A stretch of 64,000 nt of DNA. Origin: Mytilus californianus. Taxonomy: Eukaryota. The notes under the pieces are model-generated. The model searched no databases. It was not told the origin of the DNA and worked only from the letters and a program-made list of their open reading frames with translations. Positions 1 to 64,000 of the stretch are shown here, piece after piece. The stretch lies in the NCBI RefSeq assembly GCF_021869535.1, contig NW_026262679.1, positions 50,096,001-50,160,000 on the forward strand, given 5' to 3'. A program made the translations under genes and the position numbers. Numbering within the stretch: the stretch's first letter is position 1; each line of letters starts with the position of its first letter.

Positions 1-464
1 AATAATGTCATTGATTCTAAACATGAACAGTAATCAATGCTATTTTATTTCTTTTCAGTTATACTTTGGTTCGTACTAAGCAATAAATTCCCTGCAACTT
101 CTCAAAAGCGGCATCGTATGTGCCATACCACCAATTCAAATTCCTATATTACCAACAGTTTTTATAATCTCCACAGGTCTCTAAATATTGTCCTTGAAGT
201 TTCACGTCATGAGAGCCATGCATATCTTGAGTTATTTATGTATCACCTTTTTTATTACAATTTTCACTATCTAAGATGATAATCTTATTCGGAAAATAGC
301 AGACTTGTTAAAAAAAACTTCATACCAGAAGAACATTTTGTATAATGTACATTAAAGTTTAAATAAACTGTCATTGGAGGGCAACACATGAATTAAGCAT
401 TTAAATACTAAGTGAAATATAAATAGAAGGAAAAAGAACAATAACATGCTTAACCCCGCAGCAC

Positions 465-1040
465 TATGTAAGATGTGGTATAATTGCCAATGATACAACT
501 CTTCATCAGAATCCAAATGACATAGAAGTTAACAAATATAAGTCACCGTATGACCTTCAACAATGAGCAAACCTCATACCGCATAGTACGCTATAAATAT
601 CTCCGAAATGATAATGGAAAACAATTAAAACGACAAAACTAACGGCCTGATTTATGTACAAAAAATAAACAAAATACAAATATGTTTCTCGTTTCTCGTT
701 TTTTATATAGATTAGACCATTGGTTTTCCCGTTTGAATGGTTTTACACTAGTAATTTTTGGGGCCCTTTATAGCTTGCTGTTCGGTGTGAGCCAAGGCTC
801 CGTGTTGAAGACCGTACTTTGACCTATAATGGTTTACTTTTATAAATTTTGACTTGGATGGAGAGTTGTCTCATTGGCACTCATACCACATCTTCTTATA
901 TCTATGATATACAGCAACAAACGACAAGCACTAAATTACAGACTCCTGACTTGGGATATGTACAAAATGTACCTGGGTTAAACATGATTGCTGGCGCCAA
1001 ATCCTCCCTTTTAGCAGGGACAGTGGTGTAAAAGTACAAC
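465..1040 (-). repeat. Penelope-like-element 3' tail repeat (family B), interrupted by a family A copy at 683-904
   Basis: Begins AAGATGTGGTATAATTGCCAATGA like the copies at 35440, 44505 and 60455; the sequence resumes after 904 with CAGCAACAAACGAC. Confidence 0.65.
683..904 (+). repeat. Dispersed repeat family A (retro-type 3' tail ending GTTGTCTCATTGGCACTCATACCACATCTTCTTATATCT)
   Basis: Near-identical to 2798-3017, 5990-6206 and, in reverse, 22019-22240 and 51756-51975. Confidence 0.85.
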
Positions 1041-1264
1041 ATGTTCCTTGTCTCAAGCCAGGAGCCTGTAATCACATCTTGTCACTTTTTTTAGTCATGT
1101 CGGGGCCTTTTATAGCTGACTATACGGTACCGTAATATAAACTATATTCGATTACATCCACGTCATTTCGACGCTTATAAATAGTTGTCACATTAGCAAT
1201 CAAACCACATCGCCGTATTTCAATATTGTCATTAAAAAATAAGAAATGTCATTAATAAACAATA

Positions 1265-1471
1265 CTGTAAATTCAGAAATTATTGTGTGCATTTATTATT
1301 GCGATTTTTGAAAAATTGACAAAAGTGCGAGATTAATTATTGCGATTTCAGGAAAAGCGTCATGCAGATGTATGTATCAGATATCAGAATGCGAGTTCTT
1401 ATTATTGCGATGATCAACCAGTCGCATTATTCGCATTAATAAAAACCTTGCAATAATTTCTGAATTTACAG
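1265..1471. mobile_element. Tc1/mariner-type MITE with TA target duplication
   Basis: TA-CTGTAAATTCAGAAATTATTG ... CAATAATTTCTGAATTTACAG-TA: about 21-bp perfect TIRs flanked by TA. Confidence 0.85.
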
Positions 1472-1489
1472 TAATTTGAGGCCACTTAC

Positions 1490-1553
1490 CAACTTGTCCT
1501 TTTGCAAGTTCCACAAAAGCGAATACTGTCACAGCCAACAATAACCGACTCAT
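1490..1553 (-). CDS. Signal-peptide coding exon (MSRLLLAVTVFAFVELAKGQV) of a secreted or membrane protein; downstream exons not resolved
   Basis: Acceptor TTTTCAG immediately before AT-ATG, 21 codons plus 1 nt, then a GTAAGT donor (1489). Hydrophobic core with an A-x-G cleavage-like site. A candidate upstream non-coding exon ends at 1878 (CAG/GTATAT). Confidence 0.5.
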
Positions 1554-2797
1554 ATCTGAAAAGGTTAGAGATTAATTCCGTTATTGTATATTTTTTTATT
1601 GTAAATTTTCTGTTGCTTTCAAAAAGACGACAGGCACTTCGATATGTATTTATTTTTTTGCTACTTCATTTGGCATAATTTTGATTTGCCTTTACATCGT
1701 GTTGGTTTTTTCTTCAATGTATTGCTTTTGTTTTATATGTATATTTCCATTTTTAAAGCCTTAACGAATACGACAAGGATCTCAAAAAAGTTTAATGACA
1801 ATAAAGTTATTAGTTGATTAAAATCATTGTACAGTTTCAAATTGATTTAAAAATAAATAACATTATAAAAGATATACCTGCAAAGTGTTTCGTGTCGATT
1901 TACGCCAACTGAAAACTTGAAATGTACTGTTCACTTCGGAATTTTTAATATAATATCTTATTTTAAAGAGTGGATCTCTATCCCAATATTTAATGTTTAG
2001 ATAAATACCCAATATAATATTAAAACGCAAAAATGCATAAGTCAAATTATATTAACTCAAAAATAATATTTAAAATTGTTATAAATATTTAGGCCTGTAT
2101 TAATATAATTTAGGTCTTACGCGGATTAGCACACCTGGTCTAGTTAAATGAAATTTAAAATGTCGGGATGAGTTTCAAACAATTCTTTTAATTATATCCT
2201 GTTTTTTCATGCCAAAACTGAATATTCTATGTATTGACTGGCTTTCTTTTTCGTCAAATTGAAACTCACTGTTGGCAAATGAAGTTATGCTTCTTTGGCG
2301 AACAAAGAACGAGCGCTCTATGTCAACACTGTATAACGTTAAGAAAAAAACAATACGCAAGCAAGGCTTCAAAAAGATAAATTTATAACATAAAAAATCA
2401 AGATTAAAAAGAGAGGCACTGAATATAGTTATTAAACAAACAAAAAATTACACAAAAATAAACTACGCAATGTCGTGTAAAGTGTATCTTAACTCGTTTG
2501 TAGACATTAACCAACACACTTTAAGGTATCGTCAACCAGAAAATGATTCGGCATACTGTAACCGCTTACAAAATACAACTCATCATAATTAATTTCAAAC
2601 CAATATAATTCACTGTAAAGAACTGTATAATATGCAATTACAAATTTCAGGTTCAGTGCGTATAATGAAAATTCAAAGTATTGTCAAATAAGAAGTGACT
2701 GACGTGCAGATCTGAAAGCGCTTACATAGTACAACTCTTCAGCAAAACGTTACAGCCCAAATTTCAAATCATTCAATATAAGAGAATCGAAGTTAAA

Positions 2798-3017
2798 TTT
2801 CTCGTTTCTCGTTTTTTATATAGATTAGACCGTTGGTTTTCCCGTTTGAATGGTTTTACACTAGTAATTTTTGGGGCCCTTTATAGCTTGCTGTTCGGTG
2901 TGAGCCAAGGCTCCGTGTTGAAGACCGTACTTTGACCTATAATGGTTTATTTTTATAAATTTTGACTTGGATGGAGAGTTGTCTCATTGGCACTCATGCC
3001 ACATCTTCTTATATCTA
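2798..3017 (+). repeat. Dispersed repeat family A copy
   Basis: Near-identical to 683-904 and starts at the same TTTCTCGTTTCTCG point. Confidence 0.85.
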
Positions 3018-4039
3018 TTTCGAAGGGACGAATGCATCATACCCCAAGTCCGATAGTGTGAATAAATTTTCAATATTAAATTATCCCCTATGATGATTGT
3101 TTTGTTTAATCTCCTCTTCAAACGTGGCATCAAAAAACAACCGTAATACACGTACCAACAAAATCCAGAAAACTTCGGCGCACACTTACAAATTCAGAAA
3201 TATACTAGCTAAATATTTCAGATTATACATGTAATGAATACTAAAAATATATGAGAAGAATAAGTCTAGATCTCAAAGGTGTTAATTGCAAAGAATATTA
3301 TGTAAGCAGGCATGTTTTGTTTTAATTTCAAACGGTTTCCATGTAACAAGAGGTTAAATGATTAAACGTACTATTCTCAAAATACATTTATTTTCATTTA
3401 AAATACCAATTTCATTTGAGCATAAACATGAAAATTATAGAGACCTGCTGCAATAATTTTTTCAAAGTAATGTTGTTCTTGTATTTATAAGCTTCACTGG
3501 GTTTTGCAATACATGTAGTGGGTGATTCTTTTTTTTTTTATTTATTTCATATTTCATACAATCATGCATTAAAAATGCATATGTATAAATCTGAACATTT
3601 CAACCAAGAAATTTTATGTCGCAGGGCTAGGTCAAGATCCGAAGATTTAATTTATTAAGGCATCATGTAGATTAAATTTCTTTGTCTTTGTGGTAAAATT
3701 TTGAAAGTAACATACATTACAGAGTAGGTTAGTCATTATGATAAGGTTAGATATTACTCTTATTTTCTAACAGTGACCCAGTCACAGATATAATCCGCTT
3801 AACAGGTGATAAACATTTGTTGATTCACCTGGTTGTTTAATGTAGGATAGTTTAATAACTCATCAAATAATAATCCATGTATAACTTTTATCAATATTTA
3901 AATAGTACTTTAAATTAAAATGGAAAGAAATGGAATTAATATTTTACTGGCTTATCTTTTCAAATCCAAATGTAAATATACACTCCTTGTTTAAGGTCAT
4001 GAACAATGATCTTACTTTGTAAACAAAAACACTGACTCC

Positions 4040-4600
4040 AACAAAAAATGCACCGAAGATGAATCAACATAATGCTGGACTTATTTGTTGAGTTTGATGG
4101 ATTTGACAGAATAACGGACAATCGGTATTCCAATGGGTAGTAATTATACACCCACTACTGGCCGCCTTGTTTTTGTTCTCATGCGAGGCATAATTCATAC
4201 ATAACCTTTTCGGAGACAAAAAGAATAAGCATCTTGCAAAATTCTTTAATTTCACTTTCAGATATATTAATGATGCCCTGTCAGTGTGTCACTCATTAAC
4301 CCACATTGCATCTCATATATCCATGTGAACTTTAGATTAAGGATACTACCGAAACTAGCAGGTCCTCTTCATATCTTAATCTTAATCTTTTCCTCTATGA
4401 CAAAAGTGAAACTAGTGCGATGAACTAACAGCTCAACCATTTCTTTATAGAATTAACGGAACCCCACCCTTTCAACCGCCAAAGGATTTCACGTGCATAT
4501 ATTACCCATATATCTAAATCCAAAATAATAAAAACTGGTTTTATAACTGCTCTAACCAGTTTTGAACATATAAATCATATAACTATATTAAACATAGGGG
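4040..4600 (+). pseudogene. Degenerate Penelope-like element reverse transcriptase fragment
   Basis: Hand translation gives GIPMGSNYTPLLAALFLFSCEA and KNKHLAKFFNFTFRYINDALS, matching the GIPMGTNCAPLLAD and FRYIDDVLS motifs of the element at 46475-47437; stops and frameshifts present. Confidence 0.75.
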
Positions 4601-5739
4601 ACATCTCTAAATTCAAACGAAAAGAAATATATACAAATTCTCTCTCGCAATGCTTGTCTGAATTTAAAGTATGTCGTTACTAAATTCCTTATTATGAATT
4701 AGACAAAACTAATATAGATTTGGTTGCACGCAGTGACTTGTTCTTTTCTCCTGCAAACAATGTTTTACATGTACCATAATGATGATATTAAATTTGGTTT
4801 ACAGAGATACATTTGTATGTTGAAAAGAAGAGTTTGGAATACGTTCATAAGACAACAACTCGTCAAAGCTCAATAAAGGCAACAACAAAAAGATGATAAA
4901 ATCACACAAAACACGTTAAACAACAAATTAGATATGAAGAGAAAAACCATGACATAGATGTCATCAATCTTTTAGAATGGAAACATTTATATATCAAAAT
5001 AGAAAGTTTCTCAGCTCAGGAGTATTATCCTTGTTGATTCTTTTGTTTTTGTTAGTGTACTATTAGATATATATCAATATCAACCAAAATGTTGAAGGAT
5101 AAATATCTTTTGAGGGGACAATCATGAGAATCTTAATAAAATTATTTGTATTTGTCACAAACTTTTCGTGAAAATTAATATGTCATAAGCATATTTATTT
5201 GTTTAATTTGGTGGGACATCCATTGCTGCTTTTTCAAACAATTCATGTGCGCTATAATTCAAGGAAAATTAAACAGTATTCGTTGGTATCGTTTGTTTCA
5301 TTTGTTTTAGATAAGATGAGGGAAATGAACGAATCGTTTGTATACTCGTAGACTCTTTTCAAAAACTTTGTATTATTGCTGTCTATCTGCCTACTTATAA
5401 TCCTTCAGTAAATTTAGTTATTGAGTATATGGAATGTCTAGACATAAGTCACCATATAATGTCACTGTATAGTAATGTCAAGAAGTTATCATTTTTGGTG
5501 ATCTCAATGGCACTTTGTAACATCAAAGGAAATACAACAAACATGATATAGCTATTCGTCAATTTACTCTTGAGCATAATTTACAGAAAATAAAATCAAA
5601 CAAACATTTTTCATCTTTCAGGTGCCTTAACCTCTCAGATAGATTATATAATGAGCATTTTAACATTGTTTAAACCTGTTTAATTACTTTTGACCTTAAT
5701 TATTTATCCCTTATAATTTTTATTAACTATGTATTTGCA

Positions 5740-6206
5740 TTCAGGTATCACAGATCAAATTTATTCGTTCATTAATTGTGTGTTAATTTACGTTTTTTGA
5801 TTGAGTTAAGCCTTCCAATTGATATTTTATAGTGTGTCTTTCTATGTTGTGATGTTATGCTATTGTTTCAGAAAAGGGAGAAGGTGTGGTACCATTAAAA
5901 CGTTTAATCCCGCTGCAAATGTTTGCACCTGTCCTAAGTCAGGAAACTGATGTACAGTAGTTGTCGTCTGTTTATGTAGTTCATACGTGTTTCTCGTTTC
6001 TCGTTTTTATATAGATGAGACCGTTGGTTTTCCCGTTTGAATGGTTTTACACTAGTCATTTTTGGGGCCCTTTATAGCTTGCTGTTCGGTGTGAGCCAAG
6101 GCTCCGTGTTGAAGACCATACTTTGACCTATAATGGTTTATTTTTACAAATTGTGACTTGGATGGAGAGTTGTCTCATTGACACTCATACCACATCTTCT
6201 TATATC
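5740..6206 (+). repeat. Long copy of dispersed repeat family A
   Basis: Contains the 683-904 sequence plus about 250 bp of 5' extension shared with 22240-22480 in reverse. Confidence 0.85.
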
Positions 6207-6239
6207 TTATTAATGACAAATTGATATTAGACTACACAA

Positions 6240-9055
6240 TTTATGACCAATGCGGTATCAACACATATAGTCACACTCCTGTTTCTGCCATCTTAAACGT
6301 TCAGGTTAAGTCTAGCAAAGTGTCAAAGATAAAAGAATCGGACAGAAAAATTCAGTGGTCAAAATAAAATTTGGATTACTTTCAAGAAACGCTTCATAAT
6401 GAGCTACAAATCCTTACAAAACAAGACCTAACAATCACAGACTGCTTTCAATCTCTAATGGCATTACTTCTCAAAGCCTCAAATGTCTCTACTACTGCAA
6501 TAGTCATTCAGCTGAATTTAAGGGCCCTCGCTGGAAAACTTCTCCACAGTTACATCTTTTTTTGAGAAAAACCAGAGAAGAATTTAGAATTTTGGTATCA
6601 AATGGCAGTCCTGAAGAAACACTCCAATATAATAAAAGATTACAGCTCAAAGAGGTATATGACGTCAACTTTGTAAAGAAAGATATCTTGATCGAAAATC
6701 CCTCTATGAACAAATTATGGATAATCCAATCACAGATTTATTTTATCTGATCAGAAGAAAATCAGAGGAAATTCCTCGGCGAAACTCAGTTGCATCTCCG
6801 TGAAGGAGAATGATTTTTCCACAGATTTTGAAGAATAGAGGCTGTGTTTTTTTTGGGTTTTTTTTTTTTAACACTTCGAAGATTTTGTTGTCACAAAGGA
6901 CAATAACAATAACGCTGACTTCCTTGATTTATGCAACTCTAGACACGAATTTATTTCAAATATCTATGCTGCAAACAAAAGTAAGTTTCAACCAGTGACT
7001 GCTCTAGGGGTAGAAAATGCAATTTCAAGTCTGAATACCGGTAAAGCCTGTGACGAATTCGGAATTTTAGCAGAACATTCGAAAGCTTCTGGTCATATAC
7101 TTATACCGTATTTAACAACTCTGTTTACGAAATTTTGACGACAAGACAGGTTCCAGATATCTTAAAAGGAGCACTCTTATTTCCCGTCTAAAAGAAACAA
7201 AAAGATTCAAGAATAATGAACAATTACCGTGGTATAACAGTAACCCCAGTATTTACAAAACTGTTTGAATGAGTTTTACTTCCATAAATATCTTGTAACT
7301 TCATTCAATGTTTTCTATATTTTGGATTCACATCAGGGTTATCGATGTTTCTGGCCGCACTCCTTGTTTCAGAATAAAACGTGTCAAAGGCAGAATTAAA
7401 AATTATACCTTCATTTGGTCTATTTTTCGTCACATTAGATAGATATATATAGTCAGAAGGCATTTGACGTCGTCAATCGCATCATAATGTTGGACAAATT
7501 CTATGAAACAGGAATTCATCCCACTCTCTGGTCCGTAGTAAAAGATTTATACCATGGTATATATTCTAAAATAAAATTGGCAGGAGGGATAAGTGATCCG
7601 TTCCTAATAATACAAGGCGTCCGTCAGGTAGATCTTAACAGAGTGCTGCAGGATGATAAATTTGGACTTACACTAGGAAATATCTCCAGCAACACCGACG
7701 AGCTTCAATGCATGTTGACTACATTAAATCAACATACACTTCGAGATAGAGTCTCAATTCATCCTAAGAAAACAAATGCCGTCATATTAAAAAAAAACTC
7801 AAAGCTGTCAATTGTCGTACCTTATATGGACACTATAGGTGATGCACATATTTCTCCAACTAATCATACTGTGTATCTTGGGACTATTAGATCTGAAAGC
7901 AAAGAGAACGTTTTAATTAATATTGAAGACCTATTAGTCTGGCAAGACGTACAATGTATGCTCTTACATGTATAAACACTGCAATGCATGGCTCAAATAA
8001 CCCCATCGTTGCTTACAAGATAAACCGTTCTTATGTTCTACCAAAATTGTTATATGGAATTGAAATGCTTCCTTTGAACAAAACAACTACAAACATTCTT
8101 GCTAAATTTCATAATGATGTTCTCCGGAAAATTCAAACATCTCAACAATGACTGCATTATAGGCTGTTTACCTTCTTCTAGGTGGCCTCCCAATAGGCTG
8201 AGATACATCGACGTCAGCTCTGTTTCTTATATCATAGTAAAGTCTGCATTAATAAAATTATTCAATATCTATTTCGAAGGCAACTTGTTATGAATTCAGA
8301 TAACATGAATAGCTTAAAGCTTCTTTTGACAAGAAAATGACACTCTGAAATTTTATGATTTACCTACTATTGAAGAAATCAAACAGACTTTGAGTCTTAA
8401 TTAGCTTGGAAATTCCATATAAAACAAACAGTCTATAATAAATTATCAGACTCACTCCTTGTATAGGCTTCAACCAAATCTTCCTTAATATATGTTTAGT
8501 TAAAAGAACTGAAAATTGGCCAGTCCCATCTTGTATGTAGATCTCTACAGTCCACATTGTCAGACGTCATTAAAGGTATTACAAAATGTAGATTGGTTAC
8601 CAAAACATTTATTACCCAATCCGAAAAATCAAGATTCGGCAAAGAGGGAGCCAGTTCTATGTGTCAATTATGTCTTACTGAGGATGAAGGTATTGCTTAT
8701 TTCTTATTAAGATGTTCAGCTTTACATGATATCCACAGGATGTACTATACAAAGTTTAAAGATCTGACTATCTCATATATGGGTCAAAGAAATTGGCAAA
8801 CTCGTTTTGTGACAAAAGATTGATGAATATATTGTCAAATTAATAGTGGACTCAGTTTATAGAAATTTATTCAGTGATGAAAACCAAATTCTTGAAGTTA
8901 CCAATCTCCAACTTCATGGTTAAAGACTAAAAACATGATTTCGTGTTTAAAGACTGTCTATACTAAAATCGCTCAATTGCGAATTAAATTATTTGCTGGT
9001 CAGCTGGGCTTCTCTACGCTAAACCAATAGCAATCGTATAAATAAATAAATAAGC
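6240..9055 (+). mobile_element. Decayed non-LTR retrotransposon (RTE-X/L2-like LINE): endonuclease end, RT, C-terminal CxxC knuckle, (AAAT)n tail
   Basis: Fragments NNYRGITVTP, KAFDVVN, QGVRQ, YRINRSYVLPKLLYG-like segment, CQLCLTEDEGIAYFLLRC; many frameshifts; ATAAATAAATAAATAA near 9038-9053. Confidence 0.8.
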
Positions 9056-9329
9056 TCTATTTAGAGTCGACATAGTATACAAACAAGGACATAACATAAG
9101 CTCTATTGGGCTTTTAACCGACATACAATTTTAGGTAAAACAATACAAAAACATAATAAGAATGTATAATAAGTATACATCTAATATTTATTATATGCTT
9201 CTTTCACCTATATATTCTCCTCTGTGTACGCTTATTCATATATGACATAAATGAAATGTGCTGTAGGCTTTATATAGCTAGTGACATGTAGATAATTGCT
9301 AAGCATTCTGAAAGATGAACTGTTGACGC

Positions 9330-9490
9330 CACTTTTAAGCGCCACTTTTGGGCTATTTCGTGGTGGAGGAAGCCGGAGTGCCCTGAGAAAACCACCGACC
9401 TTCGATACTGAGGAAAACTGACAATACTAGTCAATTAAGATTGGATTCTTGTGCACCCGCACGGGCGGGATTCGAACTGACAACCTCAGA
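9330..9490 (-). mobile_element. Degenerate partial tRNA-derived SINE (same family as 25193-25456)
   Basis: GGTGGAGGAAGCCGGAGT, GAAAACCACCGACCTTCGAT and GGATTCGAAC segments match the SINE in reverse. Confidence 0.7.
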
Positions 9491-9947
9491 CTATTTTCGT
9501 TGCCACTTATGGTGTTTTAATTCATTGGATTTTATGAAATTATCATGATGATACCGAGAGGTATTTTTAACAATTTAGTGGACCACTATGTTAACTCTAA
9601 TGTTTTTAACGAAAAGTTAAGCTTACTGAATTCTTGGTGTCCCATAGCTGGGAGTACAATACGAAGATAAGAAGAAGTAGTATCATTGCTTTCTCTCCCC
9701 TTACTTATATTTCCCCTGAGCCCGCCAAAACCCAGAAGCTGTCAGACAATTCAATTCTAAAGCCGACAAAAGGCATTATATTTATCCTTCCTGCACTGAA
9801 GGCATGGAAATAGAGGATTATGTAAGACTTAACATTATATTTTCTTGCAAGAAAAACTGATGTGACCATGACCCCAAAATTATTGATCATCGGCATCGAA
9901 TGCCATTATTTATCCTGCACTCGTTCCATTTGTGCAGCTAAAATGCA

Positions 9948-12556
9948 TTTTTAGGTCTAAAGGGCCAAGTGTGCTTTTCTCATCACTTGGCGTCTGTCGT
10001 CCGTCGTCTTTTAAATTTTTATTAAAACTTCTATGAAACTACCAGGCCAAGTTTGATTAAAAATCATACTTGGACACAATCATCATTGCATTGGGGTATC
10101 CCGCAATGGTGGTAAGTCGTGCACTTAAGGACATTTTTTATTTTATTTTTCTGTGGACTTAGCTTTGTTTTTTTATTAGTGTGTATTGTCAAGCTTGGTT
10201 ACTCATAATTGTTTCTCAGTCACTGAATGTACGATGTTGTTCCATACTGGAGCAGCTGACCTGGTTTGTTTACATTCAAATTCTAATGGCTTCAAAACCA
10301 CGTGACACATTGAATCGTGATGTCCAATCAAATTGCGCTATTGTCAATTAGGGGATTTTTTAGTCTACGGCAATTACATTATTTGTTTGTATGATATTGC
10401 TTTGAAATAGTTTGCAATAAATTGGGGGTTTATTCAATAGGAAACCTCATTATTAGCCATGAAATTTGACATCAATGGAATTTTATATGAATATTTACTT
10501 ATGGTCAAAATATCGATTTCTTTATATTGAACCAAAATTTATTTTTATGAAAAACATATGAATATTTTTTTTTATTAACCTACTCTATATTCCTGAACAA
10601 AAATATGGCATGATTATCGTTTGTTTCCCAAAGTTTTTCTTTCAATTTGGATGGGTTTTTTTCGCGGGAAAATCGCGTAAGACGTAAGGTGCTTGCCATT
10701 TTGAAATTCTTAAAAATACGATTTGCTTGGCCTGTTCGGTCTGCAATTAGGATTGATGACGCTTAATGGAATGTAAACAAAGCAATGGGGGCCGGAAAAG
10801 GGATTTTCTGAAGTTCTAGAATGTTTTTAGGCATTCGGAAGTCAGGTTTGAAACGGCCATTAGAAAATTGGCATTTTTGTACAATACTTTAGAATAACAA
10901 TGAAAACATATCTTTAGAAATGTTTTTTTATTTAGAAGAGTAGAAAAAATGTATTCTGCACTAATTGTGTACGCTGGTTATTAGCGTAGTGACGTCAATG
11001 TGGAGTTTTCCTGTGTGATAAGTACAATAACAAAATCCGAACAAACCAACATTATGACAGATTATAGACTACAGTAGGATATCTAGTTGAAAAAATGTGT
11101 TCTATGACCTGACCAGCCAACCAAGATGGCCCGCATGGCTAAAAATAGAACACAGGGGTAAAATGCAAGTTTTGCCTATTATTTTGAAAACAGCTATAAA
11201 TAGAGAAAATCTGATAAGGGGCAAAACTGTTCGTATTTAAAACAAAAAAGGTATTGTGTTCTTTCATGTCAAAAACTGTTTGATGACTTCTTATAGGAGT
11301 TATTGCCCTTAAATGACAAATTTTTAAAAAAAAATTTAATTTTTGCCTTTTATCGTTTATCTGGAAAATTATAATAGATTGACAGAAAATTGAATTAGCA
11401 AAAATGATTTCCGTAATCGGCCTTGTATAATTCGCACTGGTTCATTGACCGCACCCCCCTTCTCGCCAGGAGAATTCAGGTAAAAAAACTTTTTGAAACT
11501 GTTTGAAACCGTCTAATGAAACTCCGATAATTTGAAATCGTGTGTGATCGTATGAGGTATTTTCATGGAAAAACCTGTTTTCCATCATCAAATAGAAGCT
11601 GAAAATGCTTGTACATGTAAATGATTCTAGAACACTTCATGAGTGTTAAAATAAGTCAAAATCACAAAAAAAAAAAATTTAGAAACTTGTATGTTTAAAC
11701 TGGAAGTTCGAATAGCACGTGTAAATGAAAATAGATACGGTGAGAGTATAGGAAAAGCCGTACTTAATAGATATCACTAGAATTTCTACTTTGAAAGTAA
11801 AACAGTTCCATCCTTAAGTAAAATAATGTTTAACATATCTATCACATTAATGTTTGAAGGATCTTAAGCTAAAACAAAACACATGCGTCAGTATGAAACA
11901 CCAAAACGGAACCAATAACCAATTACGTTTTGTAGTTTATACATCGTTACAGTATGCTTAAGCTGATTCCCGACTGACTTCTACACTTTTTTCATTCCGT
12001 TAAATTCAAGTATATTTCAGTTTATTTTATGCAATGCAGTGAAAAGAAACAAGAAATTTGTAGTGATTCTGAAGCATTTAATTTTGAAATTTATCAGTTT
12101 ATTTTTGATATTGAATAAAATTACTTACATATTAATATGGATTAGGTAAAATTATTAGTTTTGAAAATGATGAATGCCCTCTACAATTTCAATAACAAAC
12201 ATGGCGGAATGTAATACAAACCTCGCGAAATCGAATTTTTCTCTTATTTTTTTCTTATCGTACTCTATAGTCCGCACCCCTGTCTGGCAGGTTCAATTTT
12301 GGAGAACTCGTTATTGCAGTTATTGCCCTTTAATGATCATTTTTGGGGCATTTTTTGCATATTATCTTAAAAATTATAATAGATAAATAGAAACTTTAAA
12401 AAGGAAAAATTATCAGCAGGATAATTTTTGCAAATATGTCGACATGACTGAAATTGTCTCTTAATAGAGTTATTCCCCTTTAATGATGAATTTTACTAAA
12501 AATGGCTATTGTTGAAGATGTAGGTAAGCGACACAGGCTCTGAAGAGCTTGTAGTT
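9948..12556 (+). mobile_element. Helentron-type non-autonomous element (HINE) carrying nested insertions at about 10108-11083 and 11410-12310
   Basis: 5' TTTTAGG...CTTTTCTCATCACTTGGCGTCTGTCGTCCGTCGTC; 3' GTAGGTAAGCGACACAGGCTCTGAAGAGCTTGTAGTT; body collinear with 19903-20990. Confidence 0.65.
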
Positions 12557-15087
12557 GTTATTGTAAAGGTGGATTATTATTATTCCCCTGGAATTAATGT
12601 TTTTGTTATCAACAGAAAGCACCAGGTGCTATCAGAGGGTACAAGACAACTTGTCCTTGTACCAACTCATACCTATACCAATTTGTTCCAATTTTAATGT
12701 ATCATTTTATTAGATAATTCATAAATTTTGAATTTTATAATTGATCTTTCCAAGACATGTAGTATGCATTGTGTCTGATCTTAAAAAGCAGCAACTAAAC
12801 TACGTTTTATGATTAATAAGTTTTTGGGATATATATAGACTTCTGATGGTAGTTTCTGAGGAATTTGGAACTTGACAAGGTACTTATATACTCCAATAAC
12901 AAAATGAAATTTAAAAGGTGGTCAACTCAAGTGGGAGTTCCCCTAGATATCATACATAACTTGTCCTACACTTTTTCTAACTTTCATAAAGAATATAAGA
13001 GATTTAATGTGGAAGTATTTTTCATACTGCAGAAATTTAATGAAAATGCATTTAAAAGTATCATGCAGTACACTTAATTGAAGGACAAAGTATTTCAAGT
13101 CTTATTATTAAATAGTGAAAATTATGTGCAAGTTGTTTTTGAACTGATTTTTGTTGGCCATGGTGTGTGTTGGAAGTATTTTTTTTAGGTTATCATCATG
13201 ATCATGTTTATATCAGAGGACTTCACACTATTATTTATATGAAAACATGCAATGCATTTTACTGACTTTGAAATGTAAAACTTTAAAGTCATATTTGTTC
13301 TTTTACTTAAATATGTGATTGGAAAATATAATAAACACCAATTTTCTCAGCTTGTAGGTTGACTGTATATATGATCACTAGTTATTATGTAATTATAATT
13401 TCAAATCAACTAATCTTTTTTTCTATGTTTATAAATTTTATATAATAGAAAATAACTTCTATATTATTTATATTGCATATGAATACAACAAAAATTGTGT
13501 TTGAGTTAGTAAAAGTACGAGTTAGTAAAAATTGGATACTAGTTGGTCAATAATTTAAGAGTTGTCAAAGTTTACATGTACATGGATCCCTGTCGGAAAG
13601 TTTTACAGACCGGTATCAGGTCCATTCGCCTTAATTACATGTTTGTCCGAGGTCCATTAGCCCAAGGTTTGTTCACCCTATTTCTTTTGGTATATAGGTT
13701 TTTGTCTCTCCTGCGACTAAAGTCTCAGAAAGTGAGATATAGGTGTTGCTTTTCAGGCGACGGCGGCAGAGGATGCATCAATAATTTTTAAGTTTTCTGC
13801 TAAAGTCAGTTCAACGGGAACAACTTGTGATAGACCAATGATATTTTCTATAAAGTTGCATTACTATCACATGTATCAGTACATATCAGTTTGACAACTA
13901 TTTCAAGGCTCTACCCTCTAGGTCATGCATGATGGTCCAGTAACTTTCAATCAATTAACAAATTTCAATGATATGTTTTCTGATAAAGTTAGTTTGATAG
14001 GAACTACTTACAATAGACAATATTTTCTATAAAGTTACATTGCTATCTGTACATCTCAGTTTGTCAACCATTTCAGGCCCTACCCAAGAGTTGGTCCAGC
14101 GACTTTCAATTAATTAGCAATGTTGCTGTCCATCAGATTGTCTTTTTCTAAATTTTATGCCGACAGGCGAGACATATCTCTGTGTCAACAGTTTATTATA
14201 TCAAATACTTTGTATTCCTGCACATGCTCAGTTGGACAGTGCATTTTTTTTTGCAAATCAAAGAAAAAAATATCTGGTAGCAATAATACAAAATAAATAT
14301 TTCGAAATTTTCATCACACTATACAAATCTTTGATTATACCAGAGACATATATAATACAATTAGACCTGGATCCTAACGGAACACACTTTTAGATGCCTA
14401 CTGGCTGGCTACCCTTTCTTTTAAAATTGTTAACGAAGTTTAAATAAAATTATTAAGCACTTTTGTTAACAATTTTATTGTAAGCAATATTATCATAAAT
14501 AGGTAACATATATATACAAATATAGAGACAGCTATATACTTCACACTAATCTCAAGTAAATATTTATATTAATATATTCAACAACCCTGCATACCTAAAG
14601 TATCCTCTTCCTAGGATCAGTTACTGCAGTTAGACATGTTAGACGTAATCAATGTTGGTTCACCCTATCCTGCCTAATTTTAAAATAGTTTGATGTCTTT
14701 GAAATTGGAAGTTTTTGCCAGTTTTCTTGGACATTGTGTAGCATTATTTTTGAGATTTGAAAATTTTACATCTAAACAAAAGTTTTTCCATTTTGCAGTT
14801 GCAAGTCAACATAACATAGATTCAACTTAGCATATATTGTAACTTAAAGTAAACATTTTGAGGACTTGATTCATCATCATGCTGTCTTAACATTAAAAGC
14901 TTCAGCATTAGTATATGACAGCTGAGGCTATTCATACACATACATGCATGTGTATGCTACATGTTGGTTAGATTAAGCTGATTTATTTAAAGTGGATTGG
15001 TAAGCATGGTAAGTCCATTTGTTTTCTTGTTATGTGTTATATTTTACTTATATTAAATCACAACTGTTTTTTAATTTTTAGGCATGG

Positions 15088-18000
15088 ATGGCAAATTACA
15101 ATCAAAGAGCCTTGCTGGTCAGGGTTCTATGCAATTTAGAAGACACACAATGTTGCAGGTCACAGGACAATACAATTGAAAGTGTAAAATTTTTCACTAG
15201 AGAAAAGGATCAGTCTGAGACATCAGAAGTAGTGTATGATTGCCACGATTCCTTTGATCAAAGACCCTTGGATAATTTTTATGAGACAATAAACTCTTTT
15301 TTGGAACCATTTGAGCAATCTGATATTACATCAGAATACTGGAAGGATATATTCAGATGTCTAGAGCTATATGACTTTAAGTATGAAAAAGTTGACAAAG
15401 TAGAAATGTGGTTACCCAAAAAGAATCCAATGTCTGACAAGGACTTAGAAGAGGCATATGCAAAGATGTCAACAGGTAAAATATACAATGTTGCCATTGT
15501 GCAATCATATATGCATATTATGTATCTTCACATCCATACACATATAAAAATAACTTTTATAAGGAGTTGTTGTATGATTCCCAATTAGACAGCTATCTAC
15601 CAAAGTTCAAATGAAGTGGATGTAAGCAATTATAGGCAACCATATGGTTTACGTCTGTGTGTCCGGTCCAAATCATCCTGATTTCCGCCTATTTTTTCTG
15701 CATTGAAAAGCCCAAATTTCGGCACCATTTTTCCATGATGAAAAATAAGTCCTAATCCCTGCACCTTTCTCATTACATAATGAAAAAGTCCTAATTTCTG
15801 CTCTAAAAAAAAACTGAAGTCAGAATTTTTGCACCATCTCCAACAAACAGCACAGAAAAAGTGTGAAACTCTACACTGACGGGGAAATCTCCTTTTACCT
15901 TTTATAAAAGGGGCAACAAAGGTTTAAAGCTGGATGTACATGATGTAGCAATAAACAGAGTCTGTAGATAATAATACAATATTGTTTATTATGTATAATT
16001 TTAATAAAATACGAATCTTTTTAAGTCATTTATTTAAGGTCATGAAGGTAAAAGTTGTTTTAGATACATGTACATATGACTTCCCATTCTCCTATAAAGA
16101 AGACCTGAAAGTCTGGTACAGTTTTGTTGCTTAATACAAGTATTTATTTAAGTACATATTGAATGTAAAAGTAAAGTATAAAACATAAAACTTCAAAACA
16201 CTATCATTACTATATTACTGTGACTTGACTGTAAGTGTTGCTCTCCACCTATTGCAATTTATTCAAAATTCTGACCAAATTGCAATTTGTTTTATTAAAC
16301 TGAACTATTCAACTGGTCAGATATTTTTACAAATTGCTGTAGAAATCCACAGTCACGTTGTGAAAGTGCAAGGTGATAAAATAAAGCATACTTTCAATCC
16401 TATAACATGTATAAGACTTTAATTCCACTTCAATGATATTATGAAAAATTTGTCTAACAATTTCTATACAACATTTATTGTAATTGTCATGCTAAAGGTG
16501 ATAGGCAGTAATTTTGAATTGCTATAAAAATGTCCAAACTGAGCTTTCATACAATTTTTCTTTCAAAAAATCTTCTATATTCATAAGAATCAGACATCAT
16601 TTGAATTAAAACATCTTATATACAGTAAATAAATGTGAAATTTCAATAAGTTGTTAGTAAATTTCCATGAAATTAATCATTTTTCTTTCAAAATGTCTTC
16701 TCTATTCATAAGAATAATGATTTTAGATTATCTCCCATGGAAACTTAACAGCGTATTTTAATTTAATAATTTCACATATATTTTACTGAATATAAATATA
16801 AATATAAATTTGACATTAAAACTTCTACATAGTTTACATGTTCAAGTTTGTGATTAGGTCAGTTTAAGGGGAACAACTAGCGGTAGGTTTCATTTTCATG
16901 GAGATTATACGGCCCCACCCCCTAATCATGGTTCATTGACTTTGAAACTTTCACATAGTTCACAAGTGAAAGTCTGTGTTTAGGTTAGTATAAAGGGAAC
17001 CACTTATGATAAGTCAATGGTATTTGGTATGCAGTTTTATAAGCATTGGCATTTCACATTTCCATGGAGGTTATTTTGTCCGGCACCTTCAATCATGGTT
17101 CATTGACTTTGAATGATTTGCATAGTTTATTTATGTTTAAATATTGCCATTTTAATTTCTATATTTGCATTATACAATCAAAATTACAAAAAGTGTTACC
17201 CAGAGGCAACATACAAGATCATGTCTTGCATCGTTTGCAGCCAAATTGAGTTTTATAGCTCATCTAGACCGAAGGTCAATTTGAGCTGTTGGCATCACTT
17301 TGCATTCATCTGTTTGAAAAGTGTTCACATATCTTATTTTAAGAACCACAGTGCCAATTTTAACCAAACTTGGCAGGCATGATGACTGTTCAATGGTCTT
17401 TACATGATTGTGATTTTGGTGCCAATTAGAAATCAAACATGGCCGCCAGGGACAGATAGGCTGTGCTGATTGGTTAATCTTTTAAAATCATCTTTTGAAT
17501 CAATAAGTGGTATGCATAAATCTATAGATGGTCCTCTACCTAAATTGAAATTTTAATTTTGATCAGAAATTCAAGATGGCTGCTATTGACGAACATTATA
17601 GTTTAACATAGGGAAAATTTTTGGAAATTCACTTTAAAATCTTATAATTTAACTATCTTGATCAGAAAAATTCCAATATCAATTGGTTACAGTGAAAGGT
17701 TCTAAATAGTAATAATAACATCATGCAGCTATTAGTCTATTACTACATGTTTTATATATTTTCAGAACAGAGACAATATGTTTCATCATTTAAGACAGCA
17801 TTACAAACAGATATGAATAATGGTCGAGCTAAAAACTGGATTGAGGTATTGATGAAAATACTTCTGAGATGTCTTGGGAGTGATGATATGTGTGGCTCTG
17901 CCACAAATCGGCATGACAGCATCAACACTGCATTGGAGACGGTTTTTGGCGATCTTGATACCCCGTTCACACAGATGGAGTATAATGCACCTTACTCTAG

Positions 18001-18520
18001 TACACCCTCAAGTACCTCTTCATCTTTATCAAGCCAGTCTTCATTAAATCTGGAGTCATCAGAAACTGAATCTTCACCGGGTTGTATAGAGGAAGTCAAG
18101 GTTTCAAGACACACAATAGTTCCAGATTACTGTGTCGTGCTGCCTAATTTTCCTGGTATCTTTCCAATAGTTTTTGAACTGAAACGTGCACATCAGGAAT
18201 CTCATGCAATCTTCCAAAATATACAACAAATGTTGTCTAAACTTTTCTACCAGGATGTTGTGTTTGGCATAGTTGTTTCACCCAGATTATTTCAACTATC
18301 AGTTATTATAAAACAGGGAAAAGATCTTCATTTTGCAAGTACAAACAATATTTACATTTACAAAAATAAGAATCAAGTTAAAACACTTGATTTGGGAGAA
18401 TTGAATAAAATGTATACTTTTATTTATCGAGTGTTAAAGTGGGCAAGGAAAACTAAATGCTTGTTGAAAAGTCAGGACAGATGTGAGGGAAAAGAGGACA
18501 GCTGTAATGGAAAAGGATGA
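15088..18520 (+). CDS. Uncharacterised 380-aa protein with C-terminal PD-(D/E)xK (restriction endonuclease-like) fold motifs; join(15088..15475,17766..18520)
   Basis: Acceptor TTTTAG at 15081. Phase-1 donor ACAG/GTAAAA at 15475 joins the phase-1 acceptor TTTCAG/AACAG at 17766 in frame (MST-E-QRQY). Exon 2 has WIEVL ... VPDYCVV ... IVFELKR ... QNIQQM ... VFGIVVS. Both exons are stop-free although the surroundings are AT-rich repeat debris. Confidence 0.75.
16870..17700 (+). mobile_element. Degenerate Helentron-type element remnants in the intron of the nuclease-like gene
   Basis: TTTATAGCTCATCTAGACCGAAGGTCAATTTGAGC...CATCACTT near 17252 resembles the HINE 5' end; AAACATGGCCGCC and TTCAAGATGGCTGC motifs are typical of these bodies. 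Confidence 0.45.
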
Positions 18521-19018
18521 ATTTAAAAAACCCTCAACAATATTTTTTTTTCAAGTCAGAAATTTCACAGTTAATAGATGTATAAGAGACTAAGTTTGAT
18601 CAAGGATTTGTATATAGTGTTTGCAATTATCGGTTTATTACACTATTTGACACATCTAGTAACATCACATGACTCTTAAGGAATACTTTACAAGTCCAGA
18701 AGATGGCATTGAATGTAACATACAGGATTTCTTTCTTCATTAAATTTGAGCAAATTAGTGCGTAAAAATACATTAAAAGAAAAAAAATATATTACAATTT
18801 ATAGATTGGGCACATTTTTAGGTCCATTAAAGCATTGAGACAAATATTTCCATGCAAAAACTACCATATTAATGAAATTAAAAGTTATGATTATCCAATT
18901 TCAAGTAAACTATATTATGGACTTTGATAAATAACCTGGTCACTGACTGATATTTTATATGCAAGAATTTGCATAACTTAAATGCAATATTAAAATTTAC
19001 TATTAAAAGTTACTTATT

Positions 19019-19520
19019 CATTTTATTATCCCCTGCTTAGTGGAAGAGGGATATAGTAATAGGCTCTGTCTGTCTGTCACACTTTCTTGTTTACAGGATA
19101 ACTTGAGTAGATCTTGTTTGATTTTAGAAAAAAATGTTCAGAAGGCTTGCAATTATCCTCATCTTGGATGTGTTCTTATATTGAAATATTTCAAGAACTC
19201 ATTTTTGGGAACATCTTATTTTTTGGTTAAAAAATCACTGATTTTGAGAATTGAGTCTTGTTTACCTGATAGTGATAACTTGAGTAGATCTTGTTTGATT
19301 TGGAAAAAAATGTTTGCATGTGGCTTGCAATTATCATTGTCTTGGATGTGGTTTTTTTTTATGGAAATGTTTGAAGAACTGGTTTTGTGGAAAATCTTTG
19401 GGTTTTTGTTGTTGTTGAAAAATCACTGATTTTGAGAATTGAGTCTTATTTACGCAATAACTTCAACTTAAACTTGGAGTAGACCTCGTTTGATTTGAAA
19501 ATTGGTCATATAGCTCTTCG
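19019..19520 (+). mobile_element. Helentron-type element remnant with (TCTG)n and internal repeats of about 190 bp
   Basis: TTTTATTATCCCCTGC start, CTCTGTCTGTCTGTC microsatellite, GATAACTTGAGTAGATCTTGTTTGATT repeated at about 19097 and 19274. Confidence 0.5.
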
Positions 19521-19568
19521 AGTATTCAGGTTATTATTCATCATTGGTCTTTACATTATTGGGTTTGA

Positions 19569-19610
19569 GCGTTCCTGATGAAGGCACTCCAGAAAATGGC
19601 TTTGATTGCT
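19569..19610 (+). ncRNA. Degenerate minimal hammerhead ribozyme-like motif
   Basis: GCGTTC-CTGATGA-AGGCACTCCA-GAAA followed by a decayed stem III and stem I; same family as 62439-62478. Confidence 0.35.
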
Positions 19611-19735
19611 CAAAATGTACAATTAAAAGTGTTATTTTCTTACAGGACAGTTAAAGTAGTAATATAAAAAGTTCATCTTTGTTATCAAGAGTTTCTTTAG
19701 TTTAAGGACACTAAAATTGTCACTAGCAACTATGA

Positions 19736-21050
19736 GGGTCTGGATGGGGGTTCCTTCATTTCTGTATATATATTCTTTAAATTTTTGGCCATTTTTCTCT
19801 ATTCTTTAATTTTTTAACCTTTTTTCTCAATTCTTTATATTTAAGCACCCCATTATTCTCTATTCTTTTTTTTTTTTGGTCCAATTTTTCTCTAATCTTT
19901 ACTTTTTAGCTCACCTGGCCTTTTCTCATCACTTGGCATCTGTCGTTAACTTTTACAAAAAATCTTCTCCTCTGCAACTATTGGGCCAAATTTAACCAAT
20001 ATTGGTCACAATCATTATTGGGGTATGTAATTTAAAAAATGTGTTCGATGACCCAGCCATTTAGGGGTAAAATGCAAGTTTTGCCTATTATTTTGAAAAC
20101 TGCTATAAATAGAGAAAATCTGACATGAGCAAAAATGTTCAGACTATTGAACTCTACTGATTGTTTATTCACTTCAAAACTGTCAAATGAATTCTTACAG
20201 GAGTTTTTATTCACTTCAAAACTGTCAAACGACTTCTTATAGGAGTTATTGCCCTAAAAAGAGGAATTTTACCTTTTTAAAAAAATTTTGCCTATTATCT
20301 CGAAAATTATAATAGATAGACAAAAACTTTAAATAGCATAAATGACTACACCCAGACAACATCTACAAATAAGTCTCATGGCTGAAATTTTCAGTCGACT
20401 CCTTATTAGAGTTATTGCCCGATAATGACGATTTTTACTATTTTTTTTTTCATTTCAGTCTAATATCTTAAAAACTATATTAGATAGCTAGAAACTGTAA
20501 ATAGCAAAAATGATCAGCAAGACAAGATCTATAAATAATACTAATGGCCTAAATCTTAAGTCAACTTGCTATTGGAGTTATTGCCCTTTAATGATAATTT
20601 TTCCCATTTTTGCCTAATATCTTGAAAACAGTAATAGGTAGATAGAAATTTTAAATAGCTCAAATGATTAGCAAGACAAGATCCACAAATATGCTTAAAT
20701 GGCAGAAATCTGCAGTTGACTCGTTATTGGAGTTATTGCCCTTTGATGATAATTTTTAACATTTTTTTTTTTGCATTTTTTGCCTTTTATCTTGAAAACT
20801 ATAATAGACAAATATAAACTTTAAAAAGGAAAATTATCGGCAGGATAAGATCTACAAATATGTCAACATGACTGAAATTGTCAGTTATCTCTTAAAAGAG
20901 TTATTTCCCTTTAATGATGATTTTTTACTCAAAATTGGCTATTGTTGAAGATACAGGTGAGCGACACAGGCTCTTTAGAGCCTCTAGTTTTATCTTTATT
21001 CTGTATTTTTTTGTCCATTATTCTCTATTCTGTAAACCCTATCCAGATCC
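19736..21050. mobile_element. MITE with short TIRs, host of the HINE at 19903-20990
   Basis: GGGTCTGGATGGGG ... CCCTATCCAGATCC; ATTCTCTATTCT sub-repeats on both sides of the nested element. Confidence 0.5.
19903..20990 (+). mobile_element. Helentron-type non-autonomous element (HINE)
   Basis: Subterminal inverted repeat AGCTCACCTG (19908) / CAGGTGAGCG (20954), 3' hairpin AGGCTC-TTTA-GAGCCT (20968-20983), T-rich ends, internal GAGTTATTGCCCT repeats. Confidence 0.8.
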
Positions 21051-21351
21051 AGGACCATGGCATTTAAGGAGAAATCTTATGATAAAGAAAATACAAATAA
21101 TAATAAAAACAGAGAAGATAGATTACCGTTGATCAATCAGAAACCATAAGTCGAACAGTACCAAAACCTAAGAGAAAAACAACGAAATGGCAATACACAG
21201 AAAACTAACCATCAAGCAACATGAAACCCAAACTAAAAAATCGGGATTAAGATAGCCTACATAGAAATGGAAAGTTTAATAATTGAAATAATCTCACTTG
21301 TTGTAAAGTCTAGTTTTCAACCAATCCTCACCATCAATCTCTAGATGCAAG

Positions 21352-22010
21352 TTAAAGGGACATTTGCTACGAGATACCAAAAAAAAATCAGATTTTTTTT
21401 CGGTTCAATTATTAATCAAAGTGAAATAGTGAACTAATAATTCGCCTATAGGAGCCAGTTTGGTTCAATTTTGTCAAAATAAGCTAAGAAATATCGCTGA
21501 TGAATTATTCACTTGCAAGTGAATAATTCTACCTCATTGAATCCGTATTCATGTGACCTTCAATTTAACCTCTTAGGTAGAGATTGATTATGCATAAGAT
21601 AGGCGTGTTCAGTTGTTAAAAGCAAAAGAATGTCAACATTGAAAGTGAAACAAAGGTAAACAATTTGGTTGACTGATTCGATCTTCAAAAGCATTCTTAT
21701 ACAGGTAAAAACGATAATTAACATATTTTTTAACCTATAAATGAAATCAAACAGACCTAGAAAAATCCAATTGCACGTGTTCGCAATCTATTTATATTTA
21801 TATATATGTTTATATCGGGTTATATAATCGTCGGCAGTCTTCGGAGGTCACCTCGATAGTTGATTAGATGGCGTCCAGACTAAAATACACACGAAATGTG
21901 GATACATATCATCAAGTCCATGCATCGTACATTGTTTATTTTAAGACTTTTTATAATTTGGATATGTACGTTTTAGTAGGTTATAAGTCAAATTGGTGAT
22001 TATGAATTTG
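21352..22010. mobile_element. Kolobok-like MITE remnant
   Basis: TTAAAGGGACATTTGCTACGAGAT left end; a possible right-end remnant TTGCCCCTTTAAA near 22485 is separated by a family A insertion. Confidence 0.4.
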
Positions 22011-22018
22011 AAAGCTAA

Positions 22019-22480
22019 TAGATATAAGAAGATGTGGTATGAGTGCCAATGAGACAACTCTCCATCCAAGTCACAATTTGTAAAAGTAAACCATTATAGG
22101 TCAAAGTACGGCCTTCAACACGGAGGCTTGGCTCACACCGAACAGCAAGCTATAAAGGGCCCCAAAAATGACTAGTGTAAAACCATTCAAACAGGGAAAC
22201 CAACGGTCTAATCTATATAAAAAAAAACGAGAAACGAGAAACACTTATGAACCACATCAACAAACGACAACCACTGAACATCAGGTTTCTGACTTAGGAC
22301 TGGTGCAAACAAATGCAGCGGGTTTAAACGTTTTAATAGGCGCCAACCTTCACCCTACCTGAAACAATAGTGTAACATCACAACATAGAAAGACACACTA
22401 TAAAATATCAATTGAAATGGCTTAACTTAATCAAAAGACATATTAACAAAAACAAGTGAACATACACTGAACGAATAAAT
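22019..22480 (-). repeat. Long copy of dispersed repeat family A
   Basis: Reverse complement of 5740-6206. Confidence 0.85.
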
Positions 22481-22945
22481 TTGCCCCTTTAAAGATTTTT
22501 TTATAAAGTTGATGCATCGGAAGCATTTTTCTGGATCTACCTTACCCTGGAACGCTCAAACTCAAGTATTAAGCATTGCTAACTGTATTTGTAATATCCT
22601 TTATTTCAAATTCAAATGGAAAGATGCGATTAACATAGTCACTTTAAATTACTCAGTGAGAGAACACCATTTTAAAGCGGAACTTGAAGTTAGAGAATAC
22701 ATACACTTGCTTATTTTCATTCTGTTAAGAAGCTCCTTATTGGGTCGGTCTTATACCATTAAACATCTAGAAAATGACCTTGACCATTCACCTTGATCTT
22801 AATTCCCGAATGGGCTTATTAACTTAAATTAAGAGACCCTTAACTAACACCCTAAAAAAATAAGATTTAGACGGATCATTCACTGACAAACTATGTGAAA
22901 CCTGTGATTACTTTAACACATGTGTTATAGTAGTCTCAGGTCAAA

Positions 22946-24350
22946 CACAGAAAGACAACATGGTTTTCGATCATCTCGCTCCTGTGAAACTCAGCTAATA
23001 TCATTTATTCAAGATCTTGCAAATTCAAATAATAAAAACATTCAAACAGACATCATAATAATGGATTTTGCAAAAGCATTTGATAAAGTTTCACACCACC
23101 ATCTCATGTATAAAATCGGTTTCTACGGTATAATTTGCAATGCATTACATTGGATTCAAGATTTTTTAACAAACAGAACACAAACAGTAGTCCTTGAAGG
23201 TGAAACATCAAATAAAATTCCTGTAACATCTGGGGTACCTCAAGGCACAGTGCTTGGTCCAATTTTATTCTTAATATTTATAAATGATTTGGCAGAATAT
23301 ATTGAACATAGTACATTAAGATTGTTCGCAGATGACAGTATCATTTATAGGGAAATTAAAAAACCAGATGACACATATAAATTACAGTCTGACTTGGAAG
23401 CGGCCGGCAGATGGGAGCAGGACTGGCTCATGCATTTTCACCCTGATAAGTGCAACATTCTCAGTGTAACTCAAAAACGCAAACCTTTAGACTTCACTTA
23501 TAAATTACACAATCACTCTCTAGAAAAAGTTGACTCTACAAAATATTTAGGCCTAACTCTTCAATCAAATTTAAAATGGGACAAACATATCAATAACATG
23601 ACATCAAAAGCAAATCAGTCTCTTGGATTTATTCGTAGAAACCTTAAAATAGCCTCACCTAAAGTTAAAGCACATGCATTTAAAGCTCTTGTCCGACCAA
23701 AACTAGAGTACTGCTCAACTATTTGGGATCCACATCAAAAACAGCAAATTTCACAAATTGAAAAAGTTCAGAGAAGAGCAGCGCGCTTCTCATGCAACCG
23801 CTTCCATAACACCAGCTCAGTTACTGAAATGATGACAGACTTAAATTGGTACCCACTTGAAATTAGGCGTTTACGATACAGACTTGTCTTCTTCTACAAA
23901 ATTATACATGAAATTGTTGCAGTCCCTACATTTAACCTTTTGATCCCACTAGACAATAGAACTAGACATAGCAATCCACACTCATTTAGGCAAATACAAA
24001 CATCTAAAGACAGTTATAAATATTCATTTTATCCACGAACAGTTATAGATTGGAATCTTCTGCCACAACAAATAGTATCATGCAGTACAGTACAGGGATT
24101 CAAGAGTATGATCTCAGAATCTGCTCTCATCCCCATTTTCTATCCCTAACTATTTTGTTATCAAATGTATATAGTTTTATCTAAATGAAATTTTACAAAT
24201 GCACATACATTATTTTGATTTTTTGATTTTGTTTCTTTTTATTTTTCTTGCTACAATGTAAATTATAAAATTTTATAGTCGACGCCCGGCGAATAATCTT
24301 CAATAATTGAAGGATCGCTAGAAACTTAAAGAAGAAGAAGAAGAAGAAGA
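22946..24350 (+). mobile_element. 5'-truncated CR1/L2-group LINE with an open RT C-terminal frame, 3' UTR and (GAA)n tail
   Basis: ORF 22920-24149: QHGFR, DFAKAFDKV, SGVPQGTVLGP, FADD, YKYSFYPRTVIDWNLLP; GAAGAAGAA tail at 24331-24350. Confidence 0.92.
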
Positions 24351-25192
24351 TATAACTCAAATAAAAGTCACCTTCTTGAACTATCAGATTGTATCAAATT
24401 TACACCTTTAAGCTATTTTCGGTTCTAAAATATGGCTCTTGAAATTTTGATTTTTTTTATCTAAATAATAAATGTGGCTAGTATCATTTAATATTTCTGT
24501 AATTCCACACTTTATACATCTCATTTACGAAGTAAGACACTTTTTACTTTTTATTTTACTAGTACATGTAATTATTTCCAACCAAAGTAATTCAGAAAAG
24601 CTGTCTTTTCTTTGCATTATGTCTTACGAGTTCTTAAAGATCAGCCTCAATGCAACCGAAAGGTTCAAAAGAGGAATTAAAACTGTTAAAACACCTGTAA
24701 CTTTGTTAGACTATATGACTAAATAGTTATGTAAAATGTACAATGATAGAAAACATTCAACAAAAGCAAGGAAAATGTGACCGGACGCGAACTAAATCAA
24801 GGACCTATAAAATTGCTTGTTAATGTATTAAATCATCATTGCTCGACATCTCCGTAAATTCGGCTTTTTTATGTTCGAGGTTGAAATGGGACCTAGCTAT
24901 AGGTTCACATGCATAGATGAGGAATTGATGCTTCACAAAATTAAATTCGTGGTTTTATATGTATGTATGTATGAATGAAAGGAAATGTGGAGTATACTTT
25001 AATGAGACTTTAACCCATTGACCCCAAAAAAAACCAAACGACATGTAGAGGTCAACATACGGACAACAATGGTCGGGGTATATATACGCTATGTCAAGCT
25101 TTAAATCGCCCGTGTCTAAAAAAGATGTGAATAAGTTTTACAGAGACTATCAAGTATATATGCAATTAAAACCAACCTTCTAAAAGACGAAA

Positions 25193-25456
25193 GGGGCCTC
25201 GGTGGCCGAGTGGTCTAAGTAGTTACTACTGTAATCACTAGCCAGTCAACACTGAGGTTGTGAGTTCGAACCCCGCTCGTGCGGGTGCACTCTACTCCAA
25301 TCTTAATTGACTAGGATTGTCAGTTTTCCTATCGAAGGTCGGTGGTTTTCTCCGGACACTCCGGCTTCCTCCACCAATAAAAACTGGCCGCCACGAAATA
25401 GCCCAAAAGCGGTGCTTAAAAGTGGCGTTAAAACACCAAAAATCAAAAAATCTTAA
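25193..25456 (+). mobile_element. tRNA-head SINE with V-domain-like core, full length, 14-bp TSD
   Basis: A box GGTGGCCGAGTGG, B box GAGTTCGAACCC, core GGTTTTCTCCGGACACTCCGGCTTCCTCC; TSD TCTAAAAGACGAAA at 25179-25192 and 25457-25470. Confidence 0.9.
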
Positions 25457-25911
25457 TCTAAAAGACGAAAAATATGAAGATACCATAGAAAAGCACTGAC
25501 TGTCTTAGTACAAGCTCATGAGCATATACACTGTTAGACCTCCACTATCTTATTAGGCATTTAACTCCATAATGACGGTATAATGGATAACAAAAGCTTA
25601 ACTTTAAAAACATCGGTATTAACAATATCGTAGCAAATAATAATGGCTTCATTTTTGTCGTGACTCAATTGTGTTTCACTAATAAAGGTTATACTAAGCA
25701 CAAACATAGAATGCATAAGGAGCATATGTTGATAAAAAAAGGAAAAGTTAAACTCGAGGTTATATTCTTATTAATCATATAATCTGCATAGATTTTTTTT
25801 TTCAATTAAAGTACAAAATTTAACAACTGTGATACATATAGCAATGGAATACACAATTTATTTTTCAACATTTGAGAACTATTTAAGAATTCGTGAACTG
25901 ACCTTGTTGGA

Positions 25912-28900
25912 TTATTTGGTATACAACGGTATAATGACTAGAATAGTCATTATAGTGATAAATGTAGCAATAACATATACTATAAAAGATGCCCGTTCTA
26001 CTGTTTCCGCTATAAAATACCATTCCTGTTTCAATAACATGTTTTGCTGATGAATTTTCAATTCATTGTCAGTATCTTCGCTGTCATCGTAATCATTCTT
26101 TTCATCGTTATTTTCATTGTCTTCATCATGATGATGGCGTTCCGTTCGCACTAAACCTTTTCTTAGCGCAAGCTTGTAAGATCTCCGCAATTTTTGCCGA
26201 TTCAGTCGAAATGGATCTTCGTGATTGCATGGTTTAAGATTACTCTCTGATGTACTGTTAGTTGGTACGTCAGGACAAAGAGGTTCTTTTTCGTTCAGCA
26301 AATCTGCAAGTTCCAGAATTTCGTCTTCAATTTCGGGTGTTTTCTTATCCGGAATTACCGGTTCAGTAAAATGCACTTTACCGCTATCATATTCCTTAGT
26401 ACGTAAATTTAAATCTTGGTTTGATTTATCGGAACACAAGTAAAACTTGTCAACGCGAGACGAAAACTTTGAACAAGTAATTTTTCCTAAAAATCCTTGA
26501 CATACTTTAGACAGTAAAGGAGGAACGTCTGGTATCGGATATCGTTTTCCCCTGTTTTTAATGTTCATGACCAACGTCGACATAATAAGGGACGTACAGT
26601 TGAAAGTCATAACTAAAAATGTTAGAATTCCTAGAAAAGAAGAAAAAAAACGGTCATTCAAAAATTTTCGTATAATCTGCATGCAGAAATAAACAAACAA
26701 CAAAACAGCCAGGATAATTTCGCTGTTTTAAAATCTAACGAATGCTGGGTAATATATTGACAGTCGTACATCAAAACGTTGTGATTGGCTTACAACGTCC
26801 TAAACAATTGGAATTAAACCAATGACGTGCCGTTATTTTCGTTTTTGGGTACGAACAATGAAATTACCCACAAGTCTTTAGATTTAAAAATGTGTCTTTT
26901 AATGTGAAAAGGCAATATCCCTTTCTGTGGAGAAAAGGTACAATTTTTATGTGTTTTATTCATTTAGAAAGATAACTCGAGAATTGCAATTAAATCCTCT
27001 TTTTAGACATATTTTTTCGGATTTTATTTGTGTGTTTTACATGATAATAACAATAGTTTTCCTCTGTTTTAGCAGCAAACTGGCAGACGACTTGATAAGT
27101 TCGGGTCAAACTTACTTGTATTGTCATGCCGTATAAGGTGTTAAATTGTGGTATATTGTTCGTGGCCATCAAGTTATTTTAAAGTTTCAAGGAGATCGGA
27201 ATAGCTCGCGCTTTGTCATTGGTATTGACATTCTCAAACATAAAAAGGAAACAGACGCCATTATTCTTTCCTGAGAAGCACAGGAAAGTCGTTTTTGGTG
27301 GTCCACTGAGCCTTTTTAATAATAAACATTATAATGGTTTACTTTTATAAATTTTGACTTGGATGGAAAGTTGTCTCATTGGCACTCATACCACATCTTC
27401 TTATATCTATTTACTTTATTCGTATCTTTTGTACAACAGCAAATTAAAACATATAACCCGAAATGATCTAATTATCAACATTGCAATAATTTCGAGTTTA
27501 CTTTTAGCAAGTGCAAATAATGTTTGATACAGAGATGTACAGTGCGGGATTGTTTTTAGTTGCCTGAAATACGATAACATTTTTTAGGGGATTGAAAAAG
27601 TTGAAAAACTACAACCGAATAATTCTGAGTGCTCACTTTATATGTTTGTTGTTTTCAGCGTTTTAAGGGAGGGGTGTTAATTTCCCTCAGTTTTGCTTCT
27701 GTTCATTTGTTTTTGTTTTCTTTGTGGTATATATATATGCAAAATAAAAAAGAAATTCAAATATAATTTCAAGATAGCAAAGTGTTGTAAGAAGGTGTTT
27801 TAAAATCTGAATATACCTAGGATGGGCGTTGTATTGGTGTCCGGAACGTTGTCTGAAATTAACAGCTGCAGAACATACAGAGTAAGGAAGACGGTCAGTC
27901 CGATTGATATCTTATCCCCATGATGTGACGGTAGGCAAAACGAAAACAACGATAGAATACTCAGCAACATTGTTGGTGCTATCACAATATATTCATAGTA
28001 TCTAGACTTCCTCTTCAAATTGATCGTTAATACGACCATTGGGTGATTACCGTTTCCAGGACAGCATTTTGAGTCGACAACTTCTCGCCTGAGGCTCGCA
28101 TCTTTCAAATCAAATTCGCTATTAACCACATAGTCATCTAAACCTGGTTTTGTTTGGACGGGTTGAAGGTCTAACTGAGTTTCATCATAAATCCACGATC
28201 CAAAATGTATTTCACATATCTGTTCGTCGTACGGAAAGAATGTAGCATCCACACGACAGACGCTTTTGATCATTAAAGGTATGAGCCACGTGACGTGACC
28301 CTCGTTCTGAATCATCAATCTTCCGCCAGTTACATTAACAAAGTCATCGATTTTGTTGCCAGCACTGTTCACAAGAAAAAATGCATGTTTAAGAAATAAA
28401 ATATATGAAAAGCAATGAAAGAATGGAAAATTGTTTAAAAATAGTGCTACTATCTCAGGTATAGAGACAAAATGGGAATGGAAACAATCAGAATACAATG
28501 AGCGCCAAACAGAGTGAGACGGGATTACCATATCCTGCTCTACATGTATCACCCGTTACACGATTCAAAAGTTGCATTTGTTTACTCCATTTCGTAAAAA
28601 ACGTATGTTATGATCTCCAAGAGCACAACAAGTGTTTCTGAAATACGTTCGAGGTAAAAAAAATATCATCCAGTAGATAGTGTCAAATATGAAGTAAGTT
28701 TAAATTTCTCATATAGGTAATAGTAAGTCGGGCAAAAACAAGATATTTGGAGCGAAAACATTCGGAACCAAATGAACTCAAAAACGGAGTGAAACCCCTT
28801 ACGTCGACATTGTAATCTCCAAACTCCTGCCATGTAACGCCATAAAGTTGAACATGACGAAAGCTGTAATGTTAGATGGACAAATATAGACCTGTTGAAG

Positions 28901-31900
28901 GCCGTATGGTTGCCTATAATTGCTTTCATCCACTTCATTTGAACTTTGGTGGATAGTTGTCTCATTGGATATCATATCGCATCTCCTATTTTTATACTGT
29001 AGAATCTATTTCAGAGGTAATTCATCAGATGCATTCATAAAATTCATGTTTCAAAATGTATCAACGCATTATTATGTCATATGCAACTATTTCAGTCATA
29101 ATTATAAAGTTCGGTAACTCTGCATGATACTGGTTTGCAATAATGTATAATTCAGTGTGCAGTGTGATATTTGTTAAGGAAATAAATACTTTTCACCTTC
29201 AAAACATCCGTTCGAAGTTGTCTTATACTTAATTGAAATAAAAGCAAAATATGAGGACATTTTACTCATTGAATTACTAAGCCAAATTCATACTTTCCTG
29301 AATTCGTGTGTTAACGTTGAAAAGACTTTCATGTAACAGTACTTTGACAATGGCTAGTTATTCAAACGCGTGATTTTAATTCACTTTCTTGAAGTAATAT
29401 GTGCATATAATTAACTTATGGCATTAATAGTATTACTCACGTATTGAAGATGAAAATATCAGGATTCCATAACTTTGATGATGGTACAATAAGAGTGTCC
29501 AGTCCGTCATACTCGGAAAGTGACCATACAAGTTCTTCGTCTTTCCAAGACTGAAAGAAATATTTCAACAGTACCAATGATCTTGCAAACTATAGATTAC
29601 CCTTCCGGATTGTAGTATGTAAATTTACAATATAAATTTTGAAACCCATTGAAATATTTTCTTGAGAATTATTCGAAAAGACTTCCAAATTTTCATAAAT
29701 TTGATGCAAAATGACGGTGGGCATGGATACCATAAACAAGCTCCATTGGAAGATGGTCATGATACTATTTGACTTCAATTTCTAAAACAGAATAATAAAG
29801 TACTAATACCACACATAACTGTTTTGTCCAGATTTTATTATGAAAAGTGGTAATTTTAGAAAAAAATTAGTATTGTCGCCTATGGAAGAATAAATACTAC
29901 CGTTTTCCCATAACTTCTTAGTATGAATATTTGTGACGTCAAATAAATTCCAGAATATTTTACGGTATGGAAAATTTGTCATTCAAAGTGCACACAGAAT
30001 TCATTTGCAAATAAACGCAAAAAATGTGTATATGCATATACGAGTAGATATGCAAATGCGATAACAGTCTGTACAACATAAACTGTATCTCTTTCAGTTT
30101 TAGTCACGCCGCTTTTTCCTGAATATTCGGCAAATTTGTTCATTTAGTATTAAAGAAAAAACAGTGATGCTATGGATTAAAGCATTGTAAAAGCCGATGC
30201 AATGACGGATGAACTACAAACCTCCGTTATCCAAACAGAAGAAGTCAGTATCTGTTTCTTCTCATCCTACAAAAATCAAGTTATCTGAATATATAGGATG
30301 ACAAACGAAAGCGTATTAAATAGATGATAAATTAAATGTATCCACCTGAAATCTATCTTACTAAAGCAAACATTATTAAGCCTTTTTCAACTGATTTTTA
30401 CATCGGATGTGACCTTAAGTGGTCATACCGGTGTTATGTTGCCGCAGAAATTTCCTTTGCGCTTTTGACTTATAACCGACCGTATTTCGTATAAATACGC
30501 GGATATTATCGAGTGCAAAATAGCATTCCTTATCGCTTGTTATAAATTCATTTTCTTCAATGAATACTCATGAAAGAACATAAATAAATAACATGAAAAT
30601 GTTTTGTCTTGAAAAATATATATACATAAGTAAAAAAATCATTAATATCTATGCACACGTACCGAAAAATTGTGTTTGAGGATGAATATTTCTTATCGCT
30701 TGTAATAAATATTTATTAGCGGGAGAAATTTGAATGCCTACTCAAATCAAACCAATTAGAAAACGAATTATTACAGAAGAGTGTCCACCATGCACTTGCA
30801 CTGCACTATCATTAGAATAGTAGAAGAGAATGATGGTATAAATGGATGAAAATTTGCCGGAAGAGTTATTAATATGATCTGCTATATATATATATATATA
30901 TGTACAAATTTTTGCACCTCATGTTTGCGGTATATCATCTTTTCCGCAATTTTATTTTTTTCTGTTTGGTAATAAATTAATAATAAGATCTATTTTGTTA
31001 CGCTTGTGATCCGTTTATTTGGCAATCGCCGGTGGCAGTCAGCAGGGTTTAATGCTGCGTTCACACGTAATTCGAATTCTATTCGCATTAACTAATTCGA
31101 ATTAGTTTAATTCGCATTCGAAACGTTTTACGTCCAAACGTAAATTCTAATTCGAATTGCAATGTGTGTCAAATTCGCTTTACTGTCCTAACGACGTTAA
31201 CTTTTAATTCGTATTAACAAAAACGCATTTCTAATGCGAATTGGATAATGCGATTTAGCCAATTCGAATCAATTCGAATTTAAAAAGAAGAGTGTGTGAA
31301 CGCGATTAGCGAATTCGATTCGCATTCGATTCGAATTCAATTCGAATTAAATGTAAGTGTGAACGAGGCATAAGAACATCAGTTGTTCGACCTGCTAGTC
31401 AAATGCGTTTTGTTAAAATATACCTTTTCACTCATTTGGTCTTTTGGAAAATGTTGTTTGTGCTGTATTTAGACCCCTCTACCAAGACATTTGTTTTGCA
31501 TGCGCAGGTATAAAAATTGCGGTTTTTATCCAACGCAATCATAGGTTTGAACGTTGCTTTCAATTTAGACTTGTTTATTTTTTTCGTTTGGGCTTGTATT
31601 ATATTTGCCTTCGGGTTTATATGATCCGTTCATCCTATTTTGACTCTTTCAAAATTCAAGAGTCTATCCTAAATTGAGGTAAATTATATGGCCTTCCAAA
31701 TACCGTTTCGATTCCTAACATCACTGAAGAGACATTAATTGTCGAAATCCGGATATGGTGTACAAATTTTTGCACCTCATGTTTGCGGTATACCATCTTT
31801 TCCGCAAGTTTATTTTTTCTGTTTGGTAATAAATTAATAATAAGATCTATTTTGTTACGCTTGTGATCCGTTTATTTGGCAATCGCCAATGGCAGTCAGC

Positions 31901-32565
31901 AGGGTTTAAGAACATCAGTTGTTCGACCTGCTAGTCAAATGCGTTTTGTTAAAATATACTTTTTCACTCATTTGGTCTTTTGGAAAATGTTGTTTGTGCT
32001 GTATTCAGACCCCTCTACCAAGACATTTGTTTTGCATGCACACGTATAAAAATTGCGGTTTTTATCCAACGCAATCATAGGTTTGAACGTTGTTTTCAAT
32101 TTAGACTTGTATATATATATATATATATTTCTCTAATTCTTCGTCAATTTATCCCTTTCTGCACCCATTGTATAAAAAAAAATTAATCAACGTGTGGTTC
32201 GTTTGATCTCAGTTCTTCATTGGCTAAAATCCGATTATGACGTCGAATTTTCTTGCTTTCCTCTGAATTTCCTATTGTGACGGCATGAAAAAATGCGACC
32301 ATGCCTGATGACGTCACATAGAAAGAACACATCTTTTTGCAGATCATTCGAAAAGAAGGAATAAATTTGCCTGCGTATTGTTTGAAAATCATTAGAGAAA
32401 CAGATTCCACCACCAAATTTCGTGTAATACGATATTTATCCACTCTCGACAGTTAAATTTTAAATATTTAAAACGCTCGGCGAGCCTCGCGTTTTAAATT
32501 TGAAAATTTTACTGTCTCGAGTGGATAAATATCGTATCACACTCGATGCAGTGGTAGAATCTATC

Positions 32566-32596
<31 letters not shown>

Positions 32597-35500
32597 GTTA
32601 TACAAATATTAACATAATATATAACAACAAACCAGATTATACTGATAACAAATAATTGTCCCATGATTATATCACTACAATATAATAATTATTACGGTGA
32701 GGTTGAATTCCCTGTCATTTATAATTCATCATCCACACAGGAACTTAATTCAGAAAAAAAAAATATATCTACGTACCTTAACCTAACTTTCAGGTATAGA
32801 GATATGATTTTTTTTTTCTGAGATAAGTGCCTGTGACTATCCACCAGAACTTGCGGTCATCCGATGTTCAGTACTTCGGTACTTTGATTATAGTTTGTTC
32901 TTGTGTTGGGCTGTTACACCACTAACTCCAGGTTAGGGGGAGGGTTGAGCGCTTACAAACATGTTTAACCCCGCCACAGTCTTTATGTGTCTGTCCCAAG
33001 TTAGGAGCCTGTAGTTCAGTGGTTGTCGTTGGTTCATGTCTGTCATATTTGTTTTTCGTAAATTGTTTTGTTATAAATTAGGCCGTATGTTTTCTCATTT
33101 GAATTGTTTCATATTTTTCATGTCGGGGCCTTTTATAGCCGACTATACGGTATTGGTTTTTCTCATGGTTGATGGCCGTACGGTTGCCTATAATTGCTTA
33201 CATCCGCTTTATTTGAACTTTGGTGGATAGTTGTCTCATTGGCAATCATACCTCATCTCCTTATTTTTATATTAATAGTGACCGATGACCTTTTTTGAAA
33301 CCTTGATATTTGAATTTTACATGGTAATTTCTATACCAAAATTCATAATGAACAGGTTGACTTTCTTTTTCCGATTGTTAATTTTCTCTTCCTTAACATA
33401 ATTAAAAGGTGATGAATCGTTTTCTCCTTCTTATTTGCTTATGGATTGTGTATTTTTCAGTTGGTTCGATATGCGCGTGTTTGAAGTAAAGTCTTGGATT
33501 TCAATTAAGAATTGAATGCTTCTTTTTGTAATTTTATCGGGATGTAAAAGCGTTGACCGAAGCACATTTTTTTCATTAAGCGCGGAAGCGCTTCGTATAA
33601 AAATGTGCGCACGATCAACGCTTCTTCAACCCTATAAAATTACGAAAAAAGCATTTAATTCTTATAAGTACATTTTCATGCTACAATCGTGAAACATTTT
33701 TCTTTTGTTTTCCTATGCATTGTTGTAACATTGTCACGAGAAGCACGTGTATGCTGTCATGACTGTCCAATTTTATTTGGAAATAATTACATTGGATGTA
33801 TGTTTCATTATTATACGTTATTTTGATTGGCTAACAGCAATCTCGCGTTATTCTTCATTTCAAAATGAATTGCATGAATTGAAACATACATGATGACACA
33901 CGTTTCCACAATAAAGTGCACAGGTAAATAAAAGAAAAACTTGATAGTAATCGTGTTTTCATGATCATAGCGAAAAAATGTAATTATAAGTATGGAATGC
34001 TTCTTTTAGTAATTTCATAGGGTTGTAAAAGCGTTCACCGCGCGTACATTTTTAGAATGAAGCGCTTCCGCGCTGCATACAAAATGTACTTCGGTCAACG
34101 CTTTTACACCCCAATGAATTTACAAAAAGAAGCATTCAATTCTTAAATAAAATCTAATTTTGGAAGGCCTATCAATTGTTGTCAGCCAATCGAAAGTACG
34201 GATTCTTATGAAACAAACATGTAACGTAATATTGATCGTTATATTTTCATAAGTAAAAAGCTTTTACATCATGAATATATATCGTCTTATATTGCTCTGA
34301 CATCTGACGGCCTTTTGTAGAACTTTTTGGGGTCGTGGTATGTCATAGCACAGTCAATATTGAAAACATGGAATTTGCGACCTAGACTTGGGGCGGCAAG
34401 TTTCTGTTTCGAAATCATAAAGATTCCATTTTTATGTAGATAAATCATACATAGGGATATTTCGCATTTAGCTTTAAGGATGTACACCTCTGAGGAGCCA
34501 AAAATTTCTAGAATTAAACTTTTTTTCATAACCTGATTTTTGGGTTTATATGACTGTAAAAAAATAATTGGCGAAGAAAAAAATCATATGGTGGTGCACT
34601 TCTTTTTTTTGCTCATTTTTGGACCATTATCATGAAAAAAATCACAGTTTCACAATTAAACTTGTTTTCATACTATCAATACAGATGAAATGGACCAATC
34701 TGAATAAATTTAACTTGAAAAAACTATAGGTAGGTGTTAATATAAGAAAGTTTTATAAACTTTTGTTGCTTTTTCGTGTCAAATTTACCATCATGCTGTT
34801 AATTTTGTAAATTTGGGTTTTCTCTTTTTTTAGAACAAAAAGCATATTATGTCAAAAATATATATCTAAGAAATTTGAAAAGAAAAAATTGATATGGAAT
34901 GTACATGTTTCTGGTAAAATCATTTCTTGTACCCCTCACCGAGACTGAAACGTCAGAAGAATACATCCTTAAACGGTAATATTGTTTATCAAGCTAGAAA
35001 ATTTAGGAACTGTCCTTCGAATGTGTCAAAATGGCTTAATATACTTATTTAGGTGATAAAGACTGATAACGGTTATGATTGTTGTTCAATCAGTGAGGGA
35101 CGTGAAGGGCATACGATACAGTTTTGATCCCACGGTGAATTTTTGACGAAAATTTGCATACAAGCTATTATTCACCTAGGAAATTCAAATATGTAATAAA
35201 AATATACCTTCCTGTGTTACTTTTAGAAATAAATGGGGTCAACATTTTAGACATATACTCAAAACTCGGTTTCTTGGACATTTCTATCCTTTGTACAGAC
35301 ATACCTAACTTTTTAGTTTCAAAAGATAAACACAAGCGCGTTTATGTTAAAACATTTGGAATATCTTATTTTCATAAGTATGCTTTAAAATTGTGTAACA
35401 ATCATTTTTTTATTAAATGTTTATGATTTTAGGAAAAATATAAAAAAGAAGATGTGGTATGATTGCCGATGAGACAACTCTCCACAAGAGACCAAATGAC

Positions 35501-37323
35501 ACAGAAATTAACAACTATAGGTCACCGTACGGCCGTCAACAATGAGCAAAGCCCATACCGCACAGTCAGCTATAAAAGGCCCCGAAATGACAATGTAAAA
35601 CAATTCAAACGAGAAAACTAACGGCCTTATTTATGTACAAAAAATGAACGAAAAACAAATATGTCACACATAAACAAACGACAACCACTGAATTACAGGC
35701 TCCTGACTTGGGACAGGTTTTTTCATGTATATTTATCTAATTTAAAAAAAGTTCATCGGTGATTTGCTCATAAAACTTTGTACAAATAATCCTCATACAT
35801 AATCAAGCCAAATGTTATTTTCAAGAAGAGGGATTCATGTATTCGTATTCAAACTAAATAAATGATTAACATCAGTCAATAATGCATCTTTTCCTGATAT
35901 GTCACAGTTTGGTGTCTCGAAAAAATACGTTTTACGTAAGCAACTTCATTAAATCCCCTGTTACTGTATCGAATGCCCTTTAAAAGCAATCAACAATCAA
36001 ATCAAATTAATCCCTGCGTCTCATAATTTTTGACCTAAAAAAATAAAGAATAAAAAAATAATGGGGTGCTAAAATATACAACATGGACTTAAGCAATCGT
36101 ATTTTTTCTTTTCTTTATCACTGAAATACTGAAAGATGCATGCAATATCTACCACTATAGACGTTATGAAAACTGAAAATCTTTAGAAACATGAAATACT
36201 TAGAACTGGACGTTTATAATTATCTAATCAATAGAGTATAATTAACTCTATAGTAATTCAAAGGGTCGGAAACGTGTGCAGTCTATCCCGGAAATGGCCT
36301 GATCTTGACAGCTAGAAAAGGGAAAACAGAATAGTGATCGGAAATTTTCCTTATAAGTCACTTATAGATCAATTCGAAGGCTTTTTGACTCTATCAAACA
36401 ACGTTACTTATAAGCAAATTAATACATTATACTATTTAAAATCTTGAAATAGAAAATAGATCTCACCAAATCAAGAACTTGGTTTAACGCAACACCAAAT
36501 TTCACCACAACTGGAATGTTGGCTGATTTTGTTGGTCTTGGTGAAGTGCTGTAATTCTGAAATAATTCTCTATACAGTGTTTTTTCTGTTCCATCTATTT
36601 TTTCTACAAGCAAAACATTATCTTGATAAGTTATATAAATAAGTAAACGTTTCTGAGGTCAGGTGTCTCTTAAATCCATACCAGCCCTGGTATGAGAATG
36701 CATATCAGAGCTCATTTAAAATGTGTTACAGTAGACAGCCGAGGTCTCTGTCCTAGGTTTATATGGTTTGAGGGATGATACGAAGGTCGAATTGGAAATT
36801 GTCACGTAAATGAAATAAAGCACACTAGCTATGTCGCGGCGAGAGCACTATTTCTAAAAATATCATATCCAAAATAAAACAGTGAAAAATACAGTTGTAC
36901 AAAATAGATAAAAAAAATGTTGTTTAAAAACTAGCCAACAATGTTCTTCTCGACATTTATTATCACAAAATAAAATCGAAATTCGACCTTACTTAACTTA
37001 ATTTGTTTAATTTTCTAACGAAATGATATTTTCAAAATTTTGCCGAGACCTAGTACATTGTATCTGTTCAAGCATTTTCTTTTGTATGCCAATACGATTT
37101 GTCTAGTAGATTCTATCATTCCTGGAAGTAAAATTGTTGCAAAACGATTGGGTTTCTTTGGTCTACAGTATATATAGACTTGCATTAGTTTTTTGCGAAC
37201 CGCATCTTTATAATATATTCTTGTTTAAATTCTGTAAAAAATAGAATGACACTTACCAGAGTAGATCAGAGGAAAAAAGTTGATCACCAAGATTGTAAAA
37301 ATAAAAATACGTGATTCCTCCAT
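25912..37323 (-). CDS. Cys-loop ligand-gated ion channel, nicotinic acetylcholine receptor alpha-type subunit (about 541 aa); complement join of exons 37323-37257, 36603-36467, 30266-30222, 29550-29441, 28364-27817, 26630-25912
   Basis: Signal peptide MEESRIFIFTILVINFFPLIYS; TLYRELF...VALNQVLDL; a 45-nt exon DEKKQILTSSVWITE and a 110-nt exon SWKDEELVW...WNPDIFIFN typical of nAChR genes; Cys-loop CRVDATFFPYDEQIC; GSWIY; vicinal CC; M1-M3 incl. GDKISIGLTVFL; M4 ERASFIVYVIATF. All junctions are GT-AG and phase-compatible. The exon 2 acceptor has an in-frame alternative about 18 nt upstream. Confidence 0.93.
31053..31370. mobile_element. PIF/Harbinger-type MITE with TAA TSD
   Basis: TIRs TGCTGCGTTCACAC / GTGTGAACGAGGCA; TAA on both sides; the empty site GGGTTTAAGAACATC is present in the second repeat copy (about 31904); AATTCGAATT sub-repeats. 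Confidence 0.9.
31719..31760 (+). ncRNA. Minimal type I hammerhead ribozyme
   Basis: Stem I CATCA/TGGTG, core CTGAAGA, stem II GAC-ATTAATT-GTC, GAAA, palindromic stem III (A)TCCGGA(T), cleavage after A31755. Confidence 0.8.
32180..32560. mobile_element. Non-autonomous DNA element ending in a long palindrome (Crypton-like architecture suspected)
   Basis: GTAATACGATATTTATCCACTCTCGACAG ... CTGTCTCGAGTGGATAAATATCGTATCAC arms around AAAACGCTCGGCGAGCCTCGCGTTTT; followed by (TA)n. Confidence 0.6.
32900..33270 (+). repeat. Penelope-like-element 3' tail repeat (family B)
   Basis: GGGTTGAGCGCTTACAAACATGTTTAACCCCGCC ... GATAGTTGTCTCATTGGCAATCATACCTCATCTCCTTATTTTT; matches 58340-58675 and 61930-62190. 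Confidence 0.75.
33505..34146. mobile_element. Composite element with two mutually inverted terminal palindromes of about 160 bp
   Basis: TTAAGAATTGAATGCTTC ... GAAGCATTCAATTCTTAA; each end is itself a hairpin centred on GCGCGGAAGCGC or GCGCTTCCGCGC. Confidence 0.7.
34478..34968. mobile_element. Kolobok-type MITE with TTAA TSD
   Basis: TTAA-GGATGTACACCTCTGA ... TCAGAAGAATACATCC-TTAA. Confidence 0.7.
35105..35980. mobile_element. Kolobok-type MITE (AAGGGCATACGATACAG family) containing a family B retro-tail at 35440-35718
   Basis: TIR AAGGGCATACGATACAG / CTGTATCGAATGCCCTT; collinear with 41320-41940. Confidence 0.75.
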
Positions 37324-39378
37324 TTTGAAGAGATAAGAAATCAACAACATTCAGAAGTTAAATAATGTGTAGCAGATGATTGAAGGAAATGTTGATATCA
37401 GATTATTATATATCTTGTACGTAAAATTCTTCAACTAAGTTTGCAATTTATTGCTATGGATACCAATAACATGTGCTAATTCTATATTTACACCTGTAAA
37501 TTAACTTTATTTCAAATCATGTTATTATATAAATAACGAAGAAGATGTGGTATGACTGCCAATGCGATAACTCTTCATTGACATAGAAGTAAGCACCTAT
37601 ATGTCAACGTACGGCTTTCGACAATGAGCAAAATGCATACCACACAGCAAGCCTTGAAGACAAATAGATAACATTTATATTATTGCTACACAGGCAATTT
37701 TCTTCGACGTGTGTTTAACTTTGTGCACATAACATTCTCACGTGATGATCACGTTTTTAACATTCACGTGGCTTTCATTTAAATCTAACATTAAAAAAAC
37801 ATCGAAAGTTTTATACGTGATTTGCATGTGTTTATATCGAGTTTATTTTTTTACGTTATTGTAACGTGTTGATGTTGTGTTAATTTCAAATTTATTAATT
37901 TTTTCAGGTGATTTCACGTGTCAATTTCATATCAATATCAGATGAATTGCATATGAAAGTTCAAGTTATTTTCTCTTTAAAATTATTTATAACGTGAATA
38001 TCACCCGTTGTTACTTTTATATCACGCTGTGAGCCTAAATTGTATAGTATTTGTCTGCTTGGTTAAGGTGCTAAGAATATCACGTGACTCTTATGATGGA
38101 ATCAGGTCGAAGAAAACTGCAAGTGTCCGACACATTATATTAGCATTTTATGGGTGACATATCCGTGTTATTATAAAAAATATCGTATTAGACAAACTTC
38201 AGATCTCTATACATGCTTTATAAGCCATTGAAAATATGTTAACCAGTTTAATTTGTCTCATTAGTGCTATCTTTATCAAACATGTACGATGACACCCGAT
38301 GTATAAATATTTTCCCATTTCGCCTGAATGTAATTTTCGTATTAAACTTTTTGTCGAGTCACGGCTGGTAATCTACACACGCAGAACAATCGGTTCTGTA
38401 ATGAAAACCGTGAGAGGATTTTCCGGTTATGCGTGAGTGGAGTAATTGTCACCGCTTCAAAAGGTATGTACATCTCTAAATTGCAATTTCCTAATTCAAC
38501 TGATCAAAATATTGAAAATCGGAGAATGCTATGCTGTGGTGAATACTTTAACGAAGAGACACATGTATCATTTACTGTTGTGCATGGAGTAAAACTCCTA
38601 CAAAATCAATCGTCCCACGGGTAATTGCCGAAAAAAGTGACATTTAAATTTTGAGATGGTTCTGTTATATAGATACAATGGATAAGCGTGGATTCTTGAA
38701 AAAGAAACCATGAGCCCGGAGGGCGAATGGTTTGTTTTTCATTAATCTACGCTTATCCATTGTATCTATAACTTAAACTATTGTGTTAATTTCTTTTCAA
38801 AATTAAAGCCTTTTCTTAATTAGAAGGTATTGTAAGTGAGTTTAAATAACCATGTTATCGTGTCCAACGATGCATTGATAAATCTCAGATCACAATTAAT
38901 TGGTTAACAAAATACAAATATAACACTTCTACCTTTAAAGAATTTTATATTACCAGGCATATGAATATTATCTGTTTATACAAAATAAGACATATTCAAA
39001 ATTATTTCTAATAAAATTGAAAATGGAAATGGGGAACGTGCCAAAGAGACAACAACCCGACCAAAAAGCATATATAAAGTATATATAATAAGTATGTTAT
39101 CGAAATTTTTCTAGCACTCTAGGCACATCACGATTTTCTCGCATAGGAATTTGCGAACAAACCTTTGTAAAATTATGTAGTAAAACAAATGAAATCATGC
39201 TATATTTATAAAACAAAAATTGACAAATAGAATGTAATCATTTTTGGCTCAAACATGTGAAATAGCCAATAATAATAAAAATAAACCCGGTAAAACTCGC
39301 TATTATTACAAAAATATCCACTATAACTTGCAAAATTAGAAAAAAACTAGGATAACTTAAGAATTGGTACAACAAAGA

Positions 39379-39464
39379 GAGTACAGGGATTCGAACCTAA
39401 ACCGACAAATCCCGATCTTTAACTCATTGATTTTAACCATGCTAACCTCGCGGCTACCAACTCA
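39379..39464 (-). ncRNA. tRNA-like Pol III cassette (pseudo-tRNA)
   Basis: A box TGGTAGCCGCGAGGTT, B box GGTTCGAATCCC; no clean cloverleaf. Confidence 0.45.
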
Positions 39465-39575
39465 TACTATACGACTGCCTATTGTGTCTATATAAAGGTA
39501 CAAGCCCTGTGTGTCCGATGAACCGATGTATATCAGATGTTCATTTAAATATATATAAAAAACATCTATAGTGTA

Positions 39576-39663
39576 ACCCATTGGTAGCCGAGAGGTTTCG
39601 TCGGTGTGCTGATGTCAGTCACACAAAACAGATTTCAAGGAAGGGTTCGATTCCCAGTGAAGG
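39576..39663 (+). ncRNA. tRNA-like Pol III cassette (pseudo-tRNA)
   Basis: A box TGGTAGCCGAGAGGTT, B box GGGTTCGATTCCC; no clean cloverleaf. Confidence 0.45.
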
Positions 39664-41319
39664 CATATAAAAATTACAAAAATTAAAGTTTTTAAATTAA
39701 TTCCATTAGTGAACAGAAATCAGTAAATTAGCTTATTTAAACTTAATGAAATTAGGCACACAAAGGAAACAATTGAATATAATTTGGTGAGTCAATTTCA
39801 GCGGCAGATTTAGGAAGCGTTGATTCTAGAAAAAGAATCCACGGTAAATGAATAGGCTGACGTCACCACAATGGTTTAAATTAACAGACCTACAAGTTCA
39901 GATTTAGTTTTTTTTTCTGTCAACGGGATTGAATGTCGTTTTGGACGGCGTGTACGCTGTCCGAAGGTGATAGACGTCTTAATAAATCTAAAAACTGCCA
40001 ATTTTCATTATTTCATGCGTGAGGGGATCGGTTCTGATTGAGGACATCGTGAATGCGTGAGGGGAAGTGCAATCATATCTTTATATCGAAAAATGCAACA
40101 ATCACTTCAAAGAAAGGCAAGTAACTTGCATAGTTTTATTGAAGTTTATAACAAATATAAATTGACAATGGAAATGGAAATGGCTACGACGTCAATATAA
40201 TTGGTTTAGATTTATAATTGACTATGTTTTTTTCTCGTGTGCATGTATTAAGACTTTAATCTATGTTTTAGATGGATAGAACACGCCACCATTGCCTGCA
40301 TTGTGACAAGTCATATACTCACCGTCCAAAGCTGAACTTCAGTGTAAAGCTGGTACATGAAAACACATGAGTCGAGAAAAGTCACAAGGCCAAAGATTAA
40401 AAAAATGTTTGCACTTCCCCTCACGCATTCACGATGTCCTCAATCAGAACCGATCCCCTCACGCATGAAATAATGAAAATTGGCAGTTTTTAGATTTATT
40501 AAGACGTCTATCACCTTCGGACAGCGTACACGCCGCCCAAAACGACATTCAATCCCGTTGACAGAAAAAAAACTAAATCTGAACTTGTACATGTAGGTCT
40601 GTTAATAGAACCATCTCAAAATTTAAATGTCACTTTTTTCGGCAATTACTCGTGGGACGATTGATTTTGTAGGAGTTTTACTCAATGCACAATAGTAAAT
40701 GATACATGTGTCTCTTTGTTAAAGTATTCACCACAGCATAGCATTCTCCGATTTTCAATATTTTGATCAGTTGAATTAGAAAATTGCGATTTAGAAATGT
40801 ACATACCTTTTGAAGCGGTGACAGTTACTCCACTCAAGCATAACCGGAAAATCCTCTCACGGTTTTCATTGCAGAACCGATTGTTCTGCGTGTGTAGATT
40901 ACCAGCCGTGCAAGTATGAATTTGTGGTGTAAACAACAATATTTCCAGTGAAAACAAAAACAAATACGTGCTGAAATTTCAATGTACCATGCGATTCTTA
41001 TCAAAACAAACAGACTAATAGTCCCATTAAAACAAACGTGGCAACATCCAATACATGTATGCATGTACGTACAAATAACTAACTAAAATCAATTATTATA
41101 TTTACTTACAAATACATTTTTTATTTGTTATCAACGGATTATTTGTTAAAAAAAACATGCGTAATAGATATCAATTTATATTTATAATTGAAATCTTTTA
41201 TTTGCATAGTATTTTGTCTCGCCTGCGATAAAGTCGCAGAATGGGAGACATAGGTACATGTATTACAATCCGGTGGCAGTGGCGACGACGACGGCGGCGA
41301 CGTCGTAAACTATTCGTTT

Positions 41320-41940
41320 AAGGGCATACGGTATAGTTTTGATCCAACGGTGATTTTTTTTTACGAAAATTTGCATACAAGGTATTTTCCAACTAGTCAA
41401 TTCAAATATGTAATAAAAAATATACCTTCATGTGCTACTTTTAAAGATAAATGGGGTCGAAATTTTAGACGTTTACCCAAAATGTCGGTTTCTTGGACAT
41501 TTCTATCCTTTGGATAGACATTCCTAACTTTTTTTGTTTTAAAAGATAAACACAAGGGGAATTTTGTAAAATCATTTGGAATATCTTCTCTATATCAGTA
41601 TGATCTAAATTCAAGTAACAATTTTTTGGAAATGATTCATTCTTATTAAAATTTCATGATTTAGAAAAAAACCGGCATTTTTTGCTGTATATTTACCGAA
41701 TTGAAAAAAATTTTCATCGGTGATTTTTTTCATAAAACCTTGGTACAAATAATCTTCATGCATAATCAAACCAAATGCCATTTGAAAAATGAGGGGTCAA
41801 TGTGCTCATTTTCAAGCTTTTGATTAAAATCAGCCGAAATATACATCTTTTCCCGATATGTCACAGTTTGACGTCCGAAAAATAACATTTTACATTAGTA
41901 ACCTCATTACCTCCCCTGTAACTGTATCATATGCCCTTTT
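41320..41940. mobile_element. Kolobok-type MITE (AAGGGCATA family)
   Basis: TTAAGGGCATACGGTATAG ... CTGTATCATATGCCCTTTTAA; homologous to 35105-35980. Confidence 0.75.
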
Positions 41941-42445
41941 AAATAAAAAGCTATATATTTCAGAAGGTAGAAAACCTGGATGCTTCATACATTGCGCGCA
42001 GATACCTTCTGTTACGAAGTTTCCGTCTGTCATATGTCCATTGTCCTTGACCTCATTTTCATGTTTCAGTGACTGCTTGATAAACAGATACTATAAGCAA
42101 TAGGTCAACTATATTTTTATGTATGGAATGATTGTATGTTGTAGATGTCTGTCTGGCGGGATTCATATGACCTTGACTTTATTTTCATGTTTCATTGGCC
42201 ATTGTTAAGATTTTTGGTTTGATCTTTTTCTCGGGTACTTTTAGCAATAGGACCACTATATTTGGTGTATGGAATGATTGTAAGATGTACATGTCTGTCT
42301 GGCATGGTTCATCTGACAGTGACCTCATTTTCATAGAACATTGATAATGTTAAGTTTATGTGATACTTGTAGTAAAACCTTCATATTACATACTTTCAAC
42401 ATGAATTCAATGATAAGTACAACAGGCGAGACATTTCAGCGTGTG

Positions 42446-42700
42446 ATTTGATTTGATTTTTGTGTTTTAACGCCACTTTTAAGTACCGCTTTTGGGCTAT
42501 TTCGTGGCGGCCAGTTTTTATTGGTGGAGGAAGCCGGAGTACCCGGAGAAAACCACCGACCTTCGATAGGAAAACTGACAATCCTAGTCAATTAAGATTG
42601 GAGTCGAGTGCACCCGCACGATCGGGGTTCGAACTCACAACCTCAGTGTTGACTTGCTAGTGATTACAGTAGTAACTACTTAGACCACTCGGCCACCGAG
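42446..42700 (-). mobile_element. tRNA-head V-domain-like SINE with 12-bp TSD
   Basis: Reverse complement of 25193-25456 with few differences; TSD TTTCAGCGTGTG at 42434-42445 and 42701-42712. Confidence 0.9.
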
Positions 42701-44244
42701 TTTCAGCGTGTGTACTCTTGTGTTAATATATTTGTAAAGGTTAGTGTGCATGGTTTTTTATATCACTTAATACGACGCATACGATTACGACTAGATAAGC
42801 GGGAATTGATGACCCTTCCGGCGTTCACACCAGGTTTTTTTTGTAGGAATCGTGTTGCGCATTTTTAATTTTCTCTGTAGTGTATTGACATTGTTGTGTT
42901 CCTTTTCATATTGTATTGTTTTATTGTGTTGTATGTGATTCTTTCACGTATGGTTTTTAATTGCTCTTTTATTGTATTTTTTGTATACTGTATAATTAGT
43001 AACAAAGGCCTTGATGGCATACTGAATGTATTTATTAAAGTTGAGCATACACGTGTTTCTATTATGTAAACAATCACACGTGAGTGTGTGTCCGCATAGT
43101 GGTCATCTATTGGTGCCACTGTTTATATTAAATAAACAGGTTTGTGTTTTTAAATATATGATATTTCGGACTGGTCAATATTTGTCGCATTGCGTAAATA
43201 TATTGAGTATGATATTTGATATGTAAATAGCACGGGATTTTTAAAGCGCGAATAGTTTTCTTGTTAAAGTAAGTTAAGATATATTGTCATTCGAAGCTCG
43301 TATACCGTTCAGTATAGTTTAGTTTAGTTTAGGTAAAGACACGCCCCTCCCCCCCCCCCCCCCCCCCCCCATTGAATGCTTGTATATTTGAAATGTTTTT
43401 ACGCATAGAAGATAGATATTTATACTACCAGTATGACATTTTTTGGTTGATCATTAAGACCTATATATGTATATATGATTTCTCATTTTGATTTTCTATT
43501 TTGTAGGCTGTCGTGTACTACGCAGCGGTGTTGCCGTTTAATATCATGATGACATCGGGACTCAAATTTAATTATGTTTTAATAAAATTATCACAGTAAG
43601 CTGCACATGCTAGCGAGCTATTCCTATGAAACAAGTGTTTGTTTTTCATTTTATAAATACTTTATATTCGTTTGAGGTAACGAATTAGAATATAATTACA
43701 TTTAGTGTTAAACACGTATTTTTTAAGGTTTTTTTTTGAAAATGAAATACATTTCAAATTTCTGAATTTCGTTTTCGTTGAAAGAGAAGTTGCCTTCATT
43801 AATTTCTCATAATTTTAGGTCATATTAAAAATAGAAATTGCATCTATATACCCCAAACCCGTGGCAGTCTTTTTTATTATGAAATCCGATACTCTCCTTG
43901 TATCCGGAATCGGCTGAGTTCAGACGAGTGAATATCTATCGTGACCTCTTATACATGTCAAATCGAAACCCCATTCACTTATTTAAGCATGCTTGAAGAA
44001 GACTGTCTTGACAACCAATAAAAAAACGGTCAAAATGGTATTTCAGTATAACAATTATACCTAATACAGATTGGAAGCTGCGCTTGTCAACATGAGAATC
44101 ATTCATGACTTTTTTAAATGCGAAGTAAATACTTTTTTGGAAATTGTTGGTTGCACTGCCTAAATCTTGTCATTGTGAACGGTTGACGAGTCCGTTGAAG
44201 GTTTCAGAATTTTGATGGTAATTCGAAGTAAAATCATAACTGTC

Positions 44245-44680
44245 CCAGGTTAGGAGAGGGTTGAGCGCATACAAACATTTTTTACGGCATAACATCATAG
44301 TATTACCAGATTCTATATATTTGTTTATTGTTTTGTCAGAAATCATGCCGTAGGTTTTTTGTTTTGAATTGTTTTTCATTTTGTCATGGCGTGGCTTTTT
44401 ATAGCTTACTTAATATACGTTATTGGTTTTGCTCCATGTTGGAGGCCATACTGTGACCTATAGTTGATTAAACCCGCTTCTTTGGAATTCTGCTGAGTAT
44501 AAAAATAAGGAGATGAGGTATGATTGCCAATGAGACAACTATCCACCAAAGTTTAAATGAAGTGGATGTAAGCAATAATAGGCAACCGTACGGCCTTCAA
44601 CAATGAGAAAAAATCCATACCGTATAGTCGGCTATAAAAGGTTGTTTCATTGGGAATCATACCACATCTTATTTTATATG
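44245..44680. repeat. Two family B retro-tail fragments in opposite orientations
   Basis: A + orientation fragment (GGGTTGAGCGCATACAAAC...) abuts an ATAAGGAGATGAGGTATGATTGCCAATGAGAC fragment. Confidence 0.6.
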
Positions 44681-45089
44681 GTTCACCACAGCTTTTGCAC
44701 TGTACATTCGGATTGTACCAAGACTATAATTAATTTTTACTGAAAAAATGAGTCCGTGGAATCTGTGGATGGAATCTCATGAAAAGCACATACAATATAT
44801 TTATAAATGGCCGTGCATTTTTAATGTATATATAAAGTGAAATCCATATTGTGGGGGGAAAGTGGCTATATGTATACGTATTGTCAACTTTCCGCGGGGG
44901 AGAATGGCAATGATTCAAAATTTCCCCGGGGCAAAATGAGATCATGGGTATATAACAACGGCCCTTTTATATTAAGATGAAACTTGTATGGATAAAATTA
45001 AAACAGCTAGTCAGTGCACATCTTATTAAGATAATCCATCTAAAAGCCTACATTGGATTTATTATTCTTATTTCGATTTTCGATCATTC

Positions 45090-45697
45090 CCTTTCACTTA
45101 TGCCTAGAAAACCTTGACGATTTTTTTCTTGAAAAATAAGTGTTGTAAAATTTCAACTATCGGCAAACAGGAAGTGGCTACATGGCAGATTTAACAATTG
45201 CTTACTCGCTACCATTCAATATCATCAAGCTGCAGACCAAATATTCAAATTATTCCCTTCAGTAGGAGCCAAGATAACTGCTTGACGAAATTTTTTCCTT
45301 GTACAATGAGTGTTGTAAAATTTCAAACTATCAGCAAACAGGAAGTGGCCTCATGGAGATGTAAAAATTGAATACTCGCTACAGCTCAACATAATCCAGC
45401 TGCAGACCAAATATTAAATCATTCCCTTCAATAGGAGCCGAGAAAAACTTTGACGAAAAATTTCCTTGTACAATGAATGCTGTAAGTTTCAATAAATCTG
45501 CAAACAGGGAGTAGATACATAGCAGAGTTAAAATTGCTTACTCGCTACAACTTAGCATTATAAAGCTGCAGATCAAGTATTAAATCCTTTCCATTCATAG
45601 AAGCCAAGAAAACCTTGACGAAAGTTTTCTTTCAGATGGACGGACGGAGTCGAGCGATTACTAGACATGCTTCCGCCTTTGGCAATGCGGGTAAAAA
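45090..45697 (-). mobile_element. Helentron-type element with about three tandem core repeats of about 165 bp
   Basis: TTGACGAAA...CAAACAGGAAGTG...TACTCGCTAC...GCTGCAGACC repeated three times; GGACGGACGG microsatellite and GCGGGTAAAAA end. Confidence 0.65.
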
Positions 45698-45777
45698 TAT
45701 CATAATGATAGTCAAACACACAGAAGCAAGTATAAATTGTTTATTCTTTAAAAAATGATTATTTAATACCATAAAGT

Positions 45778-48501
45778 TTATACTGATACGGAGGGTAATT
45801 CGGAAACGAGTGGTTTGTTTGGTCCGGTTTTTCCTACAGGGTTTGTTCTGTTTTCTTTTGAAGTCTTAGTGATATTTTTCTGTGCTCGTTGATGTTCTTT
45901 CTTCAGCTTGTTTTCTATTTTCTTAATCTTTTCTTTTATCATTGCCTCTTTTCTAACTATAACTTCTTGTCGTCTTTTTGCTGACTCTTTTGCCATTTTT
46001 CCTTAATACAACAATAAATCTTTATCTTGTTATTGTTCATGCATATTATAGCTTTTTTTTAAAGTATAGTCGGTCAAAATACATAAGCGACATCGTCCGT
46101 GCAATGTTCTACTTAGCTGGTGGTGATATAGTATGGCTACCAGTTAGGAGAAGACAAACATATTTTTTGTCAAGGAAAGAGGGACGAAAGATACCAGAGG
46201 GACAGTCAAACTCATAGATCGAAAACAAACTGACAACGCCATGGCCAAAAATAAAAAGACAAACGGACTTATAATAGTACAGATGACACAACATAGAAAA
46301 CCAAAGACTAAGCAACACGAACCAAACCAAAAACTGGGGGTGATCACAGGTGCTCCGGAAGGGTAAGCAGATCCTGCTCCTCATGTGGCACCCGTCGTGT
46401 TACTTATGTTATTACACATCCGGTAAATAGTCTTATTCGGTAAGTCACATTCGTGAAAAGGGAGGGTATTGTAGTTACGACATAAGGAACATATCCGATA
46501 TCATCTGTGAAACGGTTATTCCATAACGGTCAACCAACTCGTGATGGCGTCCGTAAAATTTACGAAGGGATGACTTCAACTTCACCATTTGGAACTCTTG
46601 GTTTAATAGCTTCCTTGTGAGCAGCAATCCTCTATCAAGGAAAACATGATAGGAAACACAAGCCCGGGAATATCGTATCAATTGGGAGATATATACTCCG
46701 TATGCAGGCGCTGTTGGAATGTTGCTACAGAGAAATGGAAAGTTCACAATTGGGAAGCTGAAATCATCACTTTTGTCGTAAAGTTTTGTTTTCAACCGAC
46801 CCTCATTGTCAATTTCTAGATGTAAGTCAAGATATGAGGCAGACTTAACTGTATCTGTAGTATCCTTTATCTCTAGTTCGATGGGATAGATTCGTTCAGC
46901 ATAGTCACCAAATTTTGTATTATTTAGTGAGAGAACATCATCTATATAGCGGAACGTAGAGTTAAAGGATATTGCTAACTTCTTATCTTTCTTCCTAAGA
47001 AGTTCCTGTATGAAGTCAGCCTCATAATAATACAGAAACTAGTCGGCAAGAAGAGGGGCACAATTGGTTCCCATTGGAATTCCGACAGTCTGTTGAAAAA
47101 CACGTTTTCCAAACGTAACAAATATGTTGTCAATTAAGAAATCAAGCATCTTGATAATGTCAGTTTCAGAGAATTTTTTGTTTGAATCAGAGTAATTCTT
47201 TACAAAGTAGGATTTATCCCTCCCCAAGACAAGATACTTGTATCTACGTTCGCCATTCTTTTTAATGAAACAAAGTAATACCAACTCTTTCAATTTGTCT
47301 TTTAGTTTGGAATGGGGAATACTTGTGTAAAGTGTAGAAAAGTCAAATGTTTTAATACTATTGCAAGATGAGAGAGTCTTAGATTGTATGTACTCTAAAA
47401 GATCTTTGGAATTTTTTAGTATCCACATCTGATTCACGTCACCTCTAGAATAGGCAGTTTCACAATAACTTTGGAGCCCGGCTTTGATTGCTGTGAGGGC
47501 AAAGCCTCACACATAGCTAGTCATATAAAACCGAAGCAAAATTATAATATTTCGTATATTCAACGTCCACAATTAAAAAGAAATCCTTTACCATTTATCT
47601 GTATTGGTTTTTGTTGTTGGTTTTGTTGTTTCTTTTGGTTTTTTTTCAAATTCTTTTTAGTTTGTATACTCAATCTATTTTTGTTTATCTTTTGCTTCCA
47701 ATGCGCATGATGCTCCGCATACAACATTCGTTTTTTTTATAAAGATGATATCACTCGCGCAAGGCACTAAAATGTATAAATCAAAATTAATTACGCGAAA
47801 CTTTTAAATTACCTTTATCCGCAAGAGCTCCAATTCGTCGAATCTCGACCATTAAACCTTTTTCCTCTTTGTCATATATATCGTCCTCTAAAAGGGAAAA
47901 TATAATATTATTAAAAACTTGTTTTCAGTAGAAAAGAACAAAATATCTGTTGCTCCCTAAAGTCTTGAATAAGAAACCATATATATTTCAAGAATAGAAA
48001 ATATAGAAGATTTTAATTACAGTAACTATACGTTTATTCAGATTAGTGTCTTCGTGATCACATAGCCATATGACTAGTCATGAAGGTCCTGGGATTCAAT
48101 ACACAGTGTACCACAAAATTCAAATTCAACTTTTCCAAATTCACTTACTTGTAACTGTCTTGCCTTCCCACAATTCTAACAAAAAAATTAATCTGAAATA
48201 TACCTTTTGAAGGGGTAGCCCTTGATTTTCCTCTTCCTCTTGTTAAACTAGTAGAACCAGGAATGGCAGGAAGTCTCCTGGGCTTTTTATTTGTTTTGTC
48301 ACTTTCTATTGTCTCTACGAAAAATCTAACTCCGCCAGAACGTTCGGACACAATGCCTATTCCACGCAATTCATTTATGATAACTGATGATGGACGTGTT
48401 TCAAATCTGTGTATTGTGCTGTGATGAGCGTTTGTTTCTACTTCTATCTTATTCTTACGGATGCACCCAGAGCAATCGAGTTTGGCAAATGCAGCTCCCA
48501 T
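45778..48501 (-). CDS. 198-aa N-myristoylated, stathmin-domain-like protein; complement join of exons 48501-48204, 47887-47813, 46001-45778
   Basis: MGAAFAKLDCSGC N-terminus; SERSGGVRFFV and KPRRLPAIP resemble stathmin/STMND1-type N-terminal motifs; a 75-nt phase 1-1 exon (EDDIYDKEEKGLMVEIRRIGALADK); basic coiled coil AKESAKRRQEVIVRKEAMIKEKIKKIENKLKKE; GT-AG junctions all phase 1. Confidence 0.7.
46170..47530 (-). mobile_element. 5'-truncated Penelope-like element RT (no C-terminal GIY-YIG; Naiad/Chlamys-like architecture) with one nonsense codon
   Basis: FSTLYTSIPH, GIPMGTNCAPLLAD, TAG in place of TTG at about 47040, frame continues FRYIDDVLS ... IPTAPAYGVYISQLIRYSRAC to a stop at 46475; lies in intron 2 of the stathmin-like gene. 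Confidence 0.88.
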
Positions 48502-49973
48502 TTTTTCTTTTGGATGATATCATCAAACGGATCTCGTACTAGGGTTTCCAAGGCGCATTTGTGACGTTTTAGGTCATTGTTTGTGATTTAACGTCATGTT
48601 TCGATTCGCTGTTGCAATTCTGTTATACATTAGACTCTTTCATGAGGATTACAGATATTAATTTTCAATCCCCGTGCTATCGATTTATTCTTTAAAGTAG
48701 TTGTTTCTTTCATGAAAATAATAAAATAAAAAAAACATATGAAAAGGAAAATACAACTTTTTAAATGTGTTGCGTTCAAAGCTTTAAATGTTCTAGTTTT
48801 ACCTTTGCCAAGAACGCTCAAATTCAAGTTTTGGATTTCAAGGATATATCAAAGTTGAATAGTTAAGGAGCTATATGACAAAAGGGGGCCTAAAATGATT
48901 AGCAAAATCCATCTTAAGGCTTTGTCTTTGAGAATTTGAACCCAAGTTTCTTAATAATTTCTAAATTTATTAACGGAGAAGTTTATGATATGGTAATCAT
49001 GCACTAACGCTTAAGGAATTTTTCTGTGTAACTTTTTATCAGAACTCTTATCATTTCGATGTACGTGAGTTTTTTTAATGTTATCAAGTTTTCATTCTAT
49101 AAAATGATATTTGGGCCAGCTGTATAAATTTACTCAGTCTCAGTGTATTTTACATATGACGGGCACAATTCTATAATTGTTTTAAATGGATATTATAAAT
49201 GCGTTGATATTTAATCAGAATGTATCAAATGTGAGACTTCAACATTATGCCAAAGTTTTGCTTTTCTTTTCTATTTGGTAACTTTTTTTAACGTTTTTCG
49301 TAAACATTACATACTTATGAGTACTGTAGTTTGCTAAGTAAAAATTGGCATGGAACTGTAATAATGTTTAGTTAAATATGGGTGTTTTATTCGTGTATGT
49401 ATGTTTCTTCCAGGATGACTGGTAGGTTTTGGTAATTATACTGAACACGAAACAAATAAAAACAAACGGAAATGGCATTGTTTGTTATGTTCAGAACACA
49501 GGCTCATGATAATAAGTGATGCTTGCTCGATCGATAATGTAACATGACTATTGCTAAGCGTGCGTGTATTTGTCTTCATCCACACACATGACAAATTTCA
49601 TTCTCATATGAAATTATTATTTCAAAGTCGAATTGTATTATCAAATTCATTATGGAACCTTAAATCTTAATTATTTTTTTTCACAGAACAAGAATTCTGA
49701 ATGCAAAAGCACTCTTGCATTCAACTTGTTTTGCAGACAGTATGGGCTGATGCATAGTTATTTTCACTTTTTAGTGGAAAGCTTGCATGTAGTTTTAGTT
49801 ATAACAGGCATATATTTGAACCACTTTCTATCCTATAGAAGAAAATAAAGGTAGTATATGGAACGTCTATGGTGCATTATCATTGCAAAGTGTTTTTTTT
49901 ACAGATTTAGAGCTACCAATTATTCCAAGCACGCATTGTCACTTCCAACTGCGAAGAGCCAATAAATATTCGT

Positions 49974-50271
49974 TTTGTTATATGAGTATGTAATAAATTG
50001 ATTTTGATTGTTTGTTATATGAGTATGTAATAAATTAGATTTTGATTGTTTGTTATATGAGTATGTAATAAATTGATTTTGATTGTTTGTTATATGAGTA
50101 TGTAATAAATTGATTTTGATTGTTTTTTATATGAGTATGTAATAAATTGATTTTGATTGTTTGTTATATGAGTATGTAATAAATTGATTTTGATTGTTTG
50201 TTATATGAGTATGTAATAAATTAGATTTTGATTGTTTGTTATATGAGTATGTAATAAATTAGATTTTGATT
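49974..50271. repeat. Minisatellite, 37-38 bp unit, about 8 copies
   Basis: TTGTTATATGAGTATGTAATAAATT(A)GATTTTGATTGT in tandem. Confidence 0.95.
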
Positions 50272-50609
50272 GGCCAGCAGGTCAAACCTAATAACTTCTG
50301 CTAACATGTAATCCCTCTCCAAACAAAAAAGGTACACTATTTCACATGCATGACTACACAAATTTATTCATTTCAAAATTACCCCATACATGACTGGAAG
50401 AATGCTTCAAATAATTAACTTTAAATAATATTAATAATATGCTTCGTAACACATAGGTGTCTATAAAATATATCAAGCATCAAATCGCCCAGTGTTTTTA
50501 AAAGTTTAAAATAACATACTCTTAGACTAAAAAATTTGCACACTATTAAGCATTGTTCCACAATTGGTTTGCTTCCTTTCAATGTACACTTTTGATATAG
50601 TTCCGCGAG

Positions 50610-50893
50610 CAAATCAAATGTATTTCTTTGAGATACACTATCTTGTATGAGCTCGAAATACATTTATTAAGTAACACGTGTCGATCTAATGTATTTCTTT
50701 GTGATACACTGTCCTGTGAGAGCTCGAAATACATTTATTAAGTGACCGGTTTCGATCGAATGTATTTAGGACAGATACACTGTCTAGTATGAGCTCGAAA
50801 TACATTTATTAAGTAACCCGTATCGATCTAATGTATTTCTTTGTGATACACTGTCCTGTGAGAGCTCGAAATACATTTATTAAGTAACCGGAC
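50610..50893. repeat. Minisatellite, about 62 bp unit, 4-5 copies
   Basis: GATACACTGTCC...GAGCTCGAAATACATTTATTAAGT in tandem. Confidence 0.9.
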
Positions 50894-51755
50894 TGGTGTC
50901 GATAAAATTTTATATTGGATGACCATGTTATTCAGTGATTTACATACATGTATGAAGCTAATGTGCTCCAACGGCATGACTACATGTATATGTGTGCTAA
51001 ATTTAATATGTTGATTAATTGATTTCAAATGCAGAATATTCTATTTTAGTGTTATCCTGTTGAAGTTATTATTATCATAGTCTGCTCCGTATTTTAAAAT
51101 TTATTTGATTTTCTACAAGTCCTATTTACAGGAATATTAATATAAAATCTACATTTTTAAGCAAACACATGAACTAAATTTGTATTGTCAATTTTGCTAT
51201 ACGCCTTTACATTTTATCGAAACCTGTAACTTTCAAATCTGAAGCGTTATATCCGCGACACTGAATATTCACTAAATATTTATACATTGTAACAAATATA
51301 AGGAAACGTGTTTTGTTTATGTGCATTAGAACGTTTCTTTGTTTAATGTAAATGAACTCGTACGAATCATAAGTTTTTTAAATGAAGTTTACCGGTTTAT
51401 GAGAAGACAAGGATTGTGGTAAGGTAAATTAATAATTTCTTGTCAATTATTTCCGTTTTTGTTATTTTAGAATGAATATTTCCGTTTTCATTTTTGGGTT
51501 TCATTTGCTTAGAAATCTAGTCATATTTTGTTACACTTTTTGTGAAAATGAAGCTTTCGATGAAAACCGATCAACTTTTAGTTGCTAGTGTACTCAACAA
51601 TAACTTTAGCTATTGAAAACAGAAACAAAACAAACATTGGACATTTCAACCAATTTAAAAAAAAATAGTATGAAGATAAAATCAAATTAAGCAAAATATT
51701 AATCCAATAGTTAAAAAAAATACGTTTTTCTTTTTGTATCTGTAATAATTTCACA

Positions 51756-52068
51756 TAGATATAAGAAGATGTGGTATGAGTGCCAATGAGACAACTCTCC
51801 ATCCAAGTCAAAATTTATAAAAGTAAACCATTATAGGTCACAGTACGGTCTTCAACACGGAGCCTTGGCTCACACCGAACAGTAAGCTATAAAGGGCCCC
51901 AAAAATTACTAGTGTAAAACCATTCAAACGGGAAAACCAACGGTCTAATCTATATAAAAAACGAGAAACGAGAAACACTTATGAACCACATCAACAAACG
52001 ACAACTACTGAACATCAGATTCCTGACTTAGGACAGGTGCAAACAAATGCAGCGGGTTTAAACGTTTT
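51756..52068 (-). repeat. Dispersed repeat family A copy in the 5' UTR intron of the TRIM-like gene
   Basis: Reverse complement of the 683-904 and 5900-6206 sequence. Confidence 0.85.
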
Positions 52069-52381
52069 TAAACATGTTTATATTTTTGAAAATAATTACA
52101 ACTTGTATTTTCTATTATTACAAGTAAGAATAAACATTCGAATGAAATAGAAAAGGTTTGTTGTGAAAATCTTCCACTTTTGGCAATCCCATTTATGAAA
52201 ATCGCCAGAAAATGCCCTGTAGTTTAACTTGCTCGACATTTTGCCTACCTTCTGTATAATTCAAGGTATTAAACAACCACATAGGGCATGATTCAAAATT
52301 GAACAAACGAAAATGCCTTATCAATATCATGTATAGCAATTACATTGTATTTTATAACAATCAAATTGTACATTTCAGAAA

Positions 52382-54920
52382 ATGACATCCCGTTGTGCTT
52401 CTTGTCTTCGCGGTGGTGATGTTGAGAAGCCTACTCATTGGTGTAGCGACTGTTCTGAACCGCTTTGTGCCGATTGTCACAGATATCATATGAAATCGAA
52501 GGTATCAACAAAGCATAAAATTATTACGATTGCTAATGTGTCTGATCTCAGTCCAGCAGTCTTAAATCTTTCATATAAATGTAAAATTCATCATGACCAA
52601 TCGCTTGCTTTCTTCTGTCCGTCGCATGATATGATGTGCTGTGTGTCCTGTATACCACAACACCATAAACAATGTGATCAATTAATAACAATGGATAATG
52701 AGGCAGAAAATGTCAAAAGAAGCAAATTCTTACAAGCTTTAGAGATGAGAATACAGGATGCAAAACTGAAATTGGCAGAATTCGTGAAAAAGAAGAACGA
52801 AAATGTTTCAGTCTTAAATGATCAAAAGGATAAAATACAAAAAGAAATTGGACACATTCGAAAGAGTATAAGCGATCATTTCGAGAAGATTGAAAGTCAA
52901 CTTTATAATGCCTTAACTAGAGCACACGACTCATGTATTCGAACTTTGGAAGAAGGAATCGAACAGATCCAAGAAAGAATTAACAAAATGGATGTATGGC
53001 ATAAAGATATTACAACACTCAAAGAAAACGCTTCAGATGTCCACGTATTTACTGTGGTCAAAACTATCCAACCTCTTCAAAATAAACAAGAAGCATACTT
53101 AAACACATTGCAGGTAGTGTAAAATTAAATGTTAAATGTCTGTATATTGCTTAAGCTCACAAAGTTTTCTCATATTTATATTACTCTTCAAATACAGATT
53201 AAGTGTACACGCTTTGCGGTAAGCACGAAAAGCGTGGACAAAGTGTCTGTATTTTGATAAGATTGGACCATATATTATTGCCAAACAGTGTTAAATTAGT
53301 TCTTATTTTAAAATTCCTTTGTCGCTTCTTCTGGTAACCTGCATGCTTTGCATAGTTTCCACATTGCTCCTTTGACTGCATAGGTCTTGAACAATGCCGA
53401 AAAATCACATAACACTACGTTTTTTTTTAAATGTACGATACTGTTCAAATGATCATAGTATGTTTAAATGGGGTTCATCTTGCTGAATCGTCAAACGGCA
53501 AACCTCGGCAGAATTCGCTATTCTTCATCTAACTGTTAAATCTGCCGAGGTGTGCCGAATGTACATATACAGCTGAGGTAAGATTGTAAGATCTGCCGAG
53601 GTGTGCCGAATTGCCGAATCATGTGCTTTCTTTATAGTGTTTGTTTTGTTTTACTTGTTTGTCTTTCGACCATTGTGTTCTTTGTCACTTTTCAGCTTAC
53701 ATTTTGTATGTACTCCCTTGGTATTTCATTCACATACATTTTTTTATACTTTTTTAACAATGATGTCATGCTTAAGAACAGAAAGAGACAATGTACGTTT
53801 TCAATGAAATATGGAATACAATATTAACTGTATGTTCAGTATTAACTTTTAAAAAGTACAATGAAGTAATTTAGAAGACAATATATAGATCGAAAACTTT
53901 TGTCATTAAGTTGCAAATGTTTTTGAGTACTCTTTGTAAAAGGAATACTTCTATGTATAATTTAAAAATATTAATGTTCTATTTTAGGATGAATATAGTA
54001 AGCTGAACATTGAATTCATTGGAGAGGAATCGTGGCGACATCTTATTGCCGATGTTCCGTCTTTCGGAGAAATTTCTGTTACAGAGACGAACCCCGCTAA
54101 AGGCAAGGATTATCTACACTTCAAACGCAATAATTTAGCAACGACCCTTGACGAAAAACTAATCAAAATACCACAGAATAGAAAATTCAACTTTGCAACA
54201 GCTAAACTCGACAAAGGAACAAAAATTAGAAGCGGGTGCTTTTTAGCAGACGATAGACTCCTTTTGGCAAGTTTTAATGACACCTGCGTTTACGTCTGCA
54301 ACAAAGATGGTGAAAAAAGAAAGAAGATACCGCTGCAATTTAAACTGTCCGATCTTAGTTCCTTTGATAAGCAACATGTAATAATTGGTACAGGTTCAAG
54401 CATTAGAACTTTCAAAACCAGTACTTTAAGTCTTGGCGAATGTATTTCAGATACTTTAAGGAATGATGTTATATCCTCTGCAAATAATCAAATAGCTATT
54501 CGATCGCCTTCAGGAACCATTTCTGTTTTGGACATCAAAGGAAAATTATTACGAGAACTTAAAGTACGATCTTACGGGTATATCACAATAGACAGATTTG
54601 GTCGTGTTTATTATACAAACAACGCAAAAAACGAGGTGCACTGTTTCTACCCCAATGGTTCCCATGGTTGTATTTACCGACACGAAAGATTGAAAGACCC
54701 ATCTGGTATGACAACTGATGATGCCGGCAATGTCTACGTAGCTGGACATCTGTCTCACAATATTCATAAAATTTCGGGACAAGGAAAGGAACACGAAATT
54801 CTTCTTTCTTATAAAGATGGTATAATTCATCCACAACGTATTGCATTTCGGGAAAAGTCGAAAGAACTCTTGATAATTAATAATGAATGGAGATCTGTTG
54901 AAATATACCAATTACACTAA
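52382..54920 (+). CDS. RING-less TRIM-like protein (two B-boxes, coiled coil, NHL-like beta-propeller), 554 aa; join(52382..53113,53988..54920)
   Basis: B-box1 CASC...WCSDCSEPLCADCHRYH, B-box2 CKIHHDQSLAFFCPSHDMMCCVSCIPQHHKQC, heptad region, PSGMTTDDAGNVYVAGHLSHNIH; phase-0 CAG/GTAG donor and TTTTAG/GAT acceptor in frame; acceptor TTTCAG just before the ATG; candidate 5' non-coding exon ends at 51418. Confidence 0.92.
53484..53621. mobile_element. Small MITE-like inverted repeat in the TRIM intron
   Basis: TGAATCGTCAAACGGCAAACCTCGGCAGA ... TCTGCCGAGGTGTGCCGAATTGCCGAATCA. Confidence 0.55.
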
Positions 54921-55854
54921 CAATCTATGTTCGATCTGATATCTTATTAAATATACTAGAAACCTTAAGAGTAATATATATTTTATTAATACTGCCATGA
55001 GGATATAAAATTTTTGCAAGCATAATTATAGTAATAAAAAACCAAATGGAACGAAACCGAACATCCACCAATAACATCTAAGCACAGGCACTTGTCTCTG
55101 AAAATTTTATCCTATATACCTTAATATAACACAAGGTACTTAAGTCGCATTTTTTAAAAATGACAATTGGTCGCGAACTTTCGTTATATTTCGGTTCCTC
55201 GGTTGTCTACCCCACTTAAACTTATGCCGTAAATCTACATTGATTTATCTACACAATGGTGTATCACAAGCCTACCTAGACCAACACTGTCGGAAGCGAA
55301 GAATGCTTGAGAATATAACTACCAATAAAACAACACAATGGAGTTCAACCTTAGTCTTAATTTAGTCTCAGCGGAAAATGTACAATCAAACTTTATAATG
55401 TAAATAGTACAAATAACGAAGTACTCGTCTGGTTACTTGCTAGGTTTAATGTACTATCTCAGACTGAGAGATAACTACCAGTCATCGATATTTGGGATGC
55501 CGTTAGATAAGCATTCCTACACCTTATATTAATTATAGACACAATACAATATGAGGCTCTTTTGCTTTCTTCAAAGCCTTCCAAATTTTTATATCTTCGT
55601 ATTTGGGTTGCGAATAAAAGAACACTCCTGATTGGCTATTTATATTTAAGAGGCAATTGTTTACCAGTAACCGTCAGAATATCTCATTTTTTACGGAAAA
55701 CTTTTAGACTCTGCTGAGTATTACTCCTCCGAACTGGTTTTATATACATGTGACCAATTTTGAGTTTTCGTGTGTATAAGGTGCTATTGGTAACTAATAT
55801 CAATGCAGCTTTATACATCCAGCAATTTTTATAAAATGAAAACACACACTTTCA

Positions 55855-55900
55855 TGCGTCCCAAGCGCTTTATTTCTGGATTAACTTTCATCAGGAACGC
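55855..55900 (-). ncRNA. Degenerate minimal hammerhead ribozyme-like motif
   Basis: Minus strand GCGTTC-CTGATGA-AAGTTAATCCA-GAAA-TAAAGCGCTT-GGGACGC; same family as 62439. Confidence 0.4.
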
Positions 55901-56205
55901 AACGCCGAATATTTGAAAGATAAGAATGTATAAGAACCAATCAACTTATCTATAGTATCATTTAAGTCATAATAAAGAATGGTAAAAAGGGGGCGTGGAG
56001 ATACCAAAGGGGATTGATCAACGTTATTCTCTATGGAAAAATATTTAATTCATATTCAGGGCAAGAACAGGTTTAAAATTCCCGTTCCAACCGACGAGGT
56101 TCGGTTTTAGTTTATTAAAATACATACCGCACACCCAAACGATCGCCTCTTGTGATTGAGCTGTATACCTCAAACTGAGAATTTGGCATCAATTTCTATA
56201 AAAGT

Positions 56206-57327
56206 GGGTACACTCGGAGGGATAGTATGCATACGAGTTACATTAGGGGGATACACTCGGAGGGATGAACGAAGGAATTGCCAATACGCATACGAGTTGT
56301 TTTTGGGGGGACACTCGGAGGGATGAATGAAGGATTATCAATATGCATACGAGTTATATTGGGATACACTCGGAGGGATGAATGAAGGAACTGTCAGTAT
56401 GCATAAAAGTTATATAAGGGAATACACTCGGAGGAATGAATGAATGAACTGTCAGTATGCATACGAGTTATATTAGGGGTACACTCGGAGGGATGAATGA
56501 AGGAACTGTCAGTATACATAAGAGTTATATAAGGGGATACACTCGGAGGGATGAATGAAGGAATTATCAGTATGCATACGAGATTTATTAGGGGTACACT
56601 CGGAGGGATGAATGAAGGAACTGTCAGTATGCATAAGAGTTATATAAGGGGATACACTCGGAGGGATGAATGAAGGAACTGTCAGTATGCATACGAGTTA
56701 TATTAGGGGTACACTCGTAGGGATGAATGAAGGAATTGTCAGTATGCATAAGAGTTATATAAGGGGATACACTCGGAGGGATGAATGAAGGAACTGTCAG
56801 TATGCATACGAGTTATATTAGGGGTACACTCGTAGGGATGAATGAAGGAATTATCAGTATGCATACGAGTTATATTAGGGGTACACTCGTAGGGATGAAT
56901 GAAGGAACTGTCAGTATGCATACGAGTTATATTAGGGGTACACTCGTAGGGATGAATGAAGGAATTATCAGTATGCATACGAGTTATATTAGGGGTACAC
57001 TCGTAGGGATGAATGAAGGAACTGTCAGTATGCATAAGAGTTATATTAGGGGGTACACTCGGAGGGATGAATGAAGGAATTACCAATATGCATACGAGTT
57101 GTATTAGTGGTACACTCGGAGGGATGAAGAAGGAATTGTCAGTATGCATACGAGTTACATTAGGGGGTACACTCGGAGGGATGAATGAAGGAATTGCCAA
57201 AATGCATACGAGTTGTATTAGTGGTACACTCGGAGGGATGAAGAAGGAATTGTCAGTATGCATACGAGTTATATTGGGGTACACTCGGAGGGATGAATGA
57301 AGGAATTATCAGTATGCATAAGAGTTA
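56206..57327. repeat. Minisatellite, about 60-63 bp unit, about 18 copies
   Basis: TACACTCG(G/T)AGGGATGAATGAAGGAA(C/T)TGTCAGTATGCATACGAGTTATATTAGGGG in tandem; explains the repetitive ORFs 56739-57300. Confidence 0.95.
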
Positions 57328-57494
57328 TCTAAATTCTGTATTGTGTTGCTAAAAAGTAAATCGAGGTTATCCAATTCTTCTATTTTGTTGTGCAAACTAT
57401 TTGCAACAAAACTTGCTAATTTGTTCAAGTAATATGTTGAACTTGGGATCAGGTACAATGCATTATCAAAGTAAGCGTTGAAAAAAACTTTTAA

Positions 57495-58837
57495 AGGTCA
57501 AGGAACAGATTTTCGTTTAATTTTGCATACTACTTTGGCTCATTAAAATATAACTGAAAATCGAAAAAAATATGCATTTATCTCTTTAATTGTCTGAACT
57601 ATTACTTATTGAATTCTTTCAAAATAGGTGGATAATTGTATAAAAACGACACAAAGTAAGCGAAAAGCGTTCTTAAAATTGTCTTAAAAGCATCAAATCT
57701 CAAATTTCAAGTAAAATAGATTTTTCTTAAAAAACTATATGTTGTTGATACATAAATTTCCAGGTTAATGATGTAGAATAATCATAGGGTCACAGACTTG
57801 TTTTTAGGGTATGAACAAATCCGTTATCTAGTTGGTAGTGAAACACGTCAAAAATCGACGTTTTACGGCCTATACAACGCGATGAAGTTACGCTTATTTC
57901 GACGTTTTGCGGTATTTTATAAACCTAGAACACTTTTTTGAATGCTGCATACGGTAAAAACGAAGTCGGTGACCCCATTATAATTTTGCATCATTAAAAC
58001 GGAAATTTATGTACCAACAACAGATAGTTTTTAAGAATTTTATGTACTTTCTTTACAAATTAAATCCATTGGATGCTGGATGTGTACTGATGGATATATT
58101 AGTCTTAGATTCATGATTTATTTTATTATTTTTTGGCTTTGAACTAGTTGTCAGTAACTGCAAGTACTCTCAGATATGAACTTTGTGTCTTTTTTGTTGT
58201 TAGGGATGCATACATACCCTGCCACGTCCGATCTGTGTTTTTGTTAGATGTTTTTCTGCTTTGTAAAGATCTGATGAGTTAAGCCATTTTCAACTGATTT
58301 TTATAGTTTGTTCTTATGTTGTGCTGTTACACCACTTTCCCAGGTTAGGAGGGTTGAGCGCTCACAAACATGTTTAACCCCGCCACGTTCCATATGTGTC
58401 TGTCCCAAGCCTGTAGCTCAGTGGTTGTCGTTGGTTCATGTCTATCATACTTGTTTTTTAAATTAGTAAATTGTTATAAATTAGGCCGTTGGTTTTCTCA
58501 ATTGAATTGTTTCATATTTTTCATGTCGGGCCTTTTATAGCCGACTATACGGTATGGGTTTTTCTCATTGTTGCAGACCGTACGGTTGCATATAATTGCT
58601 TACATCCATTTCATTTGAACTTGGGTGGATAGCTCTCTCATTGGCAATCATACCACATCTCCTTATTTTTATATAAATGTTCACTGATTTTAAAAGAATT
58701 CAATCTGTAATATTTCAGAAAATAAAAGAAATAAATGCATTATTTTTTCGGTTTTAAGTTACACTTCAACGAGCCATAGATGTATGCAAAACTTTACCAA
58801 AATATGTGACATAGTCCATTTACTGTAACTTGACCTT
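57495..58837. mobile_element. Kolobok-type MITE containing a PLE 3' UTR fragment (58050-58675)
   Basis: TTAA-AGGTCAAGGAACAG ... CTGTAACTTGACCT-TAAA. Confidence 0.5.
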
Positions 58838-60454
58838 AAATTTCTGTCCCTATTCAGTAAATTCCTATATTTTTAGTGGCATTCCATATCACTCCGGTCA
58901 ACCCCCTATTGCAGGACCTACTTCCTATTGTATTTATTGTTAATATGTCGAACATGCCTGAACTATTTAACACTGGACGAAAAGCAAACAACAATCAATT
59001 AACAAATCTTGTGCTGGTCATAAGTTGGCTGCTCAAGGGCGAACACACATATCCACGCACAACGGAGACAATGTCAAAATGATATTTAGTTAATCATGCA
59101 AGACGTAAAGTATATTAAAACGTTCCCATGAAATTTAGAAAAAACATTTTATCTGAAATCATAAGTCCTTGAATGTAAGAACTGCTTGATGTAAGCCTTT
59201 ATTCTGTATAATCCTAAATTATCCGATGTCATAAATCTGTCGCATACTTTATTAAAACCATGCCACTTGGTAACTGAATTTATTAAGAAAAGTTAACCTT
59301 TTAAAAAAGAGAGGCGGAGGATGTGAAAAAAATATATGACGAATAATTACATTCACACATGTACAGCACTGGATTTCTTAAACTGGCAATATTCCGAGTT
59401 ATCTTTCTTTATTCGGGAATAAACATTTTAATTTTTCTGACGCTGAAACAGTTTTCCAACGAGTACCTACGTCAGCAAACGTCACTGCAATTAAAACAAC
59501 ATTAATCAAAATTGGATGAAATATTGCAGCTGTTTACCGAGAGTATTGACAGAACAAAAAGGGAAAGCGACGGATGGAATATATCACTTCGCACAACTCA
59601 TTGGGACAATTTAATACGTAAATTGGTCATTTATCTAACATATTTGTCAATAAATTTTTATTTTTGCCTTTTTGCGAAGGATTTATGGAGATTGTCTACG
59701 AAATCACTGTAATTTAAAACAGGTTTAATAATATTCATAAATATGTCACAATTATAATTGGCTATTATTATAGTAGTCGATTTCTAAAACTATTTTTGAT
59801 AACGATTATACCCGTATTTGAACTGAAGGAGCGGCAGCGCAGGTGTTTGTTTTCGTGTGGACTCATTGAAATTTGAGTCTATATTTGTTATTATGAATGA
59901 TTTTGTGAAGGCAAAATCGTACGTGCTATACATACTGTGTCCAATGATGCACTATTCTATTAAAAAAAAGGTGTGCACAAAACAAGAAATTGAAAATGAA
60001 GATATGACCTTTTCTTAGACGGTGCCCAATGAGGTTAAGGTAGTTGTACATTGTATGACGTTTAATCAAAATAGCAGATGACACCAGACTAACATCTTCC
60101 AATAATTTCCTGATTTTTCTATTGAAAAGCAGTTCACTTTTGAGACGCATTCAAATGCAGAAGGTGTTTATTTGTATATGAGTACCTCTCTCAAAAGTAT
60201 ACTAATCTTCACATTTTTACCGCGTGAAGTTAATAAAAGGTTTATAATTTTCCAAGATACCTATATTTAAAAACACGTGTCTAAAGCTAACATTTTAGAT
60301 AAACTACATCTACTGGAGAAAATACCGAAGAAAACAACGTTAAGACACTAATAATATCTCTGTAAGACTATCCTGTTTTGTAAATAACTACAGTAGCAAC
60401 ACAGTTATCTAAATCTATAGCTCAACTTTTCATTAATTTAAATAAATATACAAT

Positions 60455-60870
60455 AAGAAGATGTGATATGATTGCCAATGAGACAACTATCCACTAGAGA
60501 CCAAAAGACATAGATGTTAGAAACCACCGGTATATATCACCGTGTGGCCTTCAACAATGATCAGAACCCATAAAAGGACCCGAGTGACGAAATGTAAAAA
60601 AGTTTAAAAATAATTCGAGAAAACCTAACGGCCTGATTTATGTACAAAACAATAAACGTAAAACAAATAAATATGATGTACAGCAACAAACGACAACCAC
60701 TGAGTTACAGGCGCCTGACTTGGGACTGGCACACACAAAAAGTTATGAGGGTTAACATGTTTGCGGGCGCCATACCATACCCCTCCTTACCTGGGACAGA
60801 GGTATAACAGCACAACAGAACAACCTACTAGTATAAAATACAGTTGAAAAGCGCTCGACTCATCAGATCG
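60455..60870 (-). repeat. Penelope-like-element 3' tail repeat (family B)
   Basis: ATAAGAAGATGTGATATGATTGCCAATGAGACAACT ... CAGTTGAAAAGCGCTCGACTCATCAGAT. Confidence 0.7.
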
Positions 60871-61149
60871 ATACAAAGCACAAAAATACTAAAGACACAC
60901 AGTACCGATCTAAGATTACTCGTAAATACTTAAAGCTAGATTAAAGACAAAAACAACTATTATTACAAAAATTTCGTATTCAGGACAAGACAGAATCTGA
61001 TCGTTTCAAACTAACAAATTCCACTGTCTGCTCAACTAATTCATAACAGTCTTTAACATTTTTAAGACTTTTAGACTTGTCAAATGTAAATCTATATTTG
61101 AAAGGGTCACATGCATTCACTTCTGAAAATCGAATAGCTATTCTAGTTT

Positions 61150-62195
61150 CACACGGACAACTCTACGTCTATTACGACATTTCCTTTGTCAATTTTCCTT
61201 CTTGGACGATCATGTTCCTTTGAACACATCGTGCGGTGTTTTTATATCCTCACTTGTTAGCTATGCCGGTGTCTTTGGTGACGTTTTAGATTTCAATGAA
61301 CGTAATCTATTTATCACTGGTAAATTCTTAAGTCAGGGATATCGTTACTTAAATTTGTACTAAATTCTTTTAATTATAGATACAAGAATTGGTTTGGAAG
61401 TTTGGCTGTACTTGTATAAAACATATTACAAACGGGATACCCCATTCTACTTTTTACGGTGATGTTCTAAAAGGTAATCAGTTGAATACTGTAGAAAGAT
61501 CTTTGAATACTGCTTTCATTGGTAATAACATTGATTTTGTTATTAGTAAATTAAAACATGACTAAATATTTATTAAAGTTATGAACTCTTACGGTTTTAC
61601 ATCCTGTCGATACTTATATTTTGGTATTGCACTAGGTCATGTTTTCTCATATAATGTCTTTACACTAAATCCATTGGATGTGTACTGATGATCTAAATAT
61701 AGGAAACACGATTTATTTTTCAATTCTTTATTTTATCAATAACAAATTTAGTTGTAATTAGCTCTTAACTAGCTTTCAGTAACTGCGAGTAATCCTAGAT
61801 ATGTACATAAGGCTTTAGTCTTTTTGTTAGTTTCTTTTTTAAAATCTTTGTGTCGATTAAATGAGTCTCGAACTGATTTTAATACTATGATTTAATGTTT
61901 AAATGTAACACTATTATCCCAGACAAGAGGAAGGGTTGAGCGCTCGAAAATATGTTTAACCCCGCCACATTCTGCATGTGCCTGTCCCAAGTCAAGAGCC
62001 TGTTATTCAGTGGTTGTCAGTGGTCGCTGTCTATTATTTTTGATTTTTGTTTATTGCTTTGTTTAAAAATCAGGCCGTTGGTTTTGCTAATTGCCGGAGG
62101 CTGTTCGGTAACCTATAATTGCTTAATAAAGGTACGATTCATTTGGACTCTGTTAGATAGTTGTATCATTGGCAATCAAACGTCATCTTCGTGTT
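61150..62195 (+). mobile_element. Degenerate Penelope-like element: RT C-terminus plus 3' UTR ending in the family B tail
   Basis: Translates to FVNFPFLD..VP....GVFIS.LV.YA...LDFNERNL.ITGK.LSQGYRY, matching the RT thumb region of the 46.5-kb element; continues into GATAGTTGTATCATTGGCAATC. Confidence 0.7.
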
Positions 62196-62438
62196 TTTTA
62201 GTTGCCTGACATTCAGGGCAAACAAGTTATCCTCCTCAATGGTAATGAGATGGACCGTACTAATAAAAAGGATGAAAAAAAATATCTATCAGGTGCTGTT
62301 ATACTTAATTGATAAGGTAAATTTGCATTATTTTAGGATTTAGGCTGATATTAGTAGGTCATTATTAACGGCAGAAGATTATATCATTAAAGATTATTCG
62401 ATAAAAATATTACCCTAAAGTTTTGTCAATGGTCAAAA

Positions 62439-62478
62439 GTTCCTGATGAAGGTGAATCGAGAAAAGCGCTTCGGACGC
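62439..62478 (+). ncRNA. Minimal type I hammerhead ribozyme variant (PLE-associated)
   Basis: GTTC-CTGATGA-AGGTGAATCGA-GAAA-AGCGCT-TC-GGAC(GC); palindromic stem III AAGCGCTT; weak stem II. Confidence 0.55.
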
Positions 62479-62574
62479 ATGTAAATAAAGTGTTTTTAAC
62501 TTTATTTTTTGCAAACAACCTTAAACAGTGTCTGTTCATTTAAAAAAAATATTTATATTGTCTTTCATTCTATC

Positions 62575-62935
62575 GTAAATGTACGTCTCTGTCACGTTAT
62601 TGTAAACGTACGTCGCTGTCACGCTATCGTAAACGTACGTCGGTGTCACGATATCGTAAACGTACATCTCTGTCACGCTATCGTAAACGTACGTCTCTGT
62701 CACGCTACCGTAAACGTACGTACGTCTCTGTCATGCTATCGTAAACAAACGTCTCTGTCACGCTACCGTAAACGTACTTGTACGTACGTCTCTGTCACGC
62801 TATCGTAAACGTACGTCTCTGTCACGCTATTGTACAGGTACGTCTCTGTCACGCTATCGTAAAGGTACGTCTCTGTCACGCTATCGTACAGGTACGTCTC
62901 TGTCACGCTATCGTACAGGTACGTCTCTGTCAAGC
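62575..62935. repeat. Minisatellite, 24-25 bp unit, about 14 copies
   Basis: CGTAAACGTACGTCTCTGTCACGCTAT in tandem; explains the ORFs at 62509-62996. Confidence 0.95.
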
Positions 62936-64000
62936 CATAATGGCAAAAGTAACGCAATACGTAAAGGTAGTACTTGATGCTGGGTACAGTTAACATGGAA
63001 AATTAACAAACAATCTATCAATGCATTGTAAAAAACATAGAATTTTCTTTTTTGAAAACCAATTTATTGTTCATGAAAAACAAGATTAAAATCTAAGCCA
63101 TTCCTTTTCCTAATAACCGAAAATCCCGATTGTAAAACGTAACAGAATGGACAATATATGTCAGTCAAAAACTGTTTCAATAAAGTCTTGTTTGACACAG
63201 TGCAGATTACATTTTCATGCTGTTTAAGAAGTATTATATGTTATGATTTGCAAAAAAATATGAGGCTAAAAGCTTATTTCAATTTTGCAATTTTGAATTC
63301 GACATATTTTTTGAATGACCAAAATATCGTTTACAGCTTTGAAATGCTATCAGAAAGCTTTAATTATTTTAATATTTAGTCAAATGGATACACCCAATCG
63401 AATACTTAATCGATATTCAACACGTAACGATCATTATAGAAAATTCCCTTTAAACAATTATGTATCACCGCTACCGGTTACACTTAAAAAGTAGCCCATG
63501 GAAGTTATTTTAAGTCGGCAAATTCTTTATAGGGCTTGTAATAATATTTAAAAATCTGAACAAGGAAATATATAACGTAACAAAAATATAACAACATGCG
63601 TCCTACTGTAACTCAAGGGTCAATGAATGAACATCTGACGCCTGCTTTCAGTTTCTCAAAATAAGAAAGTTAAAATAGTATGACTCATGGACAGTATGAA
63701 AGAGGTGTATAGTCATCAAATACATCGATTGAATTATTTAGTGTTAAAGCCTTTTCGTATTTATACGATTCCATATATCGAACAATTTTGGACACTGCGC
63801 TCACAATAGTAGGTCTCAACATCAACAAAAACTCACATCAAATCATTTTAGTATAAACAAGGGAGGTTGTCATAACATTACTTATGTCATTTTGAACAAA
63901 CGGAATAGGTCGACCCCTTTTATGCGCACCACTTGATTTTTTTATTAATTCTCAATACTTTCATACTTCTATTACAAAATATCATTTACCAAATAATTTA

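Follow-up and report, generated by a model that had tools for sequence, protein, structure and literature searches.

An expressed Mytilus californianus gene from a small lophotrochozoan family encodes a predicted PD-(D/E)xK nuclease

New families keep being described in the PD-(D/E)xK superfamily, which is already very large. In HsdR and RecB-type nucleases, the active site is completed by a QxxxY helix. To our knowledge, there are few stand-alone nucleases of the HsdR or type IIG kind in animal genomes. Crinkler/RHS-type effectors of fungi, oomycetes and other eukaryotes reportedly carry nuclease (REase) domains. In the restriction enzyme BpuSI the motif is PD-x15-ExK, and its D and E are both essential and coordinate Mn. 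Two mitoribosomal proteins, mL37 and mL65, have been called repurposed endonucleases and are said to stabilise rRNA (PMC8998825).

Here we analyse a gene of Mytilus californianus, LOC127734788, within a window of 64,000 nucleotides (contig NW_026262679.1, positions 50,096,001 to 50,160,000; positions below are those of the window, and all features lie on its forward strand). We read the locus as an expressed host gene with three coding exons that belongs to a vertically inherited lophotrochozoan family and encodes a predicted DNA-cutting PD-(D/E)xK protein. For this reading as a whole we estimate a probability of about 0.6.

LOC127734788 is a real, spliced and expressed host gene, and its product has two domains. 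A sequence-only reading of the window had proposed a gene of 380 amino acids, made of two exons and a GT-AG intron. Splicing 15088-15475 to 17766-18520 indeed gives 1143 nt (380 codons and a stop), and the junction is transcribed. The two exons stand, but the start does not: a further coding exon lies upstream, and the exon taken as the first begins at 15082, with 15088 being an internal ATG. The full product has 388 amino acids, MEIEDYAW followed by the 380, and is identical to RefSeq XP_052100757.1, annotated as "uncharacterized protein". Hence the gene itself is already annotated, although unnamed; an undescribed bivalve family had been considered possible.

The first coding exon (9735-9821) is placed by tblastn, by the sequence itself and by the RefSeq product starting MEIEDYAW. 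Its ATG lies at 9804-9806 (MEIEDY) and its donor GT at 9822. Upstream of this ATG no stop interrupts the frame as far as about 9735, and the ATG used there by the M. coruscus model is absent. Intron 1 (9822-15081, phase 0, GT..AG) holds one copy of an interspersed element (about 9974-12556). The second coding exon (15082-15475) encodes the acidic domain of the N-terminus, in which W..Y.QRAL, VKF and W are conserved motifs. Intron 2 (15476-17765, GT..AG) splits a Glu codon (G|AA) and harbours repeats of high copy number (15546-15686 and 16815-17237). The last coding exon (17766-18520) runs through the stop codon and, according to an AlphaFold model and its fold matches, encodes the whole nuclease domain. 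The 3' untranslated region (18521-18841) has an approximate end; it is covered to 18841 by a contig of one public run (X15) and to 18811 by a contig of another (X2).

These Logan contigs also carry the splice junction between the last two exons (15472>17763, cut +3), the RNA check that had been proposed for position 15475/17766. The X15 contig is 1156 nt long, with 78 nt and 1079 nt either side of the junction. In keeping with an upstream exon, contig 9 of X15 has 100 nt upstream of 15078 that fall outside the compared stretch. The X2 contig has 86 and 93 nt either side. In a third run (X21), raw stranded RNA reads cover both exons (15082-15475 and 17766-18520) on a single strand only, and read depth is zero in the unique parts of intron 2. 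Expression is low, with a depth of 1.5-4 in this one raw RNA run (3-4 in the second coding exon).

Structure comparison supports a predicted PD-(D/E)xK nuclease domain of the HsdR-N or type IIG-like kind, with a Q-helix, at residues ~139-370, all encoded by the last exon. An AlphaFold model of the last-exon product, based on an alignment of 48 sequences, has a pLDDT of 86.9 and a pTM of 0.80. Its helix 18-36, strands 111-117, 121-125 and 131-138, helix 141-157 and strand 164-170 follow the alpha-beta-beta-beta-alpha-beta core of the superfamily. We compared this model with 48,161 chains using VIA-align. The best match is BpuSI (3s1s, Z 12.2 over 151 residues, 3.6 A), followed by DrdV (7lo5, 10.7), mL65 (10.0), mL37 (9.8) and TT1808 (9.8); HsdR scores 8.5 (3h1t) and 6.7 (2w00). 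The next 30 matches are nearly all PD-(D/E)xK nucleases, and NucC and Hjc are among the fold matches. In an Atlas shape search, HSDR_N, PDDEXK_12, Crinkler-linked and mL37 clusters were matched. Thus the nuclease domain that had been suspected from the letters finds almost exclusively PD-(D/E)xK nucleases once its modelled fold is searched. A full-length model, built on a shallow alignment of 13 rows, is poor (pLDDT 42.6) and served for a trimmed fold search only.

At the level of sequence the protein stands apart. The 388 residues match no Pfam family and have no significant sequence match in the PDB. HSDR_N (PF04313) gives weak matches below the Pfam gathering threshold in 2 of 48 relatives (best E 0.0012) and none in the mussel protein, and a six-frame scan of the genome found no HSDR_N. 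The other sub-threshold Pfam matches of family members are TnsA_N, RE_XamI, RE_HaeIII and PDDEXK_12. No match with an E below 8e-3 came from a library of viral structures, and the TM scores were poor. A profile match to designed PPR proteins (E 4e-9) was rejected as an artefact: a short 'GIVPDVVTY' repeat had been summed, and no single stretch passes.

The putative active site is well conserved. The P-D motif (18122-18127) contains D258 of the 388-residue protein (D120 of the last-exon product); at this position 44 of 46 relatives have D, the other two E. Sixteen residues on (PD-x16-ExK) follows E-L-K (18176-18184) with E275 (E in 41/47) and K277 (K in 42/47). The Q-helix (18215-18253) reads Q288-x3-Q292-M and continues to Q300; these glutamines are found in 43, 47 and 44 of 48 relatives, respectively. 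Conservation of D258, E275-x-K277 and the Q288xxxQ292 helix thus ranges from 87 to 98% among the 48 relatives. In the model D258 sits at the start of strand 121-125, ExK at the end of strand 131-138, and the Q-helix is helix 141-157. The superfamily has an acidic residue where strand 2 begins and (D/E)xK on strand 3, and the mussel protein follows this pattern, as do most of its relatives. Judged only by these positions in the secondary structure, the D, E, K and Q side chains would cluster in space.

The PD, ExK and Q motifs had all been picked out from the sequence, and all three hold up among homologues. A proposed E-helix ('WIEVL') fares less well: its Glu is present here but in only 8 of 39 relatives, and is not a feature of the family. 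The alpha-1 Glu of BpuSI, E21, accordingly has no conserved equivalent in the mussel family.

If the site works as in related enzymes, D258 and E275 would hold a divalent metal, K277 would position the attacking water, and the site would be completed by Q288 and Q292 of the next helix, in the role that the QxxxY helix has in HsdR and RecB-type enzymes. This assignment of catalytic residues implies that the protein most likely cuts DNA. On the sequence and the model, the likeliest reading of the LOC127734788 product is a working DNA endonuclease that depends on Mg. A few relatives lack E or K and have, for example, E-x-M, K-x-T or V-x-K instead. Hence catalysis is probably not essential to every member of the family.

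The closest structural relatives, the type IIG/IIL and type I enzymes, have the same order in their N-terminal cleavage domain: helix, PD, 15 to 16 residues, ExK, Q-helix. In contrast to restriction enzymes, however, the mussel gene is eukaryotic and contains introns, and it comes without a methyltransferase, helicase or specificity module. In their place the protein has an acidic N-terminal domain and a disordered S/T-rich loop, and its helix is QxxxQ rather than QxxxY. This loop, the S/T/E-rich linker (17987-18097, residues 74-110 of the last-exon product), separates the core strands from helix alpha-1 and its hairpin, and the length of the linker varies among relatives. The S/T-rich character that had been seen ahead of the PD amounts to 18 of 37 residues, and the linker is predicted to be disordered (pLDDT <50 at residues 84-98). 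The core has a basic pI of 9.6.

The N-terminal half has an acidic pI of 4.4. Its domain of ~130 amino acids is specific to the family and accompanies the nuclease domain at 6/6 loci of this genome. As had been said of it from the sequence, it resembles nothing recognised: Pfam, language-model and profile searches gave no fold, and the N-terminal parts of 22 relatives had no Pfam match at E up to 1. A forkhead/winged-helix domain (PF00250) had looked suggestive in register, with FOXM1 chains at E 0.3 only. It was ruled out, as hhalign against 17 mussel forkhead domains gave a probability of 0.2% and Pfam gave no match. The N-terminal domain or the disordered loop could regulate or target the enzyme.

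Alternatively, the mussel protein may have ceased to cleave and may bind nucleic acids or act as a scaffold, like mL37 and mL65. These are animal proteins of the same fold, and both are non-catalytic in the ribosome. Their chains fill all nine of Foldseek's best PDB rows (E ~2e-3, probability 0.98-1.0), they score highly in VIA-align (see above), and they rank first with the full-length model (Z 9.0 and 8.9), where the match reaches past the core. The family members missing E or K would fit such a loss as well. Yet the catalytic set of D, ExK and Q is complete in the mussel protein and kept at the frequencies given above by relatives from three phyla. Moreover, no match to PF07147, the PDCD9 family of mL37 and mL65, was found, so that only the fold is in common, and the genome has a separate PDCD9-family gene (C99:22.51-22.53 Mb). 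We consider a non-cleaving protein unlikely, but it is an explanation to be taken seriously.

The predicted active nuclease could also serve as a Crinkler-type or toxin-like effector in conflicts with pathogens or competitors. Like the Crinkler/RHS-type REases, it is a eukaryotic stand-alone REase-fold domain at the C-terminus, behind a non-catalytic N-terminal region. The best query TM of the Atlas search (0.58, 182 residues) falls on a Mucoromycota cluster with a Crinkler header in 17% of its members, and the same cluster is found by the language-model search (0.83). Several copies in the ribbon worm Lineus share one chromosome-scale contig. The likeness is at the level of the fold, with no link at the level of sequence. 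Unlike Crinklers, the mussel family is without a Crinkler header (Pfam did not match PF20147 in the N-terminal regions of any of 22 relatives, even with E allowed to reach 1) or any other trafficking domain in Pfam, and no hydrophobic, signal-peptide-like N-terminus is apparent by eye. The family is also small, conserved and under purifying selection instead of expanding and diversifying. An effector role is thus quite improbable.

The history of the gene can be read from its relatives. In this genome we find five loci with introns, a single copy that lacks them and has a broken reading frame, and a distant branch on another contig (C165, hhalign probability 91%). The family had been thought to be one of bivalves. 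Besides the scallop Pecten, the nemertean Lineus and the brachiopod Lingula have members too; a second profile search based on words yielded neither further taxa nor domain fusions. Both intron positions are shared with Pecten and Lineus, and that of intron 2 is also found in the paralogues. In M. coruscus the orthologous locus is collinear, and dN/dS against this orthologue, a check that had been suggested earlier, is 0.18, indicating purifying selection. Because of the shared introns, the collinear locus and this dN/dS, we regard LOC127734788 as an old host gene and not as transposon cargo. From the sequences compared, its family is small, unnamed, vertically inherited and lophotrochozoan.

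The surroundings of the gene nevertheless invite another origin, and the sequence-only reading had considered a transposon-borne nuclease. LOC127734788 lies amid repeats and reverse-transcriptase fragments, and direct repeats at 9974-12556 and 19920-20989 flank the second and last coding exons. We rejected them as the ends of a transposable unit, since they are copies of an interspersed element of ~1 kb with more than 11,000 genome matches at first look, and the first coding exon lies outside them. No transposase and no TIRs accompany the gene in its surroundings, as had been noted before. Despite the TnsA_N match among the weak Pfam matches and the one intronless paralogue, the restriction to six loci, the unrelated flanks and the host-gene features listed above make it most improbable that a DNA transposon carries this gene as an accessory nuclease or was its recent source. 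An ancient domestication that preceded the lophotrochozoan radiation and left no trace is possible.

In mussels, scallops, ribbon worms and brachiopods the annotation of this family goes no further than 'uncharacterized', and the family lies outside every Pfam model. Our analysis provides it with a predicted fold and a testable active site. More speculatively, and with considerable doubt, the family may represent a catalytically intact, lophotrochozoan-wide nuclease of genome defence or DNA metabolism, maybe even the kind of active enzyme that was ancestral to mL37 and mL65. Otherwise the result is modest, since the superfamily is so large and the gene was already annotated. If the enzyme is active, its conservation across three phyla and the purifying selection acting on it would point to an unstudied step of nucleic-acid processing in lophotrochozoans.

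LOC127734788 is a spliced gene, and its two main open stretches (15088-15475 and 17766-18520) lie where the sequence-only reading had placed them. Joined, they give 1143 nt, i.e. 380 codons and a stop. The intron between them (intron 2) interrupts a Glu codon; its GT donor lies at 15476 and its AG acceptor ends at 17765. Reads confirm this junction: contigs assembled from two public sequencing runs, X15 (1156 nt) and X2 (179 nt), skip exactly 15476-17765, with GT..AG ends. In the raw reads of a stranded RNA run (X21) both exons are covered on a single strand only at a depth of 1.5-4, and depth is zero over the unique parts of the intron. Depth peaks within the intron are high-copy repeats. These short repeats (15546-15686 and 16815-17237) reach summed contig depths of up to thousands in RNA-type runs. 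Because their reads continue into unrelated sequence, the signal reflects transcription elsewhere in the genome, not from intron 2.

The proposed 380 amino acids are correct in sequence, but they begin at an internal Met. In the protein search, Mytilus orthologues carry extra N-terminal residues, which tblastn maps to 9738-9830. An upstream coding exon can be read there: an ATG at 9804 opens six codons that spell MEIEDY, and a GT donor follows at 9822. The next exon starts at 15082, after an AG acceptor at 15080-15081. As expected for an upstream exon, 100 nt of an X15 contig upstream of 15078 do not match the adjoining genomic sequence. At 388 aa, the full product matches RefSeq XP_052100757.1 ([quoted passage not shown]) at every residue. 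The existing annotation includes the gene but gives it no name.

Neither exon product (15088-15475 or 17766-18520) matches Pfam families or PDB sequences. The AlphaFold model of the last-exon product, built with 48 aligned relatives, is confident (pLDDT 86.9, pTM 0.80). In an all-against-representatives structural search, the model matches the nuclease domain of BpuSI best (Z 12.2, 151 residues, 3.6 A), followed by DrdV (Z 10.7), the mitoribosomal proteins mL65 (Z 10.0) and mL37 (Z 9.8), TT1808 (Z 9.8) and an HsdR fragment (Z 8.5). NucC, SgrAI, NgoMIV, McrC, Can2, Hjc, EcoRI and others score lower, and down to Z 5 nearly all rows are PD-(D/E)xK proteins. Foldseek ranks mL65 and mL37 at the top. 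The Atlas shape search returns clusters labelled HSDR_N, PDDEXK_12, Crinkler-linked and mL37, and the language-model search HSDR_N and Crinkler-linked clusters. Weak Pfam matches of individual relatives are enriched for one clan (HSDR_N, TnsA_N, RE_XamI, RE_HaeIII, PDDEXK_12). Since these searches agree, the predicted PD-(D/E)xK fold, recognized earlier from motif order, is secure.

The predicted active-site residues are conserved among homologues. Counted over aligned relatives in 388-aa numbering, the conserved positions are D258 (44/46), E275 (41/47) and K277 (42/47), the glutamines Q288 (43/48), Q292 (47/48) and Q300 (44/48), and G305 (47/48) and K320 (45/46). In the model, numbered from the start of the last-exon product, PD lies at the start of strand 121-125, ExK at the end of strand 131-138 and two glutamines on the following helix, which is the canonical arrangement of PD, ExK and Q-helix. 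The spacing is PD-x16-ExK, compared to PD-x15-ExK in BpuSI, whose Mn-binding D60 and E76 are needed for cleavage (PMC3185434). The first-helix Glu marked previously does not belong to the conserved positions. It occurs in only 8 of 39 relatives, and the helix has a conserved D-M-x-N-G-x-x-K motif instead. E or K is missing from a few relatives. One Mytilus paralogue (G000:C35:17697942-17700038) and its M. coruscus relative P0008 have PE for PD and Pro at the first helix Q. As two species maintain this E-E-K-P-Q pattern, the active site may be a variant and not a decayed one.

Fold and conserved residues, from which we infer the catalytic chemistry, suggest that the product most likely cuts DNA as an active, metal-dependent endonuclease. 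The chief alternative is a protein that has kept the nuclease fold but does not catalyse, like mL37 and mL65, which have been termed repurposed endonucleases (PMC8998825) and rank high in the structural searches. The conserved catalytic residue set argues against it. Furthermore, the genome has a separate PDCD9-family gene, hence LOC127734788 is not itself the mL37 or mL65 gene of the mussel.

A transposon-borne nuclease, which the sequence-only reading considered, is an unlikely alternative. The window is rich in repeats. Two forward-strand open frames look like retroelement debris: one of 409 aa at 22920-24149 (RVT_1 E 1.5e-27), and one of 162 aa at 7487-7975 that has no Pfam match and whose sequence alone suggests a degenerate reverse-transcriptase fragment. 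The direct repeats at 9974-12556 and 19920-20989 share one orientation and represent a high-copy interspersed element of ~1.07 kb with internal tandem units of ~155-170 bp, whose full-length copies are 75-88% identical and for which a genome search gave 11,792 first-look candidates. The first coding exon of LOC127734788 lies outside them. An ordinary host neighbour, a gene for a Cys-loop ligand-gated ion channel, has exons on the reverse strand at 25912-28552 (Neur_chan_LBD E 6e-24, Neur_chan_memb).

The defining features of transposon cargo are absent, and the history of the locus speaks for vertical inheritance. The M. coruscus locus is collinear: it has these three coding exons too, separated by longer introns. 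Compared to this orthologue dS is 0.147, dN 0.027 and dN/dS 0.18, with similar values for N domain and nuclease core. Both intron positions are common to Pecten maximus and Lineus longissimus. Hence, LOC127734788 is an old gene that has been passed on vertically and is subject to purifying selection. The reading as a Crinkler-type effector likewise lacks its defining features.

A word-based protein search finds Mytilus proteins only; an exhaustive profile search yields 58 cluster representatives. The named relatives, all "uncharacterized", belong to species of Mytilus, to Pecten maximus, to the brachiopod Lingula anatina and to the nemertean Lineus longissimus, where several genes share a contig. 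The M. californianus genome holds five intron-bearing loci and one further copy that lacks introns and has a broken frame. Two of the intron-bearing loci, LOC127721947 and LOC127710359 in the RefSeq annotation, are nearly identical (G000:C24:49394318-49405236 and G000:C148:714889-724583, on contigs of 66 and 0.8 Mb); they stem from a very recent duplication or represent an uncollapsed haplotig. The intronless paralogue (G000:C99:75513817-75514969) lies 25 Mb away on the window's contig, and its frame breaks after "...LKCLQS". A Logan-assembled protein of 597 aa (P0115) clusters at 90% identity or higher with this paralogue's M. coruscus proteins and carries an additional MG-initiated, S/P-rich N-terminal extension of ~175 aa. 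Because P0115 reads through the break region, the M. californianus copy may be a retrogene, either broken or wrongly assembled. Contig C165 carries a distant branch of this domain (G000:C165:90299460-90300128, C165:51725489 and C165:88924700), with the motif SDLVI...EIK...Q..EYML..HFQ..LG...K and an hhalign probability of 91% against the family profile. One of its three copies has stop codons.

The N domain is confined to proteins of the LOC127734788 family in the exhaustive search, and it is paired with the nuclease domain at all loci of the M. californianus genome. It matches nothing in the Atlas or Pfam. Its conserved motifs are W..Y.QRAL, VKF and several F/W positions. An alignment to FOXM1 (E 0.3) was tempting, but profile-profile comparison with mussel forkhead domains gives a probability of 0.2%. 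Separately, more than 20 open frames with forkhead domains (PF00250, E 1e-27 to 1e-32) are densely clustered on both strands of the window's contig within 250 kb (G000:C99:17.77-18.02 Mb), a lineage-specific tandem Fox-gene expansion.

The family is new and unnamed within the very well-known PD-(D/E)xK superfamily. The protein is acidic over its first 138 residues (pI 4.4) and basic in the nuclease core (pI 9.6), and a disordered S/T/E-rich loop breaks up the nuclease domain. In an active endonuclease, the N domain and the phosphorylatable loop would regulate or target the enzyme.
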